Below the pieces are notes generated by a model. That model was not told the origin of the DNA. It ran no database searches and saw only the letters and a program-made list of their open reading frames with translations. DNA of 64,000 nucleotides from Candidatus Chewarchaeum aethiopicum (GTDB taxonomy: Archaea; Halobacteriota; Halobacteria; Halobacteriales; Hikarchaeaceae), in the NCBI GenBank assembly GCA_034190395.1, contig JAXINS010000022.1, positions 42,260-106,259 of the forward strand, written 5' to 3'. Shown here piece by piece: positions 1 to 64,000 of the stretch. The translations under genes were made by a program, and so were the position numbers. Position 1 is the first letter of the stretch. Every line of letters begins with the position of its first letter.

Positions 1-175
1 CGGGAAAACGGGCACAACGGCGTGTATTCGCTTACCGTTGGTCGAGTGACTTTCGAAGGCTTGGGGCTGGGTGTGAGGAACTAACCCGGATAGGAGCCGT
101 CTCGTCAATTCAGTCAGAAGTACCCGGCTGATTTCCAGGCGAACGCTTTTGCGAGAGCAGGCGGTAGTGACCCGT

Positions 176-466
176 ATGGCCGAGCGGGACACGTGTCGCG
201 TCGCCCGCGAGCTGCTGGGCGAGCCCCACATCACCGGGCGACGAATCAGCGTCCGTCAGGTGTACGCGCTCGTTGAGGGGCGGGGCGTCGATCCAGAAGT
301 CGTCGCGGATCGATACGACCTGGACGTGGCGGACGTCTATCACGCCCTCGCGTACTATCACGACCACCCGCGCGAGATGAGCGAGGTCGAAGCCAGGCGC
401 GAAGAGGTGGTCGAGGAATTCCGCGAATCCATTAACCGCCCTGAAGGCGTCGAACCGAACGCCTGA
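176..466 (+). CDS. DUF433 family protein (putative antitoxin, VapB45-like)
   Basis: GEPHITGRRISV...Y.L...DVY.AL.YY matches the DUF433 pattern; ATG at 176; partner gene starts 1 nt after the stop. Confidence 0.85.
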   Translation: MAERDTCRVARELLGEPHITGRRISVRQVYALVEGRGVDPEVVADRYDLDVADVYHALAYYHDHPREMSEVEARREEVVEEFRESINRPEGVEPNA

Positions 467-467
467 G

Positions 468-728
468 ATGTTCGAGTGGCGGTTTCTCCTCGACGAGAAT
501 ATCGACCCGAAAATCCTCCCCTATCTCCGCGAGCACGACCTCGTCCTCGCCACGAGTGATGTGACGGATTTCGGAGCACTATCGAACGAAATCCACGCCT
601 GTCTCATTCTCCTCTACGACGACACGATGGCAGCCTACCGCGTCGCGTCCGCTCTTATCGCGATGGTCGATGCGTACCCGGATCGGGATGCATTCGCGGG
701 TCGTGAAGAACTCGACTCATGGGCCTGA
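468..728 (+). pseudogene. DUF5615 PIN-like toxin, apparently with an in-frame internal deletion
   Basis: N-terminal FLLDENI and later TSD..DF motifs present; only 86 aa; the usual segment between them is absent. Confidence 0.6.
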
Positions 729-905
729 ATCGAGTCGTTCGGAGGATCCGTCAATCGGTAATTGATTTTCTTGGAGGCGACCTGGCGGGATGTACACAAA
801 TTCAAGTGGTACTCGATCACTCGCCCATCGAAGAAAGCACGCCACTTGGTTCGATAGCGGCCTTATCACGATGTCTGTCGGCGGTTTTGACCCGAAAACC
901 GGTTA

Positions 906-980
906 CGGGCGCTGCAGGATTTGAACCCGCGGCCTAGTGGTCCGAAGCCACTCGCTCTGTCCAATCTGAGCTAAGCGCCC
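906..980 (-). tRNA. tRNA-Arg(TCG)
   Basis: Reverse complement GGGCGCT...AGTGG-CT-TCG-GA-CCACT...GGTTCAAATCC...AGCGCCC folds as a cloverleaf; no intron; no encoded CCA. Confidence 0.95.
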
Positions 981-1004
981 TACGATCCGCTACACGAGCG
1001 GTTC

Positions 1005-1012
1005 GGTTAAAG
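1005..1012 (-). promoter_or_regulatory. TATA box of the tRNA-Arg gene
   Basis: CTTTAA on the minus strand about 27-32 nt upstream of the mature tRNA 5' end. Confidence 0.55.
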
Positions 1013-1192
1013 GGATTGCTTTCCGTGTTACCGGGATATCGGTAAATTACTCAAAGTCCAATATTCTCCTGTTTCTCGATCCGCCGCCCGTGATTGCACG
1101 GTGCGCAGCTAGCTGCACACGGACTCCGATCCCGAACCATCCTAGCGCCTCCACAAAGTATACCGGATGTCGGCCGTAGCTGACTCACGCGT

Positions 1193-1555
1193 ATGGACGA
1201 GTGGTTTGAACAGGCCCTCACGGCGCTCACACATGAAGTCCGGGTCGATACCCTACGGACACTGGCCGACGCTGATCAACCACTCACGTTTTCGGAACTC
1301 AAAGCCCGCGTCGATGTCGTCGATTCCGGACGGTTCAACTACCATCTGAATGAACTGCTGGACCAGTACCTCCGGGAGACACGACAGGGATACGAACTGA
1401 ACTATCGTGGGAAACAGATCATCATCGCCGCTGGCGGCGGTGTTGCTACGGATGATGAGTTGCACGCCGGAGCCGACGATCACTGTCCGGTCTGTGGCGA
1501 CGCTGACTGTGATCGGCTCATCCACGTCCATCTCATCCCGCCAACCGGCGTTTGA
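1193..1555 (+). CDS. ArsR-like winged-helix regulator with a C-terminal CPxC-x3-C...HxH motif
   Basis: LTFSEL...DSGRFNYHL..L is typical of haloarchaeal wHTH proteins; C-terminus CPVCGDADC...HVH. Confidence 0.75.
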   Translation: MDEWFEQALTALTHEVRVDTLRTLADADQPLTFSELKARVDVVDSGRFNYHLNELLDQYLRETRQGYELNYRGKQIIIAAGGGVATDDELHAGADDHCPVCGDADCDRLIHVHLIPPTGV

Positions 1556-1648
1556 GTGACCACCGTGTACTCCCGACGATAACGGCAACGCGGACTGGTG
1601 AAACAAATTTCTCCAAATACTCATCCCCACGGCTGCACCAGGGGCCGT

Positions 1649-2344
1649 ATGCGCAGTAAACAGGTAACGTTCGGCATGCCACGTGCCCGTGAGCGGGCGT
1701 TCTTGGAGACGTACATGCCCGACGCTTGGGATCGGTTCGAGGCCGCCGAGGCCATTGAGTCGGCGTGGTTCTGGCGGTTCGGCCGGACCAGTCGCCACGG
1801 TCCAGTCGAGTTGGCCGATGGGACGACCGTTGAAGACGGCGGCGTCATCCTCGTTGTCAACGGCGACCCTGATCCCGCGCCTGTCCTCGAAACCGAGCGC
1901 GATCGGTGGGAGGCACTCGCCGCGGATGGGCTGCTCGACACCTGGGCGGTGAAGGACTTCCGGCCGGCCTACGAGAACGCTCGCGCGAAACTGATCGAGA
2001 ACTTCGGCGAACGTGGGGGTGCGTTGAGCTACCGGTTGCGACCGCTTGCCAGCCGCACGACCCTCGGCCTCCTCGAGACGTTCGATGAGGACCTCCCGGC
2101 GGTCGGCGACCCGACGCCGGAGAACCCGGTGCCGGTTGGGGAATGGGTGCTCATCCACTATCTGATGAAACAGAACGGCCACGACTGGTACGACGAAATC
2201 GATGCCTGCCAACGGGCGATCCGGAACCGCTTGCGATCGCTGGCGCAGTTTCACGGTGCCCGGACGGCACGAGCGGAACTCGAGACCGTCATCGAGGAAC
2301 TCCAAGCACTGCGTGGGGAGTTGTCGGACGCGGAGTCCGCTTGA
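1649..2344 (+). CDS. Hypothetical protein, weakly resembling the lantibiotic dehydratase C-terminal domain
   Basis: Acidic ORF with haloarchaeal codon bias; WFWRF, FGE.GG and HYL motifs. Confidence 0.6.
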   Translation: MRSKQVTFGMPRARERAFLETYMPDAWDRFEAAEAIESAWFWRFGRTSRHGPVELADGTTVEDGGVILVVNGDPDPAPVLETERDRWEALAADGLLDTWAVKDFRPAYENARAKLIENFGERGGALSYRLRPLASRTTLGLLETFDEDLPAVGDPTPENPVPVGEWVLIHYLMKQNGHDWYDEIDACQRAIRNRLRSLAQFHGARTARAELETVIEELQALRGELSDAESA

Positions 2345-2355
2345 AGCGGGTCGTC

Positions 2356-3687
2356 CTATTCGCTGGCGACCGGATTGACGTCCGCTGGCGTTTCCTCGTT
2401 TTCGGCAGCCAGTGCCGTCTCGTTGATCGGGCCGAGATGGGCTGCCGGCAGCGTTGCGCTGTCGTCGACTCCGGAGCGTTCTTCGAGGACACCACGGGTG
2501 ATCGCCGTTGCGACCGCCTCGCTGGCGTCACCGAGCGCCGCCCGTAGGTGCTCCACCCCTGGGATCGTGACTTCCTCGCCCGTGACGGCCGTCCGGATGG
2601 CCTGGCGATCGCTTAGCTCATCTTCGAGGGCGACGATCGACAGCCAGGTATCGACCGTGGCGGTCAGATACTCACGCGCACGGGTCTCGGGATCGCCAAC
2701 GGTCGGGATCGTCCCCAGATACCGGGCCGCGCTCGTCTCGGCGATGTCGATGCCCTCGGTCACCCAGGCGCGAATCTCGCTTAGGTTCGCGTCCGGATCG
2801 AGCGCGGCTTCGGCCCGCGAACAGAGATCGGCTTCGGCGAGGGCGATCTCGTGAAAGACGTTGCCGACGACGACGCCGTCGGCGCCCGCGTTTAGGACCG
2901 ATGTGGCGTCCGCACGCGTTTCGATCCCGCCGCCGTACCAGATGCGCGACCACGAGACGGCGTCGTCGATCGCCTCGAGGATGTCGATGGCCTCCTCGCC
3001 GCCGAACCGACCGGAGTACTCCAGATAGATGATCTCGCTGTCGAGGTGTCGCTCGGCTGCCAGGGCCCGCTGGGCCGCGCCGGTCGGATCCTGACGGTCG
3101 CTTGCGGTGACGTTTGCCTCCTCGGCGGCCGCGCTGTCGAGGTTCTGGATGATATACGCCTCGAAGACGGCCTGATCGAGGACCCACGATGTCAGCACGT
3201 CGGCCAGCCCGGCCCGGAGCCGATCGGGCAACCACGGAAATCGGTCTGTGAGCATGTCGGGGGCGACCGTCCTACGGATATTGTCGATCGCCGCCCCGAG
3301 CTCCCCGACGAGGGCGTTCGAATCACCGTTGAGTACCTCGGGGATCATCGTAAACCGACTGCCACGCCAGGTTCGATCGGTGATGTGGTGGGGGGCGCTC
3401 GGTTCGTGGAAAAAGGGCACGGTGGCGTGATCGAGCAGGCTGAACGTCTCGACGGTGTTTTGGGTCGTGACGTCCTGGGAGCCGCCGATCGATACCGCGC
3501 TCGTATGGCGGAGATAGAGCGGAAACAAAAGCGGCAGCGGCTTTTCGTCCTCTGGGTCGACCTTGGTGATATGCTCCCACTGCCGCGGGACGGGATTGGT
3601 ATCGATGAGCCCCGACGCCCGGGTGGCCGAGCGGAGCAACGCCAGGAGATCACTGCCGGCGCGTGTGAGATCGTCGACCCACGCCAT
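2356..3687 (-). CDS. PcrB/GGGP synthase family prenyltransferase, long form
   Basis: HITKVDPE, GGS, EAYII.N, YLEYSG, YGGGI and VVGN motifs; N- and C-terminal extensions. Confidence 0.85.
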   Translation of the reverse strand: MAWVDDLTRAGSDLLALLRSATRASGLIDTNPVPRQWEHITKVDPEDEKPLPLLFPLYLRHTSAVSIGGSQDVTTQNTVETFSLLDHATVPFFHEPSAPHHITDRTWRGSRFTMIPEVLNGDSNALVGELGAAIDNIRRTVAPDMLTDRFPWLPDRLRAGLADVLTSWVLDQAVFEAYIIQNLDSAAAEEANVTASDRQDPTGAAQRALAAERHLDSEIIYLEYSGRFGGEEAIDILEAIDDAVSWSRIWYGGGIETRADATSVLNAGADGVVVGNVFHEIALAEADLCSRAEAALDPDANLSEIRAWVTEGIDIAETSAARYLGTIPTVGDPETRAREYLTATVDTWLSIVALEDELSDRQAIRTAVTGEEVTIPGVEHLRAALGDASEAVATAITRGVLEERSGVDDSATLPAAHLGPINETALAAENEETPADVNPVASE

Positions 3688-3899
3688 TGCATCGGTTCAC
3701 TCCCCGCGCAGTATAAAGAGTCACGCTTGGCGATGGCCGGGACTCGCCGGGGTTCGGACCGTCGTTGGGCTCCCGAACGTACTCACTAGAGCTACCTTGA
3801 ATCCGGTCGCCCGTGGGACGGTGATTGATCGTCGCTGATCCCGAGGGTCGCCTGAGACGCAAGCATTTAACCCGCCGACTGTGGAGTGTGGGCCGGATC

Positions 3900-4748
3900 A
3901 TGGCGGCACCGTCGTTCGAGGAACGCCTCCGTGGCGTCGTCGGCATTACCCGGCCGATCAATGCGATCGTCGCGGGCGTGCTTACGTTCATCGGAGCCTT
4001 TGTCGCGACCGACGCGTTCCTCACGCCGGCGTCGATGGCCGCGGTCGTGGCGACGATCCTCGCGACGGGTGCCGGCAATACGATCAACGACTACTTCGAT
4101 CGGGAGATCGACCGGATCAACGCCCCCGACCGCCCTATCCCGAGTGGGACTGTCACTCCCCGGGAAGCGCTGTTGATCAGCGGCGTTCTCTTTGCGGTCG
4201 CGATCGTCGTCGCGCTGGTCTGGCTGCCCCGACTGGCGATCCTCGTGGCGGTGCTCAACCTCATCGCGTTGATCGCCTACACGCCGGTGTTCAAGGCCCG
4301 TCCGGCGGCCGGGAACCTCGTCGTCGCGTATCTCGGTGGCAGCACGTTCCTCTTTGGCGGCCTTGCGGTCGGGAATCCCGGCCCGACGCTGGTGCTATCG
4401 GTGCTGGCGGTGCTCTCGACGATGACCCGTGAGATCGTCAAGGATATCGAGGACATGGCCGGTGATGAGGCCGAAGGGTTGGATACGCTGCCGTTGCGCA
4501 TCGGCGCCGAGCGATCGCTGTGGATCGGGATCGCACTCCTGGTGGTGGCGCTGGTGGCAAGCCCCCTGCCGTATCTCGTGGGCATCTTCGGCCCGGTCTA
4601 TTTGGGACTGGTCGCGATCGCCGACGCTCTGTTCGTCTACGCGGGTTACCGGAGTTTCTCGGATCCGACGGCTGGCCAGACGTACCTGAAATACGGGATG
4701 TTCCTCTCGGCGGGGGCGTTCATCCTCGGTCGGCTCGCCGTGCTCTGA
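3900..4748 (+). CDS. Digeranylgeranylglyceryl phosphate synthase (UbiA family)
   Basis: RP.N, NDYFDREIDRIN.P.RPIPSG and REIVKDIED..GD motifs; multiple TM helices. Confidence 0.9.
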   Translation: MAAPSFEERLRGVVGITRPINAIVAGVLTFIGAFVATDAFLTPASMAAVVATILATGAGNTINDYFDREIDRINAPDRPIPSGTVTPREALLISGVLFAVAIVVALVWLPRLAILVAVLNLIALIAYTPVFKARPAAGNLVVAYLGGSTFLFGGLAVGNPGPTLVLSVLAVLSTMTREIVKDIEDMAGDEAEGLDTLPLRIGAERSLWIGIALLVVALVASPLPYLVGIFGPVYLGLVAIADALFVYAGYRSFSDPTAGQTYLKYGMFLSAGAFILGRLAVL

Positions 4749-4785
4749 CGGCACGTTTTTCCGGTCGCGATGTCTTCACGTTGAC

Positions 4786-5196
4786 ATGCCTGTCGAGAGC
4801 GATGCGGAGCTCCGTGAGATCCTCGGGCTCGAAACCGTGGCGGTCGTCGGCTGTTCGTCGACCCCCGGCAAGGACGCCCACGAAATCCCGAAATATCTGC
4901 TCGAACAGGGCTACGACGTCATCCCAGTCAACCCCTTTGCCGACGAGATCTTCGGTCGCGAGGCCGTTGACTCGCTGGCGGCCATCGAGGGCCCGATCGA
5001 CATCGTCGATGTCTTTCGTCCGAGCGAGGAGGTCGCGGGGATCGTCGACGAAGCCCTCGATCGGGGCGGGATCAAAGCCATCTGGCTGCAGTTGGGCATC
5101 TATGACGACGACGCCGCGACCCGGGCCGAGAACGCCGGGCTCTGTGTCGTCCAGGATCGGTGTATGAAAGTCGAACACCAGCGGCTGTTCGGCTGA
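4786..5196 (+). CDS. CoA-binding protein (YccU-like)
   Basis: VAVVGCS, VIPVNP, DIVDVFR, IWLQLG and DRC motifs. Confidence 0.9.
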   Translation: MPVESDAELREILGLETVAVVGCSSTPGKDAHEIPKYLLEQGYDVIPVNPFADEIFGREAVDSLAAIEGPIDIVDVFRPSEEVAGIVDEALDRGGIKAIWLQLGIYDDDAATRAENAGLCVVQDRCMKVEHQRLFG

Positions 5197-5208
5197 GCCG
5201 TCGGCCGG

Positions 5209-5517
5209 TTATTCGGCGGTCGCGGTCCCCTCGTCGGTCGATCCGTCGGATTCGGTGTCGTCGGCCGTCGTCACCGGATCGATCTCGATGTCGCCGACGG
5301 TCGCGTCGATATCGATATCCTCCCGTTCGGCCAATGCCTCGAGTATCGCCCGCTGTTCGGCGACTTCCTGTTCCAATCGGGCCACCCGCTCGTTCGTCTC
5401 GCCGGCGGTCTCTTTTAGCGTCACGAGTTGCTGGCGGATCTCCATGACCTTCTCGTAGAGCTCCTCGGCCAGTTCGACGAGCGTCTGGATCTTCTGGGTG
5501 GCGTTCCCGAGTACCAT
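5209..5517 (-). CDS. DUF5798-like coiled-coil protein
   Basis: LG.ATQKIQ...AEELY and EQRAILEALAE; acidic tail. Confidence 0.7.
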   Translation of the reverse strand: MVLGNATQKIQTLVELAEELYEKVMEIRQQLVTLKETAGETNERVARLEQEVAEQRAILEALAEREDIDIDATVGDIEIDPVTTADDTESDGSTDEGTATAE

Positions 5518-5629
5518 GGCCATATTTTTGGCCGACTGGGGTTTGGACCTTCCGGACGATTGCATGCCCGGACGTCTCGTACGATCGGAGTTCTGTGGGT
5601 TTATTCCCGCCGGGATCCTCCGGCCGGAT

Positions 5630-6034
5630 ATGGACGCTGAATCGGCTGGCGTGACCGTCGGGACGGTCGGCTCGCTGGTCGTCGTCGCTATGGCTGTCGT
5701 GCCGTTTCTCGTCGCCGATGCCGGCGCGATCGGGGTCTATTACGCCGCCGGTTTCGTCGGACCGCCCTTTCTCGCGGTATTGGCGATCGTCACCGGCGTG
5801 GCCTTGGCTGCTGGCCATCGCCGTCGTTCGGATCCCGCTACGGCAGCGGGCATCGCCGTCGTGATGAGCCTGATGTTGGTAGTGTTTTCGCTGACCTGGG
5901 CGGTGAGCGTGACACCGTCGCTGTTGGGGGGCCTCACCGAGGTCGCGGTCTTCCAGCATCACCGGTGGGCCGTGGTCGTTGCCGGTATCCTTGCTCTCGT
6001 TGGGAGCGGCCTGTATACCCGCGCTGTCGTGTAA
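5630..6034 (+). CDS. Conserved haloarchaeal four-TM membrane protein
   Basis: Hydrophobic helices; VYY..G, R.DPATAAG and HRW motifs. Confidence 0.7.
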   Translation: MDAESAGVTVGTVGSLVVVAMAVVPFLVADAGAIGVYYAAGFVGPPFLAVLAIVTGVALAAGHRRRSDPATAAGIAVVMSLMLVVFSLTWAVSVTPSLLGGLTEVAVFQHHRWAVVVAGILALVGSGLYTRAVV

Positions 6035-6080
6035 TATCGCCTTCGTAAAGGCCTTATGTGCCCGCCGGATAGCTTCAGTT

Positions 6081-6390
6081 GGACTAGGTCGGGCGGTTAG
6101 GCCCCGCTCCCACGCCTGCGCTATGGTCTTTAGCAGGGACCGAACCCGGGGGCGTCCGGTCAGACCGGAACGGACCTCGGGAGCCGACGTCGAAGCCTCG
6201 TCCTTCGGGGGCAGCGGTCCACGGCGTGCGTCCGAAGGGACGTTCCGTCGTGGTTTATCGGCGATACCCCGTCAGGCACGGAAGTGAGCAGCGGATCGCC
6301 GGACACCTGTCGCTCGAAGGGTCGCGGGGTGGAGGAGGCGACCGGGACTATCCGTTCTGGAACGCCGGGCAAGCCCGAGCGTCCATCCAT
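6081..6390 (+). ncRNA. ffs: Archaeal signal recognition particle (7S) RNA
   Basis: Begins GGACTAGGTCGGGCGGTTAGG; helix-8 SRP54 motif CAGG-CAC-GGAA-GTG-AGCAG at about 6273-6291; 3' GTCC pairs with 5' GGAC; CTTATG box about 25 nt upstream. Confidence 0.92.
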
Positions 6391-6498
6391 TCATACTGCA
6401 TTTCCATTGCCGATGAGTGACCGCGCCGGTGGGGGGCTGTCCGTCTTTTGTAACTGTGGTTACTGAAGTACGAGGAAAGCTTGAGCGCGGGGAGGAAG

Positions 6499-7263
6499 TC
6501 ACCCCGGGAGCACCGATCGGACGCCCTCGCGGAGGAATCCGAGATCCCCGCCCAGGAGAAAAACCCGAAAGCCAGCGTCGATTCGCCGTTCGATCCGGTC
6601 GGGCTCACCCGCGACGATCCCTGCGTGGATGTCGTGTTCGGCCGCGGTCTCGCGGATCGTCCTGACGGCTTCTCTCACTTCGGGACGGTCTTTTTCGCCG
6701 GGATTGCCGTACGTGGTCGACAGGTCGTTCTCGCCGATGAACGCAACGTCGATCCCATCGACCGCAAGGATCTCATCGACCCGCTCGACGGCCGTCTTGG
6801 TCTCGATCTGGACGATCACGAGGATCACATCGTTGGCGCTCTCGACGTAGTCGTCGAACTGCTCGCCGTGGTTGTTGGCTCGGACGGAACCGGCCACGCC
6901 GCGATCCCCCTGGGGTGGAAACCGGGCCGCTCGCACGGCCCGTTCGGCGTCTTCGGCACTCTCGACCCGCGGGATGATCAGGCCCTTGGCACCGGCGTCG
7001 AGCGCGCGTTTAGCCCCGCCCCCAGCGGCGTGATCGACCGATGAAAGCCGGACGATCGCTGGCACGTCGTGCCGCTCTGCCCCCCGGACGATCGCCTCGA
7101 TGTCCGTGGCGGTGGCTGGGGTGTGTTCCATGTCGATCCCGATCCAATCGACGCCGGCAGCCCCGAGGGTTTCGGCCGACCGGGGACTCAACGAAGCGAC
7201 CCACGGCCCGAATACCGGCTCGTCGGCATCGAGCTTTGCCTTCACTGGGTTGGTTACTGGCAT
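6499..7263 (-). CDS. HpcH/HpaI aldolase family protein
   Basis: IDMEH, ALDAGA.G...P, PPQG.RG, QIET and FIG..DL motifs. Confidence 0.9.
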   Translation of the reverse strand: MPVTNPVKAKLDADEPVFGPWVASLSPRSAETLGAAGVDWIGIDMEHTPATATDIEAIVRGAERHDVPAIVRLSSVDHAAGGGAKRALDAGAKGLIIPRVESAEDAERAVRAARFPPQGDRGVAGSVRANNHGEQFDDYVESANDVILVIVQIETKTAVERVDEILAVDGIDVAFIGENDLSTTYGNPGEKDRPEVREAVRTIRETAAEHDIHAGIVAGEPDRIERRIDAGFRVFLLGGDLGFLREGVRSVLPG

Positions 7264-7396
7264 AGGTAGCGACCGACGGCGACCGGGAAAAAGCTATAGC
7301 AATCGGCGATCGCGACGACCGGTGATCGGCCACCCTCCGTTGACGTTCCGCCACGACGACCGGCCACTGCTCCCCGTGGCCGATCGATGAGTGCGG

Positions 7397-8269
7397 TCAG
7401 TCGGCGAGTTCGGCGAGGTTCACGTCCGAGCCGACCTCGATCGCCCCGGAGAGGTCTCGCTGGGGGAACGGGAACTCGATGCCGGCTTCGTCAAACCGGT
7501 TTTTGACGTTCGTGACGTACTCCCCGCGGGTCCGGACGAAGTCCGACCGGCTGGGGTTCGAGATCCAGATCCGTGACTGGAGCACGACGGCGTTGTCACC
7601 GAGTTCAGTCAGGCGGACCGACGGCGCCGGGTCATCGAGGATTTCGTCGTGGGTTTCGGCCTCCTCGATGAGGATGTCGGTCGCTTCTTCGATGTCATCG
7701 TCGTAGCTGATCCCGATCGGGACCTTCATCCGGAGCGTGTCCTTGGCGACCGGATTCTTGATCACGCCATCGGTCAGCTGGGAATTGGGCACCGTCAACA
7801 GTTCGTTGTCGAACGTCCGCACCCGGCTGACCCGCAGGCTGATGTCCTCGACGACGCCGGCGTTCCCGTCCCATTCGATCCAGTCGCCGATCCGGAACGG
7901 TCGATCGGTGAAGATGAACACGCCGGCGACGAAGTTCTTCAGGACGTCCTGGGTTGCAAACCCGATCGCCAGCGTCGCCGCGGCGGCGATCGTCGCCAGT
8001 GATTGCAGGAAATCGCCATAGCCGGCAAACCCGAAGGCGACGGCGATCGCGACGAAGCCGATGAGAATGCTCACCAACTTCCGGAGTGGCTTGCGGGCGT
8101 GGGCATCGAGCTCCCGTGAGGACAGGACGCGGTTGACGACCGGTAGTATCAGGACGCGTCCGGCGATGTAGATCCCGAAAAACGCGACGATGAAATACAA
8201 CAGCTGTGTCACCGCCAGCGCATAGCCACCCGGGAGCAGGTTTTCGAGGAATGGGAGCGGTTGGACCAT
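7397..8269 (-). CDS. mscS: Small-conductance mechanosensitive channel (MscS family)
   Basis: GFA.QD.L.NF.AG, RPFRIGDWI, VPNSQL and IEFPFPQR motifs. Confidence 0.9.
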   Translation of the reverse strand: MVQPLPFLENLLPGGYALAVTQLLYFIVAFFGIYIAGRVLILPVVNRVLSSRELDAHARKPLRKLVSILIGFVAIAVAFGFAGYGDFLQSLATIAAAATLAIGFATQDVLKNFVAGVFIFTDRPFRIGDWIEWDGNAGVVEDISLRVSRVRTFDNELLTVPNSQLTDGVIKNPVAKDTLRMKVPIGISYDDDIEEATDILIEEAETHDEILDDPAPSVRLTELGDNAVVLQSRIWISNPSRSDFVRTRGEYVTNVKNRFDEAGIEFPFPQRDLSGAIEVGSDVNLAELAD

Positions 8270-8514
8270 CAGTGATACACCGCCGTATTCCCGCGGGTTT
8301 CGATCAGCGTCGCGCCGACCCGATCGCCGAGTTCCGCCGCCAGTTCATCGACATCCGTTCCGCCCTGAGCCGACCGCAGGAACTTCACCTTCACGAGCTT
8401 CCGGTCATCGAGTTGATCGCCGAGTTCCTCCACAACCGCATCGAGTCCCGCTTTCCCCACCCACACCGTTACGTCAAGATCGTGGGCCTCCTTGCGGAGT
8501 TCCTGTTGATCCAT
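8269..8514 (-). CDS. YhbY/CRM-domain RNA-binding protein
   Basis: AH.L...VWVGK.G, LVKVKF and RG.TAV motifs. Confidence 0.9.
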   Translation of the reverse strand: MDQQELRKEAHDLDVTVWVGKAGLDAVVEELGDQLDDRKLVKVKFLRSAQGGTDVDELAAELGDRVGATLIETRGNTAVYH

Positions 8515-8625
8515 AATCTATCCGTCATTGATCCTGATCAGGTTTCAATGTTAAGTATTCCAAAGCGCCGCCAACGCGGCGATATAGCGATGACGGTTTC
8601 CCGATAGACACGGCCGACTCTAAGG

Positions 8626-8838
8626 TCAGTCCGGCTCCTCGTCCGAGCCGGCGACCGCCCCGAGCAACACGACGGCCAGCCCGACGAGAACGAAGACCAC
8701 CGCGACCGCGATGTCCCCGATGGCGAGCGACGGGATCGCCGGCTGGAGCACGAGCCAGAGCCCATAGAGGCCGGCGCCGACGAACACCAGCGTCAACACC
8801 CCATAGATTCCCATCTCGACGTACTCGCGTACTGTCAT
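8626..8838 (-). CDS. Small two-TM membrane protein
   Basis: Two hydrophobic helices and an acidic tail; TTTAA box upstream. Confidence 0.6.
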   Translation of the reverse strand: MTVREYVEMGIYGVLTLVFVGAGLYGLWLVLQPAIPSLAIGDIAVAVVFVLVGLAVVLLGAVAGSDEEPD

Positions 8839-8932
8839 CGGTTTGATCCACGATCCAAGCCGTTAAAGCTCTCCTGCAACGGACTCGGGCGGGTAGCGAG
8901 CAACTACAGGTCGTGCTCGGGATCGCAATCGG

Positions 8933-9211
8933 TCAGTCGTATGGGTAGCGATGCTGGGTACCACACTGACACGTGATGACCACGTGGCCCTCTTGGGTCC
9001 GGACACGGGCGTTTCGCCCGGGGAGCAGATACCGATCGCAGGTATCACAGGTAAACCGCCGGAACGTCCGGGGCAGCCGCAACCGATGGCGCTCGGCGAT
9101 CCGTTTGGCCAGCCTGACGTACCGGCGGGCACGCTCCTCGTGGCCCGCCTGCATTGCGGCCTTGGCGTTGGCTTCGAGCCGCTCGATACGCTCGGTTGCG
9201 ATCGATGGCAT
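8933..9211 (-). CDS. rnp4: Ribonuclease P protein component 4 (Rpp21)
   Basis: IA.ERI..L, ARRYV.LA, R..C..C...L.PG...RVR and C.CG...RYPY motifs. Confidence 0.93.
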   Translation of the reverse strand: MPSIATERIERLEANAKAAMQAGHEERARRYVRLAKRIAERHRLRLPRTFRRFTCDTCDRYLLPGRNARVRTQEGHVVITCQCGTQHRYPYD

Positions 9212-9405
9212 GGAAATCGGGGGAGGGGTGGGAGGGGGATTCCGGGGAGACAGCGCGAGAAGATCTAACTGCCGTCCCCACGCGAGGGCTCAGCCGAAGC
9301 CTAAAAATAAGTTTCTCTTTTCGCTCGACGGCTGTTACACCTCGACGCCCTCGGGTGTCGATCGGTGTCGGTAGGCTTAACGCCTGCTCGGGTCACCCTC
9401 TTGAT

Positions 9406-10428
9406 GTGCGTGTCCTCAACTATCTGGAACTCGAGGACCAGCTCCAGCGCGCCGGCCATGGGACGGCCGTCGCACAGCAACGGCGCGCGCTCGCCCGGAC
9501 GGATGCGGACATCGATCTCCTGACCTCACCCTGGGGAACGGGTGGAATCCGGTCGTTCGATCTCGCCCATCTCAACATGTTCGGTCCGGGTTCGATCGCC
9601 GTCGCCCGGACTGCCAAACGCCGCGGGCGACCGCTCGTCTGTCACGCCCACACGACCAGCGAGGACTTCCGCGATAGCTTTCGGGGCTCGAACTACCTCG
9701 CGAAGCCACTCCGGCGGTATCTCCGGTGGTTTTACTCACAGGCCGATCTCGTGCTCTGTCCGAGCGAGCATACGCGCTCGCTGTTGGCCGACTATCCGAT
9801 CGACGCGCCGATCGTTCCGATCACCAACGGCGTCGATCACGACTCCCTTAACGACCACGACGAACTCCGGACGACGTATCGCGAACGCTACGATCTCTCG
9901 GGCATGGTCGTCTTCTCGGTCGGCAACGTCTTCGAACGCAAGGGGCTATCGACGTTCTGTCGAGTGGCTCAGGCCACGACGTACGATTTCGCCTGGTTTG
10001 GCACCTACGAGACCGGACCGTTTGCCAGCCCGACGGTTCGCCGATGGGTTCGCAATCCCCCCGATAACGTCACCTTCACCGGGTGGGTCGAGGAAAAGGC
10101 CGGCATGTTCGGCGCCGGCGATGTCCTCCTGTTTCCGGCCAAGGAGGAAAACCAGGGCCTCGCGGTGCTTGAGGCGATGGCGTGTGGCAAGGCGGTCGTG
10201 CTCTCGGATATCCCCGTCTTCGAGGAGTATTACGAGGACGGCCACGACTGTCTTATCTGTTCGAGCGAGCCGGAGTATCGCGAAGCGCTCGATCGATTGG
10301 CCGACGATCCGGGTCTCCGGGAACAGCTGGGCGAGAACGCCCGTGAGACGGCTGCCAACCACAGCCTCGATCGTGTCGGCGAGCGGCTGCTCGAGGCCTA
10401 CCGGCGCGCGCAACGAAGTCACAACTGA
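9406..10428 (+). CDS. Glycosyltransferase family 4
   Basis: HAHTT.EDF..SF, NGVD, RKG and E.QG..VLEAMACG motifs; GTG start inferred. Confidence 0.88.
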   Translation: MRVLNYLELEDQLQRAGHGTAVAQQRRALARTDADIDLLTSPWGTGGIRSFDLAHLNMFGPGSIAVARTAKRRGRPLVCHAHTTSEDFRDSFRGSNYLAKPLRRYLRWFYSQADLVLCPSEHTRSLLADYPIDAPIVPITNGVDHDSLNDHDELRTTYRERYDLSGMVVFSVGNVFERKGLSTFCRVAQATTYDFAWFGTYETGPFASPTVRRWVRNPPDNVTFTGWVEEKAGMFGAGDVLLFPAKEENQGLAVLEAMACGKAVVLSDIPVFEEYYEDGHDCLICSSEPEYREALDRLADDPGLREQLGENARETAANHSLDRVGERLLEAYRRAQRSHN

Positions 10429-10457
10429 TTAACGACCACTCGGGATACACTCCGCTA

Positions 10458-11561
10458 ATGGAGTCCGTCGCGGCGTTCACCGACACCTATCTTCCGACGA
10501 TCAACGGTGTCAGCTACACCGTCCGGGCCTGGCGTGATCGGTGGATCGACCGCGGTGGCCGTATGCCGATCGTCTATCCACGGGCCGATGGCCATCGTCC
10601 GACCGACGGGGAACACCCCGTCAGGAGCCTCCCGTTTCCGTTCTACGAGGGGTATCGTCTCGCGCTCCCGTCGATCCCGGACGACCTTACCCAGCTGGAT
10701 GTCATCCACGCCCATACGCCCTTTTCGCTGGGAATCGCGGCCGTTCGACTGGCCCGTCGCAAGGGATTGCCCGTGGTCGCATCCTATCACACCCCGACCA
10801 GCGAGTACACCGACTACCTCGCTCCGACCGATCGGTTGTCGTCGCTTCTCCAGCGAACGACCGAAGCCTACGAACGGTGGTTCTTCGACCGGGTCGATGT
10901 GGTACTCGCCCCAAGCGAGGCGACACGAACCCACCTGAGTCAGACGGTCGGTGTCGACACCCCCGTCGAAGTCCTCACCAACGGCGTCGAGACCGAACAC
11001 TTCCGCCCGGTCGATCCGGCCGCCTTTCTGGCCCGCAACGGTATCGACGCCGATCGGCCGTTGATCGGCTACACTGGCCGCCACGGCTACGAGAAGTGCC
11101 TCGAAGAAATCATCGAGGCCACGGCTCCCCTCGATGTGACGGTGCTGTTCGGCGGTGACGGCCCCGCCCGCGATGAGCTGGAAGCACACGCCCGTGACTC
11201 GGCCGTCGATGCCCGATTTCTCGGCTTTCTGGATCGTGAGGAACTGCCGGCGTTTTACTCCGCCCTCGATGTCTTTGCCTTCCCAAGCCCCGTCGAAACC
11301 CAGGGGCTGGTCGCCCTCGAGGCCAACGCCTGTGGGACACCCGTCGTCGGTGTCGACAGCGGGGCTCTCGGGGAAACCATCGACGATGGCGTGACTGGTT
11401 ATCACTTCCCGCCCGACGATACCGAGGCGTTCCGGGCCGGTCTTCAGCGGGCGCTTGCGAACCAGGAGACACTCCGCGAGGCGTGTTTAGACCGACGCGA
11501 ATCGATCAGCGTTGCCCGGTCGATCGATCGATTGGAGACCGTCTACGCCGACGTTCAGTAA
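10458..11561 (+). CDS. Glycosyltransferase family 4 (monoglucosyl-lipid synthase-like)
   Basis: FTDTYLP.INGV, H.HTPF, YHT, GR...EK and ETQGLV.LEA motifs. Confidence 0.9.
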   Translation: MESVAAFTDTYLPTINGVSYTVRAWRDRWIDRGGRMPIVYPRADGHRPTDGEHPVRSLPFPFYEGYRLALPSIPDDLTQLDVIHAHTPFSLGIAAVRLARRKGLPVVASYHTPTSEYTDYLAPTDRLSSLLQRTTEAYERWFFDRVDVVLAPSEATRTHLSQTVGVDTPVEVLTNGVETEHFRPVDPAAFLARNGIDADRPLIGYTGRHGYEKCLEEIIEATAPLDVTVLFGGDGPARDELEAHARDSAVDARFLGFLDREELPAFYSALDVFAFPSPVETQGLVALEANACGTPVVGVDSGALGETIDDGVTGYHFPPDDTEAFRAGLQRALANQETLREACLDRRESISVARSIDRLETVYADVQ

Positions 11562-12005
11562 TCAGTCGTCCTCGAGGGCGTCGGCGATCCGGCGGAGTTC
11601 GCGGGTCGCATCGCGAACCTCATCGCGGAGCCGTTCGATTTCCCGAGCGACACGTTCGCTGTCACCGCCGCCGCCGGCTTCCTGGCCGCGGCCGCCGCCC
11701 ATGCCGCCGGGACCGCCTGCTCCACCGGGACCGCCACCCATCATGCCGCCCATCATCTGGGCGAACGGGTTGCCGCCCATACCGCCGGGCCCGCCACCGC
11801 CCATCATCTCCTCCATACGCTCGCGTCGGGAGCCTTCTTCGCCTTCGCCCTCGCCCTCACCTTCGGATCGCTGTTCTCGGAGTTCCTCGACGCGTTCGCG
11901 GAAGGACTGACTGTCGTCGCCGTCTCCGGCGTCCCCGGCGTCGCCGGACTCGCCCTCGTTGCTCTCGGCCGCTTCGTCGTTTGTTTCGGGATCGTCGTCT
12001 GCCAT
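11562..12005 (-). CDS. Hypothetical acidic, Gly/Met-rich protein with a C-terminal coiled coil
   Basis: Strong codon bias; GGNPFAQMMGGMMGG repeat; EIERLRDEVRDATREL. Confidence 0.7.
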   Translation of the reverse strand: MADDDPETNDEAAESNEGESGDAGDAGDGDDSQSFRERVEELREQRSEGEGEGEGEEGSRRERMEEMMGGGGPGGMGGNPFAQMMGGMMGGGPGGAGGPGGMGGGRGQEAGGGGDSERVAREIERLRDEVRDATRELRRIADALEDD

Positions 12006-12067
12006 AGGCCGGCGTTTGGCGGCCGACCCGAAAAGGATTGGCTTCTCTGCTCCCTCTGGCCGGCCCG

Positions 12068-12865
12068 TCACCCAAACGAACCAAGGCTTGACTGGAGCTC
12101 ACGGCCGGTCGGTTCTGGGGTGATCTCGTAACCAACCAGATCCCGGAGATCAACGGCGTAGGTGGTGTCGGCGTACTCAAGGACCAGCAGTCGACCCTGG
12201 TGACCGATGACCGTCCCGGTCGCAATCGTCTCAGCCACCGGCTGATCGTTGAGTTCTAGCCCGTAATCGAACACGAACGTCGCGATCGGCTCCTCCGCCG
12301 AGAGCGCCCGTGTCCACGTCCTTGCATCGACGGTTTGGTTGAGTCCCTGGATCTTTTGCCGGGTGGGTACCCGATCCGGGAAGTCCGCAGTCAGCTCGGC
12401 TTCCAGCTGACGGGCGATCCGACCGTTCGAAACTGTCGCGATATGGGCCGCACGATCGGCCCCCTGTTCACGCAGCCGCGTCCCCAGCCGCCAGAGGCGA
12501 GTCACGCCGACTTTCACCGTCGTCGGGGCAAACCCCGCCAGATAGACGGCGTGTTCCTCCCGACAACTCTCCAAGGGGAGTTCACAATCGCCGGTACAGC
12601 GGGCACAGGGCCAGGTGTCGGTGTGGGCGTCACAGTACGGGGCGCTGTCGTTCTGACAGGCGGTGTGACCATCGTCGTGGCGGGTCCCCGCACAGTGACG
12701 ATCCCCGAGCGTGTAGGCGAGTTCCGTTCCGGGGGCGAGGGGAACCGTCTCGATGTCGTCGCCGTCGGCGATCACCAGCGTTGCTGGTCCCGGCTCGCCG
12801 CTGATCCCCTCAAAGGGATCGTACGTGAGATCCCGTGCGCCTGTCCCGTACCCGACGATCTGCAC
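12068..12865 (-). CDS. DUF2797 domain protein
   Basis: Cys clusters plus H.VYLA...KVGVT....RL.EQGA. Confidence 0.8.
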   Translation of the reverse strand: MQIVGYGTGARDLTYDPFEGISGEPGPATLVIADGDDIETVPLAPGTELAYTLGDRHCAGTRHDDGHTACQNDSAPYCDAHTDTWPCARCTGDCELPLESCREEHAVYLAGFAPTTVKVGVTRLWRLGTRLREQGADRAAHIATVSNGRIARQLEAELTADFPDRVPTRQKIQGLNQTVDARTWTRALSAEEPIATFVFDYGLELNDQPVAETIATGTVIGHQGRLLVLEYADTTYAVDLRDLVGYEITPEPTGRELQSSLGSFG

Positions 12866-13038
12866 GCTGACCGGTAGTCGGGTACCGGATAAAGGAATGA
12901 CGCTCCAGCTGAACCGCCATAGGGTCGCCCGCGGCTTGCCAACACCACGAAGTCGGCCTGCCGTGATAGCCCTCGGTATCAGCCGTTCATGCCGGCCACC
13001 GGGCGAAAACCCAAGATGTTCGCGGTCAAACAGTTCAT

Positions 13039-13371
13039 ATGGACATCGCCGGTACCCTTCATGTGACGACCCGGGACGGCGAGGTCGATTTCGCGTTTAC
13101 CGTGTCCAACGAGAGCACCGAGATCGTCGAACTCGATTTCACGACCGGATTTATCGCCGACTTCGCGGTGTTTGCCGACGATACCGAGGTGTGGCGATGG
13201 AGCGACGATCGACTGTTCACGCAGGAACTCACCACCGAGACGCTCGAGCCAGGCGAATCGTTCCAGGAAACCGCCCTCTGGATCGATCCCGACCCCGGTG
13301 ATTATCGGGCCGTCGCGGAGTTACAGACCCGTACCTACGATCTCACTGCCGAGGACACGTTCGTGGTATGA
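13039..13371 (+). CDS. BsuPI-related putative proteinase inhibitor (Ig-like)
   Basis: L.F..G...DF, VWRWS...FTQ and L.PGES motifs. Confidence 0.8.
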   Translation: MDIAGTLHVTTRDGEVDFAFTVSNESTEIVELDFTTGFIADFAVFADDTEVWRWSDDRLFTQELTTETLEPGESFQETALWIDPDPGDYRAVAELQTRTYDLTAEDTFVV

Positions 13372-13385
13372 CCGAAACAATCCCC

Positions 13386-13904
13386 TCAGTTCTGATAGAC
13401 GGCGAGGACGATTCCGGCCGTCTGGCCGATCCCGACTAACGCCAGCCCCGCGACCCGCACCGTCAGTCCATCCGCGATAACCGGTCCCGCGAAATAGCTG
13501 ATGCCGCCGAGCAGGCTCAAGGCGGCGCCGATATGATAGACCATCGGCGAGTGGGCCGGATGGACGCTCCGACCGGTATAGAAGAGTCCGACGGCGGGCA
13601 GGACCATCCAAGCCCCGATCGCGAGCCCGAGCAACGGTTCGGTCATCGGTGTCTGTGCGAGCCCAACGGTCCCACCGAGGGTAAACACCAATCCGAGCAC
13701 CAATATCCGCCGCCACACCCGCAGGACACCGGCGTCCATGTCCTTCCAGCCGGTCACGGCAAAAACGAAGAGGACGACGTCCATGACGAGATGGGCGATC
13801 AACAGCGGTCGGAGGGCCACGACATCGAGGTGGACGGCGGTGACGAGCGACCACGCGGCCGGCACGAGCGCGGCCGGTGCCGTTTCACGAAACCGGCGAA
13901 GCAT
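13386..13904 (-). CDS. Membrane protein
   Basis: About six hydrophobic segments; VP.AW, AHLVM and GQTAGI motifs. Confidence 0.7.
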   Translation of the reverse strand: MLRRFRETAPAALVPAAWSLVTAVHLDVVALRPLLIAHLVMDVVLFVFAVTGWKDMDAGVLRVWRRILVLGLVFTLGGTVGLAQTPMTEPLLGLAIGAWMVLPAVGLFYTGRSVHPAHSPMVYHIGAALSLLGGISYFAGPVIADGLTVRVAGLALVGIGQTAGIVLAVYQN

Positions 13905-13994
13905 GCGCGAAGTCTCACCGCCGATGCCCAAGAGCGTATTCCTCTCGACTTCGATCTGGCACGATGCCGGGCCGCGGACGCGGGTTTGTCCCGA

Positions 13995-14924
13995 TCAGGT
14001 CCGTTCGGCGACGAGTTCCTGGGTGGCCTGTCTGACCGCCTGATCGCTCGATAACGACGGCTCGAATCCCAGCGCCGACAGCTTCTCGATCGACAGGCGC
14101 ATCCGCGGCACGTCGCCGACCCAGCCGCGGTCGCCGCCGGTGAACTCGTAGGTCGGATCGAGCCCCATCGTCTCGGCGACGATGTCGGCGATCCGGGTGA
14201 CCGATGTCGTCGTCGGGGTCCCGAGGTTGTAGACGTTAAACGGCGCGTCGGCACTCCGAACGACGTGACACATCGCCTCGACACAGTCAGTGACATGCAT
14301 GTAGGATTTTTCCTGGCGGCCGTCCCCGAGGATGGTGAGCGTCTCGGGATCGTCCCTGAGTTTTTCGATGAAGTCGACGATCACTGCCCCGGGCTGGAGT
14401 CGCGGCCCGACGATGTTCGCAAAGCGAAACGCCCAGGTCTGGATGCCGTGGCTGTGGGCGTACACCGACAGCAACGACTCCTCGGCGACCTTGCTCGCGC
14501 CATAGACGCTGATCGGTTCGAGGACGTGATCCTCCGGGGTCGGCATGGCCGCCTCGCCGTACACCGTCGAGGAGGAGGTAAACGCCAGCCGGTCGACGCC
14601 GACGGCATCCATGCGCTCGACGACGCGTTCGGTGAGGCGGTTGTTGAGCCGGAACTGGGCGATGTCGTCACGATCAGCGGCCTTATCCGCCGCACAGTGA
14701 AAGACGAGGTCGAGCTCCCCGGTGATCGCCGTCTCGGCGGTTGCTGCGTCGGTCAGATCGCCTTCGATAAGCGTCGCCGCCTCGGGCACCCAGTCGGCGG
14801 CGCCGTTCGAGAGATCGTCGACGACACGAACGGTGGCTCCCGAATCGACGAGTCGGTCGGCGAGATGGGCGCCGATGAACCCGGCGCCACCCGTAATCAA
14901 CACGTGGCTTCCGGCGAACTCCAT
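13995..14924 (-). CDS. NAD-dependent epimerase/dehydratase (UDP-glucose 4-epimerase-like)
   Basis: TGGAGFIG, SSSTVYG, YGASK and GDG.Q.KSY motifs; real start MEFAG at 14924. Confidence 0.92.
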   Translation of the reverse strand: MEFAGSHVLITGGAGFIGAHLADRLVDSGATVRVVDDLSNGAADWVPEAATLIEGDLTDAATAETAITGELDLVFHCAADKAADRDDIAQFRLNNRLTERVVERMDAVGVDRLAFTSSSTVYGEAAMPTPEDHVLEPISVYGASKVAEESLLSVYAHSHGIQTWAFRFANIVGPRLQPGAVIVDFIEKLRDDPETLTILGDGRQEKSYMHVTDCVEAMCHVVRSADAPFNVYNLGTPTTTSVTRIADIVAETMGLDPTYEFTGGDRGWVGDVPRMRLSIEKLSALGFEPSLSSDQAVRQATQELVAERT

Positions 14925-15071
14925 ACTTCGGATGGGCCGACCGGCCCCAAGTTCGTTCCGATCCGTCCGGGTCGGGCATCTCCACACCGAGCACTCGTTG
15001 TCGTCACTCGGGCACCGGGCCGCCGCCGTGGATCCGAAATCCCCTAACCGTTCCCCACGTAGGCTCGGAGC

Positions 15072-15608
15072 ATGCAGAATGAACCGGCGGTCGCGGTGCT
15101 CCGGCTCGGCCACCGCCCTGGCCGCGACGAGCGGATGACGACCCACGTCGCGTTGACCGCCCGGGCGTTGGGGGCCGACCGGGTGATCTTGCCGGCGAAG
15201 GCAGCCGACGCCGCATCGACCGCCCGGGACGTCACCGAGCGATTCGGTGGACCGTTCACGATCGACCGGACAGCGGATCCATTGGATATCATCCGGGACT
15301 GGTCGGATGCCATCGTCCATCTGACGATGTATGGGCAACCAATCCAGAACGTTGTCGGCCCGATCCGGGCCACGCACGAATCGACACCGCTGTTGGTCGT
15401 CGTCGGTGGCGGCAAGGTCCCCTTCGAGGTCTACGAACGGGCCGACTGGAACGTCGGGGTGACCAACCAACCGCATTCGGAGGTGGCGGCGCTTGCGGTC
15501 TTTCTCGACCGGCTTTTCGATGGACGTGAACTCGATCGTGACTGGGAGAACGCCGATCGGTACGTGGTGCCCCAGGCCGCCGGCAAGCGGGTCGAATCGA
15601 CCGAGTGA
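15072..15608 (+). CDS. trm56: tRNA (cytidine(56)-2'-O)-methyltransferase
   Basis: LRLGHR..RD.R.TTHV.LTARA.GA, VHLTMYG and NQPHSEVAALA motifs. Confidence 0.95.
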   Translation: MQNEPAVAVLRLGHRPGRDERMTTHVALTARALGADRVILPAKAADAASTARDVTERFGGPFTIDRTADPLDIIRDWSDAIVHLTMYGQPIQNVVGPIRATHESTPLLVVVGGGKVPFEVYERADWNVGVTNQPHSEVAALAVFLDRLFDGRELDRDWENADRYVVPQAAGKRVESTE

Positions 15609-15644
15609 CAAGGCTTAAACGCGGTCCAGACCCTATTCCAGGTA

Positions 15645-16184
15645 ATGGCTTTTGAGGAACTGCTCGAGGATCCGGTCATTCAGAAATATCTCCACGAGCT
15701 TGTCGGGCCGCGAGGCATGCCGGTCGCCGCCGCCCCCCCTGACGGCGAGGTGACCGACGAGGAACTCGCCGAAGAGCTGGACCTCGAACTCAATGATGTC
15801 CGGCGCTCGTTGTTCATCCTCTATGAGAACGATCTCGCGAGTTATCGCCGGGTGCGCGACGAGGATTCGGGCTGGTTGACCTATCTCTGGACGTTTCACT
15901 ACGAACACATCCCCGAGAACCTCGAAGAGGAGATGTATCGATTGCTCGAGGCCTTAGAGGAACGCCGTGAGTACGAACAGACCCACGAATTCTACCTCTG
16001 TGAGGTCTGTTCGATCCGGTTCGAGTTCGGCGAGGCCATGGATGTCGGCTTCGAATGTCCCGAATGTGGCTCCGCGCTCGAATCGATGGAAAACACGCAC
16101 CTGGTCGATGCGATGGACGAACGCCTTGCATCGTTGCGAGACGAGCTCGATCTCGAGGAACGACCGGCTACCCACCTCGGGTAG
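15645..16184 (+). CDS. tfe: Transcription factor E (TFE alpha)
   Basis: TDEELAE...LN.VRR.L..LYE, R.RD..SGWLTYLW, zinc ribbon C..C...CPECG; TTAAA box at about 15615. Confidence 0.95.
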   Translation: MAFEELLEDPVIQKYLHELVGPRGMPVAAAPPDGEVTDEELAEELDLELNDVRRSLFILYENDLASYRRVRDEDSGWLTYLWTFHYEHIPENLEEEMYRLLEALEERREYEQTHEFYLCEVCSIRFEFGEAMDVGFECPECGSALESMENTHLVDAMDERLASLRDELDLEERPATHLG

Positions 16185-16196
16185 GCGACGCCACCA

Positions 16197-16868
16197 ATGG
16201 TTGTACTTGGAACGAAGATCTACGTCGAGGGCGACGCTCGTGAGCGAGCCCTCGATTCGTTGCGGTCGATCGTCGCCGACCGTATCGGCGAGCTAGCGGT
16301 CGAGTATACGGTTGGCCTCCGTCACGACGGCTTCCCGTCGGTCACCGTCGAGGGGGCCGATGCCGTCGCCGCCCGCAACCTCCTCGCCGAGGAATGGGGG
16401 ACGATCCGGCCCGACCTTGACGCCGATGCCATCCACGTCGGAACCCTCGAATCCTGGGATGCCGACGGATTCACGCTGGATGCTGGCCAGCCCGTGGAGC
16501 TGCCGACCGAAGGGCTCGGGCTGGGGCCGGGCGATCCGGCCCAGATCAGGGATCGCTTCGGGTTGGTCCAACACCTGCCGCTTCGATTTACGTTTGGCGA
16601 CGACGAGGGACTGCGACTCACCGACGCCCAACGTGACCGCTTGTACGACTGGACCCGGGGCGCTGGCCGGGTCAACGTCAACAGTGCGACCCGGAGCGAG
16701 GTCCGCGCGACGGTCAATCGCGCCGGTCACGCTCAAGACATCGTCAGTGTCGAGCGGTTAGGGTTGCTCGAACAGAGTATCGTCTGTGCGGAGGGTACCG
16801 ATCCGCCGGGCCTGCTGGCCGACATCGGGCCCCACCTCCCCTCGGAACTGAAATGCGTGATCCCGTGA
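16197..16868 (+). CDS. DUF2110 family protein
   Basis: Usual position after tfe; FGL..HLP and ERLGLLE...C...TD.PG motifs. Confidence 0.8.
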   Translation: MVVLGTKIYVEGDARERALDSLRSIVADRIGELAVEYTVGLRHDGFPSVTVEGADAVAARNLLAEEWGTIRPDLDADAIHVGTLESWDADGFTLDAGQPVELPTEGLGLGPGDPAQIRDRFGLVQHLPLRFTFGDDEGLRLTDAQRDRLYDWTRGAGRVNVNSATRSEVRATVNRAGHAQDIVSVERLGLLEQSIVCAEGTDPPGLLADIGPHLPSELKCVIP

Positions 16869-16896
16869 CCTGCCCCGTCTTCGCACATCGCCGCAT

Positions 16897-17634
16897 ATGA
16901 CCGAACGATCCTCCCGACGCCGTCTGCTCGCCGCCTTCGGGCTCGTCGCCCTCATGGTGACCGCCGGGTGTAGCGCGTTCGGGGGCGGCTCAGTTGATCA
17001 GGAAACCCTCGACGAGGAGATCACCTACGACTGGAATACGACCGCCGATGCTACGATCGAGATCGAACGCAACCGGTACAAGGCGGTTTACCGCGTCCAG
17101 AACCGATCGATCGAACTCTATCGGTTCCATCGGCTCAACAACAAACGATCGATCAACCCCGCCGGCGTGAAGTTCCGGTATCCCAACGGGACGATCGTCG
17201 GCCCCGCGGCCATGGACTTCGAGAAGACCCGGTCGACGACGACGATTACGCTGCCCGCCGAGAACGGGACCCTGGCGTTCGCGGCGCCCAAACAGGGCAA
17301 GCGCGTCCGTATCCCGGCCGTCATCGACGGCTCCTATGAGGTGATCCTCCCGCCGAACACCCTCGCGAAGTACTTCCTGCTCGGACGGATCCGTCCGGAT
17401 GGGTACGAACGGTCGGTCGTCGACAATCAGGTCCATCTCCAGTGGGAAGAAGTCCCCATCGACCGGATCGTCGTCGAGTATTATCTCCAGCGTGACCTGC
17501 TGATCCTCTCGGGGTTGGTCGCCGGCGCGATCATCGCCGCGATCGGCGGTGTCGCCTACTTCTGGTTGCAGCTCCGGGAGTTACGGTCGACACGCGAGGA
17601 CGTCGCCCTCGATGTCGACACCGGTGACGAGTGA
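16897..17634 (+). CDS. DUF5803-like membrane-anchored lipoprotein
   Basis: RRR plus hydrophobic stretch and TAGC lipobox; GSYEV.LP; C-terminal TM helix. Confidence 0.75.
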   Translation: MTERSSRRRLLAAFGLVALMVTAGCSAFGGGSVDQETLDEEITYDWNTTADATIEIERNRYKAVYRVQNRSIELYRFHRLNNKRSINPAGVKFRYPNGTIVGPAAMDFEKTRSTTTITLPAENGTLAFAAPKQGKRVRIPAVIDGSYEVILPPNTLAKYFLLGRIRPDGYERSVVDNQVHLQWEEVPIDRIVVEYYLQRDLLILSGLVAGAIIAAIGGVAYFWLQLRELRSTREDVALDVDTGDE

Positions 17635-17711
17635 CTGTCTGGTAGTTGGGCTCCGAGATCCGACGGTGGGACGACCCAACCCCTTTTGATGGCGCCCGTC
17701 GAAGGCCGGAT

Positions 17712-18461
17712 ATGCGCGTCGCGATCGTGACGGTCGGTGATGAGTTGCTCGTCGGGGACACCGTCAACACCAACGCCGCGTGGCTTGGCGAGCAGCTTAC
17801 CGATCGAGGCGCGACCGTCGAGCGTGTGATCGTGATTCCCGATCGGATCGGCGATATCGCGACCGTGGTCAACGAGGCCCGAGCGACCCATGATGCGGTC
17901 CTCGTTACCGGCGGCTTGGGGCCGACCCATGACGACGTGACGATGGAAGGGGTCGCCTCGGCGCTGGGTGTCGAGATGGCTCCCCACGAGGATGCCATCG
18001 ACTGGATCGAAAATGAATCGGACTACTCCCACGCCGATCTCGTCGACGGCACGACAGACCTTCCCGTCGGCGCTCGCATGCTCCCGAATCCGGAAGGCGT
18101 TGCACCGGGAGCCGTTCTCACCGCCGACGACGGCGTGCCGGTGTACGTCCTACCGGGGGTCCCCGACGAAATGAAGGCGATGTTCGCCCTCGTTGCCGAT
18201 GAGTTCGATGGCACGCCACGGACCCGGCGGGTCCTCTATACCGAGGAACCCGAAAGTGCGCTCATCGAGCGATTCCATACCGTCCAAGAACGGTTCGACG
18301 TGACGATCGGCAGCTATCCCGGTGAAGTCGTCCGGATTACCGTCACTAGCGGGGATGAGGCTGAAGCGACTGCCGCGGCCGAGTGGTTGATCGATCGGGT
18401 CGATACTGTCTCGCCACCGGACGAGGCCGAGCAACCGATCGATACGGACGTCGATTCCTGA
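17712..18461 (+). CDS. CinA-like / molybdopterin-binding domain protein
   Basis: VGDELL.G..VNTNA, TGGLGPTHDD.T and LPGVP.EM motifs. Confidence 0.9.
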   Translation: MRVAIVTVGDELLVGDTVNTNAAWLGEQLTDRGATVERVIVIPDRIGDIATVVNEARATHDAVLVTGGLGPTHDDVTMEGVASALGVEMAPHEDAIDWIENESDYSHADLVDGTTDLPVGARMLPNPEGVAPGAVLTADDGVPVYVLPGVPDEMKAMFALVADEFDGTPRTRRVLYTEEPESALIERFHTVQERFDVTIGSYPGEVVRITVTSGDEAEATAAAEWLIDRVDTVSPPDEAEQPIDTDVDS

Positions 18462-18505
18462 TATTCCCTGCTTGTCTGTCGTCGATACCGATGCCGTAGT
18501 GACGG

Positions 18506-18961
18506 CTACGGTTCTTCGAACTCGAAGGTCGCTGTCCCGCCCGTGACGACGATTTTGATCCGGTGTTCGCCGCTCCCTAACGAGACATCGCTGACGGTGA
18601 TCGTCGCGACCTCCCGTTCATACCACTCCGAGGAAGCGGGGAGTGTGACCGTAAGGTTCCCGATGGGCTGATGCTCACCGTCGATGAAGACGTCGATGGT
18701 TTCCGGGTCCGTCGGGAGCGTTCGTTCGCCGATATTTTTGACGTGGAACGTGACGTTGTTCGTCGTATCGTTATAGACGGACACCTGGGGATCATCGATA
18801 ATCGTAATCTCGGTCCGCATCTCGGCCGATTGTTCCTCGGCCCGTTCCTCGTAGGCCGCCATGATCTGGCTGGTCTGGTCGGTAAACGATCCCATGAACG
18901 CACCGGTCACCGCGAGGACGCCGATGAAAATGATCAGATGGGCCGCCGAGACGCTTGCCAT
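18506..18961 (-). CDS. arlG: Archaellum accessory protein ArlG/FlaG-like (stand-alone)
   Basis: MASVS..HLI.FI N-terminal TM; I.IIDDP, VKN.G, D.FIDG and G.HR.K motifs; GGAGGTG Shine-Dalgarno upstream. Confidence 0.75.
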   Translation of the reverse strand: MASVSAAHLIIFIGVLAVTGAFMGSFTDQTSQIMAAYEERAEEQSAEMRTEITIIDDPQVSVYNDTTNNVTFHVKNIGERTLPTDPETIDVFIDGEHQPIGNLTVTLPASSEWYEREVATITVSDVSLGSGEHRIKIVVTGGTATFEFEEP

Positions 18962-19099
18962 CAGTCACACCTCCATAAATAACGGACGCCACGGCGGCCA
19001 CCGGCGGTCATCGTATCCGCTACTCGCCGGGCAACGAGCAAAAACGGTGGGATCAGATTCTCACGCCTGAAAACGGTTGCCGGTCGACGCGACGGTCAT

Positions 19100-19213
19100 C
19101 TACCGATACAGTTGGACGAGCCATGCCCCGGTGATCAACAGCCCGGCGATCAACACGACGATGCCGGCAGCGTTGACGGGAAACGACTCGGTCGCAGCGA
19201 GGATCGGGAGCAT
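19100..19213 (-). CDS. Small single-TM protein, 37 aa (below the ORF-track cutoff)
   Basis: Translates as MLPILAATESFPVNAAGIVVLIAGLLITGAWLVQLYR; TTTAA box about 26 nt upstream. Confidence 0.6.
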   Translation of the reverse strand: MLPILAATESFPVNAAGIVVLIAGLLITGAWLVQLYR

Positions 19214-19327
19214 ACGCGGGGGTTTCCTCGCCGTGTTCTTAAACATTTGTTAGCGGAACGCCTACCTGTCGGGAGGGTAATCCCTGACTCCGGACGGGTT
19301 TTACGGCCGCGTCCACAACAAGCTTGC

Positions 19328-20434
19328 ATGCGAATCGGCGTGGTCGTCAATCCGATCGCCGGGATGGGCGGGCGGGTCGGACTCAAGGGTACTGATGGCA
19401 AAGTCGCGGCGGCGATCGAACGGGGAGCCGAACCCCGGGCGCCCGAACGGGCGATCGAGGCCCTTTCCGCACTCCGTGAGCGGGCCGACGACGTCGAGGT
19501 GGTAACCTGGGGTGGCGTCATGGGCGCTGCCGAGGCCCGGGCGGCCGGCTTTGAGCCGACCGTTCTCGGTGGCCCCGACGATATCCCGGACGAACCGGTC
19601 ACCGAGCTGGCAGCCGAGGAACTGACCGGGTCCGATGCTACCGACACCCGTGAGGCCGTCCGGGCCTTCGTTGAGGCCGATGTCGATCTGATTCTCTTCG
19701 TTGGCGGGGATGGGACCGCCGTCGATGTTGCTGAGACGCTGTCGGATCTCGACGTCTCGACTCCCATGCTCGGCGTGCCCGCGGGGGTGAAGATCTACTC
19801 GTCGGTGTTCGGTGTCACGCCCGCGGCTGCCGGGCGTATCGTCGCCGTCTATGACACCACCGAGGAACGCGAGGTCGTCGATATCGACGAGGATGCCTTC
19901 CGCGGCGGCGAGGTCCACACCGAACTGCGAGCGATCGCACACGTTCCGATCGCCGAGGACCTCCAGTCGGGCAAACAACTCGCCAGTGGTACCGTCGAGG
20001 GCGTCGCCAAGGGGGTCGCCGACGATATCCGATTGGGGGTTACCTATGTACTCGGTCCGGGTAGCACCCTCGGAGCGGTCAAACGCGAACTCGGCTTCGA
20101 CGGCACCTCGCTCGGCGTTGACGTCTGGCGGGACGGCGAGGTCCTCGCCATGGACGCGGCTGAGTCGGAGATCCTCGAGCACCTCGGCGAGGAGAACGTC
20201 ATTATCGTCTCGCCGATCGGCGGACAGGGGTTTATTTTCGGACGGGGCAACCAACAGATCTCCCCGGCGGTCATCGAGCGATCGAGTGTCGAGGTCGTCG
20301 CCTCCCGGCGGAAGCTCGATGGGATCGGCGTCCTCCGGGTCGATACGGGTGATGCGGACGTCGACGAGTCCCTTCGTGGATGGGTCCGGGTACGAACCGG
20401 TCGTTTCGAGCGACGGATGATGAAGATCGTCTGA
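19328..20434 (+). CDS. ATP-NAD kinase family protein
   Basis: VNPIAGMGG.VGLKGTDG, GGDGTA.D, P.GVK..S and GGQGF..GRGNQQ motifs. Confidence 0.9.
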   Translation: MRIGVVVNPIAGMGGRVGLKGTDGKVAAAIERGAEPRAPERAIEALSALRERADDVEVVTWGGVMGAAEARAAGFEPTVLGGPDDIPDEPVTELAAEELTGSDATDTREAVRAFVEADVDLILFVGGDGTAVDVAETLSDLDVSTPMLGVPAGVKIYSSVFGVTPAAAGRIVAVYDTTEEREVVDIDEDAFRGGEVHTELRAIAHVPIAEDLQSGKQLASGTVEGVAKGVADDIRLGVTYVLGPGSTLGAVKRELGFDGTSLGVDVWRDGEVLAMDAAESEILEHLGEENVIIVSPIGGQGFIFGRGNQQISPAVIERSSVEVVASRRKLDGIGVLRVDTGDADVDESLRGWVRVRTGRFERRMMKIV

Positions 20435-20514
20435 TCGTCCTCGACCGCTTTACACACCGAGGGTGTCGGACGATAGTAGAATGAACTAAGTCGCCGCTGG
20501 CACTACTCTCCGAT

Positions 20515-20697
20515 ATGGCAACTGCGTCGGAGGACTCCCTCGACCGCCGGATCGGTTATACGGTCATTTTCTCGTTGCTCGCACTGGGTGGAGCGTTTAT
20601 GATGTATCTCTTTCCCGGCAATTCCCTCTCGGCGTGGGGATTCGGCCTCGCGATGCTCGCCGCCTCGCTTGCCGTTATGGCCGAACAGGTCTACTGA
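20515..20697 (+). CDS. Small two-TM protein
   Basis: D...G......LA..GA and A.GF..AM.AA..AV pattern of a conserved haloarchaeal family. Confidence 0.7.
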   Translation: MATASEDSLDRRIGYTVIFSLLALGGAFMMYLFPGNSLSAWGFGLAMLAASLAVMAEQVY

Positions 20698-20784
20698 CGC
20701 CGCCAACGGGGGGTGTTCGAGATACCGGCAAAGGGCCCCCAACGAGAAAGAATTTAATTCTCCAATCCCTTACTGTTCGTTGAC

Positions 20785-21009
20785 ATGAGCGAGTTCACGG
20801 AAGAGGATCGTCGGATCCTGGCATACCTGCGCAAGCAGGTCACACGGGGTGACCGGTACTTCCGGTCGAAGACGATCGCGAAAAAGGTCGGACTCTCCGC
20901 GAAACAAGTGGGGTCTCGGTTACCGCGACTCGCTGAAAAATCCGACGACGTCGACATCGAAAAATGGGGCCGCTCGAAATCGACGACCTGGCGTGTGACC
21001 CCGAGTTAA
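20785..21009 (+). CDS. Small basic winged-helix protein
   Basis: YF.SK.IA...GLS.KQVG..L and IEKW.....TTWRV motifs; strong BRE/TATA (GAAAG AATTTAA) upstream. Confidence 0.8.
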   Translation: MSEFTEEDRRILAYLRKQVTRGDRYFRSKTIAKKVGLSAKQVGSRLPRLAEKSDDVDIEKWGRSKSTTWRVTPS

Positions 21010-21068
21010 TCCCGCCTCTCTAGGTCGAAGTCAGACCACTTTTTGTGCCGCCCCCAGAACAGTCGGGC

Positions 21069-21503
21069 ATGACCGTCCGGGTCGAGCGGACGTTTGAGCT
21101 TGCTGCCCCGCCGGAACGGGTCTGGGATATCATCGCCGATCCTGACAACCGCGCCGAAGCGATCAGCGTTGTCAACGACTGGGAGATCCACGACGACCAG
21201 CGGGCGACCTGGTATCTCGATCTCCCGATCCCTTTTGTCTCTCAGACGGTCAGCATTGAAACCCAAGACGTCGAACGTGAGCACAACCAGCGGGTGAAAT
21301 TCGTCGGTCGGTCGGCGGTCATGCGGGTCACCGGCGAACACGAACTACGACCACTGGACGGCGGCGATCGGACGGAACTGATCAACCGGTTCGTCGTCGA
21401 AGGACGGGTTCCCGGTGTCGAGCGGTTCTTCAAACGCCGGCTGGACACCGAACTGGAGAACTTACAAGCGATGGTCGAGCGGAAACTCTCGACCGAAGCA
21501 TGA
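21069..21503 (+). CDS. SRPBCC/CoxG family protein
   Basis: V..ERTF...APPERVW..I.DP motif and C-terminal helix. Confidence 0.85.
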   Translation: MTVRVERTFELAAPPERVWDIIADPDNRAEAISVVNDWEIHDDQRATWYLDLPIPFVSQTVSIETQDVEREHNQRVKFVGRSAVMRVTGEHELRPLDGGDRTELINRFVVEGRVPGVERFFKRRLDTELENLQAMVERKLSTEA

Positions 21504-21795
21504 CAGCCGTTGGTCGTTGCGGGGTCGTGTCGGTTCTGACAGCGATCGAGCCGTTATCAGCGAGAACAACCACGTCGATGGCTTGAAATATCGGGATCGA
21601 TAACCGCCCGCTGCCGGCAGCTTTTCACTGTCGGCAGAATTAGCGTCTCCTCGTCCGGTCGGCCTCGTCCCGTCGCTCCTCCTCGGCTGGGCTCCCCTCG
21701 AGGGGGGTTCCCAACGAAACACTCGTGCCAGCGGGCGGTCTCGTATAAAAATCGGGTTCGATCGACGGCGCGACTCGCTTGTTCGCCGGACGTGG

Positions 21796-23331
21796 TCAGT
21801 CGTCGCTCGTTTTGATTTCCGCCGAGAGCCCCTGAGCCATCTCGATGTCCTTGGAGTTGTTGATGGTCCAGGCGGTCCGTTCGGTGACGGCCTCGATGAC
21901 TTCCCGGGCGCTCGGGTACCCGTTGCCGGATTTCTTGACGCCACCGAAAGGCAGCTGGACCTCGGCACCGATCGACGGCAGGTTCGCGTACGCTAAGCCG
22001 AGTTCGGCGTGATCGCGGAAGTAGTTGATCTGGCGATAATCCTCGGAGACGATCGCCCCCGAGAGGCCGTAGGGGGTGTCGTTGTGGATCTCGACGGCCC
22101 GTTCGATATCGCCGGAGTACTCCATCAGGGCGACATGGGGACCGAAGACTTCCTCGTGGATACACCGGAGGTCGGGATCGTAATCGATCTCGTAGACGAA
22201 CGGCCCGACCCAGAAGCCGTCCTCATGCCCGTCGGGGATCTCCTCGTCGTCGAGTTCCTCGCGATCGACCAGGACGTTCGCGCCTTCATCGCGGGCGAGT
22301 TGGTTGTACCGTTTGAATTTCTCGATCTGATCCTGGTTGACGACCGGGCCCATGAACGTGTCCTCGTCAAGCGGATCGCCGACGGCGACGTCCTCGGCGA
22401 TGTCGACGAAGCGTTCTTTGAACTCATCGTAGACGTCCTCGTGGACGATCAGCCGTTCGGAGGACACACACCGCTGGCCGGTCGTTTTGAAACTCGACAT
22501 GACCGCCGAGTGGATGGCGACGTCCATATCGGCCTCCTCGGTGATGACGATCCCGTTTTTGCCGCCCATCTCACAGGCGGCCAGCTTGCCGGCCTCGCCG
22601 CCGACCTTGCTCGAGATCTGGTGGCCGACCTCGGCGGAGCCGGTGAACAGCACCGTATCGACGCGGTCGTCCTCGACGATGGCGTTGCCGGCATCGCCGA
22701 AGCCCTGGACCATGTTGAATACACCGTCGGGCACGCCGGCGTCCTCGATCATTTCGGCGATGATCTGACCACACCAAGGGGTCTGCTCGGCGGGTTTCCA
22801 GACGACGGTGTTCCCCTCGACGAGGGTGACCGCCATGTGCCAAAACGGGATCGCGACCGGGAAGTTCCAGGGGGTGATACAGCCCACCACGCCTCGGGGC
22901 TTGCGGCGCATATACGAATCCTTCGCCGGGATCTCGGAAGGGACGACGTCGCCGTGTGGGTGACGGGCGTTGGCGGCGGCCCACTCGACCATGTGGTAGG
23001 CCTCGACGACGTCCGCCCGCCCCTCGGAAATCTCTTTGCCACACTCTTTGGTGACGATCTCCCCGAGTTCGTCGGTTCGCTCGCGCAGCTCGTGGTAAAC
23101 GTCCCAGAGGACCTCGGCCCGATCGATGTAGGACATCGATCGCCACTCCTCGAAGGCGTCGTCGGCAGCCGCGAGCGCCCGGTCGATGTCGGCTTCGGTG
23201 CCGCGGTTGAACTCCCCGAGGGTTTCCCCCGTTGCGGGGTTGATACTCTCGAAGGTTTCCTCGCCGTCGCCCTCGACCCACTCGCCGTCGATGTAGTGTT
23301 TGTACGTTCCGGAGGCTGCTTGCTGGCTCAT
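21796..23331 (-). CDS. Aldehyde dehydrogenase
   Basis: ITPWNFP, WKP.E, FTGS, EMGGKN, GQRC and EEVFGP motifs. Confidence 0.95.
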   Translation of the reverse strand: MSQQAASGTYKHYIDGEWVEGDGEETFESINPATGETLGEFNRGTEADIDRALAAADDAFEEWRSMSYIDRAEVLWDVYHELRERTDELGEIVTKECGKEISEGRADVVEAYHMVEWAAANARHPHGDVVPSEIPAKDSYMRRKPRGVVGCITPWNFPVAIPFWHMAVTLVEGNTVVWKPAEQTPWCGQIIAEMIEDAGVPDGVFNMVQGFGDAGNAIVEDDRVDTVLFTGSAEVGHQISSKVGGEAGKLAACEMGGKNGIVITEEADMDVAIHSAVMSSFKTTGQRCVSSERLIVHEDVYDEFKERFVDIAEDVAVGDPLDEDTFMGPVVNQDQIEKFKRYNQLARDEGANVLVDREELDDEEIPDGHEDGFWVGPFVYEIDYDPDLRCIHEEVFGPHVALMEYSGDIERAVEIHNDTPYGLSGAIVSEDYRQINYFRDHAELGLAYANLPSIGAEVQLPFGGVKKSGNGYPSAREVIEAVTERTAWTINNSKDIEMAQGLSAEIKTSDD

Positions 23332-23446
23332 AGTCGTTCCCGTCATTACTTGCGATGCAATGATAAAAAAAGATGCCTCACCTGGCTCGTGCCGGCAGTT
23401 CACTCCAACATGACCTGGGGATCCATGGCCACGGCCGAGCGGTCGA

Positions 23447-24598
23447 TCAATCGATTACCGTTCCTTCTTCGAGGGCTTCGCCGCGATCGAACCGCCCCCG
23501 ATCTAGCATCGAGACATCGACCGTCCGTGATTCCCCATCGACGGCTAGTTCGGCGACGACCTGCCCGGTTGCCGGTGCCTGCATGAAGCCATGGCCGGAG
23601 AAGCCGGCAGCCGTAATCAGGCCCGGAACGGTCTCTTCGATGATCGGATGGTGGTCCGGTGTCACCGCATAGAGGCCCGCCCAGCCCTCGGCGATTCGGG
23701 TGTCGGGGCCAAAATAGGTCGCACACTCGGTGGCGCGTTCGATCGCCGTCCTTGCCCACGCTTGATCCATGCCCCGATCGAACCGGTCCGGATCGGCCGG
23801 CGGATCCCGGTCGGCGAAGAACCCGCCAACGATTGCTGTCCCGTCCCGCTCGGGTCGGAAATGCACGTCGCCGTCCATATCGACGGTCATCGGCACGTTC
23901 CTATCGAGTGGTTGGGTTGGTTTCGCGACGACGAGTTGACGCCGCTTTGGAGTGATCGGTAATTGGCTGTCGACCATTGCTGCGATTTCGGGTGCCCACA
24001 CGCCGGCGGCGTTCACCACGACGTCAGTGTCGATACGGCCCTCGGTGGTTTCGACGGCTCGTATCCGATCGTCAGGGTGTTGGATATCGGTTACCTCGAC
24101 GCCGGTCCGGAGATCCGCGCCGGCATTCCGGGCGGCCCGTGCGTATCCCTGGGCCGCCAGGTGTGGATCCGCGAAGCCATCCTCGCCACGGTAGGCGGCC
24201 CCCACGTATTCGGTGGTGATGAGCCCGGGACACCGTTCCGTGGCTTCCTCGGGCGTGAGATATTCGCTATCGAGGCCGTGTTCTCGCTGGGTCCGGACGT
24301 TCTTCCGGAGCTGGTTGGCCGTCGCGTCGGTTCGAGCGACAAAGAGATACCCCGGTCTGAAGTAACCGATATCGGTCTCGAACTCCGCCTCGAAGCGCTC
24401 CCAGACGGCGATGCTCTCCATCGAAAGGCGGATACTGACCGGCGAGGTGAACTGCGCACGGATACCGCCGTTGGCCCGGCCGGTGTTGCCCCCGGCGATG
24501 GTTCCTTTCTCGAGGAGTGTCACCGACACTCCCCGTTCGCGGAGGTAGTAGGCACTCGCGAGCCCGACGATCCCGCCGCCGATCACTACCGCGTCCAT
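23447..24598 (-). CDS. FAD-dependent oxidoreductase (sarcosine oxidase beta / DAO family)
   Basis: VIGGGIVG, T.R..GGIR.QF, VVNAAG.W, WAGLY..TPD and GFSGHG motifs. Confidence 0.9.
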   Translation of the reverse strand: MDAVVIGGGIVGLASAYYLRERGVSVTLLEKGTIAGGNTGRANGGIRAQFTSPVSIRLSMESIAVWERFEAEFETDIGYFRPGYLFVARTDATANQLRKNVRTQREHGLDSEYLTPEEATERCPGLITTEYVGAAYRGEDGFADPHLAAQGYARAARNAGADLRTGVEVTDIQHPDDRIRAVETTEGRIDTDVVVNAAGVWAPEIAAMVDSQLPITPKRRQLVVAKPTQPLDRNVPMTVDMDGDVHFRPERDGTAIVGGFFADRDPPADPDRFDRGMDQAWARTAIERATECATYFGPDTRIAEGWAGLYAVTPDHHPIIEETVPGLITAAGFSGHGFMQAPATGQVVAELAVDGESRTVDVSMLDRGRFDRGEALEEGTVID

Positions 24599-24901
24599 GA
24601 CCGTCGTTGGATCGACCGATGGTTAACAGTTACCGCAGACCCGCGGCCTGACCGGCAAACAACGGCAGCTATTTGATCGCTGGTGTGAACTGACGACCGA
24701 CGCCACGCCGACGGCGATTCCGACACCCTATCGGTCGTTCGGACGGTGGCCGATCTCGGGCTGACGAGCACGGCGGCTGCCTGGTATTTTTGATATAAGG
24801 GATTAGAGGAAATCGAGGCGGGCATGGTTGCGATCGCTTTTTTCCAGCCGGTCTTGGGGTCGTGGTACTCGGCGAGGCGGTTGGTCTGTATTTTTTCATC
24901 G

Positions 24902-25699
24902 TCATCCCGTGGCGTGTTTATCGATCTCGCCTTTGATGGCGGCGGCGTCGAAGTCGTGGTCGGGCCGGATGTTGACGAAATCGAGGAACTCCTCGGCTTC
25001 GAGTAAGTCCTCGATCGAGTAGACCGTCAATGCGGCCTGGACGGCCCCGGCCGCCCCGATGATCGGGGTCAACACGCCAAGGGCACACGCGAGGTCGTAG
25101 GCACGGGCCGCCTCGACGCCCTCGCCGCTTACTTTCGTCGCGTCGATGAAGTAGAGTTTCCCATCCCGGATGAGGACGTTCTCCTGGCGGAGGTCACCGT
25201 GGACCAACCCGTCGTCGTGGATCGTCGCGAGCGACTCGAAGAGGGTCGTCGCGTACGGCTCGACATCCTCGGCGGGTAACTCATCGAGCACGCGAAAGGT
25301 CGGCAGATACTCCAGCACCAAGATCCCCAGTCCATCGATCTCGAAGGCCTCGATCGGTTCGGGCGCGTTCACGCCGATCTCGCGCATGCGCTCGGTGGCT
25401 TCGAGTTCGTGTTCGGCCATCTCGACGGGCCCATCGAAGCTCTCGAAAAACCCCTCGGGATTGCCGCTCGAGAGCGCCCCGAGGTTCCGGGCGCCGGTGA
25501 ACAGCGCCTGGACGAGGGCGTTCTGTTTCGTGATCACTTTGACGAACCATTCGTCGTTGACCACGAAGGGCGTCGAAAGCCAGTTGTCGGCCTCGAGGAA
25601 CTCGACCCGAACGGTCGGCTCGTCGTAGCGGGCCGCCAGTTCTCTGGCGACCTGTTCGAGCCGGTCCCATTCGATCGTTCCACGCAAAAGCCGCCGCAT
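24902..25699 (-). CDS. RIO1-family / atypical protein kinase
   Basis: FVK, VLEYL, HGDL...N and FIDA kinase motifs. Confidence 0.8.
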   Translation of the reverse strand: MRRLLRGTIEWDRLEQVARELAARYDEPTVRVEFLEADNWLSTPFVVNDEWFVKVITKQNALVQALFTGARNLGALSSGNPEGFFESFDGPVEMAEHELEATERMREIGVNAPEPIEAFEIDGLGILVLEYLPTFRVLDELPAEDVEPYATTLFESLATIHDDGLVHGDLRQENVLIRDGKLYFIDATKVSGEGVEAARAYDLACALGVLTPIIGAAGAVQAALTVYSIEDLLEAEEFLDFVNIRPDHDFDAAAIKGEIDKHATG

Positions 25700-25817
25700 C
25701 GTTCGGTATTGCGATCCACGGGATGGATCGGTAAATCCGTTCCGGGCCCCGGAATCGAGCTACCCTTCATCGGTTCTAGCGCCGGGCGAGGGTCTGACGA
25801 CCCGGCCGGTCGACCGG

Positions 25818-27737
25818 CTAGTTACACGCGACGTTGGCGAGCCAGACCGCCTCCCGGCTGCTTGTTTCGAGTTCCGTACAGCCGGTTATCCGATAGAGGG
25901 TCCCGTCGTAATCCCCGATAAAGACGGTGCCGTCGACGACCGCCGGCGAGGCGCCGACCGGGGCGGCCGTCTCGATCGTCCACTTGGCGGCCCCGGATTC
26001 CGCGTCGAGGGCGACGATCCCACCACGCGTGCCGTTATCGGGTTCGGTGAGCACCTCGACGCCGACGTAGACGGTGTCGCTGGCTACCGCCGGCGAGGAG
26101 AGCACATCACCGCGATAAGTTCGGTTCCACCGCTCGGTCCCGTTGGCCGCATCGATGGCATAAACCTGACCGGCTTGATTGCCGACGAAGACCCGTCCCT
26201 TCGCGACCGCCGGCGACGAGTAGATCACGGCCCCCGTCGAGTGATTCCATCGCGGTTGTCCCGTCTCGGCGTCGAGGGCATAGAGCCGGCCATCGCTGCT
26301 GCCGATGTACACGGTGTCGTTCACGATGGCGGGCGAGGAAAGGACCGAGCCATTGGTCTGAACCGTCCACCTGACGGCACCGGTGGTCCGTTCTATGGCG
26401 TAGACGCCGCCGTTGGTACTGCCGATGTAGAGGGTGTCCTCGGCGATCGCCGGCGAGGAAAAGAGCTGTCCGCCGATCGTGGTGTTCCACCGGTTAGTCC
26501 CGTTCTTCGTCCCGACGGCGTGTACGGTCCCCTCGATACTCCCGATGTAAAGCGTTCCATCGACGATCACCGGCGAGGAGAGTACCACCGGTTCGAACAG
26601 CCGTAGCCAGCGCGTCGAACCGTCGTCCGTCGCGATCGCATGGAGCGTTGAGGCCGGTTCGTTGGCGTAGGACCGCTGACCGGTCACCGTACTCCGGGCG
26701 GTTGCGGCATACAGCGTGTCGTTGGCGACGGTTGGGGTGGCGGTGACCCGGCCGTTGAGCTGATGACGCCATCCGACCGCCATCGTTTCGGCGTTGAGCC
26801 CATGGAGATTCCCGCCGAAATCAGTCGCATACAGCCGGCCGTCGACGACGATCGGGGAGGCGATGAACCGAAAGTCGAACTCCACCGACTCGGCGATCGA
26901 GACGTTACCGACGGGACCGCTCGTTGCTCGGCTGTACCCCGTTCGCGCCGGATCGAACCCGAAGCCACGCCAGGCCGTGTCGGCGACCCCGATGGCCGGT
27001 AATGGCCGATTCCAGCCGGGGGTCTGCTCGCTTCCCGGGTCGACGTCGGTGTCGATTGTCGCGGTCTCCGTCGGGGTTCCCGTGTTGATATCGGTCACCA
27101 GCTCGGCGCGGGGATGGGTGAGCGTGTCCCCGGGATTGGCGCCGGTCTGGAGGGGGGCCGTCCCATCGCCGGACCCATCCCCGACGACCGATGTCGGCAG
27201 CCAGGGAACGACCGAGCCGGCGGCAAGAATCGCGATAAGCACCATCGCGATCACCACGAGCCCGCCCCAGACCGCTCGCCCGGTTTCGAATCGGGTATCG
27301 GACTGTGGCGGGATCGTCGCTGAGCGGTTCAGATACGTCTGGAAGAGCTGTTCAGCCCGGTCGCGATCGATCGCATAGAGGGTGATCCGTCGGAGTTCCT
27401 CGACGTCGATCAGCGTTGCGTGGTGCTCGGTCGCGATCGCCTCGCCGCCGTTGTGTCTGTCGACCGAGACGACGACATCGACCCTGTCGTCGGTTTCGGG
27501 CGGCCGGTCGATGCGGCCCAGCCAGCCCCTGTCCGCGACCGGCAGGAGGCTCGTCGCCTTGCCGTCCGGGCCTGTCACGACGATGCGGTGACCGTCGATG
27601 GCCGTTTCGTAGCCACGCGCCGCCCAGATATCGGCCACGAACGCCCGAAACCGCCGTTCGTCCAACGACCGGACTGCCCTCAGAAACGCCCGCCGCGGCA
27701 GCGGTGGCACTACCGCCACCTCCGCTGTCGGGGCCAC
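25818..27737 (-). CDS. Membrane protein: Mrr-like N-terminal domain, one TM helix, PQQ-type beta-propeller
   Basis: Repeated SSP.....LY.G...G..YA.D...G...W blades; TM helix AVWGGLVVIAMVLIAILAAG; N-terminal F..FVA..W..RGY and LID..EL. Confidence 0.8.
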   Translation of the reverse strand: MAPTAEVAVVPPLPRRAFLRAVRSLDERRFRAFVADIWAARGYETAIDGHRIVVTGPDGKATSLLPVADRGWLGRIDRPPETDDRVDVVVSVDRHNGGEAIATEHHATLIDVEELRRITLYAIDRDRAEQLFQTYLNRSATIPPQSDTRFETGRAVWGGLVVIAMVLIAILAAGSVVPWLPTSVVGDGSGDGTAPLQTGANPGDTLTHPRAELVTDINTGTPTETATIDTDVDPGSEQTPGWNRPLPAIGVADTAWRGFGFDPARTGYSRATSGPVGNVSIAESVEFDFRFIASPIVVDGRLYATDFGGNLHGLNAETMAVGWRHQLNGRVTATPTVANDTLYAATARSTVTGQRSYANEPASTLHAIATDDGSTRWLRLFEPVVLSSPVIVDGTLYIGSIEGTVHAVGTKNGTNRWNTTIGGQLFSSPAIAEDTLYIGSTNGGVYAIERTTGAVRWTVQTNGSVLSSPAIVNDTVYIGSSDGRLYALDAETGQPRWNHSTGAVIYSSPAVAKGRVFVGNQAGQVYAIDAANGTERWNRTYRGDVLSSPAVASDTVYVGVEVLTEPDNGTRGGIVALDAESGAAKWTIETAAPVGASPAVVDGTVFIGDYDGTLYRITGCTELETSSREAVWLANVACN

Positions 27738-27953
27738 ACACGGCGCCTGTGGGTCCGGTCGGCGATCCGCACGATATCGAATCGTTCGGCTGGACGGTCT
27801 TAAGCGGTGGGCGCGCGTTCCCGATCGATCCGGTTCGGGCGCCCGAACGCTCGAAGCACCTTAGACCTTCGAGTGGCAAACAACGGGTATGTGTATCGAC
27901 CACGGACGACCCGCGTCGCGGGACACGCACACGGGACTGGCGTGAGGTAACCG

Positions 27954-29096
27954 ATGGATTTCGATCTCCCATCGGAACACCGCATGATCCGGGACTCCGT
28001 CCGGGAGTTCTGTGAGGCCGAAATCGAGCCGATCGCCCAGGAAATCGAGAACGACCACCGTTTCCCCGGTGAGATCTTCGAGTCGCTGGCCGACCTAGAG
28101 GTCATGGGCGTGCCGATCGCCGAGGAGTACGGTGGGCTCGGCGGCGATCAGCTGATGTACGCCCTGGTCACCGAGGAGCTCGGTCGGGTCTCCGGCAGTA
28201 TCGGGCTCTCGTATGCGGCCCACGTGAGCCTGGGGGCCAAACCGATCGAGCTGTTCGGCACCGACGAGCAACGCGACCGCTGGCTCCGACCGCTGGCCGA
28301 GGGCGAGGGGATCGGCGCGTGGGCGCTCACCGAACCCGGTAGCGGTTCCGACGCAAGCAGCATGGACACGACCGCCGAACGGGACGGCGACGAGTGGGTG
28401 CTCAACGGTACCAAGCAGTTCATCACCAACGCCAGCGAGGCCCGTTCGATCCTCGTGAAGGCGGTCACCGATCCCAACGCCGGCTACGATGGCATCTCGA
28501 CGTTCATCGTCGATCCACGGAACGATCCCGGGTTCGAGGTGACGACGATCTGGGACAAGATGGGGCTGAACGCCTCCCCGACCTGTGAGATCAAGTTCGA
28601 TGACTGTCGGTTACCCGCCGATCGGCTCCTCGGCGAGGAAGGTGCGGGCTGGTCACAGACGCTCAAGACCCTCGATGGCGGGCGGATCTCGATCGGTGCC
28701 CTCTCGGTCGGGCTCGCCCAGGGGGCCTACGAGGCTGCCAAAGCGTATGCCGCCGACCGTGAGCAGTTCGGCCAACCGATCTCGGAGTTCGATGCGATCC
28801 GCAACAAGCTGGTCGATATGCACCGCAAGATCGAGCGCGCACGGCTATTGACCTATCGGGCTGCCACCCGCTATGACGCCGGCGAGGACGTCCGCAAGGA
28901 CAGTGCCCTGGCGAAACTCGATGCCTCCGAGGCCGCCCGAGAAGTCGCCGAGGACGCCGTTCAGGTTCTGGGAGGGTATGGCTACACCGAGGACTTCGCC
29001 CCCCAGCGGTTCTACCGGGACGCAAAGTTGATGGAGATCGGTGAGGGAACCTCCGAGATCCAACATCTCGTCATCGGCCGCGAACTCGGGCTCTAA
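27954..29096 (+). CDS. Acyl-CoA dehydrogenase
   Basis: ALTEPGSGSD, NG.K.FITN, R.QFG.PI and YRDAKL.EIGEGTSEIQ motifs. Confidence 0.95.
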   Translation: MDFDLPSEHRMIRDSVREFCEAEIEPIAQEIENDHRFPGEIFESLADLEVMGVPIAEEYGGLGGDQLMYALVTEELGRVSGSIGLSYAAHVSLGAKPIELFGTDEQRDRWLRPLAEGEGIGAWALTEPGSGSDASSMDTTAERDGDEWVLNGTKQFITNASEARSILVKAVTDPNAGYDGISTFIVDPRNDPGFEVTTIWDKMGLNASPTCEIKFDDCRLPADRLLGEEGAGWSQTLKTLDGGRISIGALSVGLAQGAYEAAKAYAADREQFGQPISEFDAIRNKLVDMHRKIERARLLTYRAATRYDAGEDVRKDSALAKLDASEAAREVAEDAVQVLGGYGYTEDFAPQRFYRDAKLMEIGEGTSEIQHLVIGRELGL

Positions 29097-29111
29097 CCGG
29101 GTCCGGTGGGC

Positions 29112-30506
29112 TTAGTATGCCCCGAGACGGCTCGTGTAATCGACGTGATCGGTCCGGCCCTGATATCGCGCCGCATAGTCGAGGATCTCCAGATCGGCAA
29201 ACGCACGGCCAGTGAACGTGATACCGGTCGGTAGCTCACGGTCGCCGAACCCATTCGGTATCGTGACCCCGGGTAACCCGGCGACGTTGGCCGCCGCGGC
29301 GATCGGGGGCAGTTCGTGTGGATCGCGGTATTCGGCAAACGGCGTATCGATCGGCGGCGCCACCGTCGCCAGCGACGGCGCCACGATGGCATCAACGGTG
29401 TCGAACAACTGATCGACGTCACGCTGGAGTTTCCTGCGGACCCGCATGGCGTTGATGTAATCCTTCGCGGGGATGGCTTGCTGGGCATAGCCGCCGACCC
29501 GATCGGCCGGCGCGGTGAGGTCCTCGATGTGGCCGGCTTCGACGAACGTATCGAAGGCCGCGGCCGCCTCGCCACCGATCAGCAGATCGGCGACTTCGTT
29601 GTATGGATACTCGGGGAGTTCGATGGGTTCGATCGTCGCAAAGTCCTCCAGCACCGCCAATGACTCCTCGTAATTACTTCCGACGGCCGGTTCGATGTCG
29701 GCCGTAACGTCCTCGAACACGCCAAGGGTGGGTTCGGCGGTCGGATCGGTGTCTAACGAACGATCGACCGTACTCGTATCCCGCGGGTCCGGGCCGGCAA
29801 TGGCTTCGAGGACCTGCTCACACCCGCGTGCAGTCCGACAGAGCGGGCCGATCTTGTCCATCGTCCATGAGAGCGCCATCGCCCCCGCACGGCTGACCGC
29901 CCCGTAGGTCGGTCGATGGCCGGCGACACCGTTGTAGCCTGCAGGCGTGATGATCGACCCCCAGGTCTCACTGCCGATCGCAAAGCCGACACAGCCGGCG
30001 GGCACTGCTGACCCGGGCCCTGAGGAGGAACCGCCGCTCCAGGCGTCGGGATCCCAGGCGTTCCGTCCCGGGCCGTTGAACGCGGCGTCGGCCTGTTCGT
30101 AGCCGAACCCACCGGCCAGCTCGACCGACGAGAGCTTCCCCAGGAGGACACCACCCGCCGCTTCGAGCCGCTCGACGACCGTGGCGTCTTCGTCAAAGGT
30201 CTGATCCTGTAACGGTGCGGCGCCCCAGGTGGTCGGATGGTCCTTGACCGACAGCAGATCCTTGACGCCAAACGGGATGCCATGGAGCGGACCGCGGTCG
30301 GTGCCGGCGTCGAACTCCTCGTCGAGCCGTTCGGCCTGCTGGCGGGCGCGCTCGCGGGTCACCGTGACGACCGCATTGAGTTCGGGGCCGACCCGTTCGA
30401 GCCGGTCGAGATATGCCTCGGTGAGTTCGACGACCGTCAGTCGATCATCACGAAGCGCCGTCCCGAGTGCCTCGATACTCCCGACAAGCAGCGACTCCTC
30501 AACCAT
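29112..30506 (-). CDS. Amidase signature family enzyme
   Basis: GPLHGIP.GVKD, GGSSSG and GSET.GSI catalytic triad motifs. Confidence 0.9.
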   Translation of the reverse strand: MVEESLLVGSIEALGTALRDDRLTVVELTEAYLDRLERVGPELNAVVTVTRERARQQAERLDEEFDAGTDRGPLHGIPFGVKDLLSVKDHPTTWGAAPLQDQTFDEDATVVERLEAAGGVLLGKLSSVELAGGFGYEQADAAFNGPGRNAWDPDAWSGGSSSGPGSAVPAGCVGFAIGSETWGSIITPAGYNGVAGHRPTYGAVSRAGAMALSWTMDKIGPLCRTARGCEQVLEAIAGPDPRDTSTVDRSLDTDPTAEPTLGVFEDVTADIEPAVGSNYEESLAVLEDFATIEPIELPEYPYNEVADLLIGGEAAAAFDTFVEAGHIEDLTAPADRVGGYAQQAIPAKDYINAMRVRRKLQRDVDQLFDTVDAIVAPSLATVAPPIDTPFAEYRDPHELPPIAAAANVAGLPGVTIPNGFGDRELPTGITFTGRAFADLEILDYAARYQGRTDHVDYTSRLGAY

Positions 30507-30735
30507 GGTTGGTCTCGTCTCCCCGGTAGACTTCGAAGTCGTACGTCGGTCCCTCACCGTTCTCGAGGGCGACGTCGCTGACGGCCTCACCGGCCTCGCG
30601 GTAGTCGGCGATCTTCTCACGGAGTTTCTCACGCCGATCCACATCCAACCTGTCGCCGTATTTGGCTTCGATGAACGTCGCTAATTCCTCCGTTCCCACT
30701 GGCTGTTCCGATTCATTCGGGTCCTCGGATGACAT
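30499..30735 (-). CDS. Small acidic protein overlapping the amidase start (GatC/AtzG-like partner?)
   Basis: 78 aa, helical, ending L.NG..P...F; stop overlaps the amidase ATG region. Confidence 0.65.
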   Translation of the reverse strand: MSSEDPNESEQPVGTEELATFIEAKYGDRLDVDRREKLREKIADYREAGEAVSDVALENGEGPTYDFEVYRGDETNHG

Positions 30736-30795
30736 GGACCGATGAAGAAGGGGCCCGTACCTAATGGTTCCGTGCCGCGGTCGACGGTGGTGTTT

Positions 30796-32424
30796 TCAGT
30801 AGCCGATCGCCAGCCCGTCTTTCCGGGGATCGGACCCACCGATCCGGACCCCGTCGTCGTCGATGTAGATCATCTGACCGCCGCCGAAATGGCCGAGATT
30901 GCCGTAGTACTCCTCCTCCGCTACGATCCGATGGCCGTAACCCCGGAGGGTTGCAACGACCGATTCGGGCATCCGCGAGGTTTCGATGGCAACTCGCCGG
31001 CCATCGAGCCACCGGAAGCGGGGAACATCCATCGCCGCCTGGGGATTCAGATCGGCGTCGACGAGGTTTCCTACGACCTGGAGGTGTCCCTGTGGTTGCA
31101 TACTGCCGCCCATCACGCCCCACGCTGCCCGGAATGTGTCGTCCTCGCGTAACATCGCCGGGATGATCGTGTGATACGGCCGTTTCCCCGGTTCGAGGGC
31201 GTTGTTGTGGTCCGGATCGAGGCTGAAGGAGTGCCCACGATTCTGTAGGGCGAAGCCAGCGGCCGTCAACCCGCTCCCGAAGTTCGCGTAGACGCTGTTG
31301 ATCAACGAGACAGCATTGCCGTCCTCGTCGACGACGGTCAGATAGATCGTGTCGTTCCCGTAGGCGCTCGCGCCGGGCGCATAGGTCCCGGCCCGCGACC
31401 CGATCGAAGCCGCTCGCTCGGCAGCGTAGTCCTTCGAGAGCATCGTCTCGAGGGGGATTTCCGCCATCGCCGGATCCGTGATGTATTCGGTTCCATCGGC
31501 GAATCCCAACTTGGTCGCCTCGATGAGGTGATGCAGCCGGTCCGGATGTGTGGGATCGTCGGGGAGATCGAACTGTTCGGCGATGTTGAGTGCGGTCAGT
31601 GCGATAGCCCCCTGGCCGTTGGGTGGGTGTTCGAGCACCTCCATCCCATGATAGGTCGTGCTGATGGGTTCGGTCCACTCGCCGGTATGGCTGGTCAGAT
31701 CGTCGAGGGTGAGCGTGCCGCCGTGTTCGCGGGCGGTTTCGACGACCGCCTCGCCGATCGGGCCGCCGTAAAACGCCTCGATGCCCTCGGCCCCGATCGT
31801 TTCGAAGGTCTCGGCGATCGTCGGGTTCGTCACGGTTTGGCCGGGATCGGGGGCGTCACCGTTGATGAGGAACGTGCGGGCGCTTTCCTCGTACTGGCTG
31901 AGGCGATCGACCGCGTTTTGCCACTGCCAGGCGATGTACTCGCTGACCGGAAATCCCTCGCGGGCGTACTCGATCGCCGGTTCGAGTACCGTCGCGAGAT
32001 CCAAGCGACCGTATCGATCGAGCAACCGTTGCCAGCCGTCGAGTGCCCCGGGGACTGTCACCGGCATGCCGCCCTCAACCGGCATCGCCGGTGTGCCGTC
32101 CGCCGTCGTCGCGTCGGTGCGGTCGCGATAGGTCTCGATATCCGCCGCCGCCGGTGCGCCCCCACTGCCGTTGAGGGCCTCGTATCGTTCGTCGAACTGG
32201 GTCAGCGCGAACATGTCTCCGCCGATCCCGGTCATGTTCGGTTCGACGACGTTCAATACGGCTGCGGTCGCGACGGCGGCATCCGCGGCGGTGCCGCCGT
32301 CCTCTAAGATCCGGAGTCCAGCGCGGGCGGCGAGGGGTTGGCTCGTGGCGACCATCCCGCCATGGGCCATTGTGGCCGATCGCCGGCCGGTAAACTGCCA
32401 GGGATACTCGAAGTCGGTTGCCAT
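30796..32424 (-). CDS. ggt: Gamma-glutamyltransferase family (Ntn hydrolase)
   Basis: VATSQPLA, G.GGD.F, VPG, nucleophile D-T-IY, KRP.HTI.P and GG.MQPQG motifs. Confidence 0.92.
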   Translation of the reverse strand: MATDFEYPWQFTGRRSATMAHGGMVATSQPLAARAGLRILEDGGTAADAAVATAAVLNVVEPNMTGIGGDMFALTQFDERYEALNGSGGAPAAADIETYRDRTDATTADGTPAMPVEGGMPVTVPGALDGWQRLLDRYGRLDLATVLEPAIEYAREGFPVSEYIAWQWQNAVDRLSQYEESARTFLINGDAPDPGQTVTNPTIAETFETIGAEGIEAFYGGPIGEAVVETAREHGGTLTLDDLTSHTGEWTEPISTTYHGMEVLEHPPNGQGAIALTALNIAEQFDLPDDPTHPDRLHHLIEATKLGFADGTEYITDPAMAEIPLETMLSKDYAAERAASIGSRAGTYAPGASAYGNDTIYLTVVDEDGNAVSLINSVYANFGSGLTAAGFALQNRGHSFSLDPDHNNALEPGKRPYHTIIPAMLREDDTFRAAWGVMGGSMQPQGHLQVVGNLVDADLNPQAAMDVPRFRWLDGRRVAIETSRMPESVVATLRGYGHRIVAEEEYYGNLGHFGGGQMIYIDDDGVRIGGSDPRKDGLAIGY

Positions 32425-32561
32425 GGCTTTATCGAGGGGCCGCAGCGCTCTTGAAGGTATGCGTCACCGGCGACGATTGCCTCTCCATTCGATGAGCCCG
32501 GATCAAGCAATTACGGCGTAGTCGGCTGTCGTCGCGTGGAACAAGATCGATCGGTTCGGAT

Positions 32562-33815
32562 TCAGGGCCAGTTGCCGCCTTCCTGATAGGCGCCGACGAC
32601 CCGCTGGATCGCGACGACGTAAGCGGCCGTCCGGAGGTTCGGCGTGTCCTTGTTCTCGAACGCCGAGACGAGGTCATCGAACGCCGACACGATGATCCGC
32701 TCGAGTTCCTCGTTGACGCGTTCTTCGGTCCAGTAGAAGCGCTGGCGGTTCTGGACCCACTCGAAGTACGACACCGTGACGCCACCGGCGTTGGCGAGGA
32801 TGTCCGGCACCACATGGACATCCCGTTCGGTGAGGATATCGTCGGCCTCGGGGGTCAGCGGCCCGTTGGCCGCCTCGACGATCACGTCGGCCTGGACGTC
32901 GGTGGCGAGGTCGCCATCGATCGCGTTCTCGAGCGCTGCCGGCACCAGCAGATCGACATCGAGGGTGAGCAGTTCGTCGTTGGTCAGCTGTTCGGTGTCA
33001 TCGTATCCGACTACGCTGCCGGTTTCGGTCTTATAGTCCTTGGCGGCGACCGCATCGAGGCCGTCGGGATCGTAAGCGGCGCCGCTGGAGTCGCTGACGG
33101 CGACGATGTTGGCGCCGAGATCCTCGATCAATTCGGCGGCGACCGACCCGGCGTTGCCATAGCCCTGGACCGCGACGGTGGCGTCGGTCATGTCCTTATC
33201 GAGGTACTCGAAGATCTCCCGGGCGGCGAACATCGTCGAGCGCCCCGTCGCCTCGACACGACCGGCCGAGCCCCCGGAGTCGATCGCCTTTCCGGTGATC
33301 ACCCCGGGTGCAGTGGTGTTCTCAAGGGTCTCGTATGTGTCTTTGATCCAGTTCATCTCCTGTTGGCCGGTGTTAACGTCCGGGGCCGGGATATCCTGGT
33401 TCTCGCCGATGATCGGCCGCAGTTCCTTGGCGAACGAGCGGGTGATCCGCTCGAGTTCACTCTCGGAGTACTCAGCAGGGTCGATCGCGATTCCACCCTT
33501 GCCACCGCCGTAGGGGATATCGACGACGGCGGTTTTGTACACCATCCAGCCCGAGAGGGCTTTCACCTCATCGCGGTTGACACCCGGATGGTACCGGATG
33601 CCGCCCTTGTAGGGTCCGCGATCGCCGTTGAACTGCGACCGGAACGCTTTGACGACGTCGATCGAACCGTCGTCCATCTCGACTGAGAGGTTGGTTTCGA
33701 GGACTCGTTCAGGGTGTTTGAGGCGCGCGAGGACGTCAGGGCCGACATCGAGAAACGCTGCGGCGTCGTCGATCTGTTCCTGCAGGCTCTCGAATGGGTT
33801 CGTCTCGTCGCTCAT
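32562..33815 (-). CDS. gdhB: Glutamate dehydrogenase (Glu/Leu/Phe/Val DH family)
   Basis: [37 protein letters not shown] and [12 protein letters not shown] motifs. Confidence 0.9.
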
Positions 33816-33901
33816 ACCCTGGATCAACTAGGCACCCGGAATTAAACATGCCGAAACAATAAGCATCAGCCGACTTATCGTCCGGTAGTCGTCACCATTC
33901 C

Positions 33902-34753
33902 TCAGAGCCGATCGGCGGCCTCGGCCCGTTCGATGATCCGTTCGGCCTGGGTGAGCAGCGGTTGATCGATCATCTCGCCATCGACCGAGAAGACGCCCGA
34001 TTCCTGGCCCGCTTGTCGGTCCCGGGCCGCGAGCACGCGTTGGGCCCACTCGATCTCCTCGGCTGCCGGGGTGAACGCGTCATTGATCGGGTCGACCTGG
34101 GCCGGATGGATCGCCAGTTTGCCATCGTAGCCCAGCTGGGCGGCGAATTCGACGTCCGCGGCGAGGCGGTCGGTGTCCTCGAAATCGCTCTGGATGGTAT
34201 CGATCGCGTCGACATCGGCCGCACTGGCGGCGAGCACGACTTCCTGTCGGGCGACGAGGACTTCCGTCCCGTCTTTGGTCCGGGTCGCCCCGGTATCGGC
34301 TGCCAGATCCTCGGCACCGAAAACCAACGCATCCGTCGGTTCGGCGTCGGCGATTTCGCTGGCGTTGAGCACCCCACGGGCGGTCTCGATGATCGCAATG
34401 ATCGGGAGCTGTCGTCCGTGTTCCTCGAGGAGATCGGCGAGCGTCCGGATCGCGTTTGGACCATCGACCTTCGGTAGCATGACACTGTCCAGCCGGGCCT
34501 CCGGGGCGAGTATCGCTTCTAAGTCGTCGTCGGCGGCGATCCCGGTGGGATTCACCCGGACACACACCTCACAGTCGGGATCGAACGACGGATCCGTCAG
34601 GACGGCCCTGACGGTTTCCCGGGCGTTCTGTTTTCGGCCGGGCGTGACGGCGTCCTCGAGATCGAACACGACGACATCAGCCCCGGCGGTGGGTGCCTTT
34701 CGCAGCATCGCGTCCTGATCGCCCGGGGAAAACAGCATACAGCGACGAACCAT
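33902..34753 (-). CDS. CitE-like CoA-ester lyase (citryl/malyl/HMG-CoA lyase family)
   Basis: LF.PG, DLEDAV, VRVN, LPK, IET, FGAEDL, GK..IHP.Q and GEMID motifs. Confidence 0.9.
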   Translation of the reverse strand: MVRRCMLFSPGDQDAMLRKAPTAGADVVVFDLEDAVTPGRKQNARETVRAVLTDPSFDPDCEVCVRVNPTGIAADDDLEAILAPEARLDSVMLPKVDGPNAIRTLADLLEEHGRQLPIIAIIETARGVLNASEIADAEPTDALVFGAEDLAADTGATRTKDGTEVLVARQEVVLAASAADVDAIDTIQSDFEDTDRLAADVEFAAQLGYDGKLAIHPAQVDPINDAFTPAAEEIEWAQRVLAARDRQAGQESGVFSVDGEMIDQPLLTQAERIIERAEAADRL

Positions 34754-35160
34754 GTTCTCATTCAGTATCGCCGCCCGTTTCAGTCTAGGTGCATAGTGAG
34801 TGTGGGTTCACACACGGAGAACCGTGCAGGTGTGGAGTTTGTGTGGCCGGTGTGTCGAAAAAGGATTACGCAGCGACTAAACACCGTTCGAAACATCGGC
34901 TGATCGTTTCTCCAGTATTACCTCACGTCTGGTGGTGGCCGGGCCAGGGTCAACTGACCCACACATCAGGGCCGCTGAACGCGACGGTCGCTATTGATCG
35001 ATCGTCTTGGGCGAGTAGAGCCGGAGTTTACAAGCCTGTGGGGCGCGACCGGAGCCGGTTCCCCCCCCACGATACCAGTGATATGTACCGTCGATCGATC
35101 GTCGGCTTTGTCGTCCATCGATCGGCCACATTGTAGTATGATTGGAACCATCGTACGGCT

Positions 35161-35622
35161 ATGACGGGACGCTACTACGAAGAATTCGAGCCCGGCGAGA
35201 CGATCACCCACGACAAACGCCGAACGGTCACCGAACGCGACAACCAACAGTTCTGTGATATGACGATGAACCAACAGCCGCTCCATCTCGACGCCGAGTT
35301 CGCCGCCGACACGCAGTTTGGCGAACGACTCGTTAACGGTCTCTATACGATGAGCCTGGCCGTCGGCCTGACGATCCCTGAAACCACCGACGGGACGATC
35401 GTTGCAAACCTCTCCTATGATAACGTCGAACATCCGGCACCGGTCTTTCACGGCGACACGATCCACGCCCAGTCGACGGTAACGGACAAACGTGAGACAT
35501 CGGACGGCGATCGTGGGATCGTCACGATGCACGTCGAGGTATTCAATCAGGATAACGAGCTGGTTTGTGAGTTCGATCGAACCGTTCTCTCGTTGAAACG
35601 GGGCGATAGCGGAACTGATTGA
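35161..35622 (+). CDS. MaoC family (R)-specific enoyl-CoA hydratase
   Basis: G.YYEEF, RTVTE.DN, N.QPLH.D and PVFHGDT motifs. Confidence 0.92.
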   Translation: MTGRYYEEFEPGETITHDKRRTVTERDNQQFCDMTMNQQPLHLDAEFAADTQFGERLVNGLYTMSLAVGLTIPETTDGTIVANLSYDNVEHPAPVFHGDTIHAQSTVTDKRETSDGDRGIVTMHVEVFNQDNELVCEFDRTVLSLKRGDSGTD

Positions 35623-35922
35623 GAACCATCGTTCCCTTGTCGCCATCGACTCGGCTCGTCCTGTCTATTTCTTCGGCAACGATCAAGCCTGATCCATGAG
35701 AATCCGGTTTAAGCCGTGATTAACTAACCGACGTCTCGCCCCGACGTCAACACGGATGTCACAATCGGTCGGGGGACCGATACTCGCAACGACGAGCCTC
35801 CCAGTATCGGGACAGTGGCACGGCCGAGCGAACAGCATCGCCATCTATCGGGTGTCGTCCTTTCTTTTGGTGGTCAAATCGGTTGCTATCGATCCCCTGT
35901 TGATCACGCGTGGGGCCGTTAT

Positions 35923-37437
35923 ATGAGCCGCGAGTCGACGGTGCTTGCGGTGATCAGTTTCATGATTGTCGGTACTTTCGGGATCCTCTATTTGTTGCTC
36001 CCGCCGGGTTTATTTTTACTCTGTGCTCTCACCGGGATTGGTGCGAGCCTCTGTAGCCTGGTCCCGGTCGTTTCGACCCGGTTGCGCGACCGACCGACCG
36101 TCATCCGTCTTGGATTCCTTTCGTTTCTGTTCGTCCTAATTATCCCCGGCGCTTATGCATGGCTCAGGGCGGATTCGGCGGTGTCTGTGATCCCCGTCTT
36201 TTCGATCGTCCTGCTCGTGGCGCTCGCGTTCGTTTTCTATTATTATTCGCTGTTCCTCCCGCTTGCGCTGCTCTCACTCCGGGCTCGCTCCCGTGGGGCC
36301 GCAAGCGAGATCAATCTCGATCCAGATACCTCGTTTCCACGACTTACGATCGTCGTCCCCGCGTACAACGAAGAGTCGTGTATCGGTGCCTCGATCGACG
36401 CGCTCAAGCGGACAGCCTATCCCGATGGTCGCAAGGAAATCATCGTCGTTGATGACGGCAGTACTGACGCCACCTACGACGTGGCGATGGAACACGCCGA
36501 CGAGACGGTAGCCGTTCTCCAGAAACAAAACGGGGGCAAGCATACGGCACTCAACTACGGGCTTGCGCGCGCGACGGGGGAGATCGTCGTCACGGTCGAT
36601 GCCGATAGTTTGCTCGCTTCCGCCAGCCTCCTGCGGATCGTCGCGTCGTTTCAAAACGCGCCGGAAGTGGGCGCCGTCGCGGGCGACCTTCGCGTGATCA
36701 ATCGGGGACGGCTGTTGACCGAGCTTCAGGAACTCGAGTACATCATCGGCATTCAACTGTTCCGACAGGCCCTCGATCGGATGGCGACGGTGGTGGTTAT
36801 TCCGGGGGCGTTCGGGGCCTATCGACGCTCGATTCTCGAGGACGTCGGCCGATTCGATGGTGATACCCTCACCGAGGATCGTGACGCGACGGTGAAGATT
36901 CTCAAAGCCGGTTACGAAACGCGGGCGATCGATGCGATCTGCTATACAGAGGCGCCGGAGACTTGGATGGATCTGTACAACCAACGGTTACGGTGGTATC
37001 GGGGCAGTGTCCAGACGTTACTGAAACACCGAGACGTCTTTCGGCGACCGGATTTCGGCTTCCTCCATAGTTTTGCGTTCCCGATCGAGTTGCTCTCGAC
37101 GGTGTTCGTTCCGATCGCAGGGATCGTGATCGTGATCTCGATCGGGCTCGAATTGCTGTTCGGGTCCGTCGTTCGGGTCGTCACACTGTTCTCGTTTTTC
37201 GCTCTACTGCAGGTGTTGATCGCGCTGTTGGCCGTCCGTGCCAGCCGGAATGATCTCCGACTTATCGTACTCGGACCATTGTTCGTCATCGGTTACCGAC
37301 AGTTCCTCGATGTCGTGATGCTCAAAAGCCTCTTTGACGTCCTTAGTAACAGAGAGCTCTCCTGGACCAGTCCACGTCGCACCGGGCGGCTCGGCGAGCC
37401 CACTACCCGATCGGAGGCGGAACCGGACACGGACTGA
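35923..37437 (+). CDS. Processive membrane glycosyltransferase family 2 (PgaC/cellulose-synthase-like)
   Basis: VPAYNE, DDGS.D, GK..ALN, DAD, TED and QRLRW motifs; TM helices at both ends. Confidence 0.9.
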   Translation: MSRESTVLAVISFMIVGTFGILYLLLPPGLFLLCALTGIGASLCSLVPVVSTRLRDRPTVIRLGFLSFLFVLIIPGAYAWLRADSAVSVIPVFSIVLLVALAFVFYYYSLFLPLALLSLRARSRGAASEINLDPDTSFPRLTIVVPAYNEESCIGASIDALKRTAYPDGRKEIIVVDDGSTDATYDVAMEHADETVAVLQKQNGGKHTALNYGLARATGEIVVTVDADSLLASASLLRIVASFQNAPEVGAVAGDLRVINRGRLLTELQELEYIIGIQLFRQALDRMATVVVIPGAFGAYRRSILEDVGRFDGDTLTEDRDATVKILKAGYETRAIDAICYTEAPETWMDLYNQRLRWYRGSVQTLLKHRDVFRRPDFGFLHSFAFPIELLSTVFVPIAGIVIVISIGLELLFGSVVRVVTLFSFFALLQVLIALLAVRASRNDLRLIVLGPLFVIGYRQFLDVVMLKSLFDVLSNRELSWTSPRRTGRLGEPTTRSEAEPDTD

Positions 37438-37493
37438 GACGATCCACTCGAACGGTCTAGACCACGCTCTGTATCTCCGGTGATCCCCGCTGC

Positions 37494-39209
37494 TTAGAGG
37501 ATTGTTCCGTGTTTCTTCGACGGCCGATCCTTCTCGACATCCTCATAGAACTCGAACCGCTCGATGAGTTCCCCACGAAGCGTCGATGGTGGGATGATCT
37601 CGTCGATCACGACTTCGCTTGCCATCCGGTGGACATCGATGTCCTCCCGGTACTCCTCGCGGAGTTCCGCCTCCCGTTCCTTGCGTTCGTCCTCGTCTTC
37701 GATCTCGTCGAGGCGACGTCGATACACTGCGTTGATGGCCGCCTCCGGCCCCATGATGGCGATCTCGCCGCTGGGCAGCGCGAGCGTGGCTTCCGGATCG
37801 TATGCCGGCCCGCCCATGGCGTAGATGCCCGCACCATAGGCTTTCCGGACGATGACGGAGAGTTTCGGGACGGTGGCCGCGGAGGTCGCGTAGATCATCT
37901 TCTTGCCGGCTTCGAGAATGCCTTCCTTTTCGACCTGGGACCCTGCCATGAACCCGGGCGTATCACAGAGATACAACAGCGGGATCCCGTAGGCGTCGCA
38001 TTTCCAGATGAACTCCGCGGCCTTTCGGGCCGCCGCCGGGAAGATGGCGCCCGCCCGCCGGGCCGGCTGATTTGCAATCACGCCGATCGGCCGGCCGTCG
38101 AGACGGGCGAAGGCGGTGATGATCTCGGCGCCGTAGTCGGGCTGAAGCTCGAAATACGAGCCGGCATCGGCGAGTCGATCGATCACTGCCGTGATGTCGT
38201 ATCCCTTGTTGGGCGAGTCCGGGATCACCGTATCGAGATCCGCCGTCGGCTCGGCCGGCGACGCTGGATCGGTATGGGGCGGGCGTTCGTCGGCGTTGTC
38301 CGGCAAATACGTGATGAGCTTGCCGACCAACTCGCGGGCGTGCTCCTCGTCTTCGGCCACCAGATCGGCGCTACCCGAGTGTTGAGCGTGAATGTCGGCA
38401 CCGCCGAGTTCCTGGAGGTCGATGTCCTCGCCGGTGACCATCTGGACCATCCGTGGGCTCGCGATCGCCATCGCGGACATCCCCTCGACCATCACGGTGA
38501 AATCGGCGAACACTGGGGTGTAGGCCGCCCCCGCGATACAGGGGCCGTACAGCACACAGATCTGTGGCACCCGCCCCGACAGCATCGAGTGGTTATAATA
38601 GTACTTCCCGATCCCCTCGCGGTTCGCGAAGAACCCCCGCTGTTGATCGATTCGACCGCCGGAGGAGTCCATCAGATACAACACCGGCTTGCCGCTTTTG
38701 AGCGCCCGCTGTTGCATCCGGAGGAACTTCTCGACGCCCTTTTCGGCCATGCTGCCGGCCTTGACGGTGTAGTCGTTGGCCATGACGTGGAGGTCCCGGC
38801 CGTCGAGGGTGGCGACGCCGGTCAATAGCCCATCGGCGGGCAACCGTTCCTCGGCATCGAAGTTCGCAAAACGGCCGTCCTCGAAGGTGAAGCCATCCTC
38901 GCCGAACCACAGCTGCAGCCGATCCCGGACGAACAGTTTCCCCTGTTCATCGAGGCGCTCGCGGTATTTTTCGGGCCCGCCCTGTTCGATGTCGGCGATC
39001 TCCTCGCGCAGCCGTGCTTCCCGATCGGTCGATGGTTGTGCTTGCGTCTGACGATCGCCGTGATCGGCGTCGGCCGGCGTATCGACCGCGGCCGGCTCCG
39101 CGGCGTCGCCGTGATACACCGCGACGCATTCCCCCAAATGGCGGGCCAACGCTGTCGCGATGGCCGAGGCTTCCTCATCGCTCGCCCCCGCATCGATCCG
39201 AATCTCCAT
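37494..39209 (-). CDS. Acyl-CoA carboxylase carboxyltransferase (beta) subunit with N-terminal extension
   Basis: DSSGGRI, G...AG.AY, LGGA..H, D.PGFM.G, RKAYGAG and KKHG motifs. Confidence 0.93.
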   Translation of the reverse strand: MEIRIDAGASDEEASAIATALARHLGECVAVYHGDAAEPAAVDTPADADHGDRQTQAQPSTDREARLREEIADIEQGGPEKYRERLDEQGKLFVRDRLQLWFGEDGFTFEDGRFANFDAEERLPADGLLTGVATLDGRDLHVMANDYTVKAGSMAEKGVEKFLRMQQRALKSGKPVLYLMDSSGGRIDQQRGFFANREGIGKYYYNHSMLSGRVPQICVLYGPCIAGAAYTPVFADFTVMVEGMSAMAIASPRMVQMVTGEDIDLQELGGADIHAQHSGSADLVAEDEEHARELVGKLITYLPDNADERPPHTDPASPAEPTADLDTVIPDSPNKGYDITAVIDRLADAGSYFELQPDYGAEIITAFARLDGRPIGVIANQPARRAGAIFPAAARKAAEFIWKCDAYGIPLLYLCDTPGFMAGSQVEKEGILEAGKKMIYATSAATVPKLSVIVRKAYGAGIYAMGGPAYDPEATLALPSGEIAIMGPEAAINAVYRRRLDEIEDEDERKEREAELREEYREDIDVHRMASEVVIDEIIPPSTLRGELIERFEFYEDVEKDRPSKKHGTIL

Positions 39210-39292
39210 ATCGAACGGTCGGCGAACGGCTCCAAACCGTTTTCCCCTCCTCTCCTCGGTTCCCGCGGCTCGGGTCGTCGAGCGGGAATCCG

Positions 39293-40144
39293 TCAGTCCA
39301 GTGCCGCCTCGACTCGGTCAATCAGCGCTTGGTTGCCCAGATGGACCGGCGTCCGTTCATGGAGTTCTTCGGGCGTCTTTTCGATGAGCGATCGATCGCC
39401 GTCCGTGGAAGCACCGCCGGCGGATTCGAGCACGTACGCGATCGGTGCACCCTCGAACTGTAAGCGGAGTTTGCCCTCCGGTCGATCGACCAATCCAGGG
39501 TACGAAAAGATGCCACCGTACGTAACGACCTGGTTGACATCGGCGATCATCGCGCCGCCGTATCGGAGCTTCAGCTCCTCTCTGATCTCCTCGGCGAAGG
39601 CGTGAAAGCCGTCGGTCCAGTTTTGCTGACGGCCGCCGAATCCGAAGACGACCGGATCGGAGGGAAGCGTCACGTCGGTTTCGACAGGTCGGATCGCGCC
39701 GGTGTCCTCGATGACGTATTCCGTGACCTGTCCATCGATGGCGACTGTCATCGTCGTGATCGGGCCATACAACACGTAGCCGCTGGCGATCAACTCCGTG
39801 CCGGGGGCGGGGACCGAATCCGCATAGACGCCGACGATCGTCCCCATGGCGTTGTTCGATTGAAGGTTCGATGATCCATCGAGCGGATCGACACTGACGC
39901 TGAGTCCGTCCCCCTCGTGGACCGGATCGGCGCGTTCCTCACTGGCGTAGGTACCGACACCGTCGATCGCGGTGAGTCGGTCACAGAGTAGCTCGTCGGC
40001 CCAGATGTCGGCGGCCATCTGGATCTCGTCGCTGGGATTCTCCCCGTTGACGGCGGTTCGTCGCCCCGGAAGGCCGGCGCGGATCTCCGGGGCAGCCGCG
40101 GCGACCGTCTCGATAACCGTCTCGGCGATCTCGTGGTTGCTCAT
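39293..40144 (-). CDS. fbp: Fructose-1,6-bisphosphatase class 1
   Basis: SEE, DPLDGSSN, Y.LYGP, LRY.G.M.AD and KLRL..E motifs. Confidence 0.93.
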   Translation of the reverse strand: MSNHEIAETVIETVAAAAPEIRAGLPGRRTAVNGENPSDEIQMAADIWADELLCDRLTAIDGVGTYASEERADPVHEGDGLSVSVDPLDGSSNLQSNNAMGTIVGVYADSVPAPGTELIASGYVLYGPITTMTVAIDGQVTEYVIEDTGAIRPVETDVTLPSDPVVFGFGGRQQNWTDGFHAFAEEIREELKLRYGGAMIADVNQVVTYGGIFSYPGLVDRPEGKLRLQFEGAPIAYVLESAGGASTDGDRSLIEKTPEELHERTPVHLGNQALIDRVEAALD

Positions 40145-40172
40145 AGTGGTGGTGACGTTCTACCCATTCGGA

Positions 40173-40964
40173 TTACATCCGGCTGAGGGCCTCCTCAACG
40201 TCTGTTTCCTCGAAAATAACGGCCTCGAGAGCATCCAGCATCGCCGTGGGATTGTCTCGTTGCCAGACGTTCCGGCCGACGGCCAATCCGGCCCCGCCGG
40301 CGTCGATGACAGTCTTGACCGACTCGAGGAACGCCCGGTCGGAGACCTTCGAGCCACCGGACATGATCACCTTCACCGGACCGGCGGCGTCGACGGCCCA
40401 CTCCATGGCGTCTTTGCTGCCCGGATATTTGACCTTCGCCACATCGGCACCGAGTTCAAGCGCCAGCCGAGTTGCGTAGGCGATCACGCCGTCTTTGGTA
40501 TCGTTTTTGACGCCCTGGCCGCGCGGATACGACCACATCACGACCGGCAGATCGTGCTCCCGAGCGGCCTCCTGGACATCGCGGAACTCCTCGGCCATCT
40601 CGACTTCGTGGTTCGAGCCGCCATAGAGGGTGTAGCCGATTGCTTCGGCCCCAAGCTCGACTGCGTAATCGACCGACCAATTAACGGCCGAATCGTATTC
40701 GCCCATCCAGAGGTTCGACGTGCCGTTCACCTTGGCCAACAGTGTGACCTCGTCCTCATAGGAAGGATAGAACGCCTCGGCGACGCCCTTCTGGACGGCC
40801 ATTCCGGTAACTGCGTCGTGGGTGGCAACGTCGAACACCGTCTCGGGGTTCATCGTCTCGGGGACGGGATCGAAATCCGTCGGCCCGTGTTCGAGCCCGT
40901 GGTCGTAGGCTAAGATGAGTACTTTGCCGTCGCGAGCGATCGGGGTGTGATCGACGGGGCGCAT
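40173..40964 (-). CDS. fba: Class I fructose-bisphosphate aldolase (DhnA type)
   Basis: AYDHGLEHGP, WSYPRG, ELGAD..K.KY and GRN.WQ motifs; adjacent to fbp. Confidence 0.9.
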   Translation of the reverse strand: MRPVDHTPIARDGKVLILAYDHGLEHGPTDFDPVPETMNPETVFDVATHDAVTGMAVQKGVAEAFYPSYEDEVTLLAKVNGTSNLWMGEYDSAVNWSVDYAVELGAEAIGYTLYGGSNHEVEMAEEFRDVQEAAREHDLPVVMWSYPRGQGVKNDTKDGVIAYATRLALELGADVAKVKYPGSKDAMEWAVDAAGPVKVIMSGGSKVSDRAFLESVKTVIDAGGAGLAVGRNVWQRDNPTAMLDALEAVIFEETDVEEALSRM

Positions 40965-41089
40965 ATATGTGTGATCCCGGCGCGAAACTCTTAGTTCATT
41001 CTTTGTTCGATCGTTTCTTGGCGGGCAGCGATAGTGTGGAGCCAACCACCAACCACCTTAACCCCCGGCCTGCTATCGGGGCTCGAACC

Positions 41090-42064
41090 ATGACAACTTA
41101 CCGAGTCATCGTCTCCGATACGAAGGTCCTCGATCTTGAGGCCGAGGCGGACGTCCTCGCCGAAGTCGACGCCGAACTCGTCTCGACCGATGCCCGAACG
41201 CCCGCGGAACTCATCGAGGTGGGCGAGGGTGCCGATGCGATGATCGTCGCGGCCGATGTCACCGTCTCGGCTGAAGTCTTCGAGGCGCTCGACTCGTTGG
41301 TCGCGGTCGGCCGGGCCGGTATCGGCATCGACAACATCGATGTCGGGGCGGCTGACGAACACGGCGTGACGGTCATCAACGTCCCCGATTACTGCGTTGA
41401 CGAAGTTTCGGCCCACGCACTCAGCCTGATGCTTGGCGGCCTCCGCCGGCTGACGGCCTACGACCGTCACATTCGGGATGGTTCATGGACCTGGTCGGAC
41501 GGCGCCCCGATCCCCCGGTTGGCCGGCCAAACCGTCGGCTTGGTCGCCTTCGGGAAGATCGCCCGTCGTGTTGCCAAGAAATTGACCGGTTTCGACGTCG
41601 ATGTCGTGGCCTATGATCCGTACGTCCCGGCCTACGAGATGGCTCACTACGACGTCGAGCCAGTCGACTTCGAGACATTACTCTCGACGGCCGATATCGT
41701 CTCGGTCCATGCGCCGTTGACCGAGGAGACCCGGGGCCTGTTCGACGCCGAGGCCTTCGCGACGATGCAGGACGACGCCGTGTTCGTGAATACCGCCCGC
41801 GGTCCGATCGTCGAGGAAGCCGCCCTGGCCGAGGCACTCGAAGCCGATTCGCTGGCTTTCGCCGGCATCGACGTGATGGAGGTCGAACCGCCCGAGGATT
41901 CCCCACTACTGGAGTGTGAGAACGCCATCCTGACGCCACACGCTGCCTGGTACTCCGAACACTCCCGGGTGGATCTCAGCGAACAGGTCGCCGCCGATGT
42001 CGCGACGGCCCTCGAGGGCGGCGAGCCCCACGGGCGTGTCGAGCCCGATACGGCCTGGCTGTAG
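41090..42064 (+). CDS. D-isomer-specific 2-hydroxyacid dehydrogenase (CtBP-like)
   Basis: G.DNID, NVPDYC..EV, NTARG, DV...EP and TPH.AWYS motifs. Confidence 0.9.
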   Translation: MTTYRVIVSDTKVLDLEAEADVLAEVDAELVSTDARTPAELIEVGEGADAMIVAADVTVSAEVFEALDSLVAVGRAGIGIDNIDVGAADEHGVTVINVPDYCVDEVSAHALSLMLGGLRRLTAYDRHIRDGSWTWSDGAPIPRLAGQTVGLVAFGKIARRVAKKLTGFDVDVVAYDPYVPAYEMAHYDVEPVDFETLLSTADIVSVHAPLTEETRGLFDAEAFATMQDDAVFVNTARGPIVEEAALAEALEADSLAFAGIDVMEVEPPEDSPLLECENAILTPHAAWYSEHSRVDLSEQVAADVATALEGGEPHGRVEPDTAWL

Positions 42065-42130
42065 CCCCGATCGAACCGGTCACGATCGAAGTGCGGCAGG
42101 CTTACGACCGACGACCGCCACCCTCCGCAT

Positions 42131-42991
42131 ATGCGCGAACTTGAAGCGATCGAGACGGTTGGTGTCGTCGGTGCGGGCACGATGGGCAGCGGCATTGCCC
42201 AGGTCGCCGCGACCGCTGGTTACGATGTGGTTCTCCGGGATGTCGAACCCGAATTCGTCGAACAGGGCTTCGAATCGATCGAGGAGAGCCTCGGTCGGCT
42301 GGTCGATCGCGACGCCCTCTCCCAGGCGGCGGCCGACGACGCCCGCGATCGGATCGAGGGGACGACCGAGATGGCCGCCCTCGCTGACGCCGATTTCGTC
42401 GTCGAGGCCGTCGTCGAGAACATGGACGTCAAACAGGACGTCTTCGCCGAGCTCGATTCGATCGTCCCGGACGACGTCGTCCTGGCGACCAACACCAGCA
42501 CGCTCTCGATTACGACCATCGCCAGCGCGACCGACCGGGCCGATCTGGTCGTCGGCCTACATTTCATGAACCCGGTACCGATCATGGAGGGTGTCGAAGT
42601 CGTGGTCGGTGAACGAACGGCGCAAGCGGCCGTCGACCTCGCTCATGCCTTCGCCGAGGATCTGGAAAAGACGACCTGGGAGTCCGACGACAAACCCGGG
42701 TTCGTCGTCAACCGAATCCTGATGCCGTGGATCAACGAGGGCATCCGGGCCTTCGACGAGGGTGTCGCCTCGAAGGACGATATCGACTCGGGGATGAAAC
42801 TCGGGACCAACGTCCCGATGGGGCCGCTCGAACTCGCCGATCACATCGGGTTGGACGTCTGTCTGGAGGCCAGCGCCACGCTCCACGAGGAACTCGGCGA
42901 CCGATACAAACCCGCTTACTTGCTCAAACGGAAGGTCGCGGCCGGGGACCTCGGCAAGAAGACCGGCAAGGGATTCTACGAGTACGAGTAA
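42131..42991 (+). CDS. 3-hydroxyacyl-CoA (3-hydroxybutyryl-CoA) dehydrogenase
   Basis: GAGTMG.GIAQ, EAV.E, TNTS, HF.NP, PGF.VNR and PMGP..L.D.IGLD motifs. Confidence 0.93.
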   Translation: MRELEAIETVGVVGAGTMGSGIAQVAATAGYDVVLRDVEPEFVEQGFESIEESLGRLVDRDALSQAAADDARDRIEGTTEMAALADADFVVEAVVENMDVKQDVFAELDSIVPDDVVLATNTSTLSITTIASATDRADLVVGLHFMNPVPIMEGVEVVVGERTAQAAVDLAHAFAEDLEKTTWESDDKPGFVVNRILMPWINEGIRAFDEGVASKDDIDSGMKLGTNVPMGPLELADHIGLDVCLEASATLHEELGDRYKPAYLLKRKVAAGDLGKKTGKGFYEYE

Positions 42992-43079
42992 CTGCACTGT
43001 CCGGTCGACTCTTTATTTAGTGTCAGCTGTGTGTGGCCGGATACCAACAGTCAAGGCCGCCGCTGGCTGATATTGTGAC

Positions 43080-44222
43080 ATGGATTTCAGCCTCTCGGCC
43101 GAGCAACGACAGATCCGGGATCTCGTTGCGGAATTCGTCGACGAGGAGGTGGTACCACGCGCCGGGGAGATCGACGAGACCGATACCTTTCCCGCGGACC
43201 TGATCGCGGAGATGGCCGAGCTCGGGCTCATGGGTATGCCCTTCCCCGAGGAGTACGGCGGGGCGGGTCTCGATTATCACGCCTATGCGATCGGCCTCGA
43301 GGAGATCAGCCGCGGTAGCGGCGGGCTCGGGACAGTCGTCGCGGCCCACACGAGCCTGGCCGGCCAAATGCTCTATTCGTATGGGACTGACACCCAAAAG
43401 GCGACGTATCTCACGCCGCTGAACACCGGCGATGACATCGGCGCTTTCGCGCTTTCGGAGGCTGGGGCCGGCAGCGACGTGCCCGCAATGGGGACCCGGG
43501 CGGTCCGTGATGGCGATCGATACCGCATCAACGGCGAGAAACTGTGGATCTCGAACGGATCGGTCGCTGACACCGTCGTCCTGTTTGCCAAAACCGATCC
43601 CGATGCCGGCGCACGGGGCATCTCCTCGTTTGTCGTTCGGCCGGACGAGGACGACGGCTTCCACGTCGAGGGGACTGAGGACAAACTCGGGGACAAGGGG
43701 TGTCCGACCGCCGAACTTCGCTTCGATGATATGGTGATCCCCGCCGATCGCCGGCTCGGCGAGGCGGGCGCGGGCTTTAGACACGCCTTGGAAACCCTCA
43801 ACGGCGGCCGGATCACGATCGCCGCCCGTGGCGTCGGGATCGCCCGGGCCGCCTTCGAGGCCGCCCGCGAATACGCCCAGGACCGCGAGCAGTTCGATCG
43901 GCCGATCAGCGAGTTTCAGACCATCCAACACAAACTCGCCGACATGGACACCAAGATCCAGGCCGCCAAGCTATTGATGCACAAGGCCGCGGATCTGAAG
44001 ATGCGCGATGAACCGTTTATCAAGGCCGCCGCCCAGGCCAAACTCTATGCAAGTGAAGTCTCCCGTGAGGTCGCTAATGAGGGTATCCAGATCCACGGCG
44101 GCTACGGGTACGTGAAGGATTTCCCCGCCGAGCGGTACTACCGCGACGCCAAGCTCAACGAGATCTACGAGGGGACGTCGGAGATCCTCCGCAATACGAT
44201 CGCCGACCGACTGCTCGATTGA
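43080..44222 (+). CDS. Acyl-CoA dehydrogenase
   Basis: FALSE..AGSD, NG.K.WI.N, R.QF, QIHGGYGY and YRDAK..EIYEGT motifs. Confidence 0.95.
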   Translation: MDFSLSAEQRQIRDLVAEFVDEEVVPRAGEIDETDTFPADLIAEMAELGLMGMPFPEEYGGAGLDYHAYAIGLEEISRGSGGLGTVVAAHTSLAGQMLYSYGTDTQKATYLTPLNTGDDIGAFALSEAGAGSDVPAMGTRAVRDGDRYRINGEKLWISNGSVADTVVLFAKTDPDAGARGISSFVVRPDEDDGFHVEGTEDKLGDKGCPTAELRFDDMVIPADRRLGEAGAGFRHALETLNGGRITIAARGVGIARAAFEAAREYAQDREQFDRPISEFQTIQHKLADMDTKIQAAKLLMHKAADLKMRDEPFIKAAAQAKLYASEVSREVANEGIQIHGGYGYVKDFPAERYYRDAKLNEIYEGTSEILRNTIADRLLD

Positions 44223-44253
44223 TTCAGCTCCACGACTGCGGTCGTATCCCGCC

Positions 44254-45804
44254 TCACTCGTCGAGCACGGCCGGGTTTTCCCGCTCTTGGGGGGGCTCTT
44301 GGACTTTGATGTATGGTGGTTCGTAGATGTACTCCACCAGCGACGTGCTTCCAACGAACCCACAGGGCGATTTCTCCAGCGTGATGTATTGAAGCCCGTC
44401 TTCGGTCAGCTGGGTATCGAGCACCTGGACGGCCGTGTCGACGAAGAACTCGCCGATCTCATCGCTGGTTACCGATGGGTTGTGGACGTACAACAGCATG
44501 TCCGCCTCGCCGAGCATCGAGGCTTCCTGGCGGTAGCGAATCTCGCGGGCCGCTTTCTCGCCGAGTGCGTGTACGATCGATTCGGCGTTGACGATCGTGA
44601 CGTGTCGATCGCTGTCGTCCCCGGCGGTGGTCCGGATCTCGTCGAGACGGCTGAGCATCGTCTCGGCGTCCGACGGGGCTCCATAGACGTGTTCATCATC
44701 GTGGTCCCACGCGCCGGTCATATCGATGACGTAGAGTTGATCGTCGTCGAAGGCCGCCTCAAGCGAGAGATCATGGCCCTCCAATAGCTGATTGAGCCGA
44801 TCCGATCGGAGGTGGATCGTGGGCACGAGCGTGATGGTGTAGTCCCGTTCGATCATCCGGGCGAGCAACACGCTAAACAGGGCCGTCAGGTTCGCCTTAC
44901 CGTCGTGCTGTAAGACGACGCCGGCCCCGCGGAGCAGCCCGCCACCGGTCAGTTTATCGAGCCCATCGATGCCGATCGGCGCGTGGACGTGCTGTTTGAG
45001 TGCCGGCGGCTGGGAACGGCGGATCGGCCCCAGGCTCAGCCCCTCGGATGCGAAGTCGACCTCCGCCCGGCGACGGTCGTGGTTAACGCCCCGCATTTTG
45101 AGGATCTGGAGGTAGCGATGGACGTCGTTGTTGACCAGTTCGCGCCAAAGCCGGATCACCCCGTGGGTCGAAAACTGGATCCCACCTTGGTTCAATAGGT
45201 TGGCATCCGCGTCGCCGACGGCTTGATCGACGTACTCAGCAGTGAAAATGCTGGTTGCCTCGAATTCATCGGTGAACAGCCGGATGAGATCAAGCACCGT
45301 CCGCCGGTAGATGTTCGGATCGTCGCTGATCGCCTCTAACCCGGAGGCGCTGTCGAAGACGATCCGGTCCCGTGGGGCGAATCCCGAGAGGTGTTGCTCG
45401 ACGTACTCCCCGGTGAAGGGCGCGCTGAACCCCTCGCCGAGTAATTCGCCGTCCTCGAAGGTCTCAAGGGTGACTTCCTCCTGATCGACGCTTTCGAAGG
45501 TGCGGCCGACGGTCGCATGGATCGTCGTAAACGCCAGGTTTTCGTGTTCGAGGTCGAACTCGAAGCTCCGAAACGAATCTCGGAGTTCATCGATCGTCTG
45601 CTCGGTGCTGACGAACAGACATCGCTCACCCTGTTGTAGGCCCTCTTGGAGGAACTGCATCCCGAGCGTACTCTTACCGGTTCCCGGGCCGCCTGTCACA
45701 AGCGTCGCTCGGTTCGTCGGCAAGCCGCCGTTTAGCATCTGGTCCAACACCGGACTCCCGGTCGAAACGACGTCGTCCTGCGTGGTACCACCATCCGAGG
45801 GCAT
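44254..45804 (-). CDS. KaiC/RAD55-like double-domain ATPase
   Basis: STG...LD.ML.GG, Walker A GGPGTGKS and R.L.I.KMRG; second domain GI.GLD...GGG with a degenerate P-loop. Confidence 0.85.
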   Translation of the reverse strand: MPSDGGTTQDDVVSTGSPVLDQMLNGGLPTNRATLVTGGPGTGKSTLGMQFLQEGLQQGERCLFVSTEQTIDELRDSFRSFEFDLEHENLAFTTIHATVGRTFESVDQEEVTLETFEDGELLGEGFSAPFTGEYVEQHLSGFAPRDRIVFDSASGLEAISDDPNIYRRTVLDLIRLFTDEFEATSIFTAEYVDQAVGDADANLLNQGGIQFSTHGVIRLWRELVNNDVHRYLQILKMRGVNHDRRRAEVDFASEGLSLGPIRRSQPPALKQHVHAPIGIDGLDKLTGGGLLRGAGVVLQHDGKANLTALFSVLLARMIERDYTITLVPTIHLRSDRLNQLLEGHDLSLEAAFDDDQLYVIDMTGAWDHDDEHVYGAPSDAETMLSRLDEIRTTAGDDSDRHVTIVNAESIVHALGEKAAREIRYRQEASMLGEADMLLYVHNPSVTSDEIGEFFVDTAVQVLDTQLTEDGLQYITLEKSPCGFVGSTSLVEYIYEPPYIKVQEPPQERENPAVLDE

Positions 45805-45950
45805 ATACTGGGATGTCACTACTGAGGCGTCGAATATGACTGCTTTGGTCTTCACAATACGCGGTAATGCCCGATTATTCCGGGGTCAGACGGTGGATTT
45901 CTGAACGTTCCATGTTGCTTTTACTTGTTGGTGTGTTAGCCCTCCGTACA

Positions 45951-47117
45951 ATGGCAGATGTACGAGTAGCCGGTGTCGGGTTGACCCACTTCGGGCAACA
46001 CCCCGAACGCACCGGCCGGGATATGTTCGCGGAGGCGGGCATCAACGCGATCGAGGACGCCGGCGTCGACCGCGACGACATCGAGGAGCTCTATTATGGC
46101 AATTTCATGGCCGAGCTCGCCGAACACCAGGGCCACCAGGGGCCGTTGATGGCCGAGGCCGTCGGGCTCGATATTCCGACGGCTCGGTACGAAAGCGCCT
46201 GTGCTTCAAGCGGTGCAGCCGTCCGGGAGGCGGTCAAGAACATCCGCAACGGCGAATCGGACGTGCTGTTGGTGGGTGGCTGTGAGCGGATGAACAACCT
46301 CGGGACCGCCGGTGCGACCGAGGCGCTCGCCATCGCGGCCGACGATCTCTATGAGGTCAAGGCCGGCATCACCTTCCCCGGTGCCTATGCCCTGATGGCA
46401 CGGGCGTACTTCGAGGAGTTCGGTGGCTCCCGGGAGGACCTCGCCAACATTGCGGTCAAAAACCACGAGAACGCCCTCAACAACGAATACGCCCAGTTCC
46501 AGCGGGAGATCGACGTTGAGACGGCCCTCGATGCCCCGATGGTCGCCGAGCCACTGGGACTCTATGATGCCTGTCCGATCACCGACGGTGCCTCCGCACT
46601 GGTCATGGTCTCCGAGGAATACGCCGAGGCCAACGATCTCAACGCCGGCGTCGCGATCACCGGTACCGGTGCCGGCGGGGACAAGCTCGCGCTGGCCGAA
46701 CGACAGTATCTCGCCCGGACGCCGGCCGCCGAGGACGCCGCCGAGGAGGCCTACGCCGACGCCGGCATTACCACCGAGGACGTCGACTTCGCGGAAGTAC
46801 ACGACTGCTTTACGATCGCCGAGGTACTGGCGATCGAATCGCTCGGCTTTTACGGTGCCGGCGAGGGCATCACTGCTGCCACGAACGGGGAAACAACCCA
46901 GGACGGCGATCGGCCGATCAACCTCTCGGGCGGGCTCAAGGCCAAGGGCCATCCGGTCGGGGCGACCGGTGGGAGCCAGATCGTCGAGGCGACCCGCCTG
47001 CTACGCGGGGAACACCCCAACAGTGAGGTGGTCAGCGACGCGACGACCGCGCTGACCCACAACGCTGGCGGCACGGTCGCCAGTGCCTTCGTTCACGTCC
47101 TGGAGGTGGTAGCATGA
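45951..47117 (+). CDS. Thiolase (acetyl-CoA acyltransferase, SCP2 type)
   Basis: ESACASS, CPITDGA, EVHDCF, N.SGGL..KGHPVGATG and HN.GG motifs. Confidence 0.93.
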   Translation: MADVRVAGVGLTHFGQHPERTGRDMFAEAGINAIEDAGVDRDDIEELYYGNFMAELAEHQGHQGPLMAEAVGLDIPTARYESACASSGAAVREAVKNIRNGESDVLLVGGCERMNNLGTAGATEALAIAADDLYEVKAGITFPGAYALMARAYFEEFGGSREDLANIAVKNHENALNNEYAQFQREIDVETALDAPMVAEPLGLYDACPITDGASALVMVSEEYAEANDLNAGVAITGTGAGGDKLALAERQYLARTPAAEDAAEEAYADAGITTEDVDFAEVHDCFTIAEVLAIESLGFYGAGEGITAATNGETTQDGDRPINLSGGLKAKGHPVGATGGSQIVEATRLLRGEHPNSEVVSDATTALTHNAGGTVASAFVHVLEVVA

Positions 47118-47503
47118 GCGACGCCACCGAGCGACACGCGGGCTTCGATGAGTTCCTCGACGCGATCGAGGACGGCGAGGGTTACTACATGCGCTGTCCG
47201 AACGGGCACGGTTCCTTGCCGCCACGCCGGGCCTGTCCGGAGTGTGGCTCCCCCGAGATCGCCGAGGAGCCCCTGCCCGACAGCGGTACCGTCGAGACCT
47301 TCACCGTCGTTCACGTCGGGACGCCCCACTTCGCCGATGACGCACCGTACGTCACGGCGATCGCGGCCTTCGATTCGGTGCGGATCACCGGCGTGCTTCG
47401 CGGCGTCGATCCCGACGACGTCGAGACCGGAATTGACGTCGAACCGACCGTCGAGCAACGCGAGACCAACGACGAGCGATTGTTAGTGTTCCGGCCGCAC
47501 TAG
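47114..47503 (+). CDS. DUF35 zinc-ribbon/OB-fold thiolase partner
   Basis: C..GH...PPR..CP.CG motif; ATGA overlap with the thiolase stop. Confidence 0.9.
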   Translation: MSDATERHAGFDEFLDAIEDGEGYYMRCPNGHGSLPPRRACPECGSPEIAEEPLPDSGTVETFTVVHVGTPHFADDAPYVTAIAAFDSVRITGVLRGVDPDDVETGIDVEPTVEQRETNDERLLVFRPH

Positions 47504-48421
47504 CTCTTCGTCGAGCAGATCGAGGAACTGTTCGGGGTGTTCGTCGTGGGGAAGCAACCGGCTCCGATCGAAGACGACCAGCCGGCCATCCGATGCTTCG
47601 GCTAACTCTTCGCCGACCGACAGCGGTGTGATATCGGCATCCCGTCCCCAGACCAGCGTCACCGGCACGTCGAGTTCCCGTAGTGTCGTCTCTAAGTTCA
47701 GGTCCGGATCGAGGTAGCCGCTGATAAATGAGGCCGGTGCAAACCGGGCGCCGGGTTGATGGCTTGTCTGCCACTGATATTCGAGTCGCTCGGGATCGTA
47801 GGCCGCCATGTCCGCGTAGCCGTGATCGGCGTTGAAATACCGGATCGACGGTTTACTGACCAGCACATTAAAGAGCGTCTGCCCGACGACCGGCAGCCGG
47901 AACAGTGATCGAACCAGCGGTCGGCGGCCAGGCATCGACGTGGCGGTCGGACAGACCATGACGAGCTTCTCGAAGGCGTCCGTTCGTGTCTGTGCGGCGG
48001 CGGCGTAAGCACCGCTCAGCGAGGACGTCACGCCGATCGGGTCATCGGCGATCTCCGTGACGAAGTCCATGATGAAGTCGATGTAATGGTCCGCGGTGTA
48101 CGTCAACGCCGGGCGATCCGAACAACCAAACCCGGGGAGGTCAGGCGCGATCACGTGGTAGTCCCGGGAGAGTTCCTCGAAGATCGCCACGAATTCATTG
48201 CTTGAGGAGGCTGCACTGATCCCGTGGAGCAACACCACATCCGGCGCCGTGGGATCGCCCGCTTCGGTGTAGGCGATATCCATCCCGCGCCAGCGGTAGG
48301 TGTACTGGATTCCCGGCAACGGCGGTTCGAGATCATCGGCGAGCGTCGAGAGAAGCGCATTCCCGGCGGCGGCCAGTCCTGCCGTCCCGATGGCGCCGCC
48401 GACCAACTTACGGAGCTTCAT
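47483..48421 (-). CDS. Alpha/beta fold hydrolase
   Basis: VLLHG, APDLPGFG.S, SSLS nucleophile elbow, WG..A and LPH.E.P motifs. Confidence 0.88.
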   Translation of the reverse strand: MKLRKLVGGAIGTAGLAAAGNALLSTLADDLEPPLPGIQYTYRWRGMDIAYTEAGDPTAPDVVLLHGISAASSSNEFVAIFEELSRDYHVIAPDLPGFGCSDRPALTYTADHYIDFIMDFVTEIADDPIGVTSSLSGAYAAAAQTRTDAFEKLVMVCPTATSMPGRRPLVRSLFRLPVVGQTLFNVLVSKPSIRYFNADHGYADMAAYDPERLEYQWQTSHQPGARFAPASFISGYLDPDLNLETTLRELDVPVTLVWGRDADITPLSVGEELAEASDGRLVVFDRSRLLPHDEHPEQFLDLLDEELVRPEH

Positions 48422-48475
48422 ATCGGTCGGTAAGCCTGCCAGCAGTAAACCCGTTACGTGCTCGGGGCGACCCGA

Positions 48476-49558
48476 TCAGACCGACTCCTGGCCCGGTTCC
48501 CGTGGTCGGTCCCGTTCCTGATCCTGGCTGTCCTCGAGACACTCGACGACCGGTTCGAGCAGCCCATCGACGATCCGGTAGGGATCGGCATCGCCACGCT
48601 GGACCGCCGTGACGAACTCCTCGATCCCGCCCTGGCGGTCGAGCTCGTGTTTCATCAGCCGGGCGGCTTCCTCACGCAACAGCGTTCGGATCTCCTCGGC
48701 ATAGCGGGTCCGTTCTTTTCGATCGTAGAGGCCGGTCTCATCGAGGAACTGTCGGTGATCGGCGAACGCAGCCAATAGCTCGTCGATCCCCGTTCCGTCC
48801 TTGGCGATCGTCTCGACGATCGCCGGTTCCCAGTCCGGAGCGGACGCACCGTCGGCGGTTCCTGTAGCGTTCTCGCCGACACCACCGAGTAAGTGACTCC
48901 CGATCCGGCCGTCGCTTTCCTGGATCATCTCCCGGAGTGCCTGGACCGTCCGGTCGACACCGTCGAGATCGGCCTTGTTGACGACGAAGACATCGCCGAT
49001 CTCGAGGATGCCCGCCTTGAGCATCTGGATCGCGTCGCCGCTTTCGGGTGGGACCAGGACGGCGACCGTATCGGCGGTCTTGACGACGTCGATCTCGTTT
49101 TGGCCCGCACCGACGGTTTCGATGAGGATCTTGTCCTTGCCGAAGGCATCGAGGGCCTTGACCGCGTCCGTCGTTGCCGTCGAGAGTCCCCCGAGACTCC
49201 CGCGGGTGCTCATCGATCGGACGAACACGTCCATATCGCCGACCGTCGAAGCCATCCGTACGCGGTCGCCGAGAACCGCACCGCCGGTGAACGGCGAGGA
49301 GGGATCGACCGCGATCACGCCGACGGTCAATCCCTGGTCCCGGTATACCTTCGCGAGTTTGTCGACGAGCGTCGATTTCCCGGCGCCCGGACTCCCGGTG
49401 ACGCCGATAACGTCGGCATGGCCCGTATGGCTGTACAGTGCCGATACCAAGTCACGGTAGCCCGCCGATCGATCCTCGATCTTCGTGATCACGCGGGCCA
49501 GTGCTCGGTGGTTGCCCGCCAGCAGCTCCTCGATCAGTTCCTCGTCGGCGTGGCTCAT
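48476..49558 (-). CDS. meaB: Methylmalonyl-CoA mutase-associated GTPase MeaB
   Basis: G.TG.PGAGKST, AVDPSSP.TGG..LGDR.RM, ETVG.GQ and NKAD motifs; real start MSHADEE. Confidence 0.93.
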   Translation of the reverse strand: MSHADEELIEELLAGNHRALARVITKIEDRSAGYRDLVSALYSHTGHADVIGVTGSPGAGKSTLVDKLAKVYRDQGLTVGVIAVDPSSPFTGGAVLGDRVRMASTVGDMDVFVRSMSTRGSLGGLSTATTDAVKALDAFGKDKILIETVGAGQNEIDVVKTADTVAVLVPPESGDAIQMLKAGILEIGDVFVVNKADLDGVDRTVQALREMIQESDGRIGSHLLGGVGENATGTADGASAPDWEPAIVETIAKDGTGIDELLAAFADHRQFLDETGLYDRKERTRYAEEIRTLLREEAARLMKHELDRQGGIEEFVTAVQRGDADPYRIVDGLLEPVVECLEDSQDQERDRPREPGQESV

Positions 49559-49983
49559 TCTCGCCTCGGCGCGTGCCTGCGAACGAATTCGATGGTGTCC
49601 TCGATCGACGTCCCGGGGCCGAAGATCTCGGCGACGCCCTGTTCTTTGAGCGACTCTTTGTCCTCCTCGGGAATCACGCCGCCCACCAACACGAGCGTGT
49701 CCTCGAAGGCGCCGTACTCCTCTAATCCGTCGATGATCTTGGGGACGAGCGTGTTGTGCGCGCCCGAGAGAATCGAGATGCCAAGGACATCGACGTCCTC
49801 CTGAACGGTGGCTTGGACGATCTCCTCGGGCCGGTTGTGCAGCCCCGAGTAGATGACTTCGAAGCCGGCGTCCCGGAAGGCACGGGAGATGACGTGGGCG
49901 CCCCGGTCGTGACCGTCGAGGCCAACCTTCGCGATCAGACACCGAATCGCCCGATCCCGTTGGGCGGGTGACTCGACGCTCAC
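49555..49983 (-). CDS. Methylmalonyl-CoA mutase small (cobalamin-binding) subunit
   Basis: K.GLDGHDRG, S.LSGAH, GG.IP and F.PGT motifs. Confidence 0.93.
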   Translation of the reverse strand: MSVESPAQRDRAIRCLIAKVGLDGHDRGAHVISRAFRDAGFEVIYSGLHNRPEEIVQATVQEDVDVLGISILSGAHNTLVPKIIDGLEEYGAFEDTLVLVGGVIPEEDKESLKEQGVAEIFGPGTSIEDTIEFVRRHAPRRE

Positions 49984-50140
49984 GCCCGCTCACCACGATT
50001 AGGCCTGTAGCCGGGCGTCGGCGTGTCGATCGATACCATACTACTCCTTTGCCGTGCCGAGGTTTGGTTCTAACGGAACCACGGGGACTCGCCGGGTGAA
50101 AGCGAGGCTTCCATGTGCCGTCGGTCCCAACCCCACATCG

Positions 50141-50770
50141 ATGAGTGTCTCCGCTGTGCGACCGGCCCGGGACCACCCGATCGCGGTCACGGTCGTGTTG
50201 TCGGTCATCGGCTACAGCCTCGTTATCGGGACCTTCCTTGGCGTCGTGCCACGGGCGCTCTTTCCGGATCTCTCCCTGTGGGCGGTCAACCGTATTGCCG
50301 ATGCGATCGCGGTGATCAATACCGTTACCGTCGGTGCCCTCGCGTTCGGCTGGTACTCGATCCGTCAGGATCGCGTTCGGCGCCACCGCATCTCGATGAT
50401 GACGGCGTTTGGATTGATCATGCTGTTTCTCGTCCTCTATTTGCTCAAGATCGGCGGAGGCGGGACCAAGGAGTTCGTCGGCCCGACTCTGCCGTATTAT
50501 TTTTACTTGGCGATGCTCGCGATCCACATCATTCTCTCGATCGTCTCGGTTCCGGTCGTCGTCTATCAGGTCGTCACCGGGATCTCGTACTCGACGGCGG
50601 AACTTCGTCGATCCAATCACGCCCGTGTCGGGCGAATCGCCGCCACGGCCTGGATCGTGTCGTTGACGCTCGGCGTGTTCGCCTACCTGTTATTGAACCA
50701 CGTCTACGGTTGGCGGTTTATCGAGGCTGGGGCGGCCCTGATTTTGGTTGGCGTGCCGGCCGAATCCTGA
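50141..50770 (+). CDS. DUF420 membrane protein
   Basis: A.IN, H...M..AF, FL..Y, HI.L and H...GR motifs. Confidence 0.8.
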   Translation: MSVSAVRPARDHPIAVTVVLSVIGYSLVIGTFLGVVPRALFPDLSLWAVNRIADAIAVINTVTVGALAFGWYSIRQDRVRRHRISMMTAFGLIMLFLVLYLLKIGGGGTKEFVGPTLPYYFYLAMLAIHIILSIVSVPVVVYQVVTGISYSTAELRRSNHARVGRIAATAWIVSLTLGVFAYLLLNHVYGWRFIEAGAALILVGVPAES

Positions 50771-50811
50771 CCGGGGTTTCCTCGAACGCCGATCGCGGGA
50801 CCGACGACGGC

Positions 50812-51585
50812 TCAATCCGTCCGTGGTATCGCCCGTGCCCCCGCGATAAAGAAGCCGATCGCAAGGATGGCGAGGATTGCCAGCGTTCCGCCCGGTGTCT
50901 CGAAGAACGTTGGGGCTCCCCCTGTTGCCGTTTTCGTAGTCACGACACGCACCCCGCGGGCGAAGTACGTCAACGGCGAGAGCGCGATCAACGGCCGAAA
51001 CCACGAGGGTAGCAGCGTCGGCGGGACGAACGTCTCTGAGAGAAATATCAACGGCAGAGCGATTCCGTTGCTTGCCGCGATGACACCGTCCTGGGATTCG
51101 GCGAGCCATCCGAGCAACGCGCCGACGCCACAGAAGACCGTCACAGCCGCCACGATAAACGGGATAATCAACGGCGACAACCGGATCGCCGCGTCAGTGA
51201 TCACGAGGATCAATCCGAGGATAATGAGACACGCAAGCCCGATGATCAGGACGTTGACGACGGTATGGGCCGCGAGCCACTCACGCCGGCTGAGCGGCGT
51301 CGTCGCGAGCTTCTCGAAACGGTTGCCGTCCCGGTAGCGCGCTACCGTGCTCCCGATTCGGGACAGCGGCGTGAACAACACAACGACTGCTAAATAACCC
51401 GGGACGTAGTAGGCGGTCGGCTCCGTGAACAGGCCACCGGAGTCACCGCCGGTCTGGATCAACGCGCCGAAGATCACGATCAACAAGACCGGAAAAAAGA
51501 AGGTGAAAAATACCGCCGTTCGACGGCGGAGAAACGATCGGGTTGCCACGATGGCTTCCGAGCGGATCCGGCCAAGGCGGCTCAT
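50812..51585 (-). CDS. ABC-2 type transporter permease
   Basis: FFTF.FP, L..TP and FLS..F.P...LP.W...P motifs; six TM helices. Confidence 0.9.
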   Translation of the reverse strand: MSRLGRIRSEAIVATRSFLRRRTAVFFTFFFPVLLIVIFGALIQTGGDSGGLFTEPTAYYVPGYLAVVVLFTPLSRIGSTVARYRDGNRFEKLATTPLSRREWLAAHTVVNVLIIGLACLIILGLILVITDAAIRLSPLIIPFIVAAVTVFCGVGALLGWLAESQDGVIAASNGIALPLIFLSETFVPPTLLPSWFRPLIALSPLTYFARGVRVVTTKTATGGAPTFFETPGGTLAILAILAIGFFIAGARAIPRTD

Positions 51586-52541
51586 CGCGATTTACTCCCC
51601 CGTTGTGTCACCGCGGCCGTCTCGCCTTCGGCACCGATCTGTTTGCCCGTCAGTTCGAGATAGACGTCCTCGAGATCCGGCTCGGTCCAGTGTAATCCCT
51701 CGAAGGGAATCTCCTGGTCGTCGAGCAGACGGACGATATCGCCGATGTCGGTGGCAGTGATCCCGACGAAGATGAGTTCGCCGTCGACCGTCCGTGGAGC
51801 GTATGGCGTCGACTCGAAGGCAGCCGGATCGGCGTCGGTTTCGACCCGGAGTCGGCTGTCACCGCCGTGGGTTTCGATGAGTTCGGTCGGCGTGTCCACC
51901 GCCACCAGATTCCCGTCAGCCAGCAACCCGACGCGGTCGGCGAGATGCTCGGCCTCGGCCATATTGTGGGTCGTCAACAGGACCGTCGTCCCAGCGGCCG
52001 CAAGGTCCTCGATGACCGACCAGAGCGCCTGTCGGCCGGCCGGATCGATGCCGGTCGTCGGTTCGTCGAGAAACAGCAACTCGGGGTCGTTCACGAGCGC
52101 AATAGCCACGCAGGTCCGGCGTTGTTGTCCGCCGGAGAGATTCTCATACCGGGTTTTCCGGGCGTCTTCGAGCCCGACTTCGGTGAGCGCATCGGTCGGT
52201 GATCGGCTCTCCTCGAACAGCCCGCCGTAATACTCGACGAGCTCCCGGGGTGTCAATCGACTCGGCGGGTCGAACGACTGGGGCAGCAGGCCGATCCGCT
52301 GTTTGTCCACCGCCGTCGGGGTCGCGTCCAACACCTCGACAGCGCCGGAATCAGGGACGGCCGTGCCGGTCACACAGCGCACGAACGTCGTCTTGCCGGC
52401 GCCGTTTGGACCGATCAGCGCGAACACCTCCCCTGACGCCACCGACATCGAGACACCATCGAGTGCGACCGTTCCGTCGTACGTTTTGGTCACCGCCTCG
52501 GCCCGCAGGGTCGTGCCGGCCCCGTCGCCGACTGTCTCCAT
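51582..52541 (-). CDS. ABC transporter ATP-binding protein
   Basis: GPNGAGKTT, LSGGQ, LFLDEPT and TTH motifs. Confidence 0.93.
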   Translation of the reverse strand: METVGDGAGTTLRAEAVTKTYDGTVALDGVSMSVASGEVFALIGPNGAGKTTFVRCVTGTAVPDSGAVEVLDATPTAVDKQRIGLLPQSFDPPSRLTPRELVEYYGGLFEESRSPTDALTEVGLEDARKTRYENLSGGQQRRTCVAIALVNDPELLFLDEPTTGIDPAGRQALWSVIEDLAAAGTTVLLTTHNMAEAEHLADRVGLLADGNLVAVDTPTELIETHGGDSRLRVETDADPAAFESTPYAPRTVDGELIFVGITATDIGDIVRLLDDQEIPFEGLHWTEPDLEDVYLELTGKQIGAEGETAAVTQRGSKSR

Positions 52542-52617
52542 AGCAAGGAGCTCCAGTCGCCCGGAAATAGACCTTCGGATTCGTGCTGTGGCCGACCGAT
52601 TGCCGGATGATGGCTCC

Positions 52618-53295
52618 TCAATCGAACGGCCGCCAATAGAGCAATCCGACCGCCGAAAGGAAAACCAGCGTCGAAAGACCGTAGGGTTGTTCCATCGCCA
52701 CGGCGGCGATCGCCGAGGTGCCCCCGAACGCGCCGGCGAGGACCGTCCCCAACACGGGCCAGGTACAGCTGACACACGAGAAGAGCCCGACAATGCCGGT
52801 CACCACCGATCCGGCAGTATCGAGCAACAACGCATAGATGAGATACGCAAGCGACAGATAGCCGATCAGTTTGAACGGGATGGCGTTGATCTGGACGAGG
52901 GGTCCGTTATACAGCACCGCTGGTCCCCAGCCCGGCGGCAGGGTCGTCGTCACGATCCGGAGCCCGGTGCCGTGGCTGTGGCCGTGGAACAGATGCCCCG
53001 GTGCGAGCAGCCCGCCCGCCCACGATAGCACGAGGAAATATCCACCGGCCAAGAGAAGTCCGATATAACGATATTTGGGCGCTGTCGGCGCGGGCGTCGC
53101 TCGGACGATCGCCCAGATCCCGACGTTGATCCAGATGAACGGATACACCAGAAAGCGCGGCTGGGTAATGGTGACGTCCGCGATGAAGAGATAGCCCAGG
53201 ACGGCGAGCAGTTCGATATTGAGCGCCAGCGCCCACCAGAGGATCGTCGTGCGTTGAGGGCGCCATTTGGGGAGTCGGGAGTCGAGCGTTCTCAT
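52618..53295 (-). CDS. Conserved haloarchaeal membrane protein with CxxC
   Basis: YPFIWIN, PPGWGP and GLFSCVSC motifs. Confidence 0.75.
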   Translation of the reverse strand: MRTLDSRLPKWRPQRTTILWWALALNIELLAVLGYLFIADVTITQPRFLVYPFIWINVGIWAIVRATPAPTAPKYRYIGLLLAGGYFLVLSWAGGLLAPGHLFHGHSHGTGLRIVTTTLPPGWGPAVLYNGPLVQINAIPFKLIGYLSLAYLIYALLLDTAGSVVTGIVGLFSCVSCTWPVLGTVLAGAFGGTSAIAAVAMEQPYGLSTLVFLSAVGLLYWRPFD

Positions 53296-53298
53296 GGA

Positions 53299-54723
53299 TT
53301 ACACCGCCAGCATGTCGATGACGATCACGAGCAAAAGAGCCCCGAGGTACGCGTTCGAGGCGTGAAACGCCCGGAAGGCGGCCCGCGTCGAGCGGTCGTG
53401 ATGGAGTCGGACGACCGCCCAGAGGAAGACCGCCCCAAAGGCGACGCCGGTTACTGCCGTCGGGACGCCAAGCGGACTCACCGCGGCCAGCAGTGTCGTT
53501 GCCACCAGCGTCGCGCCGAGATACCACAGAATGTGTTTCCGGGTCGTCGCGTCCCCCCGGACCACCGGCATCATCGGGAACCCGCCGCGTTCGTAGTCTT
53601 CCTTGTACGCTAACGCGAGGTTATAGAAGTGTGCCGGCGTCCACAGGAAGATCACGGTCGCGAGCAACAGCGCCGGTGTGCCGATCGTCCTCGTCGCCGC
53701 GGCCGCTCCGATCAATGCCGGAAACGAGCCCGCAAGTCCCCCGATAACCGTGTTCTGGACGGTATTGGGTTTCAATACCAGCGTGTAGATCACGCTGTAA
53801 TAGAGAATCGCCGCCAGCCCGAGCGCGGCAGCCAGGACGTTGATCGAGAGGAAGACGGCTACGGAGGCGGTTGCCAGCATGATGCCAAAGGCCGTTGCGT
53901 TGCGGACGCCGACCTCGTCGGTCGCGAGGGGTCGGTCAGCAGTGCGTTGCATCCGGCGGTCAATATCCCGTTCCAGCAGGTGATTGAACGTCCCGCTTGC
54001 CCCGATCGCGAGAACGCCACCGACCATCGTAGCCACGACCGTCGAGACGGTGAGCGCTTCCCCGGCCGCCAGCGCCATCGCGGCCGCGGCGACCAAACAC
54101 AGCAACCACATCAGTCGTGGTTTCATGAGCCGTCCATAGGCGCTGAGCCGTCGGATCAGCCTCGATCGTGTCGCGGTCGTGGTCGCGGTGTTCTGTGATT
54201 CCGATGAAGCAGGGGTCGCGTTCGTCGTTGGGGTCGGTTCCGGTTTTGGGGTCGTTGGATCCGGATCAGCCGCCTCGTCCGGTTCGAGTGTCCAGGCCAG
54301 CGCTCCCAACAGACACCCAAACAGACCCATCCCGGCGACCAGATGAAGGAACGCGACGGGGGTTGCTGCGCCGGTGATGGCCGTCATTGCTCCGATTCCG
54401 ATCTGGATCGGATATAACACGAGAGCGCCGAGCAACGCAGCCTGGACCCGCCGTTGGTCGGTCGCCCGGACGCCGGTAACGACGGCTGCGATCAATATGA
54501 TCCCGACGACGGCCGCGATCAGGCGATGCCCCCACGCGATCGCCAGCCGTGGCTCATCCAGCGGGATGATCCACCGTCCCCCACACGTCGGCCACGTTTG
54601 GCATGTCGTGATAGCGTCGGTGATCGCCGTTGTTGCCCCGGCCATCAGGAGGACGTACACCCCAATCGTCGCGCCCGCCAGAAGCCACCCACGCTGCGTG
54701 ACGGAGGATTCGCCACGAAACAT
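53299..54723 (-). CDS. ctaB: Heme o synthase (protoheme IX farnesyltransferase) with an N-terminal CtaA-like domain
   Basis: N-terminal C..WP.C and HR; L.KPR, D..M.RT..RP, WTP.HF and DY...G.PM motifs. Confidence 0.9.
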   Translation of the reverse strand: MFRGESSVTQRGWLLAGATIGVYVLLMAGATTAITDAITTCQTWPTCGGRWIIPLDEPRLAIAWGHRLIAAVVGIILIAAVVTGVRATDQRRVQAALLGALVLYPIQIGIGAMTAITGAATPVAFLHLVAGMGLFGCLLGALAWTLEPDEAADPDPTTPKPEPTPTTNATPASSESQNTATTTATRSRLIRRLSAYGRLMKPRLMWLLCLVAAAAMALAAGEALTVSTVVATMVGGVLAIGASGTFNHLLERDIDRRMQRTADRPLATDEVGVRNATAFGIMLATASVAVFLSINVLAAALGLAAILYYSVIYTLVLKPNTVQNTVIGGLAGSFPALIGAAAATRTIGTPALLLATVIFLWTPAHFYNLALAYKEDYERGGFPMMPVVRGDATTRKHILWYLGATLVATTLLAAVSPLGVPTAVTGVAFGAVFLWAVVRLHHDRSTRAAFRAFHASNAYLGALLLVIVIDMLAV

Positions 54724-54940
54724 CTAGAGTGAGGCTTTACTCCCCGGCTATTTAGACGCCGCGACTCACGTGTTCGGGTCACCCACTTCGTCCGATTCTG
54801 ATCCGGTTTCTCCGTGGTGGTCGTCCTGAGTTGTCTCACCACCCGTGGTTGCGCCCGATAGTCGCGTATTCGACCGCCGCTGTCCGATTGAACGAACGAT
54901 GCGGTTAAAACCCCTGACCACGAAAGGTGACCGAACGATC

Positions 54941-55135
54941 ATGGCGACCGGTACGGTAGACTTCTTCCACGACGAGAAGGGTTACGGCTTTATCGCGACT
55001 GAGGATTCCGACGACGACGTGTTCTTCCACATGGAGGACGTCGGTGGCCCCGATCTCGAAGAGGGCCAGGAAGTCGAATTCGACATCGAGCAGGCCGATA
55101 AAGGCCCGCGCGCGGTCAACGTCACGCGGCTGTAG
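54941..55135 (+). CDS. Cold-shock protein
   Basis: G.V.FF...KGYGFI, DVFFH and KGPRA.N motifs; TTAAAA box upstream. Confidence 0.95.
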   Translation: MATGTVDFFHDEKGYGFIATEDSDDDVFFHMEDVGGPDLEEGQEVEFDIEQADKGPRAVNVTRL

Positions 55136-55235
55136 CCGGCGGCGTACACCCGTCTTCGCCCGTTGTCGCTCGTACCTGAGCGACGAGCCGCGGGTGAGCC
55201 GGCGGCTTATTATCCCGGCGATCCACAGGGTGAGT

Positions 55236-55670
55236 ATGCCGGAGATCACGGTTAACGACGAGCAACTCGCGTATCTCGACCGTCTCAGCGACGAGCTCGC
55301 CGCCGAGCATGCCGGACCGTACAGCACGGTTAGTCGGCGGGACGCACTGCAGTATTTGATCGACAGCTACGAAGGCGATCTTGAGGGGTCCGGTATCGAT
55401 GCTGACGCTGATGCTGCCGAGGATTCAGCCGCTGACTCGGCGTCGGCGTCCGCTGCGGACGGGGATGGAGAGGGCGATGACGATGCAGCGACACCCGACG
55501 ATGAGGAAGACCGGCTCAACGCGATGATGAACCTCCTCGAAACTCACGACGACAAGTGGGAGGAAGCCGAGGGCGAGGACGGCCGTTACGCCGTCGAACT
55601 CCCCGACGGTGAGGTCGAACACGTCCGGACGAAAGACGACGTCCGTGCCGTGCTCTTCAAGAATTACTAA
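55236..55670 (+). CDS. Hypothetical protein: RHH-like N-terminus, acidic linker, unannotated C-terminal domain
   Basis: MPEITV(beta)-helix-GPY-helix; D/A/G-rich linker; C-terminal HDDKWE...RY.V.LPDG...VRAVL..Y; TTATTA box about 25 nt upstream. Confidence 0.8.
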   Translation: MPEITVNDEQLAYLDRLSDELAAEHAGPYSTVSRRDALQYLIDSYEGDLEGSGIDADADAAEDSAADSASASAADGDGEGDDDAATPDDEEDRLNAMMNLLETHDDKWEEAEGEDGRYAVELPDGEVEHVRTKDDVRAVLFKNY

Positions 55671-55672
55671 GC

Positions 55673-56194
55673 ATGTCGCTGTTGGCCAGATTTCGACAGT
55701 GGGTTCGCTCGCTTTTCGGCGCCAGCGAGGCCGACTCCGAGACGACGACTTCCGAGACGGACACCGCGACAGCCCAGCCGGACTACGTCTGTGCCGTCTG
55801 TGGGACGTCCGTCGACACCCCGGAAACGTCCTGTCCGCTCTGTAAATCGACCGACATCCGGCCGGCCGACGGGGACGACGAGAGCGATCCGTCGACGACC
55901 GGCGGACTGGGGCCTGCCACCGCTCGGGAAACCCGGATGGCCGACGATACCGGCGCGGCCTCGAAACTCCAGGAACTAAAAGCGGGCGGCGGGGATCCGC
56001 TTGATCGCCATGCCGATCGGTGGGAGCGACTCGATTCCGGGGAACGCTATCGGGTGACCCTGGCCGACGATTCGGTCAGACACGTCGACTCAAAGGAGCA
56101 AGTCCGTGCTGTGCTGTTACGATCCTACGGTCACGACAGCGAAAACGAGGACAACGGAAACGGAGACGGGGACAGGGACAGAAACGAGCGCTGA
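55673..56194 (+). CDS. Hypothetical protein: amphipathic N-terminal helix, zinc ribbon, same C-terminal domain as the upstream gene
   Basis: MSLLARFRQWVRSLFG; CAVC...CPLC; HADRWE...RY.V.L.D...VRAVL..Y; starts 2 nt after the upstream stop. Confidence 0.78.
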   Translation: MSLLARFRQWVRSLFGASEADSETTTSETDTATAQPDYVCAVCGTSVDTPETSCPLCKSTDIRPADGDDESDPSTTGGLGPATARETRMADDTGAASKLQELKAGGGDPLDRHADRWERLDSGERYRVTLADDSVRHVDSKEQVRAVLLRSYGHDSENEDNGNGDGDRDRNER

Positions 56195-56408
56195 TCGGCC
56201 GACCCACGGTATCCGTTCGCTTGCCGTGATTGTTCATCCTTCTGGGTTCGATTCTCTCCACCGTACCTGCTTTTCCGATCATATCACTGCCGTCGGCGGC
56301 CGCCCACGCTTGCGAGGACCTGGTTTTGAGATGGTGTCGGCCGTGAGGATGTGGTTAAGTATTATACGAATGGCAGCGGAATTTTCGCCTGAACCGGGTT
56401 GATACACC

Positions 56409-58406
56409 ATGTCTGACATCGAAGACGACGTGACTATCGAAGCGCGACTGTCGGAACAGGACTACTTCCGCCCGCCGACCGATTTCATCGGCCAGGCGAA
56501 CGTCAGCGATCCGGATATCTACGATCGATTCGATGACTTCCCCGAGGGGTTTACCGAGTACGCCGAACTCCTCGATTGGGAATCACGCTGGGATGACGTG
56601 CTCGACGACTCGAATCCGCCGTTCTACGAGTGGTTCGTCGGCGGGGAGCTCAACGCGAGTGCCAACTGTATCGACCGGCATCTCGACGAACGAAAGAACC
56701 AGACTGCGCTGCTCTGGGAAGGTGAGGACGGCGAGCAGCGCAACATCACGTATCAGGATCTCTACCGGCAGGTCAACGAGATGGCCGCCGTACTGCAGGA
56801 CGTCGGCGTCGAGGAGGACGACGTCGTCACGCTCCATCTCCCGATGGTCCCGGCCCTGCCGATCACGATGCTGGCATGTGCCCGGATCGGCGCCCCACAC
56901 TCGGAGGTGTTCGCCGGTTTCTCGGCAAGCGCGCTGGCCGACCGGATCGACGACGCCGACTCCGATGTCGTCGTTACCGTCGACGGCTACTACCGGCGTG
57001 GTGAACTGCTCAACCACAAACAGAAAGCCGATCAGGCCCTTGAGGAGGCCGACACCGACGTCGATACCCTCCTCGTTTGGGAACGCCACGAGGGCGAACT
57101 TCACGACGATGTCGAACTCGAGGAGGGCCGTGACATCCTCGTTTCGGAACTCCTCGAACAACACGAACGGGCCCGCGTCGAACCGGTCACCCGGGACGCC
57201 GAGGATCCGCTCTTTTTGATGTACACCTCCGGCACTACCGGGAAACCCAAAGGCTGTCAACACCGCACGGGTGGCTACATGGCCTACGTGACGGGGACCT
57301 CGAAGTACGTCCTCGACATCAAACCCGAGGACACCTACTGGTGTGCGGCCGACATCGGCTGGATTACCGGCCACAGTTACATCGTCTATGGCCCGCTCGC
57401 GCTGGGGACCACGAGCGTGATGTACGAGGGCGCGCCGGATCACCCCCACAAGGCCCGCATCTGGGAGATCGCCGAACGCTACGACGTGGACATCTTCCAC
57501 ACCTCCCCGACGGCCGTCCGGATGTTCATGAAGTGGGGCGAGGACCTCCTCCAGGAATACGACTTCGACTTCCGGCATATGACGACCGTCGGCGAGCCGA
57601 TCCAGCCGGAAGCCTGGCTGTGGTATTACAAACACATCGGCGACGAGGACGCGGTCATCGTCGATACGTGGTGGCAGACCGAGACCGGCGGCCACCTGAT
57701 CACGAACCTCCCTGCCCTGGATGACATGAAACCCGGCTCCGCGGGTAAACCGGCGCCGGGCATCCAGCCGGCGATCTACGACGACAACGGCGACCCGATC
57801 GAACCCAAGAGCGGCCAGGCGGGCAATCTCGTCATCGAGAAGCCCTGGCCGTCGATGCTCCAGACAGTGTACGGCGACGACGAGCGGTTCATCGACGAGT
57901 ACTGGCGTGATTTCTCGGATGTCAACTCCGACGATCCCGAGGATTGGGTCTACAAGGCCGGCGACGGGGCGGTCCACGCACAGGACGGCTACTACCGCAT
58001 CCTCGGCCGGCTCGACGACGTGATGAACGTCGCCGGCCACCGGCTGGGCACGATGGAACTCGAATCCGCCGTCGCCGAGGTCGAGGACGTCGCCGAGGCC
58101 GCCGTCGCCGCCCGCTCGGATCCGGAGAAAGGCGAGGTACCCGACGTCTACGTTACGCTCCGTGAAGGCATCGAGCCGACCGACGACGTCCGCGACCGGA
58201 TCATCCAAGCCGTCGAAGACGAGATCGGCGCGTTCGCTCGCCCGGCGAACGTGATGTTCGTCGATGATCTCCCCAAAACCCGGTCGGGGAAGATCATGCG
58301 GCGACTACTTGAGGACATCTCGAACAACAACGACCTCGGTGACACGACGACCCTCCGCGATCCGTCGGTCCCCGAACAGATCCGCGAACAGATCCACGGG
58401 GACTGA
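56409..58406 (+). CDS. acs: Acetate--CoA ligase (AMP-forming acetyl-CoA synthetase)
   Basis: YTSGTTGKPKG, DIGWITGHSY, VGEPI, DTWWQTETG, GR.DDV and LPKTRSGKIMRR motifs. Confidence 0.96.
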   Translation: MSDIEDDVTIEARLSEQDYFRPPTDFIGQANVSDPDIYDRFDDFPEGFTEYAELLDWESRWDDVLDDSNPPFYEWFVGGELNASANCIDRHLDERKNQTALLWEGEDGEQRNITYQDLYRQVNEMAAVLQDVGVEEDDVVTLHLPMVPALPITMLACARIGAPHSEVFAGFSASALADRIDDADSDVVVTVDGYYRRGELLNHKQKADQALEEADTDVDTLLVWERHEGELHDDVELEEGRDILVSELLEQHERARVEPVTRDAEDPLFLMYTSGTTGKPKGCQHRTGGYMAYVTGTSKYVLDIKPEDTYWCAADIGWITGHSYIVYGPLALGTTSVMYEGAPDHPHKARIWEIAERYDVDIFHTSPTAVRMFMKWGEDLLQEYDFDFRHMTTVGEPIQPEAWLWYYKHIGDEDAVIVDTWWQTETGGHLITNLPALDDMKPGSAGKPAPGIQPAIYDDNGDPIEPKSGQAGNLVIEKPWPSMLQTVYGDDERFIDEYWRDFSDVNSDDPEDWVYKAGDGAVHAQDGYYRILGRLDDVMNVAGHRLGTMELESAVAEVEDVAEAAVAARSDPEKGEVPDVYVTLREGIEPTDDVRDRIIQAVEDEIGAFARPANVMFVDDLPKTRSGKIMRRLLEDISNNNDLGDTTTLRDPSVPEQIREQIHGD

Positions 58407-58534
58407 GCCGGTCGCTCACGGATCGTGGGTTTCGATCGCCACGAGATTCCGTGCCGTTCGTTTTCGATCGCTGGATCGGCCCCGGGAGGTGGTCGTCGCA
58501 GCCGAACAACCGACAGCGATCGGTGGGGTCAGGA

Positions 58535-60238
58535 TCAGGTAACGCCGATCGTCTCCTGATAGCGGCCGTACTCCGCCTCGAACACACGCATGATCTCGCC
58601 CATTGTCGCGTAGGCTTTGACCGCCTCGATGATCGCCGGGATCGTGTTTCGATCCGCATCGATGGCGTCCTGGAGCCGATCGAGGGCAGCCTCGACGGCC
58701 GCGTCGTCACGGTCGGCTTTCACCGTTTCGAGGCGGGCGAGTTGTCGCTCCCGGGTGGCTCGTTCGTCGACTGTGAGCAGATCCGTACTCGTGTCCTCCT
58801 CCTGCGTGTGGGCGTTGACACCGACGACGGTCTCCTCGCCGTCCTCGACGCGTTCTTGATACTCGTAGGCGGCGTCCTGGATCTCCCGATGGAAATACCC
58901 CTGGTCGATCCCTTCGAGGACGCCATCCCGAACTGACCCGTCGCCCATCTCTTTGATCTCCTCGATGTAGGCCATCGTCTTCGCTTCGATCTCGTCGGTC
59001 AGGCTCTCGACGAAGAAGCTGCCGCCGAGCGGGTCGACCGTATCGGCCGCGCCGGATTCCTTGGCGATGATCTGCTGGGTGCGAAGTGCTACCCGAACGG
59101 CCTGTTCGGAGGGCAGCGCCAGTGCTTCATCATAGCTGTTGGTGTGGAGGCTCTGCGAGCCGCCGAGGACGCCGGCGAGTGCTTGGAGTGTCACCCGGAC
59201 GATGTTGTTCATCGGTTGCTGGGCGGTCAGTGATTGCCCCGCCGTCTGGGTATGGAACTTCATTCGACGGGATTCGTCCTTCTCGGCGTCGTACCACTCC
59301 TCCATAATCCGGGCGTAGATGCGCCGGCCAGCCCGGAACTTCGCGACCTCCTCGAAGATCGAGTTATGCGAGTTGAAGAAAAACGAGAGCCGTGGGGCGA
59401 ACGCGTCGATGTCGAGCCCGCGATCGAGGGCGTCCTCGATGTAGGCGAACCCATCGGCCAGCGTAAAGGCCAGCTCCTGGACGGCCGTCGAGCCGGCCTC
59501 ACGGATGTGATACCCCGAGATCGAGACCGGATGGAACTTCGGGGTTTCCTCGGTCGCGAACTCGATGACGTCGGTGACGAGCTTGAGCGAGGGGTCCGGC
59601 GGGATGACCCACTCCTTTTGAGCGATAAATTCCTTGAGCATATCGTTTTGGAGAGTGCCACGGACCTCCGCACGGGGGACGCCCTGTTGGTCGGCGAGGG
59701 CGACGTACATCGCGTAAATCACCGCCGCGCTGGGGTTGATCGTAAACGAGGTCGAGACTTCCCCGACATCGATGCCGTCGAAGAGAATCTCCATATCCCG
59801 GAGCGTATCGACGGCGACACCCTCCTTGCCGACCTCGCCTTCGGACATCGGATCGTCGGAGTCGATCCCCATCAGCGAGGGCATATCGAAGGCCGTCGAC
59901 AGCCCCGTCTGGCCCTCATCGATCAGGTAATGAAAGCGCTCGTTGGTCTCTTCGGCGGTACCATAGCCCGCGAACTGCCGCATCGTCCAGAGGCGGCCCC
60001 GATACATCGTCGGATACACTCCCCGCGTAAAGGGTGGCTCGCCGGGAAAGCCCAGGTCCTCCTCGAAATCGATATCCGCGATGTCCTCGGGAGTGTAGAG
60101 GCGATCGATCTCTAAATTCGAGACGGTCGCAAATCGATTCTTGCGCTCGCCGTGGGCATCGAGGACGGGATCACGAGTCTCGCGCTCCCAGGTCTCTCGG
60201 GCCTCGCGGATTTCCGCGAGATCCTCCTCGTCAAACAT
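58535..60238 (-). CDS. Methylmalonyl-CoA mutase large (substrate-binding) subunit
   Basis: PG..PFTRG.Y..MYRG..WTMRQFAG, QND.LKEF, ISGYHIREAG and QSLHTN..DEA motifs. Confidence 0.95.
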   Translation of the reverse strand: MFDEEDLAEIREARETWERETRDPVLDAHGERKNRFATVSNLEIDRLYTPEDIADIDFEEDLGFPGEPPFTRGVYPTMYRGRLWTMRQFAGYGTAEETNERFHYLIDEGQTGLSTAFDMPSLMGIDSDDPMSEGEVGKEGVAVDTLRDMEILFDGIDVGEVSTSFTINPSAAVIYAMYVALADQQGVPRAEVRGTLQNDMLKEFIAQKEWVIPPDPSLKLVTDVIEFATEETPKFHPVSISGYHIREAGSTAVQELAFTLADGFAYIEDALDRGLDIDAFAPRLSFFFNSHNSIFEEVAKFRAGRRIYARIMEEWYDAEKDESRRMKFHTQTAGQSLTAQQPMNNIVRVTLQALAGVLGGSQSLHTNSYDEALALPSEQAVRVALRTQQIIAKESGAADTVDPLGGSFFVESLTDEIEAKTMAYIEEIKEMGDGSVRDGVLEGIDQGYFHREIQDAAYEYQERVEDGEETVVGVNAHTQEEDTSTDLLTVDERATRERQLARLETVKADRDDAAVEAALDRLQDAIDADRNTIPAIIEAVKAYATMGEIMRVFEAEYGRYQETIGVT

Positions 60239-60305
60239 GGCATCGTCTATGGCTGAGATGGGTTTAAGAATTCCCCGCCTGCGAGGCGTGAGTGCCGATC
60301 CGTGA

Positions 60306-61115
60306 TTACTGTAATCGCTTGGTGGTCTCGATCAGCGGATGGCGGGCGTAATCTACGACCGTGATGTCCTCGATCGTCCGCAATCCCTGTTTTTCGGCGG
60401 TCCGGAGCATGCCGAGTTCGATCGGTTTCTCGACGACGATCACGTATGCCTCCATCTCCTCGATCCCGAGGCGGTCGGCGGCCAACACTCGATGATGGCC
60501 ATCGGCCAACAGCAGGTCGTCGACGGTATCGATCACGACCAGCGGCTCAGCGAGCCCGCGTTCGAGTTCGTAGCTGCGCCCTTCGAGTTCGTCCTGGTAG
60601 ACCTTCGCCTGGGTGGGTCGGAGCTGATCGAGCTGAATCGTCCGGCGCTCCATCTCGACGTCGATGTCGTGGATCGTCTCTAAGGTCCGCATCAGCTTGC
60701 CGACCTTCTCGGGGGTGGCCCGCTCGATCTGACTGCGGATCACGTCGGCGTTCGAGATGATTCCCACGAGGTTGCCGGCGTCGTCGACGACGGGCAGTTT
60801 CTGGATCCCGGATCGGAGGATCACGCGGGCGGCATCGTCGACGGCCATTTCGGGATGGGCCACCACGAGGTCCTGGCTCATGACCTTGAAGATCGGTTCC
60901 GATTCATCGGCCAACAGTAGATCCCGGGCGCTGACGAACCCCTCGACACGGCGGCCGTCAGTCACCGGAAACCCGTTGTGGTCGGTATTCTCGGCGATCC
61001 GTTCGGCGACCTCGCCGACGGTGTCGTTCGCCGAAGCGGTCGCGACATCTCTCGTCATGTAGTCTTTTACTCTCGCTTTTTGGCCGTCGTGCTCGACCGC
61101 CTGATCCATATCCAT
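60306..61115 (-). CDS. CBS-pair plus ParB/Srx-like domain protein
   Basis: Two CBS motifs (HNGFPV, IQKLPVVD); ParB-like L.PTQ and DGHHR. Confidence 0.88.
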   Translation of the reverse strand: MDMDQAVEHDGQKARVKDYMTRDVATASANDTVGEVAERIAENTDHNGFPVTDGRRVEGFVSARDLLLADESEPIFKVMSQDLVVAHPEMAVDDAARVILRSGIQKLPVVDDAGNLVGIISNADVIRSQIERATPEKVGKLMRTLETIHDIDVEMERRTIQLDQLRPTQAKVYQDELEGRSYELERGLAEPLVVIDTVDDLLLADGHHRVLAADRLGIEEMEAYVIVVEKPIELGMLRTAEKQGLRTIEDITVVDYARHPLIETTKRLQ

Positions 61116-61177
61116 CCCGAGGAGACCGCGGGGCAAAAACTTCCCGTCACACCGCCTGTCGGCTGTGACGGCGGTCC

Positions 61178-62662
61178 TTATGACTGATCAAAGCGGGAGG
61201 CAACCCCGCCGTCGGCGGTCAACACTGACAGCGACGGGTCAAGCATCTCCATCGTTTCGACGGTCTCGAAAAACCGGCTGGCGACGAAGTCGGCGACGAG
61301 GTCGGTGACTTCGGATACATCGTCCTCCTCGACCATGCCGAGGATACCTAAGGGCAGTTGAGCCCCGGCCATATCGGAATGACCGCCAGCACTGCCGATC
61401 TGGTCGAACGCTCGCCGGAGGGTTTCGCCCATATCGATGCTTCCACTGAGAGCTCGAGCCGAGAGGTAGATCGTTTCGTCTTTGATGCCACAGACTAACG
61501 TTCCACGGATTCCCTCGATCTGGAGGAGCTGTTCGGCCGCCTGGGCTAAGGTGTCCCGGTCGTTGATCCGGCCGACAGTGCTGACGACGATCGACCCGCG
61601 TTGCTGGCGGTTCTCGATGGCACGGGCGATCGTATCGAAGGTGTCGGCGGTGACGCTCGGGCTCTCGATGCGTTCGAGCACGCTCGTATCGATCCAAGGA
61701 CAGAGAAAGGCCGCGGCCTCGAAGTCGGTGTTCGATGCCTCCCGGCTGAAATCCTTGGTGTCGACGCGGATCCCATACAGCAACGCTGTCGCGACCGTCG
61801 TCGTGATATCGATATCGAGGCGTCTGAGATATTCGACGAGCAGGGTGCTCGTCGCGCCGGCCGCGCTCCGTCGGTCCACGAACGGGGCGTCGATCGGAGC
61901 CCGTACCTGGTGGTGGTCGATCACGATATCGACCGGCGTCTCCTCGGGGAGCTGATCGTTGACCCCGGCCCGGGCGTGATCGACCAGCGCGATGCCGGCG
62001 TAGTCGTCGGGATCGAACGTCTCGACATCGAATTCGGTGAGCGAGATATCGAGTAAATTGACGAACGCCCGGTTCTCCTGATGGGAGATCTCCCCGAAGT
62101 AGCCGATCGTCGCCTCGACGCCGACGGCCGCGGCGATCTCCCTGAGGGCGAGTGCGCTCGCGATCGCGTCCGGATCCGGATTGTCGTGGGTCACGATCGC
62201 CAGCTTGCCGTCGATGCGGGTGAGACTTTGGCGCAGCTTCCAGGCCCGTTCACTGCCGGCACCGGTTACGGTATCGAGCAGGGTCGTCGTCATCGCCGCG
62301 TTGTGATCGATGATGCGGGCATCACTGGCACGCAGTGCCGCCATCGTATCCGCGCTCGGCTCATGGCCGGAATAGGCGATCACCAGCGCCGTTGGAAACG
62401 CCGTGTCGGCGGCTTGGACGGCCGCGTAATTGGTTTCGGGGTCGTCGCCGGCGACAAAGACCGTCGTCACCCCTTCGGCGAACTCCGTGATGGCCGCCGG
62501 GTCGGTCTGGTCGGCCTGTTCGGCCATGATGTTCTCCTCCTGGAGGGCGTTGACGGTCGTCTCGTCGGCATCGATCACGAGCGTATCGCCCTCCCACTCG
62601 ACTAAATCATCGATAACGGTGTGTCCCACCGAACCGCACCCGAGTACGAGCCGGCGGACCAT
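61178..62662 (-). CDS. DHH/DHHA1 phosphoesterase with an N-terminal TrkA-N (RCK) domain
   Basis: LG.G.VG Rossmann start; HDNPDPDA, VDH, IDHH, GI..DT and GGH motifs. Confidence 0.9.
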   Translation of the reverse strand: MVRRLVLGCGSVGHTVIDDLVEWEGDTLVIDADETTVNALQEENIMAEQADQTDPAAITEFAEGVTTVFVAGDDPETNYAAVQAADTAFPTALVIAYSGHEPSADTMAALRASDARIIDHNAAMTTTLLDTVTGAGSERAWKLRQSLTRIDGKLAIVTHDNPDPDAIASALALREIAAAVGVEATIGYFGEISHQENRAFVNLLDISLTEFDVETFDPDDYAGIALVDHARAGVNDQLPEETPVDIVIDHHQVRAPIDAPFVDRRSAAGATSTLLVEYLRRLDIDITTTVATALLYGIRVDTKDFSREASNTDFEAAAFLCPWIDTSVLERIESPSVTADTFDTIARAIENRQQRGSIVVSTVGRINDRDTLAQAAEQLLQIEGIRGTLVCGIKDETIYLSARALSGSIDMGETLRRAFDQIGSAGGHSDMAGAQLPLGILGMVEEDDVSEVTDLVADFVASRFFETVETMEMLDPSLSVLTADGGVASRFDQS

Positions 62663-62831
62663 GTGCCCGTGGCTACCGACTGATACGGTTAAAACCTACC
62701 TTTTGTCACCCGTCACAGCCGTCGGGTCGCCCGATGGACGATTCGATGGATCCGGGTCGCTCTCCATTGACCCGGGCTTTCGATCGGTCTCGGTGATCGG
62801 CGAAGGGTTGAAACGACGACGGGCCGCCGGG

Positions 62832-64000
62832 TTAGACCAGCAGGGTGCTCGCGGCCTGGACGGCTGTTTCGGCGACCGGGCTGAACAACGGCAACAGCAG
62901 GACCGTCCCCACGGCCGCGGCCATCAGCGCGATGTAAAGGCCGGTCGGATAACCGCTGACCTGGAAGTCGCCATTGGGGTCCTCGATCCAGATCGCCTTG
63001 ACGACCCGGGAGTAATAGAACAGGCTCAGTGCGGAGTTGATCGCGCCGACGGCGGCGAGCCACCAGAAGCCGGCGCCGACGGCCCCGAGGAACAGGAAGT
63101 ACTTGCTGATGAACCCGCCGCCGACCGGCAGCCCGGCGAGGCTGAACATGAACACCGCCATCGCCGCACAGGCCAGCGGGGCCTGTTGAGCGAGGCCATT
63201 GTAATCCTCGAAGGTCCGGCCGACGCCCCAGTGTTCGGCCAGGGCCACGAACAGGAACGCGCCCGTGTTCATGAAGCCATAGACCAGCAGGTGCATCATA
63301 CTCGCCCCGAGGACGACGCTGTCGTTGCCGCCGGTCAGGGCCGCCAGCCCGATCAGGGCATAGCCGGCGTGGCCGACCGAGGAGTACGCGAGCATCCGCT
63401 TGACCTTTTCTTGGGTCGCCGCCGCGAAATTCCCGACGGTCATGGTGACGACCGCGAGGATTTGAAGCAACAACACCCAGTCGATACCCATCCCGGCGAG
63501 TTCGGCAATCGGGAAACCGGTGACCAACACTCGGAAGGCGATGACGAACCCGGCGGCCTTCGACGCCGAGGAAATAAAGGCGCTGATCGGGGCGGCCGCG
63601 CCCTCGTATGTATCGGGCGCCCAGAAGTGGAAGGGGACGCTCGCGGTCTTAAACGCGAACCCGCCGACGATCATCAACACGCCGACGCCGAGCAATCCGA
63701 CGAGACTCCCTGCGTCCCCGACCGCCGTGGCGACGGCGTTGAGCTGCAACGAGCCGGTGACGCCATAGACCAGGCTGATCCCGTAGGCCAGCACCGCCGA
63801 GGACAGCGCGCCGATGAGGAAATACTTCAGTCCGGCCTCGACGCTGCCTTCGTTGTCCTTGAGGAACGCAACCAGTGCGTAGGACGGCAGCGAGGACAGT
63901 TCGAGGCTGACGAAGACCGTCGCCAGGCTGTTGGCGTGGGCCATCAGCGCCATCCCCGTTGCGGCCATCAACACCAGCCCATAGTACTCGGCCTGGTGGT
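62832..64000 (-). CDS. nuoN: NADH-quinone oxidoreductase-like subunit N (5' end outside the window)
   Basis: EYY.L, EL.SL..Y, EA.LKYF, FK...VPFH.WAPD.Y.GA, KRMLAYSS and SLAGLP motifs. Confidence 0.93.
   Translation of the reverse strand, partial: HQAEYYGLVLMAATGMALMAHANSLATVFVSLELSSLPSYALVAFLKDNEGSVEAGLKYFLIGALSSAVLAYGISLVYGVTGSLQLNAVATAVGDAGSLVGLLGVGVLMIVGGFAFKTASVPFHFWAPDTYEGAAAPISAFISSASKAAGFVIAFRVLVTGFPIAELAGMGIDWVLLLQILAVVTMTVGNFAAATQEKVKRMLAYSSVGHAGYALIGLAALTGGNDSVVLGASMMHLLVYGFMNTGAFLFVALAEHWGVGRTFEDYNGLAQQAPLACAAMAVFMFSLAGLPVGGGFISKYFLFLGAVGAGFWWLAAVGAINSALSLFYYSRVVKAIWIEDPNGDFQVSGYPTGLYIALMAAAVGTVLLLPLFSPVAETAVQAASTLLV

Follow-up and report, generated by a model that had tools for sequence, protein, structure and literature searches.

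A haloarchaeal protein family with a ribbon-helix-helix-like head and a conserved C-terminal domain that may bind the actin homologue volactin

Two genes, here termed A and B, lie on the same strand of the window, the 64,000-nucleotide stretch of Candidatus Chewarchaeum aethiopicum DNA that was analysed, and are separated by a spacer of 2 nt. Reading of the open reading frames bore out both the coordinates and the co-oriented layout given in an earlier note on this DNA. The features of the locus are:

55206..55213, + strand: TATA-like box CTTATTAT, putative promoter read from the sequence, ~27 nt upstream of the ATG of A
55236..55670, + strand: gene A, 144 aa, from the open reading frame and its translation (ATG at 55236, TAA at 55668-55670)
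55236..55391, + strand: head of A (residues 1-52), RHH-like, with a coil (1-7) and two helices (8-26 and 34-51) in the AlphaFold2 model (pLDDT 82-91)
55392..55496, + strand: linker of A (residues 53-87), acidic and predicted disordered (pLDDT <50 for 53-77 and 79-86)
55497..55667, + strand: C-terminal domain of A (residues 88-144), predicted volactin-binding module (AlphaFold2 pLDDT ~90)
55673..56194, + strand: gene B, 173 aa, from the open reading frame and its translation (ATG at 55673, TGA at 56192-56194)
55673..55720, + strand: basic/aromatic N-terminal helix of B (residues 1-16), candidate membrane-targeting element (modelled helix 3-15, pLDDT ~68)
55781..55864, + strand: zinc ribbon of B (residues ~37-64), CxxC..CxxC (AlphaFold2 pLDDT ~93)
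55925..56128, + strand: residues 85-152 of B, a helix motif ('ETR...KLQELK') and, after it, the B-type C-terminal domain (BLASTP against A; AlphaFold2 model)
56129..56191, + strand: tail of B (residues 153-173), acidic and low-complexity (translation; pLDDT 53-61)

A TATA-like box ~27 nt before the start codon is compatible with a leaderless haloarchaeal transcript, and a short inverted repeat and a direct repeat lie directly upstream of A. A scan for sigma-70 promoters and terminators, which is not applicable to archaea, returned nothing.

The central feature of the locus is the C-terminal domain (CTD) common to the two proteins. A BLASTP comparison of A with B recovers a single significant segment (residues 101-144 of A against 110-152 of B; 20 of 44 positions identical, E 7e-10) and no alignment outside it; at the DNA level, 55603-55657 matches 56064-56118 in register with 71% identity, and a profile-profile comparison of the A and B families gives a probability of 97.0% over 55 columns (E 8.1e-11). 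In the AlphaFold2 models the elements follow in the same order, helix/three-strand/helix, with pLDDT ~90-96: helices 88-98 and 100-103, strands 108-113, 116-121 and 127-130, and helix 133-143 in A; helices 93-105 and 109-112, strands 117-119, 126-129 and 135-138, and helix 141-152 in B, where confidence is 65-72 in the first helix and 94-96 across ~110-150. The linker of B, like that of A, is predicted to be disordered (pLDDT <50). BLASTP, hhalign and the modelled topology thus concur with the claim of an unannotated C-terminal domain borne by both proteins on acidic linkers. We found no further copy in the window's own genome, a search of which returned A and B only, together with two chance-level matches (E 0.02 and 0.19).

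None of the searches placed the domain in a known family. A matched no Pfam or NCBIfam family at E<=1; a sequence search of the PDB with the A and CTD profiles gave nothing below E 0.49; a Foldseek comparison with the PDB found no match to the A model at E<=0.001; and in the VIA structure comparison neither the A nor the B model had a row at Z>=5, so that we assign the CTD no fold name beyond its alpha-beta3-alpha topology. The best VIA row for the domain is SERRATE (3ax1_A; Z 4.8, rmsd 4.4 and 59 aligned residues for A; Z 4.5, rmsd 2.9 and 62 for B), alongside ARS2, YkuJ and several dsRBDs at Z ~3, the dsRBD-like rows being alpha-beta3-alpha chains. MBD-type chains, whose fold the earlier note had found loosely similar on the basis of a sequence pattern, did not appear among the 50 rows listed for each full-length model (A and B), all of which have Z<5.

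A CTD HMM matches 238 representative clusters at E<=0.001, and no other part of A is as strongly conserved as this domain. The relatives of A itself number 228 at E<=0.001, every one of them a haloarchaeal 'hypothetical' protein; judged by sequence, A is a member of an unnamed haloarchaeal family that couples an RHH-like head via an acidic linker to a highly conserved CTD. A protein-cluster search found clusters of the family itself and one weak lead to RHH_1, and nothing else. Most members are chromosomal, and those of Halostella pelagica and Salinibaculum litoreum are on 100-kb plasmids; Haloferax has no record among the best 80 of 167 A loci. Outside the family we noticed a weak CTD-like tail (22.9 bits) on the polyphosphate kinase of Halomicrobium and Halosimplex, which is non-significant against the whole library and is hence a lead rather than a finding. 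The two sampled Halomicrobium genomes with such a tail have no match to the actin homologue volactin and do encode a DUF7139 protein.

As to the head of A, many of the best VIA rows spanning residues 1-57 are RHH proteins, including TacA and CdbA, all at Z 3.2-4.5; individual rows are TraM (Z 4.5/4.4), MatP (4.4), NikR (3.9), ParD2 (3.6), the RHH domain of PutA (3.5) and AmrZ (3.3). This accords with the RHH-like start that had been read from the sequence, albeit with every Z below 5. A has no match to a curated RHH family, and among 70 family members there are only sub-threshold ones, to SeqA_N in two and to ParD in one. In one relative (P0262) the CTD is joined to a canonical head of the CopG type. 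As an RHH-type head, that of A would probably be dimeric and DNA-binding. The linker varies in length between orthologues, and in some of them HhH (PF12826/PF14520) or Rho_N (PF07498) modules are inserted into it, which suggests non-specific nucleic-acid contact.

B combines, in its AlphaFold2 model, the N-terminal helix and the zinc ribbon that the earlier note had described. The amphipathic character claimed for the helix fares less well: the helix is modelled, yet its amphipathicity is modest (muH 0.59, charge +3), with 10% of shuffled sequences reaching the same moment. All 10 aligned B-like proteins conserve this N-terminus, and its like recurs in the 14 B-like genes found beside A; it is a candidate anchor by which B may bind the membrane. 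The Pfam matches of B to zinc-ribbon and HypA families all fall under the curated cut-offs, its cysteines form one CxxC..CxxC pair (residues 40-58) with none in the CTD, and scans of Pfam and NCBIfam gave no match to a toxin family.

To place the gene pair in context, we scored 53 A loci for neighbors by stop-to-stop open reading frames. A B-like gene follows directly downstream of A in 14 of them, with the stop and start codons overlapping or almost touching. The zinc ribbon occurs in seven of these 14 genes, and 11 of them belong to other families which lack the CTD. A second CTD stands beside A in only three of the 53 loci, and these B-type CTDs group in a single clade. B has just two relatives beyond the near-identical P0122, both of which adjoin the closest orthologues of A. 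The copy in B is therefore a lineage-specific gain, the CTD-sharing gene pair is a lineage-specific state, and the general unit is the CTD of A. Consequently, the two-gene shared-domain module proposed earlier holds in the window's lineage but does not extend to the B-like genes of other families, which in part is the outcome that the earlier note had named as refuting its proposal. Synteny with a cold-shock gene did not generalize either: of 30 loci, just two, those of the window and of a genus-mate, have a CSD gene upstream of A.

Membrane proteins and an actin homologue also recur in these neighborhoods. A CdpA-like DUF7139 membrane protein is encoded within ~2.6 kb of A in 18 of the 53 loci, and volactin (Pfam E 5.9e-137) within ~1.5 kb in 12, lying elsewhere in the genome in the rest. 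A named set of 80 loci, which overlaps the 53, has volactin within 4 kb in 10, DUF7139 in 15 and a B-like gene in at least nine. In one genome (G064) a Zn-ribbon gene, A, a B-like gene, DUF7139 and volactin follow one another on a single strand. Moreover, the tails of B-like and DUF7139 proteins contain a common helix motif, 'ETR..DDAV..L', which hhalign places on the first CTD helix of A. In the two loci searched, that of the window and L061, the intergenic DNA near A showed only two-copy 13-nt repeats and no centromere-like repeat array.

In a sample of 151 genomes from the order, A (with 53 robust matches) and volactin (PF25216; 67 matches at E<=1e-20) occur together in 51, A alone in two, volactin alone in 16 and neither in 82; the related genomes are not independent, so that a Fisher p-value for this table overstates the coupling. 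Three weak A matches were left out of this table, namely two polyphosphate-kinase tails (G077 and G146) and one sequence that contains a stop (G054). The association is also visible within families: in one (f15) A and volactin each occur in one of 12 genomes, the same one (G118), with the genes adjacent; in another (f14) both are found in the same one of four genomes (G059), again adjacent; and in a third (f4) the same four of five genomes have both. The window's own genome, which is 80.8% complete, has no volactin match, the flanks of the volactin locus of its genus also being missing from it, and volactin is likewise without a match in a genome (G060) that is 82% complete. Conversely, the 16 genomes with volactin and no A imply that A is not required for volactin as such. 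DUF7139 proteins, with one to five matches per genome, are present in 138 of the 151.

We then modelled a complex with ESMFold2 from three chains, namely a same-genus volactin, B 70-156 and, as the partner, A 88-144. The CTD of A docked on volactin with ipSAE values of 0.85, 0.83 and 0.84, the best of three controls reaching 0.02, and the partner pLDDT was >=84 with a contact agreement of >=88%. In calibration, 58 of 80 solved complexes and two of 110 mismatched pairs attained the mark used, although the present job, with three chains and purpose-made alignments, is unlike that calibration, and the score denotes model confidence rather than a measurement of binding. Replacing volactin while retaining B brought the score down to 0.00. 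The direct DNA-membrane tether by A:B contact that had been envisaged thus gains no support on its own, a score which does not speak against A:B binding as such. The suggestion that the CTD is a common-ligand module, in contrast, gains support, with volactin as the candidate ligand on the strength of both the co-occurrence (51 genomes with both against two with A only) and the docking (ipSAE 0.84).

In the model the interface on A comprises residues 90-100, 103, 114-117, 131-135, 137-138 and 141-142, among which L94, M97, M98, L100, T132, K133, D134, D135, A138 and F141 are near-invariant. The side presented by volactin consists of residues 148-154, 184-189 and 320/323, which in an alignment to MamK correspond to the hinge segment and the stretch just past the phosphate-2 motif. 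It is in that cleft of the actin fold that ParR binds ParM. The CTD of A additionally contacts B at residues 99, 102-103, 109, 112 and 149-154, and the CTD copy of B lacks equivalents of L94, M97 and M98 of A.

These predictions suggest a model, which we judge about evenly poised between right and wrong, in which the CTD is a volactin-binding module and A and B are ParR/CorR-like filament adaptors. Here, the ~55-residue CTD would bind volactin, the haloarchaeal actin homologue, and in A it would be joined by the flexible acidic linker to an RHH-type head seated on DNA. In the window's lineage, B would combine a diverged copy of the CTD with its N-terminal amphipathic helix and zinc ribbon as a candidate membrane anchor, such that A on the DNA side and B on the membrane side may couple both to volactin or to filaments of it. 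A neighboring CdpA-like four-pass membrane protein may take the role of B in many genomes. The analysis shows the shared domain, the layout of the family, its co-occurrence and gene linkage with volactin and a complex model that passes its controls; beyond this, we infer that A may bind DNA, B the membrane and the B copy volactin, with a possible role in cell shape or in nucleoid or plasmid positioning.

An alternative partner for the CTD would be the cytoplasmic tails of the CdpA-like DUF7139 proteins and of B, with their 'ETR..DDAV..L' motif, rather than volactin; in that case A would be tethered to the membrane, and its link to volactin would be indirect, via the DUF7139-volactin gene pair. 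The motif common to B-like and DUF7139 tails, the tight apposition of B-like genes to A in 14 of 53 loci, the more frequent proximity of DUF7139 than of volactin (18 against 12 of 53), the contact of the CTD with B in the three-chain model, and the polyphosphate-kinase tails in genomes that have DUF7139 and no volactin are all consistent with this. We nevertheless consider it quite unlikely, since DUF7139, being present in 138 of 151 genomes, does not explain the patchy, volactin-like distribution of A, and the alignment of the motif with the first helix of A itself suggests parallel use of a motif rather than a lock-and-key pair; the score of 0.00 with B kept and volactin replaced speaks weakly in the same direction.

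It is also conceivable, though distinctly improbable, that A is an ordinary RHH transcription regulator and no structural adaptor, its CTD dimerizing, sensing a small ligand, or sensing free volactin to set the expression of cytoskeleton genes, with B titrating it or forming a heterodimer. Such a regulator would be small, as A is, with an RHH-like head and a TATA-like box accompanied by inverted and direct repeats just upstream of its gene; the duplicated domain would suit a homotypic interaction, and haloarchaeal RHH regulators of division genes such as CdrS are described in the accessible text of one report (PMC12126565). Against this, the most conserved part of A is the CTD, placed on a long disordered linker in a layout typical of tethering modules, some linkers carry HhH and Rho_N inserts, and the predicted partner surface of the CTD lies on volactin; CTD:CTD pairing gained no support with volactin removed, which is yet no evidence against it. 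The notion that A and B are an incidental or mobile RHH module of the antitoxin or plasmid-maintenance kind, with no tie to the cytoskeleton and a co-occurrence with volactin arising from shared ancestry, could appeal to the many RHH antitoxins among the VIA rows for the head, to the copies on the two 100-kb plasmids and to counts inflated by related genomes. We regard it as exceedingly improbable given that no toxin-like partner accompanies A, B matching no toxin family, that in each of f14 and f15 the single genome having both A and volactin has them adjacent, and that the complex model passed its controls.

If the CTD is indeed a volactin-binding module, the closest functional analogues are the bacterial ParMR and CorMR actin-adaptor systems. 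The earlier note had recognized no described system of this architecture, which stands for the family itself but not with respect to these analogues. ParR of the ParMRC (type II) partition systems is described as a small protein with an N-terminal RHH domain whose C-terminal part binds an actin-like ATPase encoded nearby (bioRxiv 10.1101/2025.06.27.661541, as far as the accessible text goes). A, too, is small, with an RHH-like head and a C-terminal part that is predicted to contact an actin-like ATPase on the side of its fold that bears the cleft, and in some loci its gene is near that of volactin. However, we found no sequence relation of A to ParR, the Pfam and NCBIfam scans giving no ParR or ParG family and the PDB search with the A profile no match at E<1. 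The filament-binding part of ParR is a short terminal peptide, whereas in A this part would be folded, as an alpha-beta3-alpha domain that a long acidic linker bears; the actin-like partner would be volactin and not ParM; A is mostly chromosomal, is near the actin gene in only 12 of 53 loci and shows a different gene order; and no parC-like repeat array is present at the window or L061, the two loci examined. CorR and CorM of Anabaena are portrayed in the same source as a chromosomal ParMR turned cell-shape cytoskeleton, in which an N-terminal amphipathic helix of CorR recruits the actin-like filaments to the membrane and its C-terminus binds the filament (bioRxiv 10.1101/2025.06.27.661541). 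The parallel lies in this kind of adaptor and in a role in cell shape rather than plasmid segregation, volactin also being reported as a shape factor (PMC10869688). Nonetheless, CorR unites the amphipathic helix, RHH domain and filament-binding peptide in one protein, while A and B are separate, each with its own CTD, and the sequences are unrelated and come from different domains of life.

Archaeal membrane anchors offer a second set of comparisons. CdpC (HVO_0399, DUF7093), reported as the FtsZ1 membrane anchor of Haloferax volcanii, resembles B in layout: by the accessible account, its N-terminus combines an amphipathic helix with a zinc finger, and a long disordered linker leads from there to a small C-terminal domain that binds a cytoskeletal protein, a binding that in B is proposed (bioRxiv 10.64898/2026.07.16.738847). 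B nevertheless has no DUF7093 match at E<=1 and is about half as long; CdpC has zinc fingers in both its N- and C-terminal domains, the CTD of B has none, and the proposed partner of B is volactin, not FtsZ1. CdpA itself is HVO_0739, and a CdpA-like DUF7139 protein, HVO_2016, is noted to adjoin volactin (PMC12126565, accessible text). In the four-TM proteins of this kind that neighbor A and volactin, a disordered linker is joined to a small C-terminal region, and their tails share with B-like proteins the helix motif and a terminal amphipathic helix; they differ in being integral membrane proteins, A and B being soluble or peripheral.

Finally, volactin was described in 2024; by the accessible text of that report, this actin homologue is dynamic and apparently essential, and Haloferax volcanii requires it for a timely change of shape from rod to disk (PMC10869688), and the accessible text of the papers returned by a full-text literature search named no volactin partner and held no link between volactin and an RHH protein. 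A and B would hence be the first concrete candidates for such partners, stemming from an unnamed family of 238 representative clusters that tracks volactin, and the predicted A-volactin interface supplies named, mutable residues. The shared helix motif further brings in the membrane proteins of the CdpA-like kind, for whose C-terminal domains no role is known. A bolder proposal, which we consider rather unlikely, is that a family of volactin adaptors is built on one short volactin-binding helix, set in a folded domain in A and standing alone in B-like and CdpA-like tails, with A as a centromere or nucleoid adaptor by which volactin filaments position or segregate DNA, be it chromosome copies or the 100-kb plasmids, besides shaping the cell. 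This would amount to an archaeal chromosomal counterpart of ParMRC of independent origin, with B and DUF7139 as anchors and the module perhaps borrowed for cargo such as polyphosphate kinase. Should the less far-reaching reading of A and B as volactin adaptors be true, an actin of archaea would possess adaptors on both the DNA and the membrane side, counterparts of the bacterial ParR and CorR that arose independently, and what volactin holds on to would become directly testable.

Genes A and B of the window share a strand, with the following surroundings:

53299-54723, minus strand, beyond the cold-shock gene: 474-aa CtaA/UbiA-type fusion ORF, with a COX15/CtaA-like N-terminal part (PF02628, partial) and a UbiA prenyltransferase (PF01040)
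54941-55135, upstream of A: cold-shock-domain gene (PF00313, E 6.5e-22)
about 27 nt 5' of the A ATG: TATA-like CTTATTAT, read from the sequence
55236 (ATG) to 55670 (TAA), same strand as B: gene A, 144 aa, from ORF and translation
55673 (ATG) to 56194 (TGA), same strand as A: gene B, 173 aa, starting 2 nt past the A stop
56409-58406, downstream of B: acetyl-CoA-synthetase-type gene

The earlier note had proposed that the two proteins end in a common C-terminal domain (CTD), and this is confirmed by the one significant BLASTP segment between them (20/44 identical, E 7e-10) and by the DNA coding for it, which is 71% identical over 55 nt in register. The 474-aa ORF nearby is a fused haem A synthase/haem O synthase-type protein. 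No Pfam or NCBIfam family matches A at E<=1, and the zinc-ribbon matches of B in Pfam are all sub-threshold, the best being HypA (21.2 bits against a cut-off of 28.9). The AlphaFold2 model of A (70-row alignment, mean pLDDT 75.2) has a well-modelled head (coil 1-7, helices 8-26 and 34-51), an acidic, disordered linker (53-86) and a well-modelled CTD comprising a helix (88-98), a short helix (100-103), strands (108-113, 116-121 and 127-130) and a further helix (133-143). That of B (10 rows, mean pLDDT 71.7) has an N-terminal helix (3-15) of only modest amphipathicity, a zinc-ribbon-like knuckle pair (38-64), disordered linkers and a CTD with the same order of elements (helices 93-105 and 109-112, three strands, helix 141-152).

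When the A model was compared with about 48,000 PDB representatives, ribbon-helix-helix (RHH) proteins were frequent over residues 1-57 (TraM, MatP, TacA, NikR, ParD2, PutA, AmrZ and CdbA); because all lie at Z 3.2-4.5, the modelled head is best called RHH-like, short of proven. Foldseek returned nothing for the A model at E<=0.001. For the CTD, the A and B models independently have the same top chain, SERRATE 3ax1_A (Z 4.8 and 4.5), followed at Z of about 3 by ARS2, YkuJ and several double-stranded-RNA-binding domains. As judged from the models, these matches mirror a common alpha-beta3-alpha arrangement, and no family is identified thereby; no MBD chain is among the matches listed for either model. 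Upstream of A, a 13-nt direct repeat (AGCCGGCGGC.TA; 55134-55146 and 55197-55209) flanks the intergenic region between the cold-shock gene and A on both sides, and a 9-nt inverted repeat (55186-55207) overlaps the TATA-like box; these repeats could be an operator for the RHH head, or chance in GC-rich DNA.

A represents an unnamed, moderately widespread haloarchaeal family. A word-indexed search recovered 228 relatives at E<=0.001, every named one a haloarchaeal 'hypothetical protein'; pattern checks on 120 listed relatives found that they keep this head and close with this CTD, the two being joined by a linker that varies in length and in some carries an inserted HhH (PF12826/PF14520) or Rho_N (PF07498) module. 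Against 1.84 billion representatives, a 28-row profile restricted to the CTD gave 238 proteins at E<=0.001 (161 at E<=1e-10); of the 150 rows listed, all except 7 have a match that ends at most 2 residues from the protein end. Four of these seven are long bacterial-type repeat proteins, judged spurious as they match the 'V.LPDG' part only, in many stretches; the others are two short odd ORFs and one B-type protein. In one protein (P0262) a canonical CopG-like head is joined to the same CTD. Among 151 sampled genomes of the order, 56 have A matches at E<=0.001, of which 53 were kept after three weak matches were dropped. Named carriers include Haloarchaeobius, Natrinema, Natrialba, Natronococcus, Halorubrum, Haloplanus, Halorubellus, Halarchaeum and Salinigranum. 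In the uncultured archaeon A07HN63 (L154), two A-type ORFs share an 8-kb locus, and their CTDs (88 and 87 bits) and Rho_N-type inserts are nearly identical; perhaps A was recently duplicated here, or the assembly contains a repeat.

This family is tied by distribution and gene order, and in prediction by a controlled complex model, to volactin, the haloarchaeal actin homologue. When all ORFs within 7 kb of A were clustered across the 53 loci, a highly conserved actin-like neighbour in 12 proved to be Pfam 'Volactin' (PF25216, E 5.9e-137), and a four-pass membrane protein of the CdpA-like DUF7139 family (PF23600, E 2e-43) lay within about 2.6 kb of A in 18. One complete genome (G064) has on one strand, in this order, a small zinc-ribbon gene, A, a B-like gene, DUF7139 and volactin. 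The CdpA-like HVO_2016 adjoins volactin HVO_2015 (PMC12126565), and the stretch from hvo_2013 to hvo_2020 has been suspected of a part in shape control (PMC10869688). The DUF7139 tails beside A carry 'ETRTTSGTVDDAVSQLKGLQGG', the same motif as in the B-like proteins, and a second element, 'TDDQAAALRELR', and end in an amphipathic helix resembling the B N-terminus; the CdpA paper calls the role of this region unknown (PMC12126565). Near A (L036-L087), these tails have two conserved short helices, 'ETR..G.VDDAV..L..LQGG' and 'TDDQ.AALRELR'. A is also found on 100-kb plasmids of Halostella pelagica (plasmid unnamed3, L037 = G040:C4), whose volactin and DUF7139 neighbour are on the main chromosome, and Salinibaculum litoreum (plasmid unnamed2, L098). 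The small zinc-ribbon protein (M.CPRCGG.L..Y.LG....C..CG[FY].G ... ESWEEA), with only sub-threshold Pfam matches (DUF7351, DUF7838, Zn_ribbon_TFIIB), recurs across several families, either beside A or close to the pair of DUF7139 and volactin:

L061:7549-7899, minus strand
L090:2413-2661, plus strand
also L051, L062 and L081

Volactin occurs in 67 of the same 151 genomes: 51 have both genes, 2 A only, 16 volactin only and 82 neither, a table whose Fisher p-value overstates the coupling, related genomes not being independent. The pattern does recur in families in which the two genes are rare. In family f15 each gene occurs in 1/12 genomes, and in f14 in 1/4, both times in the same genome and adjacent; the same 4/5 genomes of f4 have A and volactin, and in a Halorubrum-type genus (g12) 6/7 have both and 1/7 neither. 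In families f18, f12 and f11 volactin is present and A absent. The A-only genomes are G060 (82% complete) and the window's own, which at 80.8% completeness has no volactin match. In the genus-mate (G134), DUF7139 and then volactin lie on a contig other than that of A. Apart from histidine-kinase paralogues, nothing in the window's assembly corresponds to the DNA of this locus or its flanks, and because the flanks are absent too, the missing volactin is possibly an assembly gap. In f13 and some f8 and f5 genomes, second volactin-family matches are parts of very long open frames (about 770-1250 aa), a sign that volactin may have paralogues that are fused or extended; those of G072 and G084 are roughly 12-14 kb from A:

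G072:C38:30224-31171
G084:C1:411632-412576
also G133, G044, G141, G106 and others

The complex was modelled with ESMFold2 as three chains: volactin of the genus-mate (11-row alignment), B 70-156 and A 88-144, the last being the scored partner. The interface score (ipSAE) of the A CTD with volactin was 0.85, 0.83 and 0.84 in three runs, with partner pLDDT of at least 84 and contact agreement among runs of at least 88%; controls gave 0.00 and 0.02 with the partner replaced, and 0.00 with volactin replaced and B kept. The calibration mark, reached by 58/80 solved complexes and 2/110 mismatched pairs, holds only roughly here (own alignments, three chains). The model supports binding of volactin by the A CTD. 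The modelled interface on A (90-100, 103, 114-117, 131-135, 137-138 and 141-142) includes the near-invariant L94, M97, M98, L100, T132, K133, D134, D135, A138 and F141; that on volactin covers 118, 130, 133-134, 137, 148-151, 154, 165-166, 184-189, 191, 320 and 323. Aligned to MamK, the closest solved relative (profile alignment, E 5.8e-5), volactin 148-159 falls on the hinge segment after subdomain IA, and 184-189 just past the phosphate-2 motif. These elements probably border the cleft that separates subdomains IA and IIA, the site at which ParM is bound by ParR and actin by many of its partners.

For B itself, a 99%-identical protein aside, the relatives number only two, and the genes of both adjoin the closest A orthologues. 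Directly 3' of A in 14/53 loci lies a member of a wider B-like family that evolves fast, with the N-terminal helix of B (M-G/S-L-L-x-R-L-R-x-W...), an acidic linker, a conserved helix motif ('LDP....ETR..ATDDAVDKLR') and an optional CxxC..CxxC ribbon (7/14). A second CTD stands beside A in only three of the 53 loci (the window, its genus-mate and G060 of the same family), with a further case (L095, 36 bits) among the 80 named loci, the best 80 of 167. The two-gene shared-domain module of the earlier note is a lineage-specific state, other B-like genes lacking the CTD, which the note had itself counted against its proposal; its interpretation overall is partly supported. Since the second CTD is confined to 3/53 loci and the three B-type CTDs form one diverged clade (local support 0.9; median identity to A-type CTDs only 24-42%), the B CTD is a lineage-specific acquisition. 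Profile-profile alignment of the B-like and A families (probability 97.0%, E 8.1e-11) places the B-like 'DDAV..L' motif on the first CTD helix of A, and for this reason the CTD-less B-like proteins seem to retain that helix alone. The B CTD copy lacks equivalents of A L94/M97/M98.

Polyphosphate kinase 1 of Halomicrobium and Halosimplex has an acidic linker and a CTD-like C-terminal tail (L.DRHEDRW ... Y.YAVRTPDG ... helix) that matches the CTD profile weakly (22.9 bits):

L088:6989-9586 (G077), minus strand
L089 (G146)
P0266-P0270
four clusters in all

With this tail the module may have a third architecture. The sampled genomes that have it show no volactin match; if the homology is real, the module can serve a partner other than volactin.

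That the CTD is a volactin-binding module, and A and B volactin adaptors, is in our estimate an even call, and it is the most economical account. Counted against it are the 16 genomes with volactin and no A, the missing volactin of the window's incomplete genome, the polyphosphate kinase 1 tail without volactin, and the lack of a parC-like array, none being seen in the two loci examined. As a less likely rival, the CTD might bind the DUF7139/B motif and not volactin: the presence of DUF7139 near A in 18 loci speaks for this, and the score of 0.00 with B kept and volactin replaced speaks weakly against it. About as unlikely is that A is simply an RHH regulator, its CTD serving to sense or to dimerise; the RHH-like head would fit this, and the predicted partner surface on volactin speaks against it. 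Least likely, the A-B pair might be an unrelated mobile RHH cassette; the plasmid-borne A genes would fit this, and against it stand f15 and f14, where the single A adjoins the single volactin.

Under the volactin-adaptor reading, A would follow the logic of ParR, which it resembles in its RHH-like head (putatively DNA-binding), flexible linker and predicted filament-binding C-terminus. B would be a candidate membrane anchor through its N-terminal helix, and its diverged CTD copy may bind volactin. B resembles CdpC, the FtsZ1 ring anchor, described as an amphipathic helix and zinc finger, a disordered linker and a small binding domain (bioRxiv 10.64898/2026.07.16.738847). B is also like that end of Anabaena CorR which bears the amphipathic helix; CorR brings filaments of the actin-like CorM to the membrane (bioRxiv 10.1101/2025.06.27.661541). 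The helix motif common to the B-like proteins and the DUF7139 tails suggests that these make this contact in a simpler form. If A and B are volactin adaptors, what would be new here is actin-filament adaptors of the ParR/CorR type that have an independent origin and a new binding domain.
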